From positions 1 to 37,224 of the forward strand of contig JAHLWH010000268.1 in NCBI GenBank assembly GCA_019058015.1: 37,224 bases of DNA, given 5' to 3'. Position numbers and translations under genes: made by a program. Below are positions 1-37,224 of the stretch, in pieces (the stretch's first letter is position 1; each line of letters begins with the position of its first letter). The notes below the pieces were generated by a model. The model had not been told where the DNA came from. It did no database searches and saw only the letters and a list, made by a program, of their open reading frames with translations. The stretch comes from Promethearchaeota archaeon (lineage in GTDB: Archaea; Asgardarchaeota; Lokiarchaeia; Sigyniarchaeales; SOKP01).

Positions 1-114
1 ATAAAAAAAAAGAAGAAAGAAGGAGAAATTAGTTTAGAAAATTACACCGAACTATATGAAAAATATAAAAAGAAAATTAATGAAATTGAAACGAAGATAA
101 AAAATTTGAAATAA
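1..114 (+). CDS. 3' end of a CDS entering the window (coiled-coil C-terminus)
   Basis: Frame 1 is open from base 1 to TAA at 112-114 and reads IKKKKKEGEISLENYTELYEKYKKKINEIETKIKNLK*; it converges on the permease gene. Confidence 0.6.
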   Translation: MKKKKKEGEISLENYTELYEKYKKKINEIETKIKNLK

Positions 115-130
115 AAAAATATAGAAATTT

Positions 131-1741
131 TTATTCAATTTTGCCTAATCTTATAATGCCAAAGAATAGTAAGGGAATAGCAGTTCCACCTCCTATAACG
201 AATAAAGGAAATGGTAAAATGAATTTTACTAATTCAAGAGGTGGATCTATTATTTCAAATATTGCTATACTAGAAAATATAGTAACGAACATTGTAACCA
301 TATTAATAATAACTAATAATCCTATATTTAATTTCATATCACCACCTTTCTCTTCGAATGCAGGATTAATACATTGTAATCCAATCGCCTGAGAGAGCGT
401 TATCATGCAATAAATTACAAAGAGGAAAAAGAAATATATCGATGTAAAGAGGTCGTATTGGTAAAAAATAGTTAAAAAGATCGTAAGTCCTATACTTATA
501 AAAATTACTAAAATCAACATCATTCGCAAATAGGAATAAACAAGAGCATGTACATTTCTAGGAGATCTTTTATACACCCATAATAAATCCTTGGAACCAA
601 CGAAAATATAATTACCAATCATTATACCAAGCATCATACCTCCTATCATGATAATTATTATCATATACATACCTATGTCCATTAAATCACTATCGCCACC
701 ACTTATAAAAAAAAAAATTACCCCCTCTGCTGCAGCAAGTCCTATTACATAAACAAGTTTCATAATACTTTCCTTCCTTCTAAAGAATTCCTTAAATTGA
801 GTAATAACCAATCCCTCCCATTTAGACTCTGTAATTTTTCTTAAAAAACCATATAGTTTATTTTCTTGTTCAATAATTGCCGAAATTCTTTCTATTCCAC
901 CTTCTAAGGTAAAAAACGCATTCGCTCTTTTAAACGATATATATAAAACCAATAATGGCACAAAAACAACTACTAATAAACTATACCATATATTTAGAAA
1001 ATAAGAACTAATTAATACTGGATCTATAATATATAAAATAATATTAGAGAACCATAAAGAAGGATAAAACATTATCCAATTTTTTAATTCAGGATTGTTC
1101 ATAAGTTGGTTGAATAGAAACATTAATGAATACATGACAATGACTATTGCTATAGAAAGCACAAACATTAAAGCTTTCCCTAAATCCCTTGCCCTCTCAC
1201 TTTTAGCAATTTTATGCTCGAGCCAAGCGGTAATAATTGACCCAAGTAAAGCGGCAAAAAATACAAGCCCAATTATACTCAAATAAATTACAATATACTG
1301 AATAATATTCAAATCAATTATTGGATTGATAAGACCCATAAGTATTGGTGTAAAAATTAAGATAAAGGCTAAATAAATTGGTAGTTTGCCTATGTATTCT
1401 CCTAAAAAAATATCACCTGCTGTGGCTGGAGAAGCTAATAATATCTCTTTATAACCTATCTCTGTCTTGCGATAAATATTTTGTAGGGGATACGTTATGA
1501 GCATTAAAAAAAACATCATCAGCAAGAATTCAATAATTAAAGCGATGGCGGGTATAATTATTTCTGCAGGAAAGGCACCAACTATAGTTGGCATAAATAG
1601 ATCGAATAGGAAAGGAGCTAAAAGAAATGTCCATATTAAAAGTAGGGAATATATTATTATAAAAAATCTTATTCGATGATTTCGCTGGCCGCTTGTCCTG
1701 CGCCTTAGTTCATTTTTCGCAATCACTTTCCATAGAGTCAT
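131..1741 (-). CDS. ABC exporter permease (multi-pass membrane protein)
   Basis: 536 aa with about 12 hydrophobic segments in two similar halves; overlaps the ABC ATPase stop by 4 nt (ATGA coupling). Confidence 0.8.
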   Translation of the reverse strand: MTLWKVIAKNELRRRTSGQRNHRIRFFIIIYSLLLIWTFLLAPFLFDLFMPTIVGAFPAEIIIPAIALIIEFLLMMFFLMLITYPLQNIYRKTEIGYKEILLASPATAGDIFLGEYIGKLPIYLAFILIFTPILMGLINPIIDLNIIQYIVIYLSIIGLVFFAALLGSIITAWLEHKIAKSERARDLGKALMFVLSIAIVIVMYSLMFLFNQLMNNPELKNWIMFYPSLWFSNIILYIIDPVLISSYFLNIWYSLLVVVFVPLLVLYISFKRANAFFTLEGGIERISAIIEQENKLYGFLRKITESKWEGLVITQFKEFFRRKESIMKLVYVIGLAAAEGVIFFFISGGDSDLMDIGMYMIIIIMIGGMMLGIMIGNYIFVGSKDLLWVYKRSPRNVHALVYSYLRMMLILVIFISIGLTIFLTIFYQYDLFTSIYFFFLFVIYCMITLSQAIGLQCINPAFEEKGGDMKLNIGLLVIINMVTMFVTIFSSIAIFEIIDPPLELVKFILPFPLFVIGGGTAIPLLFFGIIRLGKIE

Positions 1742-2580
1742 TTTTTATCTTTCCTTTTCTTCTTCTTTTTTTTACTTATTTCATTATTATTGGGCGTTTC
1801 TTCCCTCCAAGCCAATAAATCTTCAATTTTTGTCGCACCCATAATTTTTAAATAAGAATCTTCTAAATCCTCAGCATTTACAGAATTTATTATGTCTCTT
1901 GGTGTTCCTTCCACCTTTAGTACTCCTTTATCAATAATTCCAATCATGTCACATAAATCTTCAGCAGCATCAAGAAGATGTGTGCAAATAAAAATAGTCT
2001 TATCCGCTTTTTTTGCAAGATCGGATATTAGATCTTTTACCATTTTTGCTGCAACAGGGTCTAAATTTGATGTAGGCTCATCTAGAAAAATAATCTTCGG
2101 ATCTTGTATCAGGGCGGCACATAAACATACTTTTTGTTTCATACCTCGAGAATACCCCTCTAAAAGATCATTCTCTCTATCCTCTAAGTCAAATAACTCT
2201 AATAATTCATCAATACGCGATGATATTACTTCTTTAGGCAAGTAATATAACTCACCTATAAATTCTAAAAATTCAACTGCTGTTAATTTCTGATATAACC
2301 CAGGAGATTCTGGTAAAAAACCACAATTCATTTTAACCTCTTTACTTTGGGTAATTATGTCATAACCAGCAACTTGTGCGGAACCCGCAGTAGGAGATAT
2401 AATTGAATTAAGCATTCTAACAGTTGTAGTCTTGCCTGCTCCATTAGGTCCTAATATTCCATAGGTTTTACCATAGTGTATTTTTAAATTGAGATTTTTA
2501 ACTGCGATTACATTTCCAAAATCTTTAGTTAGATTTTGAGTAATTATCGCATAATCCATAGTCATCTTTATCATATCCAA
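1738..2580 (-). CDS. ABC transporter ATP-binding protein (DrrA/CcmA-like exporter)
   Basis: Walker A GPNGAGKT, signature YSRGMKQK, Walker B/D-loop IIFLDEPTSNLD, H-loop CTH; the exact start among several Met codons is uncertain. Confidence 0.95.
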   Translation of the reverse strand: MDMIKMTMDYAIITQNLTKDFGNVIAVKNLNLKIHYGKTYGILGPNGAGKTTTVRMLNSIISPTAGSAQVAGYDIITQSKEVKMNCGFLPESPGLYQKLTAVEFLEFIGELYYLPKEVISSRIDELLELFDLEDRENDLLEGYSRGMKQKVCLCAALIQDPKIIFLDEPTSNLDPVAAKMVKDLISDLAKKADKTIFICTHLLDAAEDLCDMIGIIDKGVLKVEGTPRDIINSVNAEDLEDSYLKIMGATKIEDLLAWREETPNNNEISKKKKKKRKDKK

Positions 2581-2669
2581 TTTTTTTTCAATCGTATATT
2601 TTTTTAAATTTTTTTAAATATTTTAAGTATTTATACTATTTTTTTATACATATTGATTTATTTTTATAA

Positions 2670-3080
2670 TTATTTTTTATCAAATTCGATAAGATCTTCT
2701 AATTTACACTTTAATTGTTTTGCAATTTTTTCTATAAATTCTGGTGGCTTATCTTCTTCTTTAAATTCTTCATTTTCTATTTTTTTTATTTGTTCTACTT
2801 TTACTCCAATTAAAGTTGCTAGCTGTTCTTGGGTAAGATTAAACTCTTCTCGTCTTATTTTCATTACTGACTCATATTCAAATATATCATCAATTGATTT
2901 TCCAAAATGCTTCGCTATATCATGCGCTATTTTCAGTGATGGATTGTAATCTCCCTTTTCTAAATATGAGATGGTTTGTCGAGAAACTCCTATGGCATCC
3001 GCTAATTCTTGTTGTGTCATAAAATTATTTACCTCTCTTAATTCCTTTATTTTGGATACCAATTTTCTCGCTAATCTCAC
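2670..3080 (-). CDS. Tandem XRE/Cro-family helix-turn-helix transcriptional regulator
   Basis: MTQQELADAIGVSRQTISYLEKGDYNPSLKIA plus a second HTH LTQEQLATLIGV; GTG start preceded by GGTGA RBS (3085-3089). Confidence 0.9.
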   Translation of the reverse strand: MRLARKLVSKIKELREVNNFMTQQELADAIGVSRQTISYLEKGDYNPSLKIAHDIAKHFGKSIDDIFEYESVMKIRREEFNLTQEQLATLIGVKVEQIKKIENEEFKEEDKPPEFIEKIAKQLKCKLEDLIEFDKK

Positions 3081-3137
3081 AGAATCACCTTACCTATAAG
3101 CAAATTATGATAAAATGTAAAAAAAAATATTTAATTA

Positions 3138-4001
3138 TTAAAATTTAAATAAATCCTCGATCCTAACTTTTAACTCTTTCGCAATTTTATAGGCTAATGA
3201 CAAAGAGGGTGTATATTTACCTGACTCTAATTGTTCTATAGTTACTTTCTTAACACCGACTTTCTCTGCTAAATCTAACATGGATAGATTTTGATTTTCT
3301 CTCAATTCTTTAATACTATTCTTTAGTAAATCATCCTTATCTCTCAATTTCGTTAAAACATATGATATAAAGTTGTCAAACGCCAATTCTTGTGGCTTAA
3401 AGATTTTATCTTCCAGTCCAGATGGCAAGACGTTATATTTATCCAACATTTGTTTTAACTCTTTCTCAAATGTGAAGGGATCTTTTATACCTGGTATGTA
3501 TCCCTCCGGTTTTCCATAACCTTTTGCTGCTTGGGTATAAGCGCTTCCTCCTGCAGTTTCAATTTTTACAGTATAAAGACCAAAAATTCTATCGAAAAGA
3601 CCATTTACAATATTAATATTTTGAATCCGAGAAAAAGGTATTGTTGCCCTGTTCTTAGTCCAAATTCCATGTTTAATCTCCAAATGAGAACTCATCATTC
3701 TATACGAGAAATTTTTGAGATAATATTGTATATATATATCATTCAGCACCAAGAGAATTACACTCGGAATTATTACGATGTAGAGTAATAGTTGTAGATT
3801 TAAGGATTGTAGAAAAGCTGGATCCACATATCCATATTCAGGATCTAATTGCACTAACCACAATATCAATATTGTAAGTAGCCATGAAAGGCTCAATACA
3901 ACAGTACAACCAAATATCGCCCTTATATCGGATTTTTTCCTTAAGGAATTATCGATTCTTTGCTCATTAGCTTCTTTTATTTCCATTTTTTTATTTTTCA
4001 A
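3138..4001 (-). CDS. Membrane protein with bacterial PH (bPH_2/YdbS-like) domain fused to a C-terminal XRE HTH
   Basis: Two TM segments, then IKHGIWTKNRATIPFSRIQNINIVNGLFDRIFGLYTVKIETAG (bPH_2 pattern), then LAEKVGVKKVTIEQLESGKYTPSLSLAYKIA (XRE HTH). Confidence 0.85.
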   Translation of the reverse strand: MKNKKMEIKEANEQRIDNSLRKKSDIRAIFGCTVVLSLSWLLTILILWLVQLDPEYGYVDPAFLQSLNLQLLLYIVIIPSVILLVLNDIYIQYYLKNFSYRMMSSHLEIKHGIWTKNRATIPFSRIQNINIVNGLFDRIFGLYTVKIETAGGSAYTQAAKGYGKPEGYIPGIKDPFTFEKELKQMLDKYNVLPSGLEDKIFKPQELAFDNFISYVLTKLRDKDDLLKNSIKELRENQNLSMLDLAEKVGVKKVTIEQLESGKYTPSLSLAYKIAKELKVRIEDLFKF

Positions 4002-4027
4002 CTCCTTTTTATTATTTTATTTTTTTA

Positions 4028-4077
4028 TGTAAATATTTTCAAATGCAAATATATTTAGCATGCAAATATATTTGACA
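4028..4077. promoter_or_regulatory. Tandem palindromic boxes, probable XRE operator
   Basis: TGCAAATATATTTAGCA (4044-4060) and TGCAAATATATTTGACA (4061-4077) abut and share a palindromic AAATATATTT core; a weaker copy TGTAAATATTTTCAAA lies at 4028-4043, just upstream of the PH-HTH gene. Confidence 0.65.
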
Positions 4078-4386
4078 TTTCCTTTATTTAATTATAATGA
4101 TAATTACATATTTAAAGGTTTTGATCAAATGTCTAATTGATGAAAAAAGACTTAAGAAATTCTCATTAATGAAAATAAAATTAGAACCAATTATTTTTCA
4201 ATTGGAGTTGCAATCTAATGTACAATTCTTTGAGCCTCATAAAACCATCCTGGGCTGTATCTTTAGATATTTTGTCCTTTTATTACAATTTGCATATATA
4301 GAGATTTTTCTCCTTTCAATTAATATATTCCATAAAAATTCAGAAAAAAGTAAAAAATTTATTTTTAATTAAAGAAATTAATTATT

Positions 4387-4915
4387 ATGAAATCTGATTT
4401 ACTAAAAGATAAAATTGCAATTGTAACGGGCGCTTCAGGTGGAATTGGTCGAGAAATTGTTAAATTATTTGATCAAAACGGAATTTACTTAGTTCTTACG
4501 GATATTGATGAAAAAAAGCTTAATGAAATTGGGAAAGAACTTTCTCAAGAACCCTTAACAATTCAATGTGATATAACAAAACTTGATCAAGTCAAGAACT
4601 TAATATCTCAAACTTTAGAAAAGTATGAAACAATAGATATTCTTGTAAATACAGTGGGGATCATAGTACCTGCACTTTTTGAAGATTCTACTTATGAGGA
4701 CATAGAAAAACAGATTAATGTTAATTTAATGGGTATAATACGATGTATTAAAGAAGTAATTCCAGTAATGAAAAAAGCTGAAAAGGGAAATATTGTAACA
4801 ATTTCATCTCTCGCAGGTATTGTCCCCGAAACATATAGTTCAATTTATACAGCGACAAAGTTTGCCCTTAGGGGGGTTAGGCTTTACTTTAAATCTTGAG
4901 CTTAAAAAACTGTAA
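4387..4915 (+). pseudogene. Short-chain dehydrogenase/reductase, 5' fragment (frameshifted and truncated)
   Basis: TGASGGIG and YTATK motifs. Removing one G from G6 (4871-4876) gives FALRGLGFTLNLELKKL* (stop 4913-4915); the PG/PD-loop segment is absent. Confidence 0.8.
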
Positions 4916-5878
4916 TTTATAGAAGAAGATTTAAATTATCATCAATAGAAATTAAAACTCGCTGCAGTTTTGCAAAATTAATTCCGTCGTTATAAATAAA
5001 TTATTCAATTCAATAACAAATTTTTAATATATTCAATAAAATTTATAATAACAACACATTTTCTTAGTTTATGAGTGAAATAAATGATGTTGGACTTCTA
5101 TACCAGCCAAAATTCCGTGTAATATCGACATGGTTATGGTTCATTATCGGTGGTGTTCTTGCTATTTTCATAATATCTATATTCTATGGATTTAATTTCG
5201 GATTAGCATTCAACGAAATACAAAATAATCGTTATCTTTATGTTTATATAGAATTATTTTCGGTTGGTTTACTTCCCGTCATTTATGTAATTGTTTGTAA
5301 GGATCCTCTCTCTAACTATGGGTTTAATTTGAAAAAAAGAGAATCACTTTTATCTTTTTTGCTCTCTCTTGTATATATTGGCATTTCGTATACCATTGGG
5401 TTGATAAAGAATGGAAAAGTAATGAACTTTGAAATATATGATTTTCAACTAGATTTTCCTTTAAATCTTTTTTACGGGATTTTTGGTATAATTGTATGGG
5501 GGCCTTTAGAAGTGTTTTTATTTATATACCTTGTTGTAAACACGGAACAAATTTTGAAACAAGACGATTGGAAAATATCAAAAGGATTAATAATTACAAC
5601 AATTCTATTTGGGCTTAGTCATGTGTTAACAACTAATTGGTGGAATGCTATTTACACAGGAATACTCTTTTTTATTATCGGACTCATTTATAAATTTTCA
5701 AATAACATAATAGGGCCAATGATTACCTGGACTTTAATCAATGGACAAGTTTGGTTTATCGCACAAATGCTCTTTCAATAGACATTAAAACCGTATGGAT
5801 AATGCTTTTGAGAATAACTGAAAAGAACTTCAGAAATGGACTTAGTAAATTATTATATTTACGTTTATTGTAATTTAT
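4911..5878. repeat. 10-bp direct repeat TGTAATTTAT bracketing the CPBP-like gene
   Basis: Identical copies at 4911-4920 and 5869-5878, coinciding with the two SDR breakpoints. Confidence 0.5.
5071..5781 (+). CDS. CPBP (CAAX protease/Abi)-like intramembrane protein with degenerate motifs
   Basis: Multi-TM; GPLEVFLF at the EExxxR position, LFGLSH, and IIGPMITWTLIN at the HxxxN position. Confidence 0.7.
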   Translation: MSEINDVGLLYQPKFRVISTWLWFIIGGVLAIFIISIFYGFNFGLAFNEIQNNRYLYVYIELFSVGLLPVIYVIVCKDPLSNYGFNLKKRESLLSFLLSLVYIGISYTIGLIKNGKVMNFEIYDFQLDFPLNLFYGIFGIIVWGPLEVFLFIYLVVNTEQILKQDDWKISKGLIITTILFGLSHVLTTNWWNAIYTGILFFIIGLIYKFSNNIIGPMITWTLINGQVWFIAQMLFQ

Positions 5879-5882
5879 TTCT

Positions 5883-6020
5883 ATCCTATGCCCTAGATCT
5901 GAAGGATTTCTATCTAAATTCATCATGTGTTTTCCTAAGGTAGTTCAGAAACTCTGGCCTAGATTTGAAAAGAAGGGAGAGAAGAAAAAAGAGGAATTTT
6001 TAAGAAATTTAAAAAAATAA
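5883..6020 (+). pseudogene. Probable 3' fragment of the interrupted SDR gene
   Basis: Open frame with no start near its 5' end, ILCPRSEGFLSKFIMCFPKVVQKLWPRFEKKGEKKKEEFLRNLKK*, resembling the amphipathic C-terminal tail of SDRs; same strand as the 5' fragment. Confidence 0.55.
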
Positions 6021-6038
6021 TTCTATAAAAGCTTAGAT

Positions 6039-6791
6039 TTATGGCATTTTTTTGCTTTGATCTTTTACGGCCTTAATGGCTTTCTCAATTTCTTTTGGAT
6101 CGCCAAGATAATAATGTTTGAGAGGTTTTAGATCTTTATCTAATTCATAAATTAATGGAATGCCCGTTGGAATATCCAACTTTGGGATTTCTTCATCTGA
6201 AATATTATCTAAATCCTTAACTAAACCTCGTAAGCTGTTGCCATGGGCAGAGATCAAAACTCTTTTCCCTGATTTGATTGTTGGCAAAATTACTTCTTGC
6301 CAATATGGAAGAACTCGTGCTATAGTATCTTTAAGACACTCGGTTAAGGGAATATCTTCCTCTTTTAGATGTTTATACTTTAAATCTAGGCCCGGATAAC
6401 GGGAATCTGATTTCTCCAACGCTGGAGGAGGAATATCAAAACTTCGACGCCAAATATAAACTTGTTCTTCACCCTTTTCTATGGCGGTTTCGGCTTTATC
6501 CAACCCTTGTAGAGCTCCGTAATGCCTTTCATTTAATCTCCAAGAGCGAAACACTGGAATCCACATTAAATCCATTTCTTCAAGAACGATCCATAACGTT
6601 CGAATGCCTCTTTTCAAAACTGAAGTATAAGCGAGATCAAATGTATATCCTGCATTTTTTAGGAGAAGCGCAGCTTTCTTAGATTCCTCAATCCCTTTTT
6701 GAGATAAATCAACATCTGTCCAGCCAGTAAATTTGGAAGGAATTTTATTCCACACACTCTCACCATGTCGCAATAAAACGAGTTTAAACAT
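6039..6791 (-). CDS. gpmA: 2,3-bisphosphoglycerate-dependent phosphoglycerate mutase
   Basis: [60 protein letters not shown]. Confidence 0.97.
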
Positions 6792-6955
6792 AATTTATAA
6801 TCGACACCCTCGAAATTTTAATAATTTGATAGATTAATAATCTTCAATTAATGGTAAATACTTTATGATTCTTTTAAAATTATAACAATAGTATAAAGAA
6901 AAAAATTATTATATTTTAAAATACCTAAAATTATCCTATAATTAGTGATTCAAAT

Positions 6956-8005
6956 ATGAATACTTTAGAAAAGTTAGAAAATATCAGAAAAAAGTTAGAA
7001 TTTAGACCAAAAATTGATGATGCAAGTTTTTCTAAAATTAGATTGAAAGACTATACAATTCCTGAGGTGGATTATGACTCAATTGATTTATCAACAGAAT
7101 TTCTCGGAAAAAAACTTAAAATACCTCTTGTAATCCTCGGATGGACAGGTGGCTCTGAATATGTAAAACAAATTAATGAAATTTTAGCTGAAATAGCAGA
7201 GAGAATGGGAATTGGGTTTGGGTGTGGCTCTCAATATGCAGCAATAGAAAACCCGGGAATTCAGAGTAGTTTTACAGTAATTAAAGATTTGGCTCCAAAT
7301 GTATTAAAAATCGCTAATGTATCCGCTACACATCTGAAAAAAGAGAATTTCGGTGTAGAAGAATTAAATAAATGTATTGATATGATTGATGCAGACGCAA
7401 TTGCCTTGTATTTTGATACATTACAAGAGGTTCTCAAACCAGAAGGGGAAAAAAACTTTAAAGGGTTACTCGAGAAAATAAAAGAATCAATTCCACATGT
7501 TAAAAAGCCGATTATTGTGAAAGGATATGGAGATGGAATAACCAGAATGGATGCAATAGCTTTACATGATATTGGGATTAAATATATTGATATTAGCGGA
7601 TATGCGGGACCAAATAAATATGTAATTCAAGAATATAATTTATACAAAGATTCATATGATTTTTCCAGAAATATAGCAAAGGTTTTTCAGAAATGGGGGA
7701 CTTCTACCGTTCGTTCAATCTTAAATGTTAGTGGAATATATGACAATTCTCAGATGAAAATTATTGCATCTGGGGGTATCAGAACTGGAATAAATATTGC
7801 AAAATGTATCTGCTTAGGTGCAAATATAGCAGGTGTTGCATCACCATTTTTAAAAACTGCTGAAAAGGATATAGAAAATGGTAAAGGTTCTCTCAAATCA
7901 ATAAGATTGATTAAAACATTTTTGGAAGAATTAAAAATCGCTATGTTTGTATCTGGTTCTGAGAAAATTTCAGATCTGACCGTAGATAAAATTGAATCTT
8001 TTTAG
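6956..8005 (+). CDS. fni: Type 2 isopentenyl-diphosphate isomerase (IDI-2)-like FMN protein, divergent
   Basis: IDLSTEFLGKKL, TGG, GSQ, LQE..KPEGE..F, ASGGIRTG..K.I.LGA...PFL; several active-site residues differ from the consensus. Confidence 0.75.
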   Translation: MNTLEKLENIRKKLEFRPKIDDASFSKIRLKDYTIPEVDYDSIDLSTEFLGKKLKIPLVILGWTGGSEYVKQINEILAEIAERMGIGFGCGSQYAAIENPGIQSSFTVIKDLAPNVLKIANVSATHLKKENFGVEELNKCIDMIDADAIALYFDTLQEVLKPEGEKNFKGLLEKIKESIPHVKKPIIVKGYGDGITRMDAIALHDIGIKYIDISGYAGPNKYVIQEYNLYKDSYDFSRNIAKVFQKWGTSTVRSILNVSGIYDNSQMKIIASGGIRTGINIAKCICLGANIAGVASPFLKTAEKDIENGKGSLKSIRLIKTFLEELKIAMFVSGSEKISDLTVDKIESF

Positions 8006-8067
8006 TTAGTATCTAATTTCCAAATTTTTTATTACTAAACTATTTTTTAGGAAAAATCAAAAAACCG

Positions 8068-10103
8068 ATGAATCTAAAATTAAATAGTTTCCAGAAAAAG
8101 GCAGGAATATTCTATACTCCAGAGTACATTACTGAATTCATGGTAAAAAACGCAATTTTTGAATATATATTAACATTCTTTGAAAAAAGATATCAGACTA
8201 TTGATGAATTAATTTTATCAGACAATCTGGATGACTTAAAAAAATTAAACAACATTATTATACATTTGAAAATCTTAGACCCAGCATGTGGAGCTGGCAT
8301 ATTTTTATTAAAATCAGGACAAATCTTATTGGAATTAACAAGTAAAATTGCAAAAAGATTAAATCTTAGACAAATGATCTTCAAAAAACGAGTTGATATA
8401 ATAGAAAAAAATCTTTACGGTGTTGATATATTTGAAGAAACTATTCAAGAATGCAAATCGCAATTGAAAAAATGGTTGATTTCAAATGATCAACTTAATT
8501 TTAATAATTATGGAAATAAAGATATAAATTTTAATCTAAAGGTTGAAATAGTTTAATTGGCAACTTAAATGAAGAAATAAATGAGGGAGATGTATTCAGT
8601 AATAATTTTTCAATAGAATGGAAGTCATTCCATTGGAATAAAGAATTTCCTGAAGTAATTAAGAGCGGAGGATTTGATATCATTTTGGAAAATCCGCCCT
8701 ATATTTTTACCCGTGGAGGAAATTTTTCTCCTTTACAGAAAATCTACTTTAAAAATTTCATTTCTAAATTAGGATTAATTCAATCAAAAAAAGGAAAGCA
8801 AATTCAATCAAATAAATTAAATACATATTCTCTATTTATCCTGAGGTCTTTAGAATTATTAAAAAAAGGAGAAAAATTAGCGGTATTAGTTCCAAATAAT
8901 TTTCTGCGCAACACAAATCTCGATATTTATAGAGATTACATACTTAGTAATTATTCCATCAATCGAATTGTTGATTTATCTAATGGTGTTTTTCGAAATG
9001 TAGTTGCATCTATTATCTGCTTATTTATTGATAAAAAAAAGCCAGATGAGGAATTTAAGACGCAAATTATATCAAATATTGAAGATCTTAATGAAAACAT
9101 TTATAAAGAAAATAAAAGAGCACAATCCAGCTTTCTCAAAAATAAGAGCTATGTAATTAATATATATCTTGATGAAACAGCTCGTAAAATTTGTAAAGAA
9201 ATTGTAAAAAATTCAACAAATTTAGGAGAAATCACTGAATATATTATTGAAGGAATTATTCGCTCAAAGAAGAGAGATGTCTATGAAACTCGACTGAAGT
9301 CTATAGATATGCCCTTTATAGAAGGAAAGAACATTGATAGGTATATTACTAAATGGTCTGGTAAATTTATTAGATATGATAGAGAAAATTTACATAGGGC
9401 AAGGTCTAATGAAGTATTTACCAGTAATAAATTAATAGGACAAAGGATAAGTGGAGGAGCTAAACCATTAAAAGCAAATTATGACTCCGGGATCTTTTAT
9501 ACATTTTCTTCAATAAACAATATAATCATAAAAGAAAATTTTCGAAAGAAATTCCCCTTAAAGCTTATTTTATTAATTTTAAACTCTAATTTAATGAACT
9601 GGTATTATTCAATAAATTTCACAAATAAATCGAAACTTACAGTAAATATTTCAAAAAATTTTTTGGAAGAAATCCCCATTGTTGAACCTAAAGACAAATC
9701 TCTTTTTGAAATAATGGCAGAGTATTTGATATTTTTATTTCACTATTATAATATTGAAAATGAAAAGTTAATTTTCAACAATGAAATGATCCAATTCTTT
9801 TACGTATTAAGCAATGGAATAATCTATGAATTATATCTAAAAGAAAAAATTAAATCAAATTTAATAAACAATTTAGAAAACAAATTAACACCAATCAAAT
9901 TTGAATATTGGATTAATGGAAAATTTAGAAAGCTTATTTTTAAGGAAGATATATTTCATTTTGAAATAATTGAAAAGGAAAATCTTGAAAAAATAAAAAG
10001 GATTTATAATAAATTGGTTAAAGATAACACAATTCAGACTAATTTTAATGACGTCTATAAAAACAAATTGATAAAATTTATAGAGAAAGATGTTAAAAAG
10101 TGA
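8068..10103 (+). CDS. N6-adenine DNA methyltransferase (Eco57I/TaqI-like with C-terminal target recognition domain), split by a 1-nt frameshift near 8545
   Basis: GIFYTP and ILDPACGAGIFL in ORF1, NPPY in ORF2. Adding one G gives NLKVGNSLIG...FHWNKEFPEV..GGFDIILENPPY with no stop (678 aa). Confidence 0.88.
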
Positions 10104-10332
10104 ATAATATAATAATAGTAAAATTTTACTTTTTTAATCTCTTTTTAATAAATAGTATGACTACTACTATTTTCGATTTTTAAATATAATAGAGATAAAA
10201 ATTTCTAAGTTTTAGTAATTTTGTCGGAAATACTTCCTTCGAAATCGAGATTAGAGTTAAGGTTATTAATTCGCAAAATATTAAATATTAGAATATATTC
10301 TTAATAAAATTAAATATTAAAGATCACAATAA

Positions 10333-11649
10333 TTGTGGGGAAATATCATAAAAAATTCAAATATAAATCTAAATAATCAACTGAAATATTTAATAATAAG
10401 AAACCCATTAGACTTGCAAATAGAAAGAAAAGATATATTTTATCGCGAATCTTATTCCGAAATTATTGATTATATAAAATTTTTATTGAGTTCTGAGGCT
10501 GTATCATCAGAAACTAAAATAAAGAAGATCAAAGGTTCAATTTTAATTGATGCTCCTTATGGCTCTGATATATTAGGGTATATTAAATTGATTGCAAAGA
10601 CATTCACCTTAAAATTTGTAAAGTTAAATTTTCCCGAGATTAGAAAATCTCCTAATGATTTTATATTAAATTTTCCAAATATCTTTGATAATTTGGCTAA
10701 AATTTATGGAGGAGCTAAAAAAGTAGAGCAAGAAGTTAAAGAAAAAGATAAAACTATAGAAAGAGCTTTAAAATTTATATTTGTTGCTGAAAATCAACAA
10801 GAATTATTTCAGAGAACTCAGAAAGATATTCATTTTGATCTATTCGAACACTTATATTATGAGTTAAAAAATAAGATGGAAAATATTAATTTTATCGAGA
10901 ATGGGATTATTTTTATAGGAATAAATCATCAAGAGAATACTTTATGCCAAGCAAGTTTTAAATTATTTGATTTTTATTTAAAAATTCCAACGATCACTGA
11001 AAATGAAAGAATAATTATTTTAGAAAAAATTAGTGAAGAGATATCTGCAAATCAGACTTTTAATGTGGATAAAATTGCTTCCTTAACTGAAGGGTGGGAA
11101 GTAAATGATATAAGGGAATTGATTAAAATCGCATACTTACGGAATGTGGCTAAATTAGATGATTGTGTCAACGATATTACAGAATTAACAGAAAAAATAA
11201 TTGACAGGGGGGAATTTATTCCTTCATATTTGATTTCACTAAATTTTATTCAAAATAAATTAGGGACATTTCAAACTTCTTTAAATTCTTCAATACATCA
11301 ATCGATAAATCAAAATAGAAAGTTTAATATAGAACTTTCAAAAGAAGAATATAGTAAAATTCCAGAACTTGAATCTCAATTAAGAGCTGAAATAGAGAAG
11401 ATTAGATCACAAAGAATATCAAATTTTATGGTACAACAATTATATGAAGATGCAGCGTCAGAAAATTATACAGAGCTCTTAGTTATATTAGATAAGATGA
11501 AAAAGAAAGAACCCCTTGAAGACTACGATCGAAAATTATTAGCTGAATATTCTTTTATTTTGAATGACCCTCCAAATATCGCCTTAATACTGTTAGAAAA
11601 GGCAAAAAAACGAATTGATAATATTAAAAAAGCATTTGGGAAGGAATAG
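10333..11649 (+). CDS. Degenerate (pseudo-ATPase) classic-clade AAA+ protein with a helical C-terminal domain
   Basis: GSILIDAPYGSD (Walker A position, no GKT), FIFVAEN (Walker B position), IIFIGINH, LFDFYLKIPTITENERIIILE and lid IASLTEGWEVNDIRELIKIA, following the Cdc48/PAN/Vps4 layout. Confidence 0.7.
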   Translation: MWGNIIKNSNINLNNQLKYLIIRNPLDLQIERKDIFYRESYSEIIDYIKFLLSSEAVSSETKIKKIKGSILIDAPYGSDILGYIKLIAKTFTLKFVKLNFPEIRKSPNDFILNFPNIFDNLAKIYGGAKKVEQEVKEKDKTIERALKFIFVAENQQELFQRTQKDIHFDLFEHLYYELKNKMENINFIENGIIFIGINHQENTLCQASFKLFDFYLKIPTITENERIIILEKISEEISANQTFNVDKIASLTEGWEVNDIRELIKIAYLRNVAKLDDCVNDITELTEKIIDRGEFIPSYLISLNFIQNKLGTFQTSLNSSIHQSINQNRKFNIELSKEEYSKIPELESQLRAEIEKIRSQRISNFMVQQLYEDAASENYTELLVILDKMKKKEPLEDYDRKLLAEYSFILNDPPNIALILLEKAKKRIDNIKKAFGKE

Positions 11650-11652
11650 AAA

Positions 11653-14600
11653 ATTTCGACAAAAACAATTAAGTCTAGATCATCATCGGACAAATTAAAC
11701 CAAGAGGTTTACATTAAAGAGATTATATTAGAAAATTTTTTAGCTTTTTCTAGAGATAAAGCCGAATTTTCTAAAGGATTTACAATTGTAGTTGGTCCTA
11801 ATTGGTCTGGTAAATCCACAATTTACCAAGGGATAAAGTTTGCTTTAGGTAGCAATGAAAGGGACGAAAGATATACAAAATGGTCCGATTTTATAAGAAC
11901 CGGACAAAACCATGCTCTAATCGAACTTTATATTCAGACACCTGAGAATTTGATTGGAATACGAAGGACTGTACTTAGAGGAAAAGCTCCTTTTTTTGAA
12001 ATTAAGCAAAATAATGAGAAAGAATTCAAAAAAATTAATTCCCTTGAAATAAGAAAGCTTGTAAAATCATTAAATTATAATCCAGATAATCAATTTTCTT
12101 TTGTCAGTCAAGGCAAAATTGATGCGCTTAAAGATATGAAACCTGAAGAATTATGCATTTTCTTAGAGGAAGGAGTGGGCTTAAAAGGATTAAGATATGA
12201 AATTTTAGAGCAAAAAACTCAAGTATTCAATTTACAAGAAAAATTAAAAGCATTAAAAACAGAGCTAAATAGTTGGAATTTTGAATTAAAATTATTGGAC
12301 CCTAAGTTAAAAAGATTAGAAGATAAGCGAATTTTGCTTAAAGACAAAAAAAGCCTAACAGATGAGTTATTATGGGCAAATCGAGAAAAACTAGAAAAAG
12401 AGATTTATATTCTTGAAGAAAATATTAAGAAAATTGCTATTATAATTAATGATTTACAAAAGCAATTAGAAGATTTTACAACGCAAATAAATGAAATTAC
12501 TGAAAAAATTGGAACAATTGAAAAAAATTCAGAAATACTTTATGAGAATATAGGAAAAATAAGGGGTAGAATTTCAGAATTAGAGAAGATTATTCAACAG
12601 TGGAAGATGGAACAACAAAGGATAAAGGTACGCTTAGAGGAATTAGAACAAAATAAAAACAAACTAAAAGGTAAATTAGACAACAATAAGGCTAAAGGAA
12701 ATAAGATCTCAGAAGAATTAAAACTCTCACGCAAGAATATTAAAATACTAGATTCTGCAATCTCTAATATTTTAAAAGAACAAAATGAATTATTGGAAAA
12801 GGTTTCTATTCACAAAGATTTTCTTGAGAGATTTAAGAAGACAAAAGCAGAATTAAGTAAAAAACAAGATGAGCTTATTCAGAATACCCAAAAAATAACA
12901 GAAATTAATGATGAAATTGATATAATTTTCGCTGAATTAAGAGATGTAAAGCATCAATTTGAGCAAAATAAATGGTTTCTTAAAAATAAGGATGAGAATT
13001 TACAAGAAAAGTTAATTAATCAGCGTAATAATTTAGATAATGAAATTCATGATTTAAAGGAACAACTAAGAGAAATAAGAAAGGATTATGATAAAAGAGT
13101 TAATGCTTATAAAAGATTAAATTATTCCATTAGAGAAAAAAGAGTATTCTTACCTCAAAATGTCATAACTTTAAAAGAAGAGATTTACAATAGAAATCTA
13201 AATGCAAAAGGTCCAATAATTGAATTATTACAATATGATGATAAATTGGGGTTTGCAATTGAATCAGTTTTAGGAAAAAAAGTGTTATTTAGTTTTATTG
13301 CAGGCGATTGGAATACGTTTATTCTACTAAAAAAATTGAAAGATAGTTATAATGTTTATTGTAATATATATATACCAAAGGAAGAAAATATTCGTCAATT
13401 TTCAAAATATGAGAAAATTGATGGAGTATTAGGCTATCTCGCAGAATTAATTAAAATTAAGGGCAATGATGAAGATGTAAGGAAATTAATTTATTCTAAA
13501 GTGAAAAATTGTCTTGTAGTAGAAGATTTTACTACAGGAACACTTATGCATAAAAATTACAAATTTAGAGGTAAATGTGTAACATTAAAAGGCGAGCAAA
13601 TCATATCCTATGATTATGTTGTTGAAACACCATACTTAAAGAAATTAGAAGGATTATTAAGTCCTACTAAACAAATGGATCAATTATATCTGTTAGAAAT
13701 GGAAATAAGTAAATTGAATGATGAAAGAAAGAATTTAGAATCTCTAAAAACTAAAATAGATCAAAAATATCGAGAAATTTCCAAGAAAATTAATGCTTTA
13801 CCTACTCTTGAATTATTATTCCGGCAAGAACAAAAACTTTTAAGCAAAAAAGATAATCTCTTTGAAACAAGAAAAAATAAGAACGAATTGAATGATAATA
13901 TTGAAATGCAAATCGATGATTTGGTAAAAAAAGTGGAAACTTTAAAAAAAGAACAAAAACCAGAATTTTTTGAATGGCAGAAGCGTTTAGAAAAGATTCC
14001 AGACGAATTTGATTTAAAAAACAATGAAAAGAAACATTGGTCAAAAATTAATGATGAAAAACAGAAATCATTATCTGAAATTCAAGAAATTATAAATGAA
14101 GAAACCGCTGAATTTACAAAAATAAACATTAGTCATAAAACAACCAAAAAAGAGTTTCAAAGTAGAGATCAAAAGGCATTTGAAGTATTTCAAGAACTAA
14201 CTGGACTTGAAAATCAAATTAAGGATTTAAAAATTCAGAAAGAAAAGTATGAGTTAGATAAAAAGGCTCTAAAGGAAGAAGAAAATAAAATTAAACAAGA
14301 AAATCTTGAGTTTAATTTAAATTATGAAAGAAAACAAGACCAATTGAGTTCGCAACAAAATGATCTCCAATCCAAAATTTTAGATCTAGAAAAAGTAAAT
14401 AAAGAGATTGGTCCAAAAATATTAAGTGAAGAAATAAAAATACGTCCAATTGAAGAAATTGAAAAAAGTCTTCTCGAACTGAATAAAGAATTAATGAAAT
14501 ACGCAGATATTGATGATACTTTAGAAGTAGAAAAAGAGAGAATTATTAAAACACTTAAAAAAATTGCTAAAAATCAAGCGCAAATTCAGAGAGACCTTAT

Positions 14601-15108
14601 TGAAGCAGAAGAAACCGAAAAGAATTTAGAAAATACATATTACAAAAAGTTCAATAAAATTATCAAAAAACTAGAAGATTTAATTAATAAAAAATTTGAA
14701 ATCTCTGAAATTAAAGCTCAGTGTTCAATTGATTTATCGGGTAAATTTGAAAATTTAGGCATAAAAATTAAAGCATCTTTATTAAAAGAACAACTACGAG
14801 AAATAACCGCATTAAGTGGGGGACAACGTTCTATCATTGCAATCTGTTTAATACTTTCTTTACAAGAGTTTAAATCAAGTAGGATAATTGTATTAGATGA
14901 GGCTGAATTATATTTAGATGAAAATAACGCCGAAATCGCCTATAAATTAATAAAGGGCGCAATCCAGATGAATAAAACACAAATAATAATATTTGTGCCA
15001 AAAGCATCTAAATATATTTATTCAATGGCAGATAAACTCATTGGAGTTGCAAGAAATGGAGCAATAGGGCCATCTACGATACTCCAACCTAAGATAATAA
15101 AGACTTAA
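11653..15108 (+). CDS. smc: SMC ATPase, Smc5/6-like (about 1151 aa; inferred non-canonical ATT start)
   Basis: The frame upstream of 11950 encodes VYIKEIILENFLAF...FTIVVGPNWSGKST...WSDFIRTG. Also Q-loop NPDNQFSFVSQGKI, coiled coils, hinge GPIIELL...AIESVLG, LSGGQRS, IVLDEAELYLDENN and QIIIFVPK. Confidence 0.9.
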   Translation: MSTKTIKSRSSSDKLNQEVYIKEIILENFLAFSRDKAEFSKGFTIVVGPNWSGKSTIYQGIKFALGSNERDERYTKWSDFIRTGQNHALIELYIQTPENLIGIRRTVLRGKAPFFEIKQNNEKEFKKINSLEIRKLVKSLNYNPDNQFSFVSQGKIDALKDMKPEELCIFLEEGVGLKGLRYEILEQKTQVFNLQEKLKALKTELNSWNFELKLLDPKLKRLEDKRILLKDKKSLTDELLWANREKLEKEIYILEENIKKIAIIINDLQKQLEDFTTQINEITEKIGTIEKNSEILYENIGKIRGRISELEKIIQQWKMEQQRIKVRLEELEQNKNKLKGKLDNNKAKGNKISEELKLSRKNIKILDSAISNILKEQNELLEKVSIHKDFLERFKKTKAELSKKQDELIQNTQKITEINDEIDIIFAELRDVKHQFEQNKWFLKNKDENLQEKLINQRNNLDNEIHDLKEQLREIRKDYDKRVNAYKRLNYSIREKRVFLPQNVITLKEEIYNRNLNAKGPIIELLQYDDKLGFAIESVLGKKVLFSFIAGDWNTFILLKKLKDSYNVYCNIYIPKEENIRQFSKYEKIDGVLGYLAELIKIKGNDEDVRKLIYSKVKNCLVVEDFTTGTLMHKNYKFRGKCVTLKGEQIISYDYVVETPYLKKLEGLLSPTKQMDQLYLLEMEISKLNDERKNLESLKTKIDQKYREISKKINALPTLELLFRQEQKLLSKKDNLFETRKNKNELNDNIEMQIDDLVKKVETLKKEQKPEFFEWQKRLEKIPDEFDLKNNEKKHWSKINDEKQKSLSEIQEIINEETAEFTKINISHKTTKKEFQSRDQKAFEVFQELTGLENQIKDLKIQKEKYELDKKALKEEENKIKQENLEFNLNYERKQDQLSSQQNDLQSKILDLEKVNKEIGPKILSEEIKIRPIEEIEKSLLELNKELMKYADIDDTLEVEKERIIKTLKKIAKNQAQIQRDLIEAEETEKNLENTYYKKFNKIIKKLEDLINKKFEISEIKAQCSIDLSGKFENLGIKIKASLLKEQLREITALSGGQRSIIAICLILSLQEFKSSRIIVLDEAELYLDENNAEIAYKLIKGAIQMNKTQIIIFVPKASKYIYSMADKLIGVARNGAIGPSTILQPKIIKT

Positions 15109-15125
15109 AAGAAATTTGAATCATT

Positions 15126-15797
15126 ATGGAAAAAAATAACTCCTCTATCCCGTCTATTATTGAAGAAATTCAAGAAATTTTTGATATAATTCATAGAGGG
15201 TCCAAACATGCTCTAAGTGTAGATTTAAACCCCATTTTTCAAAAATTTAAGCGATCCATAACTACACAAAATCTGAACGAGTCTTCCTCTGCATTTAGTA
15301 AGTTATGTAATATTATTGAAACAAAATTTAACGAATTACAGATGTATTTAGCCCTATTTGGTCAAGAAAAGAAATTCCTGACATTTTTAGAATCAAATCC
15401 TTCTGATATTGAAATATTCAATCTATTTAAAGGATGTTGGTATAAACCCTTTAATTTAAATGCATTATCTCTTGATTTTTTAGAGGAATCTAAAGATTCA
15501 CTGGAAAACAGAATAAGAGAAGGTTATATAATCGAAAATCTTGAAATCCCACAAAAAGATGAAAATTTTTTATTAGAAATGCCTTCAAGTTCATTTCAAG
15601 AAATAATTGAAAACTATTTTAATAAAATATCTGAAAAATTACCATGTAATATGGAAGATCTCTTCGAAGATATCGAGAATCAGGAAGAAATATTTGAAAA
15701 ATTTATTATGATTTTACATTTACTTCAAAATGGAAAAATAATGTATCAAAAACAGACAAATTTTATTTATATACCAGAAGGTGGAAAAGATGAATGA
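15126..15797 (+). CDS. Kleisin (ScpA/Nse4-like) subunit
   Basis: N-terminal ALSVDLNPIFQKF...NLNESSSAFSKLCNIIETK and C-terminal winged helix FIMILHLLQNGKIMYQKQTNFIYI resemble ScpA; begins 17 nt after the smc stop. Confidence 0.72.
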   Translation: MEKNNSSIPSIIEEIQEIFDIIHRGSKHALSVDLNPIFQKFKRSITTQNLNESSSAFSKLCNIIETKFNELQMYLALFGQEKKFLTFLESNPSDIEIFNLFKGCWYKPFNLNALSLDFLEESKDSLENRIREGYIIENLEIPQKDENFLLEMPSSSFQEIIENYFNKISEKLPCNMEDLFEDIENQEEIFEKFIMILHLLQNGKIMYQKQTNFIYIPEGGKDE

Positions 15798-16305
15798 AAT
15801 ATCCTTATTGATGTATTTATTGAGTAAAAAAGACCAATTGGATGAGATGGGTTCAACCAAAGAAGAGATATTAGAGAAATTGCAAATTTCTGGGCGAGAG
15901 AAAGGATTTATATTTAAGAAACTATTAATTGAACTTTCTAGATATATATCTCCCTTAGGACTCGAAATCCAATATAATCCGTTAAATACCCATTGGTTCT
16001 TAACCTTTAAATCAGGTATGAGCGATCTGATTTTAGCAAACCCATTTCAAGATAAACCACGATTGGCTGCAACTTTATTTTGTGCAATAATTTTATGCTT
16101 AAAAAGTAATGGTATTGCAAAAATAGAAGAATTAAAGCGATTAAGAAATAAAAAAGATATCCGGGAAGACTTAAAAGATTTAGAAAAGCTAGGTTTTATA
16201 AAAATTTTAAAAAATCATAATGAAATTAATTTAACCCCACTTATTGGGTATTTATTGAACATATCTAAATTATTTATGAAATTATCATTAAAATTAAATG
16301 TTTGA
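15790..16305 (+). CDS. KITE (ScpB/Nse1/Nse3-like) tandem winged-helix subunit
   Basis: About 171 aa; ELSRYISPLGLEIQYNPLNTHWFL and LAATLFCAII...EELKRLR...DLKDLEKLGFI fit WH-A/WH-B; ATG at 15790 follows GGTGG and overlaps the kleisin stop. Confidence 0.68.
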   Translation: MNEISLLMYLLSKKDQLDEMGSTKEEILEKLQISGREKGFIFKKLLIELSRYISPLGLEIQYNPLNTHWFLTFKSGMSDLILANPFQDKPRLAATLFCAIILCLKSNGIAKIEELKRLRNKKDIREDLKDLEKLGFIKILKNHNEINLTPLIGYLLNISKLFMKLSLKLNV

Positions 16306-16406
16306 TCAAGATTGGAGCTAATATTTAATTTTTAAGTAAATTTTAATGAAGAGATCCATTAAATACAGTAATTCTTAAAAACTGTGAATTTTTTTGATAG
16401 ATAATA

Positions 16407-17837
16407 ATGTCTTCCTCAACAACTCAAAAAGAAAGTGAATCAACAAAATATACCGCTCTATTTAAGAAGTTGTGGCCAAATTTCGTCGTGTATAATTTTT
16501 GGGCACTAACTATTTCTTCCTTGTATATAAATACAACAATCGTCTCAAATATAATTTGGACTGGAGAAGAGATTCATGTTGGAGAACTAGGAATTTTATT
16601 TGGATCTGGAACATGGATGATGGGAATTTCAGGTTTGTTTTTTGGTTATTTAGCAGATAGGTTTAATCGCATAAAACTTATGACATTATCTATGATAATG
16701 TTTGGAGTTGGTATGATAATAAATGGATTTAGTCCAGAAGGGCAAGAATCCTTAACTTTTAACTTCTTTTTAGGATGTATTTTATTCAGAAATTTTTTTT
16801 GTGGTGGGTTTTGGCCTATAATTCTCTCATATACAAACGATACTGTAGAAGAATTTGAACGTTCTCGGTTTTTTGGTGCGATAAATGCCACTTTTCAAGT
16901 TTTTCAGATAAGTGGGATGTTAATTTCCACCTTGTTATTTCAAAATCAATTTTGGCGTGAATTTATGTGGGGTATGGGATTGTTATATTTAATTGGAGGT
17001 GTTATGATCTCTCTAAAAGGTATTGAACCTAAGAGAGGGGGTACCAAAAATCAATTAAAAGCAGTTTTATTCGAATCAGGGATCAAATATCAGTATAAAT
17101 TAACAAAAAAAACATTTAGAACTACTATTTTAAAGCCTACTATTTGCATTTTATTTGTTGAGGGTATTTTTATTTCAATGTGTTTCTCATTGGTTGACTT
17201 TCTATTTATAACCTATTTACAATCACCACCTCATAACATTTCTCCCTTTATAACTACTGTATATTTGACTATATTTGGAATTTCTGGTGGCATTTTAGGA
17301 TCTATCGGTTTTTCAAAGCTTTCTGATAGATTGGCAAATAAAAACTTCAAAAATCGCATTTACTTAATTGTTTTTTCAATAGTAATAGTATTTTCAACAT
17401 ATATTTTTTTATTTTTTATTCCAATACAGAGTATGACTCCCGTTCAAGGAAATGATTTAGTGTTTATTATAACTACTCCCGCATTTTGGTTACTTGGCAT
17501 TGGCGCATTTATTTTTCGTTCCATTATAAGTATATATAGTATTAATCAGCCACCACTTATACAAAAAATTAATTTACCTGAAAGTCAAGGAATAATCAGT
17601 TCTTCCAGTCAATTTTTAGATTTTATAGGACTCGGAACAGGACCAATGATAGCTGGTTTAATTTTAGAGTTATATAACCAAAATTATCAAATTACAGTGC
17701 TAATTTCAATGATTATTGGAATTATAGGTGTATTCTTTTGGTTAATAGCAATAAAATGGATTAATAAAGATATTGAAACAATTTCCTCAATACTCAATCA
17801 ACGAGCTGAAGAGATGGCTAGAATTAATGGGAAGTGA
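16407..17837 (+). CDS. Major facilitator superfamily transporter
   Basis: About 12 TM; motif A GYLADRFNR and repeat KLSDRL; ERSRFFG. Confidence 0.9.
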   Translation: MSSSTTQKESESTKYTALFKKLWPNFVVYNFWALTISSLYINTTIVSNIIWTGEEIHVGELGILFGSGTWMMGISGLFFGYLADRFNRIKLMTLSMIMFGVGMIINGFSPEGQESLTFNFFLGCILFRNFFCGGFWPIILSYTNDTVEEFERSRFFGAINATFQVFQISGMLISTLLFQNQFWREFMWGMGLLYLIGGVMISLKGIEPKRGGTKNQLKAVLFESGIKYQYKLTKKTFRTTILKPTICILFVEGIFISMCFSLVDFLFITYLQSPPHNISPFITTVYLTIFGISGGILGSIGFSKLSDRLANKNFKNRIYLIVFSIVIVFSTYIFLFFIPIQSMTPVQGNDLVFIITTPAFWLLGIGAFIFRSIISIYSINQPPLIQKINLPESQGIISSSSQFLDFIGLGTGPMIAGLILELYNQNYQITVLISMIIGIIGVFFWLIAIKWINKDIETISSILNQRAEEMARINGK

Positions 17838-18447
17838 TAATTTTTAATATCATGGCTGCCAAGTTGTCATTATAATCTTCCATACCTTCTAAATGTTCTC
17901 CTACAGTGTTGAAGAAATCCACAATTTCTATTTTTCTTTTTTCAAAGAAAGACTGGATTTTTTCTCTTGCTTCTTTAAGTTTTTTATCTTTTTGAGGTTT
18001 ATTTCCTTTTATTAGGTCACATTTATTAAGACACACATAGATATGTTTAGGAAAGAAACGGACATCATTGAAAAAATCAAATTGCTCATCAATAGAGCGA
18101 TCTAAAGCAAATACAACGATAATTTGTGAAGCGATCCGGCTAATTGTAATAATTCCCATACGAACTACAGCTCTCGCTTTATCACCTCCTGGGGCAAAAA
18201 TCGTATGTGCTTTTTTTGAAGTTTCATCTCTAAAAATAACGCGATTGGGATGTATTGTTTTAGTTTCCTTTTTTTCTGTAGCTTCTCGAGGTAAAGTTGC
18301 CTCACCAGAAAAGTCAGTCTTTACAATTACACATTTTCTTCCACCTTCCAGTGTCTCGAGTTTTTGTTTATTAATATAACTTACAAATAATCTTAAGAGT
18401 GTTGTTTTTCCTACAGAAATATCACCTAATAACCCTAGATTCACCAT
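17824..18447 (-). CDS. Divergent small GTPase (Ras superfamily, MglA-like G3)
   Basis: G1 GDISVGKTT, G2 TKTIHP, G3 region FAPGG (no DxxG Asp), G4 NKCD. Confidence 0.8.
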   Translation of the reverse strand: MVNLGLLGDISVGKTTLLRLFVSYINKQKLETLEGGRKCVIVKTDFSGEATLPREATEKKETKTIHPNRVIFRDETSKKAHTIFAPGGDKARAVVRMGIITISRIASQIIVVFALDRSIDEQFDFFNDVRFFPKHIYVCLNKCDLIKGNKPQKDKKLKEAREKIQSFFEKRKIEIVDFFNTVGEHLEGMEDYNDNLAAMILKIITSH

Positions 18448-18448
18448 C

Positions 18449-19264
18449 TTAATCTTCTTCCTCCTTTAATAATTTATTTAATAGAGTCTCATAATCAGGT
18501 ATTAGATATTGTTCGAGTAGTGCACTATTATGGGCATTAATTAATCCTACAAAAACTTCCTTTAAATTCTTTGAATTTTTAATATATTTTATTATCGTTT
18601 CAGATTCTACTCCAGCTCTTAGTGGTTTTGGTTCAGTATCAAATCCAAAATTTTCACTCGGAGGCAAGGAGTCGAAAAACCCAAATGCAGTGTAGCCTTC
18701 ATAAGCATAATAGCAAAAGAATCGAGATTTAATTGACTGAATAATCCTCGTCATATACACACTTGGATATAACTCTCCAAGGGTCATAGTTCCATCAAAA
18801 GTTATGAGATAATAGGGGCTTATAGGAGATTTTCTTAAGCCAAACATTTCTTGAGGAGGTAAACAAACAAAAGGAATTTTTTCTTCGATAATGGCCCATA
18901 AATCCCATCGTTCAGCATCATTTAAAATTTGTTTAACTTCATCGAAAGCATAGTAAAAATCTTGTTGAAAACTAAGTAGAGAACTTAGATAGACAGATAA
19001 AGAGGCAAAAGTTGCTTCTAATACGGGCTGCTTTTTACTATCTTCGCTAGGTTTTATTGTACCACGCCAGCTTCTTACTGCTGAATATGCAAATCCTTGA
19101 ACATCAAAAAAATTCCCGGAAAGTATTATGAATTGCGGAATTTCTCCTTCCTCATCCTTGAGTAATTCTCTAGTTTTATCTAATAAAGCTATTTCAAGAT
19201 TTATCTCTTTATAGCCAGAATGTAGTTGTGGCATTATCAGCCATTTATATTTCTTTTTTACCAT
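18449..19264 (-). CDS. Hypothetical soluble protein coupled to the GTPase gene
   Basis: 271-aa ORF whose stop lies 1 nt before the GTPase ATG; no confidently recognised family. Confidence 0.75.
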   Translation of the reverse strand: MVKKKYKWLIMPQLHSGYKEINLEIALLDKTRELLKDEEGEIPQFIILSGNFFDVQGFAYSAVRSWRGTIKPSEDSKKQPVLEATFASLSVYLSSLLSFQQDFYYAFDEVKQILNDAERWDLWAIIEEKIPFVCLPPQEMFGLRKSPISPYYLITFDGTMTLGELYPSVYMTRIIQSIKSRFFCYYAYEGYTAFGFFDSLPPSENFGFDTEPKPLRAGVESETIIKYIKNSKNLKEVFVGLINAHNSALLEQYLIPDYETLLNKLLKEEED

Positions 19265-19562
19265 AGATCAAAGCCCCTTCATTAATAATACTATTAAAAT
19301 TTTTGAAGTCTTAAAAATAATACACAAGAATTGTCTAATAAATTTTCTTTTTTTAATAATTTCTTGACTTTACAAGTTATTTTACATTTAGTTTAGAAAA
19401 ATATTATAATTTTGCGTTTAGGACGATAAAATTTCAAAAAATGGATCAAATTCCACCTATGGTAATAAAAATTATAAAAAATATCGCTTTAAATTTAATT
19501 TTGAAAATAAATCTTCTTGCGTTTAGGTTAATTGAGGTAAAATAGCCTTTTTATACCTGCCT

Positions 19563-20247
19563 TTGTCGAAAAATAAGTTTATTTTACTGATTTTTTCCAA
19601 ATCATTTTTATTAGGTTTTATTTTTGTCGCTATTATGGAGACTTTGTTTTATTTATTGAAATTAAGAGATTTGGGTCCAAATCATAATATTTTAAATACT
19701 ATAATTATGGGTCTATTTGAGGGGGGGTGTTGCTACATCGGTTATATTTTATATAACTCGAAAAATCTTTGAGAGAAACTTTAAAATTGTAGCCTTTTTC
19801 TTAGATTTATTTATTATCGTACTTATTTCAATTTTATCGGTGATCTTGATAATTGGTTTGGAAAATACATCAACCAGTTACCGAGTCATGTCTCATCCGT
19901 ATATGATTCTCATATTAATTATTACGTATTTAACAGTTGTCATTTTCTTTTGGATAATCCCCCCTGAAGTTGATACAGAAAAACCGAGAAAGGAACTAAC
20001 AGAAACAAGAAAATTTATCATGTACTTCTTTTTTGTATGTTTATTATTTTCGTTATTGCTGCTTTTATTTTGGATCCCCGCAGGGTTTCGGTATGTTCAC
20101 GAGGGGGCAGTCGGAGGTCCGCATGAACCTGTTGATATCTATGCGGCCTCATTATGGTTCATATATAACGGAGTTCTAGAAAACCCTGCCCCTTTTATCG
20201 CTCCTGCAGCCGTAGGAATAAGATTTAAATTAATGAAAATAGAATAA
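19563..20247 (+). CDS. Hypothetical multi-pass membrane protein, split by a frameshift in a G7 run
   Basis: Removing one G from 19721-19727 joins the two ORFs (GLFEGGVATSVIF) into one 227-aa hydrophobic protein. Confidence 0.7.
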
Positions 20248-20369
20248 ATATTACCTAAATCTTTTTATCATACATAGTACGAATTATATAAATATCTATT
20301 AAAAAATTATATTATCAATTTATTTTAATTTTATTAGAAAAGAATTTAATTAAATAAGGCAGTCCAAAC

Positions 20370-21971
20370 TTGAATAATATTAATCCTATTCGCGAATTAA
20401 TTAACAAAATTAGTTCAGAAATTGCTGAGGGTCAAAATCAAGAAGCATACAAGACGTTCCTTGAAATTAAGGAAAATATAACCCCATTACATAATGAATT
20501 TCAGGAATTTATTGAAATAGGTGAAAAACTTCAAAATTTAATATATAATGAATCCAAAGTATTGGTACTTCTTGAACTTGGAGATTTATATCGTGACTTG
20601 TATAAATATGATATATCAAAGAAGAAGTATCAAGAAGCATTGCAAATTCAGAGACGATTATATGAAGGTGATCAAGACAGACATTTCTATTTACTCGGTT
20701 TAACACTTCTCCAACTTGGAAATATATATAGATTTTTAAGAAGATTTGATGAATCTGAGCGTTTATATCAAGATGCATTAGAATTACTTGAAGATATCCA
20801 AGATGAGGGTACACCAGAAATTTTAAAAGATATCGCACATACTAAAGTTGTTCTTGGAAATGCTTACAGACAATTAGATGATTTTGACAATGCAATTAGA
20901 AATTATGAAGAGGCAGAAGAAATTTTCTGGACATTTAAAAATGAGGATCGAATGCTTTATCTCGCAGGGATATCATGGGCTAAAGATAAAAAAGGAACAT
21001 TACTTAAGGATAAAAGAAAATACAAGGAAGCAAAGGCATTATTTCTAGATGCTTTAGAAATAAGAAATGAATTGGCTCAAGAAAATCCTGAAAAATATGA
21101 ACGTTATGTAGCACTAACACATACGAATTTAGGTATTTTATATAAAAACATGAGAGAAAATGAAAATTCCGAATTTCATCTCCTTAAAGCTTTAGAAATA
21201 CGTGAAAGGTTAGTAAAAGTGAATCCAGATGCATTTTTGCTCGACCTTACTTATACAGAAGATCAACTGGGAAGTCTTTATAAAATTATGAAAAAGAATA
21301 GAGATGCCGAGAAATTTTATCAACGAGCTCTGAATGCAAGAGAAAATTTAGCAAGAAGAAACCCTGATATATTTTTAAATGAATATTTATGGTCTTTAGG
21401 AAATCTTGGAGATTTATACCAAAGAACTGATCGATATAAGGAAGCTGAAGGGATCTTTTTAAAATGTATAGAAATGTATGAAAATTTAATAGAACTAAAT
21501 CGACAAGTATTTCTCCCTCTTGCTGCCAGAATATATGATAAACTAGCAAATGTTTATGTACAATTGAAGAATTATAATGATGCTAGAAATATTCTTTTAA
21601 ATGAACTAGAATTATATGATGAGCTAATAGAAGAAGACCGTGATAAATACCTTTATTATCTCGCTAATGCTCAGAATTTTATTAGTGGAGTTTTTTCACA
21701 ACTATATAAATATGATAGGGCGGAAGTGTATTTAATTCAATCTATAGCTAATTTTAACGAATTAGCTGAAAAAAATAGAAATAAATATTTGCCTACTATA
21801 GCAAGATTATATTTTACTTTAGGGAAAACATATCAAAAATTAAATCAAGTTGAAAATACTAGATTTGCTTATAATAACGCGTTGGATGCAAATATCGAAT
21901 TACAAAGAAACAATCCTGAAAGATATACCAAATTTGTAAGAAGTATAGAAAGTATATTAAGGAAACTATAA
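20370..21971 (+). CDS. Tetratricopeptide repeat protein (long, kinesin-light-chain-like repeats)
   Basis: Repeated LG.LY......EA...Y..AL.IR..L....P units. Confidence 0.9.
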   Translation: MNNINPIRELINKISSEIAEGQNQEAYKTFLEIKENITPLHNEFQEFIEIGEKLQNLIYNESKVLVLLELGDLYRDLYKYDISKKKYQEALQIQRRLYEGDQDRHFYLLGLTLLQLGNIYRFLRRFDESERLYQDALELLEDIQDEGTPEILKDIAHTKVVLGNAYRQLDDFDNAIRNYEEAEEIFWTFKNEDRMLYLAGISWAKDKKGTLLKDKRKYKEAKALFLDALEIRNELAQENPEKYERYVALTHTNLGILYKNMRENENSEFHLLKALEIRERLVKVNPDAFLLDLTYTEDQLGSLYKIMKKNRDAEKFYQRALNARENLARRNPDIFLNEYLWSLGNLGDLYQRTDRYKEAEGIFLKCIEMYENLIELNRQVFLPLAARIYDKLANVYVQLKNYNDARNILLNELELYDELIEEDRDKYLYYLANAQNFISGVFSQLYKYDRAEVYLIQSIANFNELAEKNRNKYLPTIARLYFTLGKTYQKLNQVENTRFAYNNALDANIELQRNNPERYTKFVRSIESILRKL

Positions 21972-21990
21972 AATATAATTTGGGAAAATG

Positions 21991-22554
21991 TTATAATGAA
22001 TCTAAAACTTTCCTGATTCCTAATTCAATAAGGTCAAAATATTCTAATTTATTTACATTATTTATTTCAATTCTTTGAATGGAATCGAGATTTTTGCATT
22101 TTTCTATTTTCATTTCGAGGAGAGGTTCTTTTTCTTTAATTTTAATGAGAATTTGTTGAATAAAATCATTAATAAAGATTTCAGATTTTTCTCTCACGTT
22201 AATCTTCTCTGGTTCAACAAATTGAATTTCTACTTTTTTAAAGTCAAAAAATTTTAAAATACAGAGAAGATCGTTATTTTTAGAGAATAATTTTCTTTTT
22301 ATTAAAGTCCCACTACCTTTATTTCCTATACTTTCTTTAAATAAATCTTCAGCACTCAATAAATTACTAGCAGTAGTAAAACTTTTTCCTGAGATCACTT
22401 TATTTAATTGATTTATTACTAACTTGAGTTCATTAACCTCCTCAGTAAGTTTTTTGATTAGTTCTTTTTTTTCAAGATATTGTTTATTAAGTGTTCTGTG
22501 AATATTTACTAATTTTTCAATTTCGTTTTTACCATCATCTTCCTTAAGATTCAT
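21991..22554 (-). CDS. Hypothetical protein with an N-terminal coiled coil
   Basis: 187-aa ORF with heptad pattern followed by KSFTTASNL and a small alpha/beta region. Confidence 0.7.
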   Translation of the reverse strand: MNLKEDDGKNEIEKLVNIHRTLNKQYLEKKELIKKLTEEVNELKLVINQLNKVISGKSFTTASNLLSAEDLFKESIGNKGSGTLIKRKLFSKNNDLLCILKFFDFKKVEIQFVEPEKINVREKSEIFINDFIQQILIKIKEKEPLLEMKIEKCKNLDSIQRIEINNVNKLEYFDLIELGIRKVLDSL

Positions 22555-22627
22555 ATATTTAATTTAAAGTGTTTCTACTATATTAAATTATTATACTGAT
22601 TAAATTAAGTGATATAAGGTAATTAAA

Positions 22628-23521
22628 ATGAAGACTGCAATTATTACTCCAAATCCCTCTGATATAGAGGTTAAAATTATTATCAAGGAATTTCAAAAGA
22701 AAGGATTCGATGTTAAAACATTAATTCCGGGAGAAATAAATGTTTCTGTTGGTTTAAAAGTTAAGAATGAACCAAATTCAGAAAGATTTCTGTATAATAT
22801 TTTCGAAGATATAGAGCCAAAAGGAGCTTTAGTAAGAGGTTTTGGCATGAACGTCACTCAAAAAATATTTTTCCGATTAGATATTTTAAGAATTTTAGAA
22901 AATATGGATATAAAATTAATAAATTCCCGAGAATCTTTAGAACTTGCCACAGATAAACTATTAACCTCCTTTTTATTTGAAAAAGAAGATATTCCAACGT
23001 TAAAAACAATAATATGCGAAAATCCAAATGATGCATTAGAAGCTTTTGAGATTTTAGGAGAAGATATTGTTTTGAAACCTATTTTTGGCTCGAAGGGTAT
23101 TGGACTTACTAGAATAAATGATAGAGGTTTTGCAGAGAATGTCATTTATAAATTATCACGATTAAATGAGATTTTTTACCTTCAAGAATTCGTTCAACAT
23201 AATAACCAGGATATTAGAATACTAGTTTTAGGGGATGAAGCAGTTGCAGGAATGTATCGTATTAGCGATAGTTGGAAAACAAATATTTTTACTGGAGCGC
23301 AGCCAAAACCAATAAATTTAAGTGATGAGTTGAAAGAATTAGCAGTTAAGGCTGCTAAAGCAACTAAAACAGAAATCGCAGGAGTGGATATATTAGAAAC
23401 AGATAATGGATTAAAAGTAATAGAGGTAAACTCAATTCCTGGTTTTACAGCACTTCAAAAAGTAACAAAAATTAATTTGGCTGAAAAAATTGTTGAATAC
23501 TATTTAGATCAGATAAAATAA
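22628..23521 (+). CDS. RimK/LysX/MptN-family ATP-grasp ligase
   Basis: DKLLT, VLKPIFGSKGIG, YLQEFV, DIRILV, WKTN, AGVDILE, EVNSIPGF; the substrate cannot be assigned. Confidence 0.92.
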   Translation: MKTAIITPNPSDIEVKIIIKEFQKKGFDVKTLIPGEINVSVGLKVKNEPNSERFLYNIFEDIEPKGALVRGFGMNVTQKIFFRLDILRILENMDIKLINSRESLELATDKLLTSFLFEKEDIPTLKTIICENPNDALEAFEILGEDIVLKPIFGSKGIGLTRINDRGFAENVIYKLSRLNEIFYLQEFVQHNNQDIRILVLGDEAVAGMYRISDSWKTNIFTGAQPKPINLSDELKELAVKAAKATKTEIAGVDILETDNGLKVIEVNSIPGFTALQKVTKINLAEKIVEYYLDQIK

Positions 23522-23553
23522 GAGAAAAAAGGAAAAAAAAGTCTTAGTTAAAT

Positions 23554-23871
23554 TTATAACACATCAATCAACGCTACAAGCCCACCTATTATAACAACTA
23601 TGCCACCAACTAAATTAGCGAAAATAGCAATGAGAATTCCAAATATAATAAATAAAAACCAGTGATAAGGGATTGGATCATCCGGTTTTAAACATTGAAA
23701 TAATACTACTATCGAAAATACAATTCCTAAAAGCCTATATAGTATTCCCTCAATATTAGCAGCTTGAACACCATTTATCATATCCATTATTGCAAAGACT
23801 ACACCAACTAATGCCCCAATTACACAAATGAAGCTTATCAATTTGTAATTTTTATAATCCTTTTTAGCCAA
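23554..23871 (-). CDS. Small hypothetical membrane protein
   Basis: 105 aa with 3-4 hydrophobic segments. Confidence 0.7.
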   Translation of the reverse strand: MAKKDYKNYKLISFICVIGALVGVVFAIMDMINGVQAANIEGILYRLLGIVFSIVVLFQCLKPDDPIPYHWFLFIIFGILIAIFANLVGGIVVIIGGLVALIDVL

Positions 23872-23956
23872 TTGAATTCACTTTACTTTATTTTTTTATA
23901 AAGAGTTTTTATAAAAAGAAAAACCTTTTTCATTTGAATTTTAAGATGATAAAAGT

Positions 23957-24571
23957 TCAAATTTTCTGTCCTAATAAATTATAATTAAACTCATTTTTTA
24001 AGATTAAAAACAGTTTATGCATAGGAAGTCCTATTACATTAGAGGGGGAACCTTCAATTTTATCAATAAATAATGAAGCTTTGTTTCGTATAGAATAAGC
24101 TCCAGTTCTTCCCTTCCATTCTCCTGTATTAATATATAATTTAATTTCATCTGTAGATAAATTTAGAAAGCTAATAATTGTGATATCGTAATCAGATATT
24201 ATTTTATCTTCAAATGTTCTGGTTACTGCAATTGCTGAGATGAGATTGTGTGTATTATTATTTAATTTCTTAAGAATTTTTAGTGCGTGATTTTCATCAT
24301 TAGCTTTGCCGATTATATGCCCTTTAAATTCTACAAGCGTATCAGCAGCGATTATTATTGCATCAATTCCCTTGATTTCCATTTTTTTTTTAACATCTAA
24401 TGCTTTCCCTTTAGCCAATTCTTTGGCTAATTCAATTGGCGGTAATTCTTTGCTTTTTAATTTATCTTCGCTGAAATCGCTTATGAAGATTTCAAAATCC
24501 AGTTGAGCTCTCTCAAAACTTTTTGCTCGATCTCTCGAACCAGAGGCAAGAATTATTTTCGGATTTTCCAT
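23957..24571 (-). CDS. maf: Maf-family nucleotide pyrophosphatase
   Basis: IILASGS..R, IIAADT, IIGK, GAY, NVIGLP. Confidence 0.92.
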   Translation of the reverse strand: MENPKIILASGSRDRAKSFERAQLDFEIFISDFSEDKLKSKELPPIELAKELAKGKALDVKKKMEIKGIDAIIIAADTLVEFKGHIIGKANDENHALKILKKLNNNTHNLISAIAVTRTFEDKIISDYDITIISFLNLSTDEIKLYINTGEWKGRTGAYSIRNKASLFIDKIEGSPSNVIGLPMHKLFLILKNEFNYNLLGQKI

Positions 24572-24621
24572 TTTAAATAATTTTCTTATTAATTCCTATT
24601 ATTTGCATTTGAAAAAAAATA

Positions 24622-25659
24622 TTATAAGATAAGGACAATTGCCCATATTCCAAATCCTATTAAGATCGGATTAAGAATATTATCACTTATATGTTTTGAA
24701 AAAATATCGATTATTAAAAATAAAAATGCTGCCACTGTAGCCATAATAAGAATCGTTCCTAAATTCACAGGCATAAAAGAGTGGTAAATAATAGCTATTA
24801 AAACCACAATCAAAAAAGTTGAGGTAAATCCTGCAATAAATCCTTCAATAGTTTTTTTAGATTGCTCGAAAATTTTATGTTTGCCGTATTTTTTTCCAAT
24901 TAATGAAGCAGTAGCATCTGATACAGTAGTTATTAGTGCAACACTTGCAAAAATTGGAAAGGGTGCAAATATAAATGGCACAAAGCAGAGAACTAACGGT
25001 GTTGATGATACATGGGTTTCCAATTCATCAGCTATCATAGATTTCCTATACCAACGTACTGCCCAATTAGGCAATAAATAAGTTTTATTTAACTTTAAAA
25101 TGTCAGCGATGGCAACCATCAAAACAAAACCAAATCCAATTGTAATAATAATCCAATAACAATATGAATAAACATCAATATTCCATTGAGTTAATACCCC
25201 AAATATATCAAGAATGTTCCCAATAGTCCAAATTATAAATATGACTCCAATAGGAATTACATGAATTATTTTTCTTTCAATGTCTTTTCGAAAATCATAA
25301 TTCCAATTTTGGGTAAAAAATTTTTTAAAATTCTCATAATCTCTTTCAATTTTTAAAGATGGATTTTTCTTGCATACCAAAAATTCATGAGTAATAACTA
25401 AAGTCCATACAATTTCTTCTATTAAAATGAGTATTGAAGAGGTTAGCCATAGAAAGTTCAGTATATTTGGATCTAGAGTCGGGTTGTGAGATTGGTACAT
25501 AAAAGGAAAAAGAAGCCCAGCTGCGAAAAATAATATTGCAACAATTAATTCATTTGTAAAAATTTTCTTTTGTCTTTTCTGTTTGTGATTTTTAAGAGTG
25601 AATATCATGAATATGATGCCGTGACCAAGGAATATCAAAGTAATTGGCAGAAAAAACAT
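24622..25659 (-). CDS. CTP-dependent dolichol/phytol/diacylglycerol kinase-like membrane protein
   Basis: ERKIIH, SDATASLIGKKYG, KKTIEG, ISDNILNP. Confidence 0.8.
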   Translation of the reverse strand: MFFLPITLIFLGHGIIFMIFTLKNHKQKRQKKIFTNELIVAILFFAAGLLFPFMYQSHNPTLDPNILNFLWLTSSILILIEEIVWTLVITHEFLVCKKNPSLKIERDYENFKKFFTQNWNYDFRKDIERKIIHVIPIGVIFIIWTIGNILDIFGVLTQWNIDVYSYCYWIIITIGFGFVLMVAIADILKLNKTYLLPNWAVRWYRKSMIADELETHVSSTPLVLCFVPFIFAPFPIFASVALITTVSDATASLIGKKYGKHKIFEQSKKTIEGFIAGFTSTFLIVVLIAIIYHSFMPVNLGTILIMATVAAFLFLIIDIFSKHISDNILNPILIGFGIWAIVLIL

Positions 25660-25723
25660 AATTTTATATTGTTTTCCTATCTTAAAAAGATAATTTGTAA
25701 AATTCTTTTATGAAAAAAAAATT

Positions 25724-27532
25724 CTAAGAGTGTGGTCTCCCTTCTTGATCCCATCCTCTTGACTCATAATATTTTGGTAGCAATTCATCAAGTGGAGGAA
25801 TATTTTTTTTAGTACCTCCCTTAAGAATTGGTGTGAAGAATCTCGATCCGAACGTATCATCAGCTTTAGTTATCCCGCAATCCATATTATAAGAACGTTT
25901 TATATTAAAAATTCGCTCTCCAGTCTTCATCCATGTATCAACTGAATATGATCGCCCTGTAATTGCATTTAATGCTTTAATCCACGGTGTAATTTCATGT
26001 GAATACCAAAATCCAAAAATGCAACCACCACAGGCAGAATAAGCTTCGCTAGCATCTTGAATTTTAATAACAGCATCTACAGCCTCCTCCTTACTAAAGC
26101 GGTCCACCAATTTTGTAAGTCCCAATTCTTTTTTTAAAGTCATACCAGATGATAATTGCATTGGCTCATAACAATGATACGCACCCCGAGAAGTAGTTGC
26201 ATAGTCTAAGGCGGTTAAATTGCTTGAACGCGGTTCATGTGCCGGAATTTCTAATCCTTTTCCGACTGTCGATAAATCTTGTGGGAGATTTCTAATTGCA
26301 CAAAAATTCTTGACTCCCTCCGCAAGGTCATTTCCAATTCCCTCTCGATAAGTTATCATCTTGATGAGTTTTTCTATCGGTTCAATTGCTCCCCAAATTT
26401 GATAATTTTCACTTTTTTCTGGATCTTGTTTAAATCCTAGCTCACTGAGATCCATATTTAAGAGCTTGCGTTCGGCAGCTTCAAGAAAACAGGCTATATT
26501 CCCACCGAGAGAAATAAGATCTATCCCTAAATCATTTACTAACAGGTTCCATTTAATAAGAGCGTCTAAATCATCTACAAAAAGGTTAGAGCCCATCATA
26601 GCGAGCATTTCATATTCAGGCCATGCAACCCACTTTCCTTCATACTCAATATTCGCTCTACATGCGATAGGACAATTAAAACAGGCGTGATGCTTTATTT
26701 CTCCACGAGTTTGCAGGGCATAAAACCCAATCTTTTTTGTCCCAGGCCAACGACTCATCGTATAATTTTTTATTGGGATGTCCCCGATACTAATAAAGTT
26801 ATCCATGTGGGCAAGCGTACCTGTTTCTCTCATTACATTAGCTAATGGTGATTCTTTCACCATTTCTCGTATTTTTTTTACGGCTACCTTAAGTGCATCG
26901 TTGTTATGAACTGAAGGTTTTCCTGTACCTCGAACGGCAATAGATTTTAGTTTTTTACTGCCCATTACTGCTCCCAAACCACATCTTCCTGCAGCATGGT
27001 CACTCTCGTTTATAATTGCGGCATATTTAACAAGATTTTCACCAGCAGGACCTATTGAAGCTGTTTTAATCTTATCATCTCCAATAATGTTTTTTAATTC
27101 AGTTTCAGTATAATGAATGCCTTTTCCCCATAAGTCAGAGGCATCTCGAATTTCAGCCGTTCCATCCTTAATCCATAAATAAACTGGTTTTTTACTTTTT
27201 CCTTTCACAATAACATGATCAAAGCCTGCACATTTAAGTTCTTTGCCAAAAAATCCACCAGCAGACGCTTCTCCTACAATTTTAGTCAACGGAGATTTAG
27301 CCATGACAAAATGACGTCCACAAAATGGAACTAATGTGCCACAAAATGGTCCAACTGAAAATATGAGAAGATTTTTGCTATCATAAGGGTCCTTATTTGC
27401 AGGTACTTCCCGCGTGAAGATAGCTGCAGCAACTCCTGCACCACCGAGATATTTTTCTTCAAGTTCGGTTGGAACTTCTTCTGAGGTAATGTTTCTCGTT
27501 TCCAAATCAATTCGAAGGATTTTTTCCGTTAT
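25724..27532 (-). CDS. aor: Tungsten-dependent aldehyde:ferredoxin oxidoreductase family protein
   Basis: YLGGAG, KSPLT, SIGPAGENLV, AGRCGLGAVMGSKKLK, CFNCPIAC, PEYE, GLEIPAHEPR. The frame extends 9 codons upstream of the TTG (ITEKILRID) to just after a GGTGA RBS. Confidence 0.93.
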   Translation of the reverse strand: MTEKILRIDLETRNITSEEVPTELEEKYLGGAGVAAAIFTREVPANKDPYDSKNLLIFSVGPFCGTLVPFCGRHFVMAKSPLTKIVGEASAGGFFGKELKCAGFDHVIVKGKSKKPVYLWIKDGTAEIRDASDLWGKGIHYTETELKNIIGDDKIKTASIGPAGENLVKYAAIINESDHAAGRCGLGAVMGSKKLKSIAVRGTGKPSVHNNDALKVAVKKIREMVKESPLANVMRETGTLAHMDNFISIGDIPIKNYTMSRWPGTKKIGFYALQTRGEIKHHACFNCPIACRANIEYEGKWVAWPEYEMLAMMGSNLFVDDLDALIKWNLLVNDLGIDLISLGGNIACFLEAAERKLLNMDLSELGFKQDPEKSENYQIWGAIEPIEKLIKMITYREGIGNDLAEGVKNFCAIRNLPQDLSTVGKGLEIPAHEPRSSNLTALDYATTSRGAYHCYEPMQLSSGMTLKKELGLTKLVDRFSKEEAVDAVIKIQDASEAYSACGGCIFGFWYSHEITPWIKALNAITGRSYSVDTWMKTGERIFNIKRSYNMDCGITKADDTFGSRFFTPILKGGTKKNIPPLDELLPKYYESRGWDQEGRPHS

Positions 27533-27654
27533 TTATCACCTTTTTATGAATCTTTTTTTATTAGATTGAATTTTTGCATGTTTATCTTTTTGCTTTATTT
27601 ATTTATAAATTTTCTATTAATTATTAAACATTATAGTCAGGAACTTGAATTATT

Positions 27655-28764
27655 TTAATAAAGAAATTGATAATAAATCAAACCAGAAAATCTTAGAAAT
27701 AAAAATAATAGAGTTGAACAAATGGGAATTAAAAGATTGTCAGAAGCATTCAGTGGTTTTTTTATAACAATATCAATTATTAAAAATAAAATGGAAAATA
27801 AAAATGCCCAAATGAAGCCAAGAAAAAAGGAACTCAAGAAAAAACTAACTACTGTTGAACTAATAGTGCCTTCCCAACATTTATTCTTATTCCATTTAAT
27901 TGGGTAATGTTTTGTTCTCATTCCAACTTGACTTGCAACTAAATCTCCAATTGAACTCATAGAAATAATTGCAAAAAAGGATAAGGGGGGCAAAAATGTT
28001 GCCGCGAATAAATGTCCAATAAAAAAATATAAAAAAGTTCCATAGGATTCCTTCTCTTCTTCTTTTAATAAACGCACGGAAATAAAATTAAGTGGAAATG
28101 AGAAATTTTTAGACTTTCTGGTAAACTCCATAAATAGAGTTATTATAGCAAAACAATATAGAACAACAATTAAGAAAAAATAAAACCAACCCAATGTATA
28201 CAAATAGAAATGAATATTATTTACATCAGAATACATAGATGAGAAGAGAAATAATAGATCAGATTCCATGGGAAACATTCCATACAAATTTCCGGTATGT
28301 GAGTAGACTACTGAGCAGCCAATACTCCAAATTATAAAAAACGAGATAAAAATAATTATGTGTGGTAATTTCCGAATTATATCTCTATTCACAGGTTTCC
28401 ATTCCCTAATATTTAATTTTCTTCTTTTTTTTCCAATTACATTTTCTTTTTTAATATTCCTTCTAGATTTTTCTTTTAAAATGTAATAAATTTTAACGAT
28501 AATTGAGAATACAATAACCACGCTTAATATGATTGAAAGTGGTGTAAAAAATAGAGAAGGCAGAAAAAATCGCTCCCAAAATGCACCATTATACATTAAA
28601 ATCATTAAAATTGAATAATGAAAAAAGATAATAAACAAAATTAAGAAACCTAAAATATTATCCAACAGATATTTTTTATTTGAATGATGTAAATATCCAA
28701 AAAGAATAAAGATATAGCACATAACCGTAAAGATATAAATTAAAAAAAAGTCTGTATCAAGCAT
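27655..28764 (-). CDS. Second CTP-dependent dolichol/phytol/diacylglycerol kinase-like membrane protein
   Basis: IRKLPH, IGDLVASQVG, NKCWEG, ASDNLLIP. Confidence 0.78.
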   Translation of the reverse strand: MLDTDFFLIYIFTVMCYIFILFGYLHHSNKKYLLDNILGFLILFIIFFHYSILMILMYNGAFWERFFLPSLFFTPLSIILSVVIVFSIIVKIYYILKEKSRRNIKKENVIGKKRRKLNIREWKPVNRDIIRKLPHIIIFISFFIIWSIGCSVVYSHTGNLYGMFPMESDLLFLFSSMYSDVNNIHFYLYTLGWFYFFLIVVLYCFAIITLFMEFTRKSKNFSFPLNFISVRLLKEEEKESYGTFLYFFIGHLFAATFLPPLSFFAIISMSSIGDLVASQVGMRTKHYPIKWNKNKCWEGTISSTVVSFFLSSFFLGFIWAFLFSILFLIIDIVIKKPLNASDNLLIPICSTLLFLFLRFSGLIYYQFLY

Positions 28765-28831
28765 TTTTTAAAAATTGGATATTTCTTACTTTTAACTAAA
28801 TCTATAGTATATACTCTAATGATAAAAGAAC

Positions 28832-29881
28832 TTAAGGAATTACAATAATTTTTAAACCTGTCTTTTCTTTCATAATTTTCATTCCTTCTGAGAGGAAATT
28901 ATCCAGAGGAATTTTGTGAGAAATGAGTTTGTCAGTATCAATTGTATTATTTTTAATTAAACTTATCGCATCTAAGTAATCAACACCGCTAGAAATATAT
29001 GAACCAAGAATTGATCTCTGCCAGCGAACGATATCATTAGGTTTAATTGTCCCCACCGCTCGTGAATCTTGTCCAAATAAAATTAACCTTCCTCTACTAG
29101 CCCATATCTTTTGAGCGATTTCAAAAGTCGAAGATTTACCTACGGCATCAATTACCACATCAGCTCCGTGGTTATTTGTTAAATCTTTTATTTCTTTCTC
29201 AACATCATCGGTCTCTGGATTAATCACATAGTTTGCACCTAATTCAAGAGCTTTTTTTCTTCTAAATTCCATTGGCTCAACAACAAATAATTGATTTATT
29301 GGATGTTTTCGTATTATAGACTCAATAATCAAGCCCATAGGGCCTGCTCCAAGAATTACAAGATTATCACATTCTTTCACACCCGCTATATTATGACAAT
29401 GAACTGCACAAGAAAGCGGTTCGATTAGTGCTGCTTTTGTAAAATCTATATCTATTGGAAGTTGATAGAGTGCTCTACGTGGGATAACACAATATTTTGT
29501 AAATCCTCCATTTTGAAAAATCCCAAACGTTTGATCAGTTGCGAGAAATTCACATTGATTATCATACCCTCGCCTACAAGCCGGGCAAATCCCGCATTTT
29601 AAATTTGGATCAATAACAACTTTATCACCTTTTCTTAAATCTTTAACATCTTCACCTATATTCTCTACAATCCCACAAAATTCATGGCCTAAAATAACAT
29701 TATCATTAGCCGGATGGGCTCCTTCCATGATTTTTAAATCAGTTCCACAAATCCCGCAAGCTTTGATTTCAATTAAAACATCATTATTTTGTTTTATTTC
29801 TGGAATATCCACTTGCTCTAAGGTAATTTCTCCCCCATTTTCACCTTTTTTATGAAAAACAGCTGCTAACATTTTACCCAT
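28832..29881 (-). CDS. Zinc-dependent (MDR) alcohol/polyol dehydrogenase
   Basis: CGICGTD, GHE, CGICPACRRGYDNQC, EPLSC, GAGPMG. Confidence 0.93.
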   Translation of the reverse strand: MGKMLAAVFHKKGENGGEITLEQVDIPEIKQNNDVLIEIKACGICGTDLKIMEGAHPANDNVILGHEFCGIVENIGEDVKDLRKGDKVVIDPNLKCGICPACRRGYDNQCEFLATDQTFGIFQNGGFTKYCVIPRRALYQLPIDIDFTKAALIEPLSCAVHCHNIAGVKECDNLVILGAGPMGLIIESIIRKHPINQLFVVEPMEFRRKKALELGANYVINPETDDVEKEIKDLTNNHGADVVIDAVGKSSTFEIAQKIWASRGRLILFGQDSRAVGTIKPNDIVRWQRSILGSYISSGVDYLDAISLIKNNTIDTDKLISHKIPLDNFLSEGMKIMKEKTGLKIIVIP

Positions 29882-29985
29882 ATATACCCACTCTATTTTT
29901 TTTAAAATAAATTATTCTTCGATTTACTAATTCTTAAATTATTGATCAAAAATAGTTATTACATAAAGAAATATATTTTTAAATT

Positions 29986-31179
29986 ATGGTTAAAATGAAA
30001 ACAGTTTCATTATTTGCAAAATGGGATCCCAAGGAAGAATTCAAATTGGGATCGAAAGATATTGATGGAAAATTAACCTATTTAGGTTCTCAAGTCTGGC
30101 GGAATCCTGAAGTGAAAGTTATCAATAAAGAAAAACCGAAAATTAAACCAAATGAAGTCCTTATAAAAGTAAAAAGGTGTGGAATTTGTGGTTCTGATGT
30201 TCATATGGCTCAAAAAGATGAAGATGGATATATTTATTATCCCGGATTAACAGCTTTTCCATGTACGTTGGGTCATGAATTTTCAGGAGAAATAGTTGAG
30301 ATTGGAGAGCAAGCAATATCTAAAAGAACAATAAAAAAATTTACAGCTGGAGAGCCAGTTACTGTTGAAGAGATGGTATGGTGTGGTGAGTGTAAACCGT
30401 GTTGTGATGGTTATCCAAATCACTGTGAAAGGTTGCAGGAAATTGGGTTTTCTATTGATGGAGCATATGCAGAATATATTGCTGTACCTGCTAAGTTATG
30501 TTGGAGTTTGAAAATATTAGAAGGTAAATATGGTGATATTTATAAATTAGGGAGTTTAACTGAGCCTACATCTGTTGCTTATAATGCCGTAATTGAAAGG
30601 GGAGGTGGAATTCGTCCAGGTGAAAATGTTATTATATTAGGAGCGGGACCAATTGGAATTGCTGCTGCAAAAATTTTAAAGACATCTGGAGCAGCGGTTT
30701 GTATTGTTTCAGAACCTGAAGAAAGTAGAGCAAAGTTAGCAAAAAGGATGGGTGCAGACTATATCATTAATCCAATAGAGGAAAATTTTGTTGAGCGCGT
30801 AAAAGAATTAACAGACGGAGAGGGAGCAAAATTATATCTCGAAGCTACAGGTCTTCCACATATTGTCACAGATGATATTCAAAACGCTATTTGGGAATGT
30901 AAAGGAGTTAATAGCACGGTTGTGATTGTTGCACGAGCCGAACAAAGAATGCCAGTTTGTGGAGAGTATTTTCAAGTCAAGAGAGCAAGAATTATAGGAA
31001 GTCAAGGACACAGCGGGCATAGTACGTTTCCAAATGTAATAAATTTGATGGCTTCTGGACTATGCGATATGTCTCCAATGATAACCAAAGAAATCTCTCT
31101 TAATCAAGTACCAGAAAATTTGAAATTATTGCAAACTGATAAAGAGAATTGTAAAATATCAGTAAATATAGACAATTGA
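29986..31179 (+). CDS. iolM: scyllo-inosose 3-dehydrogenase (Thermotoga IolM-like)
   Basis: MDR motifs plus the family-specific segments AKWDP..FKLG.KDI.GKLT.LGS.VWR.PE, GYIYYPGLT.FP and GSQGHSGH.TFP, as recalled for T. maritima IolM. Confidence 0.88.
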   Translation: MVKMKTVSLFAKWDPKEEFKLGSKDIDGKLTYLGSQVWRNPEVKVINKEKPKIKPNEVLIKVKRCGICGSDVHMAQKDEDGYIYYPGLTAFPCTLGHEFSGEIVEIGEQAISKRTIKKFTAGEPVTVEEMVWCGECKPCCDGYPNHCERLQEIGFSIDGAYAEYIAVPAKLCWSLKILEGKYGDIYKLGSLTEPTSVAYNAVIERGGGIRPGENVIILGAGPIGIAAAKILKTSGAAVCIVSEPEESRAKLAKRMGADYIINPIEENFVERVKELTDGEGAKLYLEATGLPHIVTDDIQNAIWECKGVNSTVVIVARAEQRMPVCGEYFQVKRARIIGSQGHSGHSTFPNVINLMASGLCDMSPMITKEISLNQVPENLKLLQTDKENCKISVNIDN

Positions 31180-31183
31180 TTTA

Positions 31184-31519
31184 TTATATATTTCTTATTT
31201 TATCAATTAATTCCTTACTTTTACTCTTAAAAACACGTATATAAGTATCTTTTTCTTGTTCCACATCAAATTTAGAAGTAATACCTCTTTTTTTTATTTC
31301 TTCAAGAAGATCCCATAGTGAGGCACTCGAAATATTTGCTGCTCGCTCTAATGTATCTCCTTTTTGATATAAATTAATAGCAACTTCTATTTTTTGCTGC
31401 TCAATCCCAGTATTAATTATTTTTCTAACAATTGTCGCTCTATCTACACCGAGTAAATCAGCTATACGATCAAGTTCATCAATTATCTCCTTCTTCATTC
31501 TTACTGAAAGATTGATCAT
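31184..31519 (-). CDS. Ribbon-helix-helix/UPF0175-family small DNA-binding protein
   Basis: LSVRM....ELD.IA...GVDRATIVR (RHH) followed by AINLYQKG.TLERAA.I...SLWDLLE. Confidence 0.8.
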   Translation of the reverse strand: MINLSVRMKKEIIDELDRIADLLGVDRATIVRKIINTGIEQQKIEVAINLYQKGDTLERAANISSASLWDLLEEIKKRGITSKFDVEQEKDTYIRVFKSKSKELIDKIRNI

Positions 31520-31632
31520 TATTTATTTTAACATTTTTTTTATTTTCCTAATAAAATAATTTCATTTTCTTTAATTAATTTGATTAAGAAAATTTTTAAT
31601 TGAATGGAAAAAAAAAGAATAATATAATTAAA

Positions 31633-32598
31633 TTAAGGTGGATATCGTAGTTCATAGATACTCTTTCCGCCTTTTAATGGTCCTTTTATGTATTCCATTA
31701 CTTCTTTAGGATCTCTTTGTGTTATACCTTCTATTGGAGGTAATTTTCCAGGAGGAAAAGTTTTCAATATATCATTTACTAATTTCTCAAGATAATCTAG
31801 GAGTGCCTCAATTCCTGGTTTTCCTTTCTCAAATGTTCCTTTACTGGACCAACCAACATTTCCCTCGGGATAAGCAGACACCTCTATCGGACCAAAACCA
31901 ACCTGACCATACCATTTTATCGGTTTCTGATAAATATTACCTGCTTTATCAACATGTCCTTCAGGCATCCATCCAACCGGTTTATTATCAGTTGCATTTT
32001 CTAATTTTATCATCTCAGGAAATAAAACCATGGAGAATGATGTTTCAGCCTCATCTGCATGAATAAAAGGTGTATCAAATGGTCCGCCGTGTTCTTTATC
32101 CATACAATGCTCTGGAATTGCGTGATACCAATTTACATTACAAATAACTGCCGGCAATTGATAATTTTTTGCCCATTCATGAATCGCAGAAGGAATAACG
32201 TATTCTTGACCATGACCATTAAGTAATATTTGTTTTCTAAAACCTAAGTTCCATAAGCCAGCTATTACAGCTCGAATCATTCCTTTAAAATGTACTTCTG
32301 GCACAATGATGCTACCGGGCATTCCTACATGATGATAAGGATGGCTTCCATACCATAGTGGTTCAGCTACCGTACATCCAGTTTTTTCCGCAATCAATTC
32401 GGCCATTCGCGTCACAAGAAATGTATCTTCACCAATACACGCAGCGCCTCCATGATTTTCCGTCGATCCAAGAGGTACGATTATAACATCGTTTTTCTTT
32501 AATCGTTCTTGAATCTCAGTAATACTCATTGTTTGTAAATAAATCCCTTGGGGTTTATCCATTATGCCTCCTTTCGGTGGCAAATCCCATTTACTCAT
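31633..32598 (-). CDS. iolN: 3-dehydro-scyllo-inosose hydrolase (creatininase family, IolN-like)
   Basis: PLGSTENHG, GEDTFLVTRMAE, HPYHHVGMPG, LNGHGQE, PFIHADEAETS; lies near iolM. Confidence 0.88.
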   Translation of the reverse strand: MSKWDLPPKGGIMDKPQGIYLQTMSITEIQERLKKNDVIIVPLGSTENHGGAACIGEDTFLVTRMAELIAEKTGCTVAEPLWYGSHPYHHVGMPGSIIVPEVHFKGMIRAVIAGLWNLGFRKQILLNGHGQEYVIPSAIHEWAKNYQLPAVICNVNWYHAIPEHCMDKEHGGPFDTPFIHADEAETSFSMVLFPEMIKLENATDNKPVGWMPEGHVDKAGNIYQKPIKWYGQVGFGPIEVSAYPEGNVGWSSKGTFEKGKPGIEALLDYLEKLVNDILKTFPPGKLPPIEGITQRDPKEVMEYIKGPLKGGKSIYELRYPP

Positions 32599-32878
32599 AT
32601 TTTATCACATGAATATATTTAATTTAATTAATTTAGTTAATCAAGCATAAGTGATAAATTTATTTAGGAAGTGAAAATAAAGGTGGTTTATTTTCTTTTA
32701 TCTTTCCTTAAACAATCAAAATTGAGATAAGTGTTTTATTCAAATTAAGATTAAAGAAGAAAATATTTTTTATTCCCAAAAAAGTAAAAAATTATTAATA
32801 GAAGTAATCAATTATTAATCATTCTTAAAAGTTAATATAAGAATTTCAAGGGAGAAAATTAAAAATTATTGATGGTGT

Positions 32879-35800
32879 ATGCTTCAAGGAGAAACTGAAG
32901 AGGTTTTATTAGAAAAAGCAAGGTTTGAAGAGAAAAGTTATAATTGGACGGAAGTTGCTAGGCTGTACGAACAGGTAGTGCAGGTTTATTTAGATAAAAA
33001 AGTTGTTGAGAAGGCTGCAGAGTGTTACAAAAAGATTGGATATGCTTATTCACGTGCTGCTAATAAATCCGATTCTGCAGAAGAATATTTGAAATTAAAT
33101 AAAAATGCTGTTAAAGCTTATAAAAAGGCTGCCGATATCTATAAAGAGATCGATAAAAGTGTTGAAGTGTTAGAATGTGAAGCAGAAGCTTTATACTTCA
33201 ATGGAATTATGGAGGATTCCCTTATAGGAGCATATAATTCTTACAGAAAATCTTATGAACTTTTTATTAAGGCAAGCGAGATTTATTCCAAGAAAAGTGA
33301 TCAAGAAAGTTTTGCGAGAACTCTGAGCCGAGCAATTACGTCTTTCAGTCTATTTTCATCTACTTTTCATGAACATGGTTATTTTAAGCAATCATTTCAA
33401 GAAGGAAAGGATTTATCAATTAAATCCTGGAATGCTTCAATGCAAATTAAAAATACTCAATACATAGCCGAAACTTTAAGCGCTGAATGGCGTTTATTAG
33501 TGAATTTAACATTTGTTATAGATTTTAAGTGGGATGAAAAGTTCAAGGAATGGTGTAATGAAGCTCTTTTAAGATGTGATAAAAGTTTAATGCTTATAGA
33601 GGAAAGTGATGATTTTGGATTTCTTGGAATAATTTACTCTACTGTTGGTAGTTTATATGGGTTCTATGGAGTTGAACTTATTGAAAATGAAATTAAGCAA
33701 AGGCAAAATATTAATAAAGGATTAAAATTGCTTGAAAAGGGTTTGGGATACGCAAGAAAAGCTGAAGACAAGCAAATAATACTTTGGTCAGTATTTTGGT
33801 TAGATTGGTGGGCTTGGCTTGGTGGTAGAGTTGATTATCTTCAGAAGAGAATATTTGATGACCTTCAAATATATGAGAAAATATCTAAAATATACAAAAA
33901 TTTATTCAACGTCTGGCATTGGTATGCTAATATTTTGCCTGCAATCTATTATGCAAATTTTGCTCAGAGAAGCTTTTTTACTTCAGCTCAGAGGAAAAAA
34001 TATGCTGAAAAAGGAATTAAATATGCTAACACATGTATAAAAATTTCATCTCTTTCACCTTGGTCTACATTAACATATCAGCTGTTGACTTGGATATATT
34101 CACAATTAACTACTCATACTAAAGTAAAGGATGAAAGGGATAAAAATGCTCAAAAGATGTTAGAATACGCTAAAAAAGCTGAAAAAATTGCTGAAAATTG
34201 CGAAGGAGGATTAGCTAGAGCTGCTCAATACTCATCTATGTTCAGAGCCTATAAAACTCTTGCGGATATCGCCGAGAATAAGGAAGATAGAATTAAGATG
34301 TTATCGGTTGCTATAAATGCATCTAAGAAGTATATAGAACACTCCATGGAGTCTCGGACTGGTATTATAACAGCCCAAATACGGTTAGGTCTTCTCTATG
34401 AAGAACTTGGCATCATAACTGTGGAAATAGACCCATTAATGCAGGCAAGGGAGAGTTTCCTAAATGTAATTAAAGAAAGTCTTGAAAAGGGGTACTATTC
34501 TTATGCAGCAGTCACTCACGAATATATTGCACATATAGAGGATCGACTAGGAAATCATACAGCCTCCGCAGAACATTATGAGAAAGCCCAAGAAAGTCAT
34601 ACAGAATCGTTGAAAGCCATCGAGTATAACCCATTAAAAAACAGAGTTAAGGAAAAAATAAACTATACTCGTGCTTGGAATCTAATTGAACAAGCTAAAA
34701 CTTATCATAAAAGGGAAAACCACTTAAAAGCCAAGGAATGTTACGAAAAATCATATGAAATTCTAAAAGAACTACCAAGTTACAATTATGAAGCACTCTA
34801 TTATACTGCGTGGATCACTCAAGAGGAAGCAGAGCAACTCAGTAAGCAAGAGAAGCACAAAGAAGCAATAGAGAGTTTCGAAAAGACTAAAAAAATCTTT
34901 AATGACACTATAAAGATGCTGATAAAATCTGCTAACCAATCTAAAGAAAAAAATGAAAGAGTAAGAATCAAGAAACTTGAGAAAGTAGCTGATATAAGAA
35001 TGAATCATTGCTCAGCCAGAGCTGATCTTGAGAAAGCAAGAATTTTAGGAAAACAGGGAGAACATCTCGCAGCTGCAGAAAAATTTTTATCCGCAGCTTC
35101 CCAATTCAGAGATATTTGCAAACTCTTCAAAATTAAGCGAGAACGAGAGGAATTAGAAGCTGTTTATTATCTTTGTAAAGCTTGGGAAAGCATGGAACTT
35201 GCGGAGAAATACGAGGACCCTGATAGGTTCGAAAAAGCGGCAAATCTATTTTCAAAAGCCAGTAAACTCTTTACCGAAAGCAAACTAAAGTTGCTGGCTT
35301 CGGGAAATTCCGCCTTCTGTCAAGCAATGGAGCACGGTTGCAAGTTCGACGAGTCAATAGAAATGGAAATTAAAGCGCAATTATATCCAAAGATTAAATT
35401 GATAATTAGAAAAGCAGCAACATTATATGGAAAGGGTGGTTTTGAAAGTGGGGCTGATTGGGCTCTGGCAACATCAGCTTATTTTGATGCAGCATGGCAC
35501 TTAATTAGGGCAGACGAGGAATTAGAGCTTAACAAAAGGAGGGAACTTCTAGGGATTGGATCTAAGTATTTGAGATCAGCCGCAGAACTTTTTAGTAAAA
35601 CTGGTTATAAAGATAAGGAAAAGGAAGTTCAAGAGCGTTTAGAAAGATTGGAGAAAGAAGACAAGATTTTATTCTCAGCTTTAAGCACTATAAGAGAACC
35701 CTCTATCTCAAGAAGTACATTAGGCATCGTTGCCCCTGCTTGCCCAATAGAAACCAGCCAATCTCCAAGAGTAAGCGAAGCACGACAGATCAACGAAGAA

Positions 35801-36712
35801 TCAAGGAGAGTCATGGAAGAAATGGTGGCAAAAAAGAAATACAACCTTATCTACAGAGATTTACTCAAAGAGTATCCTAAAATTCAAAGAAGAGAATGCA
35901 GAGTAGGCATCGCCCAAATTGGTTTATCTAACACAGGTGATATATTAAGTGAATTCTATGAAGAGAACACTTTAGGTCTTTTAGGTTTACGAGAGGATAA
36001 AGTTGAAAATGTTAGAAATTTGGTTAAAAACATGATTGAAATGGCTAATACAAAAGGAGTTAATATCCTACTTTTCCCAGAAATGACCATCGACCTCAAT
36101 TACGGTGAATTACTCGAAGATATATCAAACCTTGCAAAAGCCTATGAAATGTATATAATTCCAGGATCATATCACGACCAAGAAATAAAGCGAAACTTCA
36201 GTGTGGTAATAGGACCAGAAGGGATTCTCTGGGAACAAGAGAAACATATCCCAGCTATTATACACTTTGAGGGGAAAAGATTTAAGGAAGGAATAGATGT
36301 GGGAGACATTCCTCGAAAAACCATCATCTGCAATACGGAGTTTGGAAGAATCGCAATTGTTATATGCCGAGACTTCCTTGATATGGATCTTAGGGTGGAA
36401 TTAAAAAACTTTGAGCCACCGGTGGATATAATTCTCAACCCAGCCTTCACGCCTGTTTCAGCTGACTTCAAAGCAGCCCACTTTGATGCCCGTAGATCTA
36501 TCTATGCCTACTGTTTCTTCGCTAACGTTGCCGAATTTGGTGATTCTCTCATATATACGCCAGAAAAAGAACGTATTGAAAGAACAATACAACCAAAGGA
36601 AGAGGATTTAATCTATAAGGATATAGACCTCTTCAAACTGCGTTCAGAACGCAAAAAATGGGAAAAAGAACAAAGTAAAGTAAGAAGATTTATCCAAAGC
36701 ACAAGAGAATAG
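32879..36712 (+). CDS. Large TPR/SNAP-like alpha-solenoid protein with a C-terminal carbon-nitrogen hydrolase (nitrilase-fold) domain
   Basis: About 950 aa of helical repeats (KAAECY, A...Y.KA), then VGIAQ, LLFPEM, IIPGSY, QEKHIP, GRIAIVICRD (E-K-C triad). Confidence 0.88.
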   Translation: MLQGETEEVLLEKARFEEKSYNWTEVARLYEQVVQVYLDKKVVEKAAECYKKIGYAYSRAANKSDSAEEYLKLNKNAVKAYKKAADIYKEIDKSVEVLECEAEALYFNGIMEDSLIGAYNSYRKSYELFIKASEIYSKKSDQESFARTLSRAITSFSLFSSTFHEHGYFKQSFQEGKDLSIKSWNASMQIKNTQYIAETLSAEWRLLVNLTFVIDFKWDEKFKEWCNEALLRCDKSLMLIEESDDFGFLGIIYSTVGSLYGFYGVELIENEIKQRQNINKGLKLLEKGLGYARKAEDKQIILWSVFWLDWWAWLGGRVDYLQKRIFDDLQIYEKISKIYKNLFNVWHWYANILPAIYYANFAQRSFFTSAQRKKYAEKGIKYANTCIKISSLSPWSTLTYQLLTWIYSQLTTHTKVKDERDKNAQKMLEYAKKAEKIAENCEGGLARAAQYSSMFRAYKTLADIAENKEDRIKMLSVAINASKKYIEHSMESRTGIITAQIRLGLLYEELGIITVEIDPLMQARESFLNVIKESLEKGYYSYAAVTHEYIAHIEDRLGNHTASAEHYEKAQESHTESLKAIEYNPLKNRVKEKINYTRAWNLIEQAKTYHKRENHLKAKECYEKSYEILKELPSYNYEALYYTAWITQEEAEQLSKQEKHKEAIESFEKTKKIFNDTIKMLIKSANQSKEKNERVRIKKLEKVADIRMNHCSARADLEKARILGKQGEHLAAAEKFLSAASQFRDICKLFKIKREREELEAVYYLCKAWESMELAEKYEDPDRFEKAANLFSKASKLFTESKLKLLASGNSAFCQAMEHGCKFDESIEMEIKAQLYPKIKLIIRKAATLYGKGGFESGADWALATSAYFDAAWHLIRADEELELNKRRELLGIGSKYLRSAAELFSKTGYKDKEKEVQERLERLEKEDKILFSALSTIREPSISRSTLGIVAPACPIETSQSPRVSEARQINEESRRVMEEMVAKKKYNLIYRDLLKEYPKIQRRECRVGIAQIGLSNTGDILSEFYEENTLGLLGLREDKVENVRNLVKNMIEMANTKGVNILLFPEMTIDLNYGELLEDISNLAKAYEMYIIPGSYHDQEIKRNFSVVIGPEGILWEQEKHIPAIIHFEGKRFKEGIDVGDIPRKTIICNTEFGRIAIVICRDFLDMDLRVELKNFEPPVDIILNPAFTPVSADFKAAHFDARRSIYAYCFFANVAEFGDSLIYTPEKERIERTIQPKEEDLIYKDIDLFKLRSERKKWEKEQSKVRRFIQSTRE

Positions 36713-36783
36713 AATTATTGAACACCTTATTCTATAAAATTATAAAAAATAGATTGAAAAATTAAGAAAAATATTATTAATTT

Positions 36784-37224
36784 TTATTTTCCTTTCCATT
36801 TGGGTTTGGTTTTTTGGAGTTTTGCTAAAGCACCTATCGTAGCATCTTTTGTTTGAAGCAATTGGGAACTTACCAGAGTTTCTAATTCCAATCCGAAAGC
36901 CACATCCTTACCATAACAGTCATCAATTAATTTTTTTGCTAAACCAACTGCTAAAGGAGCGCTATCAATTAATTCGTCTGTATATTGTTTAATTAATGAA
37001 TCTAATTCTTCTGGAGTTTTTGCTACTCGATTTATGACTCCTAAGCGATATGCTTCATTTCCATCAAATTGTCTCCCTGTAAGAACAATATCTTTGGTAT
37101 TTGGGATACCCACAAGTCTTACTAGCCTGCAACATCCACCTACATCAGGATTCATTCCGATTTTAGTTTCTAACATACTAAATATTGCCGAATCCATGGC
37201 AAATCGAAAATCACATGCAAGAGC
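36784..37224 (-). CDS. Enoyl-CoA hydratase/isomerase family protein (5' end outside the window)
   Basis: The frame stays open to the window edge (ALACDFRFA) and continues ETKIGMNPDVGG..RLVRLVG, LTGR, EA.RLG.INRV, APLAV..AK. Confidence 0.92.
   Translation of the reverse strand, partial: ALACDFRFAMDSAIFSMLETKIGMNPDVGGCCRLVRLVGIPNTKDIVLTGRQFDGNEAYRLGVINRVAKTPEELDSLIKQYTDELIDSAPLAVGLAKKLIDDCYGKDVAFGLELETLVSSQLLQTKDATIGALAKLQKTKPKWKGK

What the first reader, a model, noticed from the sequence alone, without database searches (positions are those of the whole stretch)
10333..16305. Four-gene cluster: pseudo-AAA+ / Smc5/6-like SMC / kleisin / KITE
Seen: four co-oriented genes with gaps of about 3 nt, 17 nt and an 8-nt overlap. 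Established: SMC complexes are SMC-kleisin-KITE/HAWK assemblies, and Smc5/6-related SMCs have been reported in archaea, including Asgard. Inference: this is a complete, probably homodimeric archaeal Smc5/6-type complex with a dedicated fourth component, an inactive Cdc48/PAN/Vps4-like AAA+ protein. I know of no described SMC system with such a partner; it might act as a loader, scaffold or regulator. It is the best candidate for an undescribed system here.
Basis: partly seen in the sequence, partly recalled or inferred. Interest (0 to 1): 0.88.

Follow-up and report, generated by a model that had tools for sequence, protein, structure and literature searches.

The report
SMC operon with inactive AAA+ partner
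An Asgard archaeon carries a tightly packed four-gene operon for a DNA-organising SMC ring complex plus a conserved, catalytically dead AAA+-type protein, a partner I found described for no SMC system, so it may be a new kind of SMC helper.

Summary
Window 10333-16305 carries four co-oriented genes with the stated spacings (3 nt, 17 nt, 8-nt overlap), but only if the SMC gene starts at a non-canonical ATT. There is no ATG/GTG/TTG before its Walker A motif.

- **Conservation:** the order g1-SMC-g3-g4 is kept in Promethearchaeota genomes: SMC follows g1 in 80 of 80 loci, g3 follows SMC in 64 of 64, g4 follows g3 in 61 of 63. dN/dS is about 0.2 for all four genes.
- **g1:** folds as a classical-clade AAA+ protein (p97 D2, PAN and Vps4 matches). 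It has Asp where the Walker A Lys should be and Gln where the Walker B Glu should be.
- **g4:** a tandem winged-helix KITE; its best fold matches are ScpB.
- **g3:** probably a kleisin, but the evidence is weak and its fold was not modelled.
- **SMC:** an intact ATPase with a hinge, but far below the canonical Smc model (185 vs 729 bits; a canonical control scored 1336).
- **Smc5/6-type:** unproven. My tests could not separate it from a condensin-type relative.
- **What is known:** SMC-kleisin-kite operons in Asgard archaea are already published. The AAA+ partner was not found in print.
- **Weak point:** the link between g1 and the SMC rests on genomics only. No binding evidence was obtained.

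The parts
10333..11649 (+). g1: 438-aa catalytically dead AAA+ protein of the classical clade. It has an N-terminal AAA+ core and lid (about residues 20-295), a low-confidence linker (301-362) and a highly conserved C-terminal helical domain (364-434).
   Evidence: The AF2 model has pLDDT 65.4 and pTM 0.60. Foldseek against the PDB matches p97/VCP, PAN (3h4m, TMt 0.54), the Acidianus Vps4 homologue (4lcb, TMt 0.58), FtsH, Msp1 and Rpt, at E from 1.7e-6. NCBIfam matches the CdvC lid at E 1.4e-5. D79 is invariant at the Walker A Lys position, Q155 is at least 90% conserved at the Walker B Glu position, and N198 is kept. There are 111 homologues, and all 21 that carry an organism name are Asgard. 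dN/dS is 0.21-0.25.
11647..11715 (+). g1-SMC junction: the g1 stop TAG (11647-11649), the candidate SMC start ATT 11653, and the alternative ATT 11713 (4 nt after AGAGGT). No ATG/GTG/TTG lies in frame here.
   Evidence: From. ATT/ATA followed by S-T-K is shared by the window's clade (WIN, L001, L002 have ATT; L003 has ATA), and it sits in the aligned column where 44 loci have ATG/TTG/GTG.
11653..15108 (+). SMC protein (1151 aa from ATT 11653): Walker A 48-54, Q-loop Q153, hinge about 519-629, signature LSGGQ 1054-1058, Walker B D1082-E1083.
   Evidence: Pfam SMC_N scores 47.6 bits; SMC_hinge scores 20.7 bits, below its 22.5 cut-off. TIGR02169 aligns end to end (residues 20-1135 to model positions 1-1153) at 184.7 bits against a cut-off of 729.4. 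The motifs are invariant in 29 sequences. PDB matches are to Smc/Smc1-6/Rad50 heads.
15126..15797 (+). g3: 223-aa probable kleisin.
   Evidence: It sits between the SMC and the KITE in 64 of 64 loci. Its C-terminus matches the ScpA C-terminal region at E 0.0073, although only 2 of 50 family members do. Its N-terminus aligns to the ScpA N-terminal helical domain by hhalign at P 0.0037 but probability only 9%. All four named Atlas neighbour sets are kleisin families: Nse4_C 0.90, ScpA 0.84, ScpA/Rad21 0.82, Nse4_C 0.82 (leads only). No Pfam match was found.
15790..16305 (+). g4: 171-aa KITE subunit with tandem winged-helix domains.
   Evidence: The AF2 model has pLDDT 83.6 and pTM 0.74, with two wHTH units. 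Nine of the ten best Foldseek PDB hits are ScpB chains (3w6j_C: E 2.3e-4, TM 0.58/0.60); rank 2, 1t6s, is deposited as a conserved hypothetical protein (ScpB by recall). Next come Nse1-Nse3 (7dg2, 0.42), MukE, JetB and MAGE. The ATG 15790 start comes from alignment A2.

Best explanation
This is a chromosomal operon of a Lokiarchaeia-like Asgard archaeon. It encodes a non-canonical SMC ring complex: one SMC (presumably a homodimer), a small kleisin (g3) and a tandem winged-helix KITE (g4). Directly upstream is a fourth gene product, g1, which is probably translated in step with the SMC.

g1 keeps the fold of a Cdc48/PAN/Vps4-type AAA+ protein but cannot hydrolyse ATP. I think it most likely works as a non-enzymatic accessory subunit. 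Its AAA+ shell would act as a scaffold, and its strongly conserved C-terminal helical domain would act as the docking surface. In that role it would regulate or load the SMC motor, comparable in function, not in ancestry, to Nse5/6 on Smc5/6.

Shown: gene order, tight spacing, conservation, purifying selection, the AAA+ fold with lost catalytic residues, the KITE fold, and intact SMC ATPase motifs.

Inferred: that g3 closes the ring, that g1 physically joins the complex, and what g1 does there.
For: **Adjacency.** SMC follows g1 in 80 of 80 loci, g3 follows SMC in 64 of 64, and g4 follows g3 in 61 of 63. The flanks are less stable: ArsR-like gene upstream in 46 of 56 loci, GTPase downstream in 48 of 55. 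The window's own clade lost the upstream synteny and gained an MFS gene downstream, yet kept the four genes contiguous.

**Spacing.** The g1 stop lies 17-24 nt before the SMC start in 45 of the 67 loci with a canonical start. In the window the gap is 3 nt. SMC to g3 is -4 to 17 nt in 67 of 69.

**Selection.** dN/dS for g1 is 0.21-0.25, similar to the SMC at 0.17-0.20.

**Folds and motifs.** g1 has an AAA+ fold. The Walker A Lys position holds an invariant Asp, and the Walker B Glu position holds Gln in at least 90% of sequences. g4 has a KITE fold. The SMC motifs are invariant.

**Kleisin.**

**Context.** The surrounding genes are ordinary metabolic genes, and PADLOC gives no hit for g1, g3 or g4.
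Against: - The whole neighbourhood is syntenic in this lineage, including unrelated ArsR/ACR3 genes upstream and a GTPase pair downstream. Adjacency alone is therefore weaker evidence than 80 of 80 suggests, and the loci are not independent lineages.
- No evidence of physical binding was obtained.
- The g1 family was seen only in Asgard records. I could not test whether this SMC type exists without g1 elsewhere.
- The kleisin call for g3 rests on weak matches: 2 of 50 members hit ScpA models, the hhalign probability is 9%, and Pfam finds nothing in 25 members or in 49 wider relatives.
- The catalytic-residue reading uses the canonical AAA+ motif positions from memory, placed on the model's strand-loop-helix pattern. 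It is not a structure-based alignment.
Confidence: 0.55

Rival explanations
1. g1 is only a conserved neighbour. The SMC-kleisin-KITE genes form the functional unit, and g1 works in an unrelated process, for example as a pseudo-enzyme partner of Cdc48, PAN or Vps4.
For: Synteny extends well beyond the cluster in most loci: ArsR-like and ACR3-like genes upstream in 63 and 57 loci, and a GTPase plus a 270-aa protein downstream in 58 and 52. Conserved adjacency therefore also occurs between clearly unrelated genes in this lineage. The published description of Asgard SMC operons names three subunits only (passages read).
Against: The unrelated neighbours are separated from the cluster by 180-6100 nt or are convergent, and they are lost in 10 of 56 and 7 of 55 loci. 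g1 is never separated from the SMC (80 of 80) and ends 3-24 nt before it in most loci. The Shine-Dalgarno-like GGTGA of the SMC lies right after the g1 stop.
Confidence: 0.25
2. On the question of type: the complex is the lineage's fast-evolving version of Smc-ScpAB (condensin/cohesin-related), not an Smc5/6-related complex.
For: Nine of the ten best g4 fold matches are ScpB chains, at TM 0.58-0.60 against 0.42 for Nse1/Nse3. The only sequence matches of g3 are to ScpA. The single-sequence PDB search ranks prokaryotic Smc heads first (63 bits), ahead of Smc3 (53) and Smc6 (31). TIGR02169 aligns over the full length.
Against: The SMC scores 180-193 bits in three family members against the 729-bit cut-off, while a canonical archaeal Smc scores 1336. 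No member of the g3 family hits PF02616 (0 of 25) and no member of the g4 family hits a ScpB model (0 of 25) at E up to 5, while two canonical ScpA proteins score 49-54 bits. The Atlas neighbours point to Nse4_C (0.90) for g3 and MAGE (0.82) for g4 (leads only). With the family profile, Smc6 (78) and Smc5 (72) score like Smc2 (78) and bacterial Smc (72).
Confidence: 0.35
3. g1 is an inactive subunit or adaptor that recruits an active AAA+ unfoldase (Cdc48, PAN or Vps4 type) to the SMC complex, to unload it or turn it over, rather than regulating the SMC ATPase itself.
For: The fold is that of the classical unfoldase clade. Inactive paralogues that sit in rings with active ones appear among the fold matches (Ycf2-FtsHi motor, 8xku). 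The sensor-1 Asn and the lid are retained.
Against: No active AAA+ gene lies in the conserved neighbourhood. There is no data on oligomer state. This is speculation beyond the fold.
Confidence: 0.1
4. The cluster is an SMC-based anti-plasmid or anti-phage system (Wadjet- or Lamassu-like), linked to the methyltransferase upstream.
For: A split N6-adenine DNA methyltransferase lies directly upstream (8068-10103). The SMC gives weak PADLOC hits: mad3 67.6 bits, LmuB 41, JetC 27.
Against: g1, g3 and g4 give no PADLOC hit at E up to 1. The SMC scores higher on the chromosomal SMC models, at 185 bits. The cluster sits at one conserved chromosomal position in 80 species-level genomes. The methyltransferase occurs only in the window's clade, L001-L003. 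No nuclease gene is present.
Confidence: 0.03

Closest known systems
[quoted passage not shown]
   Same: One SMC gene followed by a small kleisin and a tandem winged-helix kite in one operon, in an Asgard genome. A homodimeric SMC is inferred.
   Different: Those descriptions name three subunits per operon. The main text has no occurrence of 'AAA+' and no ATPase partner. Here a fourth, AAA+-fold gene is always first in the cluster. I could not see the preprint's supplements or trees, so I cannot say which of their clades this SMC belongs to.
Bacterial/archaeal Smc-ScpAB
   Same: Architecture of SMC + kleisin + KITE. The g4 fold is closest to ScpB. The g3 termini weakly resemble the ScpA termini.
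   Different: All three proteins miss the curated sequence models that canonical members pass (against controls 95, 96). Smc-ScpAB has no AAA+ partner.
Eukaryotic Smc5/6 with Nse4 (kleisin), Nse1/Nse3 (KITEs) and the Nse5/6 regulator
   Same: A KITE-bearing SMC complex with an extra non-enzymatic regulator. Language-model neighbours of g3 and g4 include Nse4_C and MAGE clusters.
   Different: One SMC and one KITE gene instead of pairs; no Nse2. g1 has an AAA+ fold, which Nse5/6 do not (recalled). Membership of the Smc5/6 clade was not shown here.
Classical-clade AAA+ ATPases (Cdc48/p97, PAN/Rpt, Vps4/CdvC, FtsH) and their inactive paralogues
   Same: Fold of the alpha/beta core plus lid. The lid matches CdvC and PAN models. 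The sensor-1 Asn is kept.
   Different: No Walker A Lys and no Walker B Glu. No Pfam AAA match beyond 1 of 26 members at E 0.098. It carries an extra conserved C-terminal helical domain and a fixed position in an SMC operon.
Archaeal rad50-mre11-herA-nurA operons (recalled, not tested)
   Same: An SMC-like ABC ATPase encoded together with a ring-ATPase-fold protein.
   Different: HerA is an active FtsK/HerA-type ATPase. Rad50 has a zinc hook, not a hinge, and has no kleisin or KITE.

Membership tests
SMC proteins | ABC-type head with Walker A, Q-loop, signature motif and Walker B | tested here: met
   GPNWSGK 48-54, Q153, LSGGQ 1054-1058 and D1082-E1083 are invariant in 29 sequences. Pfam SMC_N scores 47.6 bits against a cut-off of 40.
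SMC proteins | Central hinge domain between two long coiled-coil arms | tested here: inconclusive
   The window protein scores 20.7 bits on SMC_hinge, below the 22.5 cut-off. Most listed orthologues carry a precomputed PF06470 hit. TIGR02169 aligns end to end. The coiled coils were not modelled.
Canonical prokaryotic Smc (NCBIfam TIGR02169/TIGR02168 equivalogs) | Score at or above the curated cut-off (729.4 / 567.35 bits) | tested here: not met
   Window 184.7 / 170.5 bits. L032 scores 179.8 / 202.4 and L012 scores 193.3 / 193.4. The control Natronorubrum Smc scores 1335.6 / 666.4.
Smc5/6-related archaeal SMC | Phylogenetic grouping with eukaryotic Smc5 and Smc6 to the exclusion of canonical Smc | not testable with these tools
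   No labelled Smc5/6 sequences could be brought into a tree. As a proxy, the family profile against the PDB gives Smc4 86.9, Smc2 78.2, Smc6 77.9, Smc5 72.3 and B. subtilis Smc 72.1 bits, with no clear affinity.
Kleisin (ScpA / Nse4 / Rad21) | N-terminal helical domain and C-terminal winged helix that bind the SMC neck and cap | tested here: inconclusive
   The C-terminus matches ScpA models at E 0.0073, in 2 of 50 members. The N-terminus matches by hhalign at P 0.0037, probability 9%. Pfam ScpA and Nse4_C match 0 of 25 members and 0 of 49 wider relatives. PDB profile searches found nothing.
KITE (ScpB / MukE / JetB / Nse1 / Nse3) | Two tandem winged-helix domains | tested here: met
   The model has pLDDT 83.6 with two wHTH units. 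Nine of the ten best Foldseek hits are ScpB chains (rank 2, 1t6s, is deposited as a conserved hypothetical protein). These are followed by Nse1/Nse3, MukE, JetB and MAGE.
ScpB sequence family | Match to a ScpB profile | tested here: not met
   No ScpB family appears among the Pfam matches of 25 members at E up to 5. NCBIfam gives none for the window protein at E up to 1.
AAA+ ATPases, classical clade | alpha/beta Rossmann-type core plus helical lid | tested here: met
   Foldseek gives at least 500 PDB matches at E up to 0.001. The top matches are p97, PAN, Vps4, FtsH, Msp1 and Rpt, with TMt up to 0.58. The model is only moderately confident (pLDDT 65.4).
AAA+ ATPases, classical clade | Walker A GK[ST] and Walker B hhhhDE needed for ATP binding and hydrolysis | tested here: not met
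   After strand 71-73 the loop reads APYGSD (consensus NPGTD) with invariant D79 and no Lys. After strand 148-153 comes N/D-Q, with Q155 at least 90% conserved. The canonical motif positions are recalled, not aligned by a tool.
Known defence systems (Wadjet, Lamassu and others in PADLOC) | Matches to the system's component models | tested here: not met
   g1, g3 and g4 give 0 families at E up to 1. The SMC gives only weak generic hits.

The most novel reading that the evidence does not exclude
g1 founds a new class of SMC accessory factor. It would be a nucleotide-hydrolysis-dead AAA+ shell that is an obligate fourth subunit of an Asgard-specific SMC-kleisin-KITE complex. It would dock through its conserved C-terminal domain and gate DNA loading or head engagement. 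Its amount would be tied to the SMC's by translational coupling through weak non-AUG SMC start codons (AUU, AUC, ACG). If the complex is the Asgard sister of Smc5/6, this would be a pre-eukaryotic solution to SMC regulation, preceding Nse5/6-type regulators.
Probability: 0.3. Interest if true: 0.8.

Novelty: new variant of a known kind. Interest (0 to 1): 0.6.

Why it matters
[quoted passage not shown] What sets the types apart is how their ATPase is loaded and regulated. Asgard archaea are the closest known relatives of eukaryotes, and published work says they hold the ancestors of both condensin/cohesin and Smc5/6.

A conserved, catalytically dead AAA+ protein hard-wired to one such complex would be a regulator class not seen in bacterial or eukaryotic SMC systems. 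It is directly testable with four small recombinant proteins.

The finding also corrects the public gene models, which cut off the SMC's Walker A motif because the gene lacks a canonical start codon. It also points to non-AUG initiation in these archaea.

Tried and rejected
1. **Complex prediction.** g1 against the SMC head and neck (residues 1-240 and 915-1151) returned 'no answer'. It counts neither for nor against binding. The hinge, arms, kleisin and KITE were not tried, because only one job was allowed.
2. **PDB searches.** Sequence and profile searches for g1, g3 and g4, and for the wider g3 family, found nothing meaningful.
3. **Pfam on whole families.** There was no consistent family for g1 (26 members), g3 (25) or g4 (25, only weak winged-helix hits). 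None of 49 wider g3 relatives carries a kleisin family.
4. **g3 family.** The g3 profile against 1.84 billion representatives gave 99 hits, all unlabelled. A word search with the second tier gave 14 hits; the 3 that are named are Promethearchaeota or Lokiarchaeota. The family therefore looks Asgard-restricted, and its kleisin subtype stays open.
5. **Accessions and supplements.** The supplement zip of PMC8665677 yielded no searchable text. bioRxiv supplements are closed. I therefore could not match these proteins to the published SMC, kleisin and kite trees.
6. **Apparent g3-g4 fusions.** L019 and L037 looked fused. This was an artefact, because stop codons separate the genes.
7. **g1-SMC fusion by TAG read-through.** In the window the two genes share a frame. 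Only 30 of 81 loci do, which is about the one third expected by chance. Other loci have in-frame stops between the genes. Rejected.
8. **Defence-island reading.** Rejected.
9. **Non-AUG starts in archaea.** One literature search for ACG starts in archaea listed nothing relevant, and the one paper opened concerned a tRNA.
Full report
**Observation.** The window is AT-rich (22-39% GC per kb). Between 10333 and 16305 it carries four + strand reading frames.

- g1 runs 10333-11649 (438 aa, TTG start directly after a stop).
- g3 runs 15126-15797 (223 aa).
- g4 ends at 16305.
- The SMC frame is open from 11650 to 15108. The first ATG/GTG/TTG in it is TTG 11950, which lies after the Walker A motif GPNWSGKST. 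The real start must therefore be non-canonical.

Public gene calls use the truncated 1052-aa form (P0114-P0116).

**Organism and conservation.** g1 has 111 homologues at E of 5.7e-36 or better. Most are 406-429 aa and 33-40% identical to the window protein. None has a functional name. All 21 that carry an organism name are Asgard (Promethearchaeota, Loki-, Thor-, Hod- or Hermodarchaeota labels); two more are labelled marine sediment metagenome.

A scan of one genome per species found 115 genomes encoding a relative, and the best 80 loci were kept. Of the 80 record titles, 70 are Asgard, 9 are 'uncultured archaeon', and one is a Nanopelagicaceae bacterium, which is probably a mis-binned contig.

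| Junction | Loci with the gene following, where the contig is long enough |
|---|---|
| g1 to SMC | 80 of 80 |
| SMC to g3 | 64 of 64 |
| g3 to g4 | 61 of 63 (L027 and L063 lack g4) |

Spacing is tight:
- In the 67 loci with a canonical SMC start, the start lies 17-24 nt after the g1 stop in 45.
- SMC to g3 is -4 to 17 nt in 67 of 69.
- g3 to g4 is mostly -8 to 21 nt.

dN/dS against L001 and L002 is 0.21/0.25 for g1 and 0.20/0.17 for the SMC. Against L001 it is 0.32 for g3 and 0.20 for g4. All four are real genes under purifying selection.

**A caution on synteny.** The wider neighbourhood is also conserved in this lineage.
- Upstream lie an ArsR-like regulator (63 loci) and an ACR3-like transporter (57 loci).
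- Downstream lie a convergent small GTPase (58 loci) and a 270-aa protein (52 loci).

Adjacency by itself is therefore weaker evidence than the raw count suggests. Three things still set the four genes apart:
- The flanking genes are 180-6100 nt away or convergent.
- They are missing within 3 kb upstream in 10 of 56 loci and within 1.5 kb downstream in 7 of 55. No break falls between g1, SMC and g3.
- The window's own clade (WIN, L001-L003) has replaced the upstream genes with a methyltransferase. The window and L001 have also gained an MFS transporter between g4 and the GTPase, yet all keep the cluster intact.

**g1.** Pfam finds nothing. NCBIfam matches only the lid of CdvC (E 1.4e-5, residues 204-275) and weakly that of PAN.

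An AF2 model from 26 sequences is moderately confident (pLDDT 65.4, pTM 0.60). It has a disordered stretch at 301-362 and a helical C-terminal domain at 364-434. Foldseek against the PDB returns at least 500 matches at E up to 0.001. They are led by p97/VCP, PAN (3h4m, TMt 0.54), the Acidianus Vps4 homologue (4lcb, TMt 0.58), Rix7, FtsH, Msp1, Rpt subunits and the Ycf2-FtsHi motor.

I placed the recalled AAA+ motifs on the model's strand-loop-helix pattern:
- The P-loop reads APYGSD (family consensus NPGTD), with invariant Asp79 where the Walker A Lys belongs.
- The Walker B position reads N/D-Q, with Gln155 at least 90% conserved.
- The sensor-1 Asn198 is kept.

The most conserved part of the protein is the C-terminal domain, which includes FMxxQLYE and LEKAKK.

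**SMC.**
- Pfam SMC_N passes. The hinge is just under its cut-off. Most listed orthologues carry a precomputed hinge hit.
- TIGR02169 aligns from end to end but scores 184.7 bits against a cut-off of 729.4. Two other family members score 180 and 193, and a canonical haloarchaeal Smc fetched as a control scores 1336.
- Walker A, the Q-loop, LSGGQ and Walker B are invariant in 29 sequences. It is therefore an active but non-canonical SMC.

Its type remains open:
- A single-sequence PDB search ranks prokaryotic Smc heads first (63 bits), then Smc3 (53) and Smc6 (31).
- The family profile gives Smc4 86.9, Smc2 78.2, Smc6 77.9, Smc5 72.3 and B. subtilis Smc 72.1 bits.

I could not build a labelled tree.

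**g4.** The AF2 model is confident (pLDDT 83.6, pTM 0.74) and shows two winged-helix units. Nine of the ten best PDB fold matches are ScpB chains (3w6j_C: E 2.3e-4, TM 0.58/0.60); rank 2, 1t6s, is deposited as a conserved hypothetical protein, which I recall as ScpB. Next come Nse1-Nse3 (7dg2, TM 0.42), MukE, JetB and MAGE proteins. g4 is a KITE. No ScpB profile matches any of 25 members.

**g3.** This is the weakest call.

For a kleisin:
- Its position between SMC and KITE, and its size.
- A C-terminal match to ScpA models (E 0.0073, residues 159-214), which covers the C-terminal winged-helix region of ScpA.
- An hhalign match of residues 13-71 to the N-terminal helical domain of two annotated ScpA proteins (P 0.0037).
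- Language-model neighbours whose four named sets are all kleisin families.

Against or missing:
- Only 2 of 50 family members hit ScpA models.
- The hhalign probability is 9%.
- Pfam finds no kleisin family in 25 members or 49 wider relatives, while two canonical ScpA controls score 49-54 bits.
- PDB profile searches find nothing.

I put kleisin at about 85%.

**Type of complex.** Published work splits archaeal SMCs into canonical and SMC5/6-related (PMC8665677, passages read). It also describes two, and in some Asgard archaea three, SMC-kleisin-kite operons (10.1101/2024.01.07.573240, passages read). One kite clade there is exclusive to Asgard archaea and next to Nse3.

- Failure of all three proteins on the canonical models, and their Asgard-only relatives, lean toward the non-canonical side.
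- The ScpB-like kite fold and the ScpA-like matches lean the other way.

I estimate about 55% SMC5/6-related or its Asgard sister, 35% divergent condensin type, and 10% other.

**How it likely works.** The SMC dimerises at the hinge. g3 bridges the heads. A g4 dimer sits on g3. g1, made from the same transcript just ahead of the SMC, joins as a non-catalytic subunit that modulates loading or the ATPase cycle. Only the parts list and the loss of catalysis are shown. Binding and role are inferred. The one complex prediction gave no verdict and is not used as evidence.

**Novelty.** The SMC-kleisin-KITE operon is known. The AAA+ partner was not found in four literature searches, nor in the main text of the most relevant preprint. 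I rate the finding a new variant of a known kind, with interest 0.6.

Noticed in passing
window 11647-11715; loci L001-L080 at the g1-SMC junction: The SMC gene often lacks a canonical start codon. 14 of 81 sequences (80 loci plus the window) have no ATG/GTG/TTG between the upstream stop and the LENF motif. In the aligned start column, 44 have ATG, TTG or GTG and 14 have ACG, followed by GCT. Several of the ACG cases have an in-frame TGA just before, belonging to a GGTGA Shine-Dalgarno-like motif 6-8 nt upstream. One clade has ATC-ATC-GCT, and the window's clade has ATT or ATA. This suggests non-AUG initiation (ACG, AUC, AUU) in these archaea.
   Followed up: partly
window 11950-15108: Public protein records for this SMC and its closest relatives (P0114-P0116, 1052 aa) start at the internal TTG and so lack the Walker A motif.
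   Followed up: yes
window 8068-8556 and 8685-10103: An N6-adenine DNA methyltransferase is split into two ORFs 128 nt apart: the N-terminal MTase domain (MmeI/N6_Mtase type) and an Eco57I/TaqI_C part. It occurs only in the window's clade (L001-L003). No restriction partner was seen. It may be broken or naturally two-part.
   Followed up: no
window 16407-17837: An MFS transporter gene sits between g4 and the conserved downstream GTPase gene. It is found only here and in L001, so it is a recent insertion into otherwise conserved synteny.
   Followed up: partly
window 17824-18447 (-) and 18449-19264 (-): A convergent pair lies just downstream of the cluster: a 207-aa small GTPase (GTP_EFTU-type hit) and a 271-aa protein with no family. 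The pair is conserved there in 58 and 52 loci. Its function is unknown.
   Followed up: no
L027 about 8377-8918; L063 about 13382-13797: These two loci have g1, SMC and g3 but no g4, and they also lose the downstream synteny. This could be KITE loss or a rearrangement.
   Followed up: partly
L075 (DATKTW010000069.1): This contig is titled Candidatus Nanopelagicaceae bacterium but carries the full Asgard cluster and its flanking synteny. It is probably a mis-binned contig.
   Followed up: no
L082 5854-10145 (M. hollandica plasmid pMETHO01): A plasmid-borne gene annotated as ScpA is followed by three hypothetical genes and a 582-aa 'AAA family ATPase'. This may be another kleisin-containing system.
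   Followed up: no

What the first reader, a model, noticed from the sequence alone, without database searches (positions are those of the whole stretch)
11653..15108. SMC carries Smc5/6-clade hallmarks and an unusual Walker A (GPNWSGKS)
The H-loop His of canonical SMC (ITH) is replaced by QIIIFVPK, like the ITPK/ITPQ of eukaryotic Smc5/Smc6. NPDNQFSFVSQ, LILSLQE and the hinge GPIIELL..D.K...AIESVLG..LFSFIA also follow Smc5/6 patterns as I recall them. The Walker A has Trp where SMCs usually have Gly (codon TGG), while GKS, LSGGQ and DE are intact. This bears on the origin of eukaryotic Smc5/6, and the Trp may alter ATPase behaviour.
Basis: partly seen in the sequence, partly recalled or inferred. 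Interest (0 to 1): 0.7.

Follow-up and report, generated by a model that had tools for sequence, protein, structure and literature searches.

The report
Smc5/6-like archaeal SMC with tryptophan P-loop
This gene encodes the motor subunit of an extra chromosome-organising SMC complex of an Asgard archaeon that belongs to the archaeal group most closely related to eukaryotic Smc5/6, a relationship already published, and it carries an undescribed but firmly conserved tryptophan in its ATP-binding loop.

Summary
Window 11653-15108 (+) is one open frame of 1151 codons with full SMC architecture. Its Walker A is GPNWSGKS, and its H-loop position reads FVPK.

The Trp is not an error: 115 of 116 homologues that include the N-terminus have it. 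It is a derived change of one Asgard family. Relatives elsewhere in the clade have Gly at this position.

The gene sits in a conserved four-gene block: a degenerate AAA+-like gene, the SMC, a kleisin-like gene and a kite-like gene. The block is orthologous to a second SMC operon found across Asgard archaea. The genome also encodes a canonical Smc and a third, 1490-residue SMC.

In a site-heterogeneous tree rooted with Rad50, this archaeal clade groups with eukaryotic Smc5 (UFBoot 98, SH-aLRT 92). Canonical SMCs and Smc2 form the other clade. The two alternative arrangements are only marginally rejected (p-AU 0.047). No Smc6 sequence was available.

Two papers already describe SMC5/6-related archaeal SMC operons. 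The Trp and the AAA+-like neighbour are absent from what I could search of them. Verdict: a new variant of a known kind, of moderate interest.

The parts
10333..11649 (+). Upstream gene of the block: 438-aa degenerate AAA+-like protein, a candidate fourth subunit or regulator
   Evidence: Found directly upstream of the SMC by tblastn in 78 of 79 related loci, and by profile in 16 of 16 loci of the wider clade. Orthologues in other Asgard families reach Pfam AAA PF00004 at 33-76 bits. The window copy gives only an AAA-lid hit to CdvC (E 1.4e-5). The Walker A Lys is lost in the window copy and in 10 further copies of the 12 aligned.
11653..15108 (+). SMC gene, 1151 codons plus stop; probable non-canonical start (ATT 11653)
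   Evidence: TIGR02169 matches end to end (20-1135) at 184.7 bits against a cut-off of 729.4.
11794..11817 (+). Walker A GPNWSGKS; W51 codon TGG at 11803-11805
   Evidence: for the sequence. W is invariant in A1 and present in 115 of 116 homologues with an N-terminus. All 19 non-W clade members aligned have G here.
12079..12117 (+). Q-loop segment NPDNQFSFVSQGK (Q153)
13207..13539 (+). Hinge domain (residues 519-629)
   Evidence: Pfam SMC_hinge scores 20.7 bits, just under the cut-off of 22.5. PF06470 is precomputed for most homologues.
14812..14826 (+). ABC signature LSGGQ (1054-1058)
   Evidence: Invariant in A1.
14890..14919 (+). Walker B / D-loop VLDEAELYLD (D1082, E1083)
14980..15003 (+). 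H-loop position QIIIFVPK: Pro1116 stands where bacterial SMC and Rad50 have His
   Evidence: HMM alignment to Smc5 ITPK and Smc6 ITPQ. Alignment blocks.
15126..15797 (+). Kleisin-like subunit, 223 aa
   Evidence: Found downstream in 69 of 79 loci. The AF2 model (pLDDT 67.7) shows an N-terminal helical domain, a disordered linker and a C-terminal winged helix. Among full-length Foldseek matches the top ones are kleisins: Nse4 7qcd_F (E 0.028), Brn1, Nse4 7tve_G; all are weak. There are weak ScpA C-WHD sequence hits.
15781..16305 (+). Kite-like subunit, 174 aa from GTG 15781; relatives begin at the MNE that corresponds to ATG 15790

Best explanation
The gene encodes the SMC ATPase of an additional SMC-kleisin-kite complex of an Asgard (Promethearchaeota-labelled) archaeon. 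It is one family's version of a non-canonical archaeal SMC that is widespread in Asgard genomes. That archaeal group is the closest prokaryotic relative of eukaryotic Smc5(/6).

Inferred mechanism, from what is established for SMC complexes:
- Two copies dimerise through the hinge.
- ATP-sandwiched heads engage through Walker A and the LSGGQ signature.
- The kleisin-like protein bridges the heads, and a dimer of the kite-like protein sits on the kleisin.
- The ring entraps or extrudes DNA.

The upstream AAA+-derived protein has lost its Walker A lysine. It is probably a non-catalytic accessory or loading factor.

The Gly-to-Trp change at the fourth Walker A position is a fixed, lineage-specific substitution. 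The motifs that do the chemistry (GK[ST], Q-loop Gln, LSGGQ, DE) are intact. The protein is therefore most likely still an ATPase, with altered nucleotide handling or head engagement.

Shown here: sequence features, conservation, synteny, partner folds and phylogenetic position. Inferred: complex formation, DNA activity, and any effect of the Trp.
For: Architecture and paralogy:
- TIGR02169 matches end to end, but at 184.7 bits against a cut-off of 729.4.
- The same genome holds a canonical Smc (835 bits) and a third SMC split over two contigs.

Conservation of the Trp:
- 115 of 116 homologues have it.
- W51 is invariant in A1.

Synteny:
- In 79 related loci, the upstream gene is found in 78, the kleisin-like gene in 69 and the kite-like gene in 64.
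- The same profiles hit neighbours of the second SMC of other Asgard families: upstream gene 16 of 16 loci, kite 14, kleisin 10. They hit 0 of 4 canonical-like loci.

Partner folds:
- The kite model matches ScpB, Nse1, Nse3/MAGE, MukE and JetB.
- The kleisin model has kleisin layout, with Nse4 as the top Foldseek row.

Wider clade:
- The profile search gives a score gradient: 1974 bits for the core, 600-745, then 326-524 (about 1117-1155 aa; Hod-, Baldr- and Odin-labelled). Canonical SMCs score 185 or less.

Affinity to Smc5/6:
- The family profile scores PDB Smc5 at 80.7 and Smc6 at 79.7 bits, level with Smc2 and Smc4.
- The genome's canonical Smc scores Smc1-4 at 216-248 bits and has no Smc5/6 among its best 60 (under 49.6 bits).
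- One eukaryotic Smc5 (P0253) ranks within the best 150 of 17,744 hits.
- Shared character states: Pro at the H-loop, and F[VLM][SP]Q. The clade and Smc5 also lack the 4-residue insertion and the GKS-N of canonical SMCs and Smc2, states they share with Rad50.

Tree (56 rows, 550 columns, LG+C20+F+G4 PMSF, 4 Rad50 as outgroup):
- Canonical clade with Smc2: 99/98.
- Archaeal non-canonical clade: 99/96.
- That clade plus Smc5: 98/92.
- The grouping is kept at SH-aLRT 86 without the four longest archaeal rows.

Literature: section 10 of PMC8665677 and sections 8 and 14 of bioRxiv 10.1101/2024.01.07.573240 describe SMC5/6-related archaeal SMCs and operons.
Against: - AU tests reject the two rival backbone arrangements only marginally (p 0.047 each, delta lnL 7.44).
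- The first tree, with one Rad50, left the backbone open.
- Smc5 and several archaeal rows are long branches, and treekit flagged a long-branch join of Smc5 with L105.
- No Smc6, Smc1, Smc3, Smc4 or identified TACK sequence was in the tree.
- Raw identity of the window's head and hinge is lowest to Smc5: 18.6%, against 20.7% to Smc2 and 21-24% to canonical SMCs.
- Kite and kleisin profiles, narrow and broad, find no Nse1, Nse3 or Nse4 in the PDB. No member hits a Pfam Nse, MAGE or ScpA/B family: 0 of 62 kites and 0 of 57 kleisins in the family, and 0 of 11 kites and 0 of 7 kleisins from the wider clade.
- Pro at the H-loop also occurs in one canonical-like SMC (L110).
- Complex formation and ATPase activity are untested.
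Confidence: 0.68

Rival explanations
1. It is a fast-evolving duplicate of the ordinary archaeal condensin-type Smc-ScpAB. Its grouping with Smc5 is long-branch attraction plus convergent loss of the H-loop His.
For: - The partners look as much like ScpB/ScpA as like Nse proteins.
- Raw identity is higher to canonical SMCs than to Smc5.
- The backbone was unresolved with one outgroup, and the AU p-value is only 0.047.
- A canonical-like SMC (L110) independently has ITPR.
Against: - Under a site-heterogeneous model, the canonical clade including Smc2 excludes this clade at 99/98, and the join with Smc5 gets 98/92. The join survives removal of the longest archaeal rows.
- The profile scores Smc5/6 level with Smc2 and Smc4, although Smc5/6 are the most divergent eukaryotic SMCs for the canonical control.
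- Two independent published phylogenies reach the same grouping for archaeal paralogues (PMC8665677 section 10; bioRxiv 10.1101/2024.01.07.573240 section 8).
Confidence: 0.22
2. It is a defence-type SMC system (like Wadjet/JetABCD, Lamassu or MukBEF) that acts on foreign DNA rather than on the chromosome.
For: - A restriction-modification methyltransferase fragment lies two genes upstream (8685-10103).
- 2 of 62 kites give weak DUF4194 (JetB/MksE-type) hits (E 0.032).
- AAA+ orthologues give weak IetA/IteA hits.
Against: - PADLOC gives only weak partial hits for the SMC: mad3 67.6 bits, LmuB up to 41 bits on the N-terminal P-loop, JetC about 27 bits on coiled coil. It gives none for the kleisin, the kite or the upstream gene.
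- No nuclease (JetD/LmuA-type) gene is part of the conserved block.
- The operon is present once per genome and is syntenic across a whole phylum sample. That pattern suits a housekeeping gene, not a mobile defence island.
Confidence: 0.06
3. It is not an SMC proper but a Rad50/SbcC-type or archaea-specific SMC-related protein (ASRP).
For: There are N-terminal hits to Rad50 models (up to 58 bits) and to ASRP (73.9 bits). It shares with Rad50 the absence of the 4-residue insertion and of GKS-N.
Against: - All these scores are far under their cut-offs (ASRP 300, Rad50 700-1087).
- A hinge lies in the middle of the protein, and PF06470 is recorded for most homologues.
- Kleisin and kite partners are present, with no Mre11 next to the gene.
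- Rad50 forms a separate clade at 100/99.
Confidence: 0.02
4. The Trp codon or the missing start codon marks a sequencing error or a decaying pseudogene.
For: There is no ATG, GTG or TTG before residue 100.
Against: - The frame is open for 1151 codons.
- The Trp is present in 115 of 116 homologues from many independent assemblies.
- The N-terminal extension aligns with relatives.
- Two genus-mates share the same start region.
Confidence: 0.02

Closest known systems
'SMC5/6-related aSMC' of Yoshinaga and Inagaki 2021 (PMC8665677), i.e. the SMC5/6-related archaeal SMC-kleisin-kite operon of van Hooff et al. (bioRxiv 10.1101/2024.01.07.573240)
   Same: - It is a second archaeal SMC beside the canonical one.
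- It is encoded in its own operon with a kleisin and a non-ScpB-type kite.
- It groups with eukaryotic Smc5/6 rather than with condensin/cohesin SMCs (paper sections read: 10, and 8 and 14).
   Different: - I could not match accessions to their trees. The supplement of PMC8665677 gave 126 characters of text, and bioRxiv supplements are closed. Identity with their clade is therefore inferred from properties.
- The window's family adds a Walker A Gly-to-Trp.
- The whole clade has a conserved AAA+-derived gene upstream. Neither feature appears in the main texts searched: 'tryptophan' and 'walker' give 0 hits in van Hooff et al., 'aaa+' gives 0, and the three 'Walker A' mentions in PMC8665677 are generic.
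Eukaryotic Smc5 and Smc6
   Same: - Pro in place of the H-loop His or Leu: ITPK, ITPQ and FVPK.
- F-x-[SP]-Q Q-loop, and a hinge that begins with GP.
- No GKS-N and no 4-residue insertion after the first helix.
- A kite-type (not hawk-type) partner.

   Different: - One gene, so presumably a homodimer rather than a Smc5-Smc6 heterodimer.
- No Nse2, Nse5 or Nse6, and no RING on the kite.
- Partners show no detectable sequence similarity to Nse1, Nse3 or Nse4.
- Only 16.5-20.8% identity to Smc5 over head and hinge.
- Trp in Walker A, where Smc5 has Gly.
Prokaryotic Smc-ScpAB (condensin-type; TIGR02169)
   Same: - The same domain order and length.
- An SMC, kleisin and kite gene set.
- A weak match of the kleisin C-terminal winged helix to ScpA.
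   Different: - It scores a quarter of the family cut-off.
- It lacks GKS-N and the H-loop His or Leu.
- No family member's partner reaches Pfam ScpA or ScpB at E 0.1 or better (0 of 57 and 0 of 62).
- It is separated from the canonical clade at 99/98.
- A true Smc with a ScpB neighbour exists elsewhere in the genome.

Membership tests
SMC superfamily, SMC proper (head - coiled coil - hinge - coiled coil - head) | N-terminal Walker A and Q-loop; C-terminal signature, Walker B and D-loop; central hinge; about 1100-1200 residues | tested here: met
   Motifs read. TIGR02169 aligns over 20-1135. SMC_N scores 47.6 bits, above its cut-off of 40. The hinge scores 20.7 bits, just under 22.5, and PF06470 is recorded for most homologues.
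Canonical prokaryotic Smc (TIGR02169 / TIGR02168 equivalogs) | Score over the curated equivalog cut-off | tested here: not met
   184.7 against 729.4 bits, and 170.5 against 567.35 bits. The genome's own canonical Smc scores 835.3.
Canonical prokaryotic Smc | ScpA and ScpB partners recognisable by Pfam (PF02616, PF04079) | tested here: not met
   0 of 57 kleisin-like and 0 of 62 kite-like members hit them at E 0.1 or better. The genome's other two SMC loci do have PF04079 neighbours, at 58 and 118 bits.
Archaeal SMC5/6-related SMC (defined phylogenetically in PMC8665677 and bioRxiv 10.1101/2024.01.07.573240) | Branches with eukaryotic Smc5/Smc6 and not with canonical SMC plus Smc1-4 | tested here: met
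   Support is 98/92 for the join with Smc5 and 99/98 for the canonical clade with Smc2, and SH-aLRT 86 after removing the long archaeal rows. The rival arrangements are rejected at p-AU 0.047. Support is moderate, and only Smc5 and Smc2 stood for the eukaryotes.
Archaeal SMC5/6-related SMC | Own operon with a kleisin and a non-ScpB-type kite, beside a canonical complex in the same genome | tested here: met
Archaeal SMC5/6-related SMC | Kleisin related to Nse4 and kite related to Nse1/Nse3, as reported by van Hooff et al. | tested here: inconclusive
Eukaryotic Smc5/6 holocomplex | Smc5-Smc6 heterodimer with Nse1-Nse4 (plus Nse5/6) | tested here: not met
   There is a single SMC gene per operon. 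No Pfam Nse family was detected. The protein is a relative of the complex, not a member.
Rad50/SbcC | Zinc hook instead of a hinge, Mre11/SbcD partner, H-loop His | tested here: not met
   A hinge is present. The neighbours are a kleisin and a kite. Pro stands at the H-loop. Rad50 forms a separate clade at 100/99.
ASRP (NF045487) and arcadin-4 | Score over the curated cut-off | tested here: not met
   73.9 against 300 bits, and 43.6 against 860 bits.
Wadjet (JetABCD), Lamassu | JetC or LmuB model match with JetA/JetB/JetD or LmuA partners | tested here: not met
   Only partial hits of 41 bits or less to LmuB and about 27 bits to JetC, and none for the three neighbours. No nuclease gene is in the conserved block.

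The most novel reading that the evidence does not exclude
The archaeal Smc5/6-like complex is a four-part machine, and its conserved fourth part is an AAA+-derived protein that has lost ATP binding. This protein would be a built-in loader or regulator, playing the role that Nse5/6 play in eukaryotes. In one Asgard family the SMC's ATP site was then re-tuned by the Walker A Gly-to-Trp change, while the AAA+-like partner decayed further. In most genera of that family no canonical Smc was found. There this re-tuned complex, together with the 1490-residue paralogue, may have taken over general chromosome organisation.
Probability: 0.2. Interest if true: 0.75.

Novelty: new variant of a known kind. 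Interest (0 to 1): 0.5.

Why it matters
Smc5/6 is the least understood eukaryotic SMC complex. Its prokaryotic roots have been traced only by phylogeny. No paper found in five full-text searches reports biochemistry on an archaeal member.

This locus gives a compact, complete candidate for such work: the SMC, a kleisin, a kite and an AAA+-derived neighbour in one operon.

It also offers a natural experiment at the ATP site. One Asgard family has fixed a bulky Trp where the rest of the clade, and every other SMC and Rad50 row aligned here, has Gly. Comparing Trp and Gly versions would show how much the fourth Walker A position controls ATP turnover and head engagement in an SMC.

The Trp itself does not bear on eukaryote origins, because it is derived and local. 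The conserved AAA+-like gene might, if it proves to be a subunit.

Tried and rejected
- Supplement of PMC8665677: I searched it for Asgard names, hoping to match accessions to the published tree. It held only 126 characters as text and gave no occurrences. bioRxiv supplements are closed, so the operon figure and tables of van Hooff et al. were not seen.
- Narrow and broad kite and kleisin profiles against PDB sequences: no Nse1, Nse3, Nse4 or ScpB. The only relevant hits were ScpA C-terminal domains at E 0.08 and 0.3 and MAGE-B1 at E 0.49.
- Pfam scans of partner proteins: no SMC-partner family among the 62 kites and 57 kleisins of the family, nor among 11 kites and 7 kleisins of the wider clade.
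- Profile of the upstream protein against the PDB: nothing at E 1 or better.
The position of Trp51 relative to ATP is unknown.
- First tree (74 rows, one Rad50): the backbone was unresolved. It was replaced by a 56-row set with four Rad50.
- Search for compensating changes. Among all aligned columns, four others (N419, H434, Y569, K1150) are also uniform in all 7 Trp rows and absent from the 19 Gly rows. None lies in an ATP-site motif.
- Rows dropped:
  - 9 kleisin and 2 kite references whose tblastn range ran past the stop.
  - Further clean references left out when typing A2-A4.
  - L099 (cut by its contig end) left out of the trees.
  - 18 rows removed, and 3 Rad50 added, between the first and second tree to save time.


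Full report
**What is at the coordinates**

Translation of 11653-15108 (+) gives 1151 residues without a stop. The frame opens three bases after the TAG of the upstream gene. It has no ATG, GTG or TTG until 11950. The mechanical ORF list therefore shows only a 1052-aa product that would lack the Walker A. Public gene calls for the closest relatives are truncated in the same way (P0002-P0004).

The 5' part is nevertheless coding. It holds the Walker A and aligns with the N-termini of relatives, which carry a 15-30-residue extension before '[YF]I[KR]KVILENF'. In the three genus-level sequences compared, 'GGAAGGAATAGAAAATT' is conserved. A 91%-identical relative has an in-frame ATG where the window has AGA. 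I take ATT 11653 as the likely start. This is inferred, not shown.

- GPNWSGKS (48-55; TGG at 11803-11805)
- NPDNQFSFVSQGK (143-155)
- the hinge
- LSGGQ (1054-1058)
- LDE (1081-1083)
- QIIIFVPK (1110-1117)

**Is it an SMC, and which one**

NCBIfam's archaeal SMC model aligns over residues 20-1135 but scores 184.7 bits against a cut-off of 729.4. Rad50, ASRP, arcadin-4 and RecN models score far lower. Pfam sees SMC_N (47.6 bits) and a hinge just under threshold (20.7 against 22.5).

The assembly (G000, 3.84 Mb, 94% complete) holds two more SMC genes:
- A canonical one (C267, 835 bits; GANGSGKSN, ITH) has a ScpB gene next to it.
- A second one, of about 1490 residues, is split between contigs C102 and C245, whose ends overlap. 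It reads GPNGAGK and ISH, has no Pfam hinge hit, and is followed by a ScpA/Rad21-like kleisin with an N-terminal zinc-finger-like motif and by a ScpB.

The window's gene is thus a third, most divergent paralogue.

**The Trp**

The word-indexed search found 615 relatives at E 0.001 or better among 7999 scored candidates. The 120 listed are about 1150-residue proteins from Promethearchaeota-, Loki-, Thor- and Hod-labelled assemblies. Of the 121 stored sequences:
- 111 read GPNWSGKT
- 4 read GPNWSGKS
- 1 reads GPNASGKT
- 5 are N-terminally truncated

In a 40-sequence alignment the whole GPNWSGK string is invariant. A read error is excluded.

A profile search of 201 genomes of the phylum found close family members (E 1e-100 or better) in 41. 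These were 37 of 40 genomes of the window's GTDB family plus the window's own genome, and 3 of 3 genomes of a sister family of the same order. None of the 157 genomes of 25 other families had one.

The sister-family copies (L106-L108) have Gly. So do all more distant clade members, except one representative, P0122 (GPNWAGKS). In my alignment Trp51 is uniform in all 7 Trp rows, and all 19 Gly-type clade rows have Gly there. The four other columns with that pattern (419, 434, 569, 1150) lie outside the ATP-site motifs.

The change needs one base (GGG to TGG). On the tree it needs either two gains or a gain and a reversal, because P0122 branches outside a group that contains Gly-type sequences (94/88).

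The Trp is therefore a derived, family-level trait.

**The operon**

In 79 related loci, tblastn finds the upstream 438-aa gene in 78, the downstream 223-aa gene in 69 and the 174-aa gene in 64. Many loci end at contig edges.

None of the three proteins has a Pfam family. Their profiles find nothing in PDB sequences.

The 223-aa protein folds less confidently (pLDDT 67.7). It has an N-terminal helical domain, a disordered middle and a C-terminal winged helix, which is the kleisin layout. The full-length Foldseek matches are kleisins: Nse4 7qcd_F (E 0.028), Brn1, Nse4 7tve_G and JetA. All are weak. A broader profile gives weak ScpA C-terminal hits (E 0.08 and 0.3).

**The wider clade**

The exhaustive profile search (17,744 hits at E 0.001 or better; 225 at 1e-30 or better) shows a gradient:
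- The family core scores 1974 and 1399 bits.
- A shell scores 600-745 bits.
- A further shell scores 326-524 bits. These are 1117-1155-residue proteins; the three looked up that carry a name are Hod-, Baldr- and Odin-labelled.
- Canonical SMCs score 185 bits or less.

In 71 Asgard genomes scanned with the canonical model, several other families have a canonical Smc plus one such 1115-1145-residue paralogue.

I fetched 12 of these loci, 3 sister-family loci and one short (825-aa) type. Profiles of the window's partners find an upstream-gene homologue in 16 of 16, a kite in 14 and a kleisin in 10. They find none in 4 canonical-like control loci. The four-gene block is therefore orthologous across the phylum sample.

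The upstream gene's orthologues are classic AAA+ domains (PF00004, 33-76 bits; AAA_lid_3). The best-preserved copy matches Cdc48, p97 and AFG2 in the PDB. An alignment of 12 copies shows an intact GxxGxGKT only in the copy next to the short SMC (L105). In the six copies from other Asgard families the lysine is replaced ('G..G[TS][DH]F'), and it is likewise lost in the five copies of the window's order. The window's copy is so decayed that only a lid fragment is detectable. All copies share a conserved C-terminal segment of about 90 residues.

**Relation to Smc5/6**

1. Profile scores. The family profile scores PDB Smc5 at 80.7 bits and Smc6 at 79.7 bits. These are level with Smc4 (95 and 77), Smc2 (76), Smc1 (69), Smc3 (63) and prokaryotic Smc heads (about 70), and above Rad50 (42). 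As a control, the genome's canonical Smc scores Pyrococcus Smc at 399 bits and Smc1-4 at 216-248 bits, with no Smc5/6 among its best 60 (under 49.6 bits).

2. HMM alignment.
   - The family's 'lflPk' lies on Smc5 'FITPK' and Smc6 'IITPQ'.
   - Its 'fafvsQG' lies on Smc5 'CQFLPQD' and Smc6 'CFLSQD'.
   - Smc2 also has 'NINNPNFLIMQG', so the NP..N part is not specific.

3. A eukaryotic Smc5 among the hits. One eukaryotic protein, P0253 from Acytostelium, appeared among the best 150 hits. Its homologues are named SMC5 across animals, fungi, plants and protists. A Smc2 (P0252) appeared as well. This gave real sequences for a tree.

4. Alignment blocks.
   - Canonical SMCs, Smc2 and the 1490-residue paralogue share GKS-N and a 4-residue insertion after '..dlI..G'. 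The window's clade, Smc5 and Rad50 lack both.
   - At the H-loop, Rad50, bacterial SMC and the 1490-residue paralogue have His. Archaeal canonical SMC and Smc2 have Leu. The window's clade and Smc5 have Pro, followed by a segment one or two residues longer.
   - The hinge begins 'GP' in the clade and in Smc5, against 'G[TL]' in canonical SMCs.
   - One canonical-like Asgard SMC (L110) also has ITPR, so the Pro is not unique to the clade.

5. Trees.
   - A first quick tree (74 rows, one Rad50) recovered the archaeal non-canonical clade (SH-aLRT 98) and the canonical clade with Smc2 (92). It left their relation to Smc5 unresolved and warned of long branches.
   - The careful tree used four Rad50, 56 rows and 550 head-plus-hinge columns under LG+C20+F+G4 by PMSF. 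Support, as UFBoot/SH-aLRT:
     - Rad50: 100/99
     - canonical clade with Smc2, the 1490-residue paralogue and L110: 99/98
     - archaeal non-canonical clade: 99/96
     - Smc5 with the short L105 type: 92/64
     - those two together: 98/92
   - Holding Smc5 with Rad50, or Smc5 with the canonical clade, costs 7.44 log-likelihood units in both cases. The equal value suggests that both constrained trees collapse to a star. Each gives p-AU 0.047.
   - Without the four longest archaeal rows, a quick tree still joins Smc5 to the Asgard clade (SH-aLRT 86).

6. Evidence against. Raw identity of the window's head and hinge is 18.6% to Smc5, 20.7% to Smc2, 21-24% to canonical SMCs and 21% to Rad50. 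The affinity therefore rests on model-based inference and a few shared character states, not on overall similarity. No Smc6 or TACK sequence was available.

**What is already known**

Yoshinaga and Inagaki (PMC8665677; I read passages and section 10) split 512 archaeal SMCs into 432 canonical and 80 'SMC5/6-related'. The latter are mostly from TACK, with some from Asgard.

Van Hooff et al. (bioRxiv 10.1101/2024.01.07.573240; I read the abstract and sections 8 and 14) report the following:
- One operon is SMC5/6-related, with an Nse4-like kleisin and Nse1/3-like kites.
- Monophyly of all eukaryotic SMCs could not be rejected in their data (p-AU 0.317).

The window's operon fits that description.

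The following searches bear on whether the new features are in print:
- 'tryptophan' and 'walker' have no occurrence in the van Hooff main text.
- 'aaa+' has none there.
- 'GPNWSGK' occurs in no paper of the library.
- 'Asgard' with 'kleisin' lists three papers, none of them with biochemistry.

**How it most likely works**

By analogy with solved SMC complexes (established knowledge, not tested here), two SMCs would dimerise at the hinge. Their heads would sandwich two ATP between the Walker A of one head and the LSGGQ of the other. The kleisin would close the ring, and a kite dimer would bind the kleisin's middle.

All residues that carry out ATP chemistry are conserved, so I expect an active ATPase.

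The fourth Walker A position is Gly in every other SMC and Rad50 row aligned here. From general knowledge of P-loops (recalled), a side chain at this position points towards the phosphates and the opposing head. A Trp there could slow hydrolysis or change engagement. This is conjecture.

The AAA+-derived neighbour, without its lysine, is more likely a scaffold or loader than a motor.

A defence role of the Wadjet or Lamassu kind is unlikely. PADLOC gives only weak partial hits for the SMC and none for the partners. No nuclease is part of the block. The operon occurs once per genome and is syntenic across families.

**Verdict**

- The Smc5/6 reading is supported at moderate strength and agrees with the published work, so that part is not new.
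- New here:
  - the fixed Walker A Gly-to-Trp of one Asgard family
  - the conserved AAA+-derived first gene of the operon
  - the probable non-AUG start in this genus

Noticed in passing
G000 contigs C102:793-4728 (+) and C245:4897-5490 (-), loci L010 and L009; complete copies in L111-L113: This is a third SMC paralogue of about 1475-1490 residues (GPNGAGKSN, H-loop ISHR) with no Pfam hinge hit and a degenerate-looking hinge region. It is followed by a 329-aa ScpA/Rad21-like kleisin with an N-terminal zinc-finger-like CxxC motif and a 252-aa ScpB. In the tree it sits inside the canonical clade, next to a divergent Asgard SMC (L109).
   Followed up: partly
The genome search, GTDB family f1: Within the window's family, only its own genus (G000, G040) has a canonical Smc over the TIGR02169 cut-off. 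The 12 sampled genomes of three other genera (91-100% complete) show only the 1490-residue paralogue and the Trp-type SMC. Canonical Smc may have been lost there.
   Followed up: no
window 10333-11649 and orthologues in L091-L102, L105-L108: The gene upstream of the SMC is an AAA+ derivative conserved across Asgard families. Its Walker A lysine is lost (G..G[TS][DH]F in the copies of other families), except in the copy beside the short SMC of L105. It has a conserved C-terminal segment of about 90 residues (...QLY..A...Y....PL...L..YPFIL...AKK). It is not mentioned in the SMC evolution papers searched.
   Followed up: partly
L105 (G038:C1:1913000-1922000) and similar 850-aa frames in family f19: This is a short, 825-aa SMC-like protein (GRNGAGKTT, VVTPLR) with an intact AAA+ ATPase upstream and a kite downstream. 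In the careful tree it is the sister of eukaryotic Smc5 (92/64). The join of two long branches was flagged as unsafe.
   Followed up: no
L110 (G041:C7): A canonical-like Asgard SMC (597 bits to TIGR02169, GANGSGKSN) carries ITPR at the H-loop. It is an independent His/Leu-to-Pro case outside the Smc5/6-like clade.
   Followed up: no
window 11647-11720; L013, L014: In this genus the SMC gene has no ATG, GTG or TTG start, and public gene calls lose the first 99 residues, including the Walker A. A conserved ATT follows an AAGGAA stretch and the upstream gene's stop codon. This suggests a non-AUG or coupled start.
   Followed up: partly
window 8685-10103 (+): A 472-aa ORF has Eco57I-type methylase, N6_Mtase and TaqI_C specificity domains. 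It matches only the last part of the Eco57I profile (81-171 of 171), so it may be a truncated or N-terminally miscalled type IIG/II methyltransferase.
   Followed up: no
L056 (DATKTW010000069.1): A contig labelled 'Candidatus Nanopelagicaceae bacterium' carries the complete Asgard four-gene block. Its ORF coordinates are identical to those in L055, a Promethearchaeota-labelled locus. It is probably a mis-binned contig.
   Followed up: no
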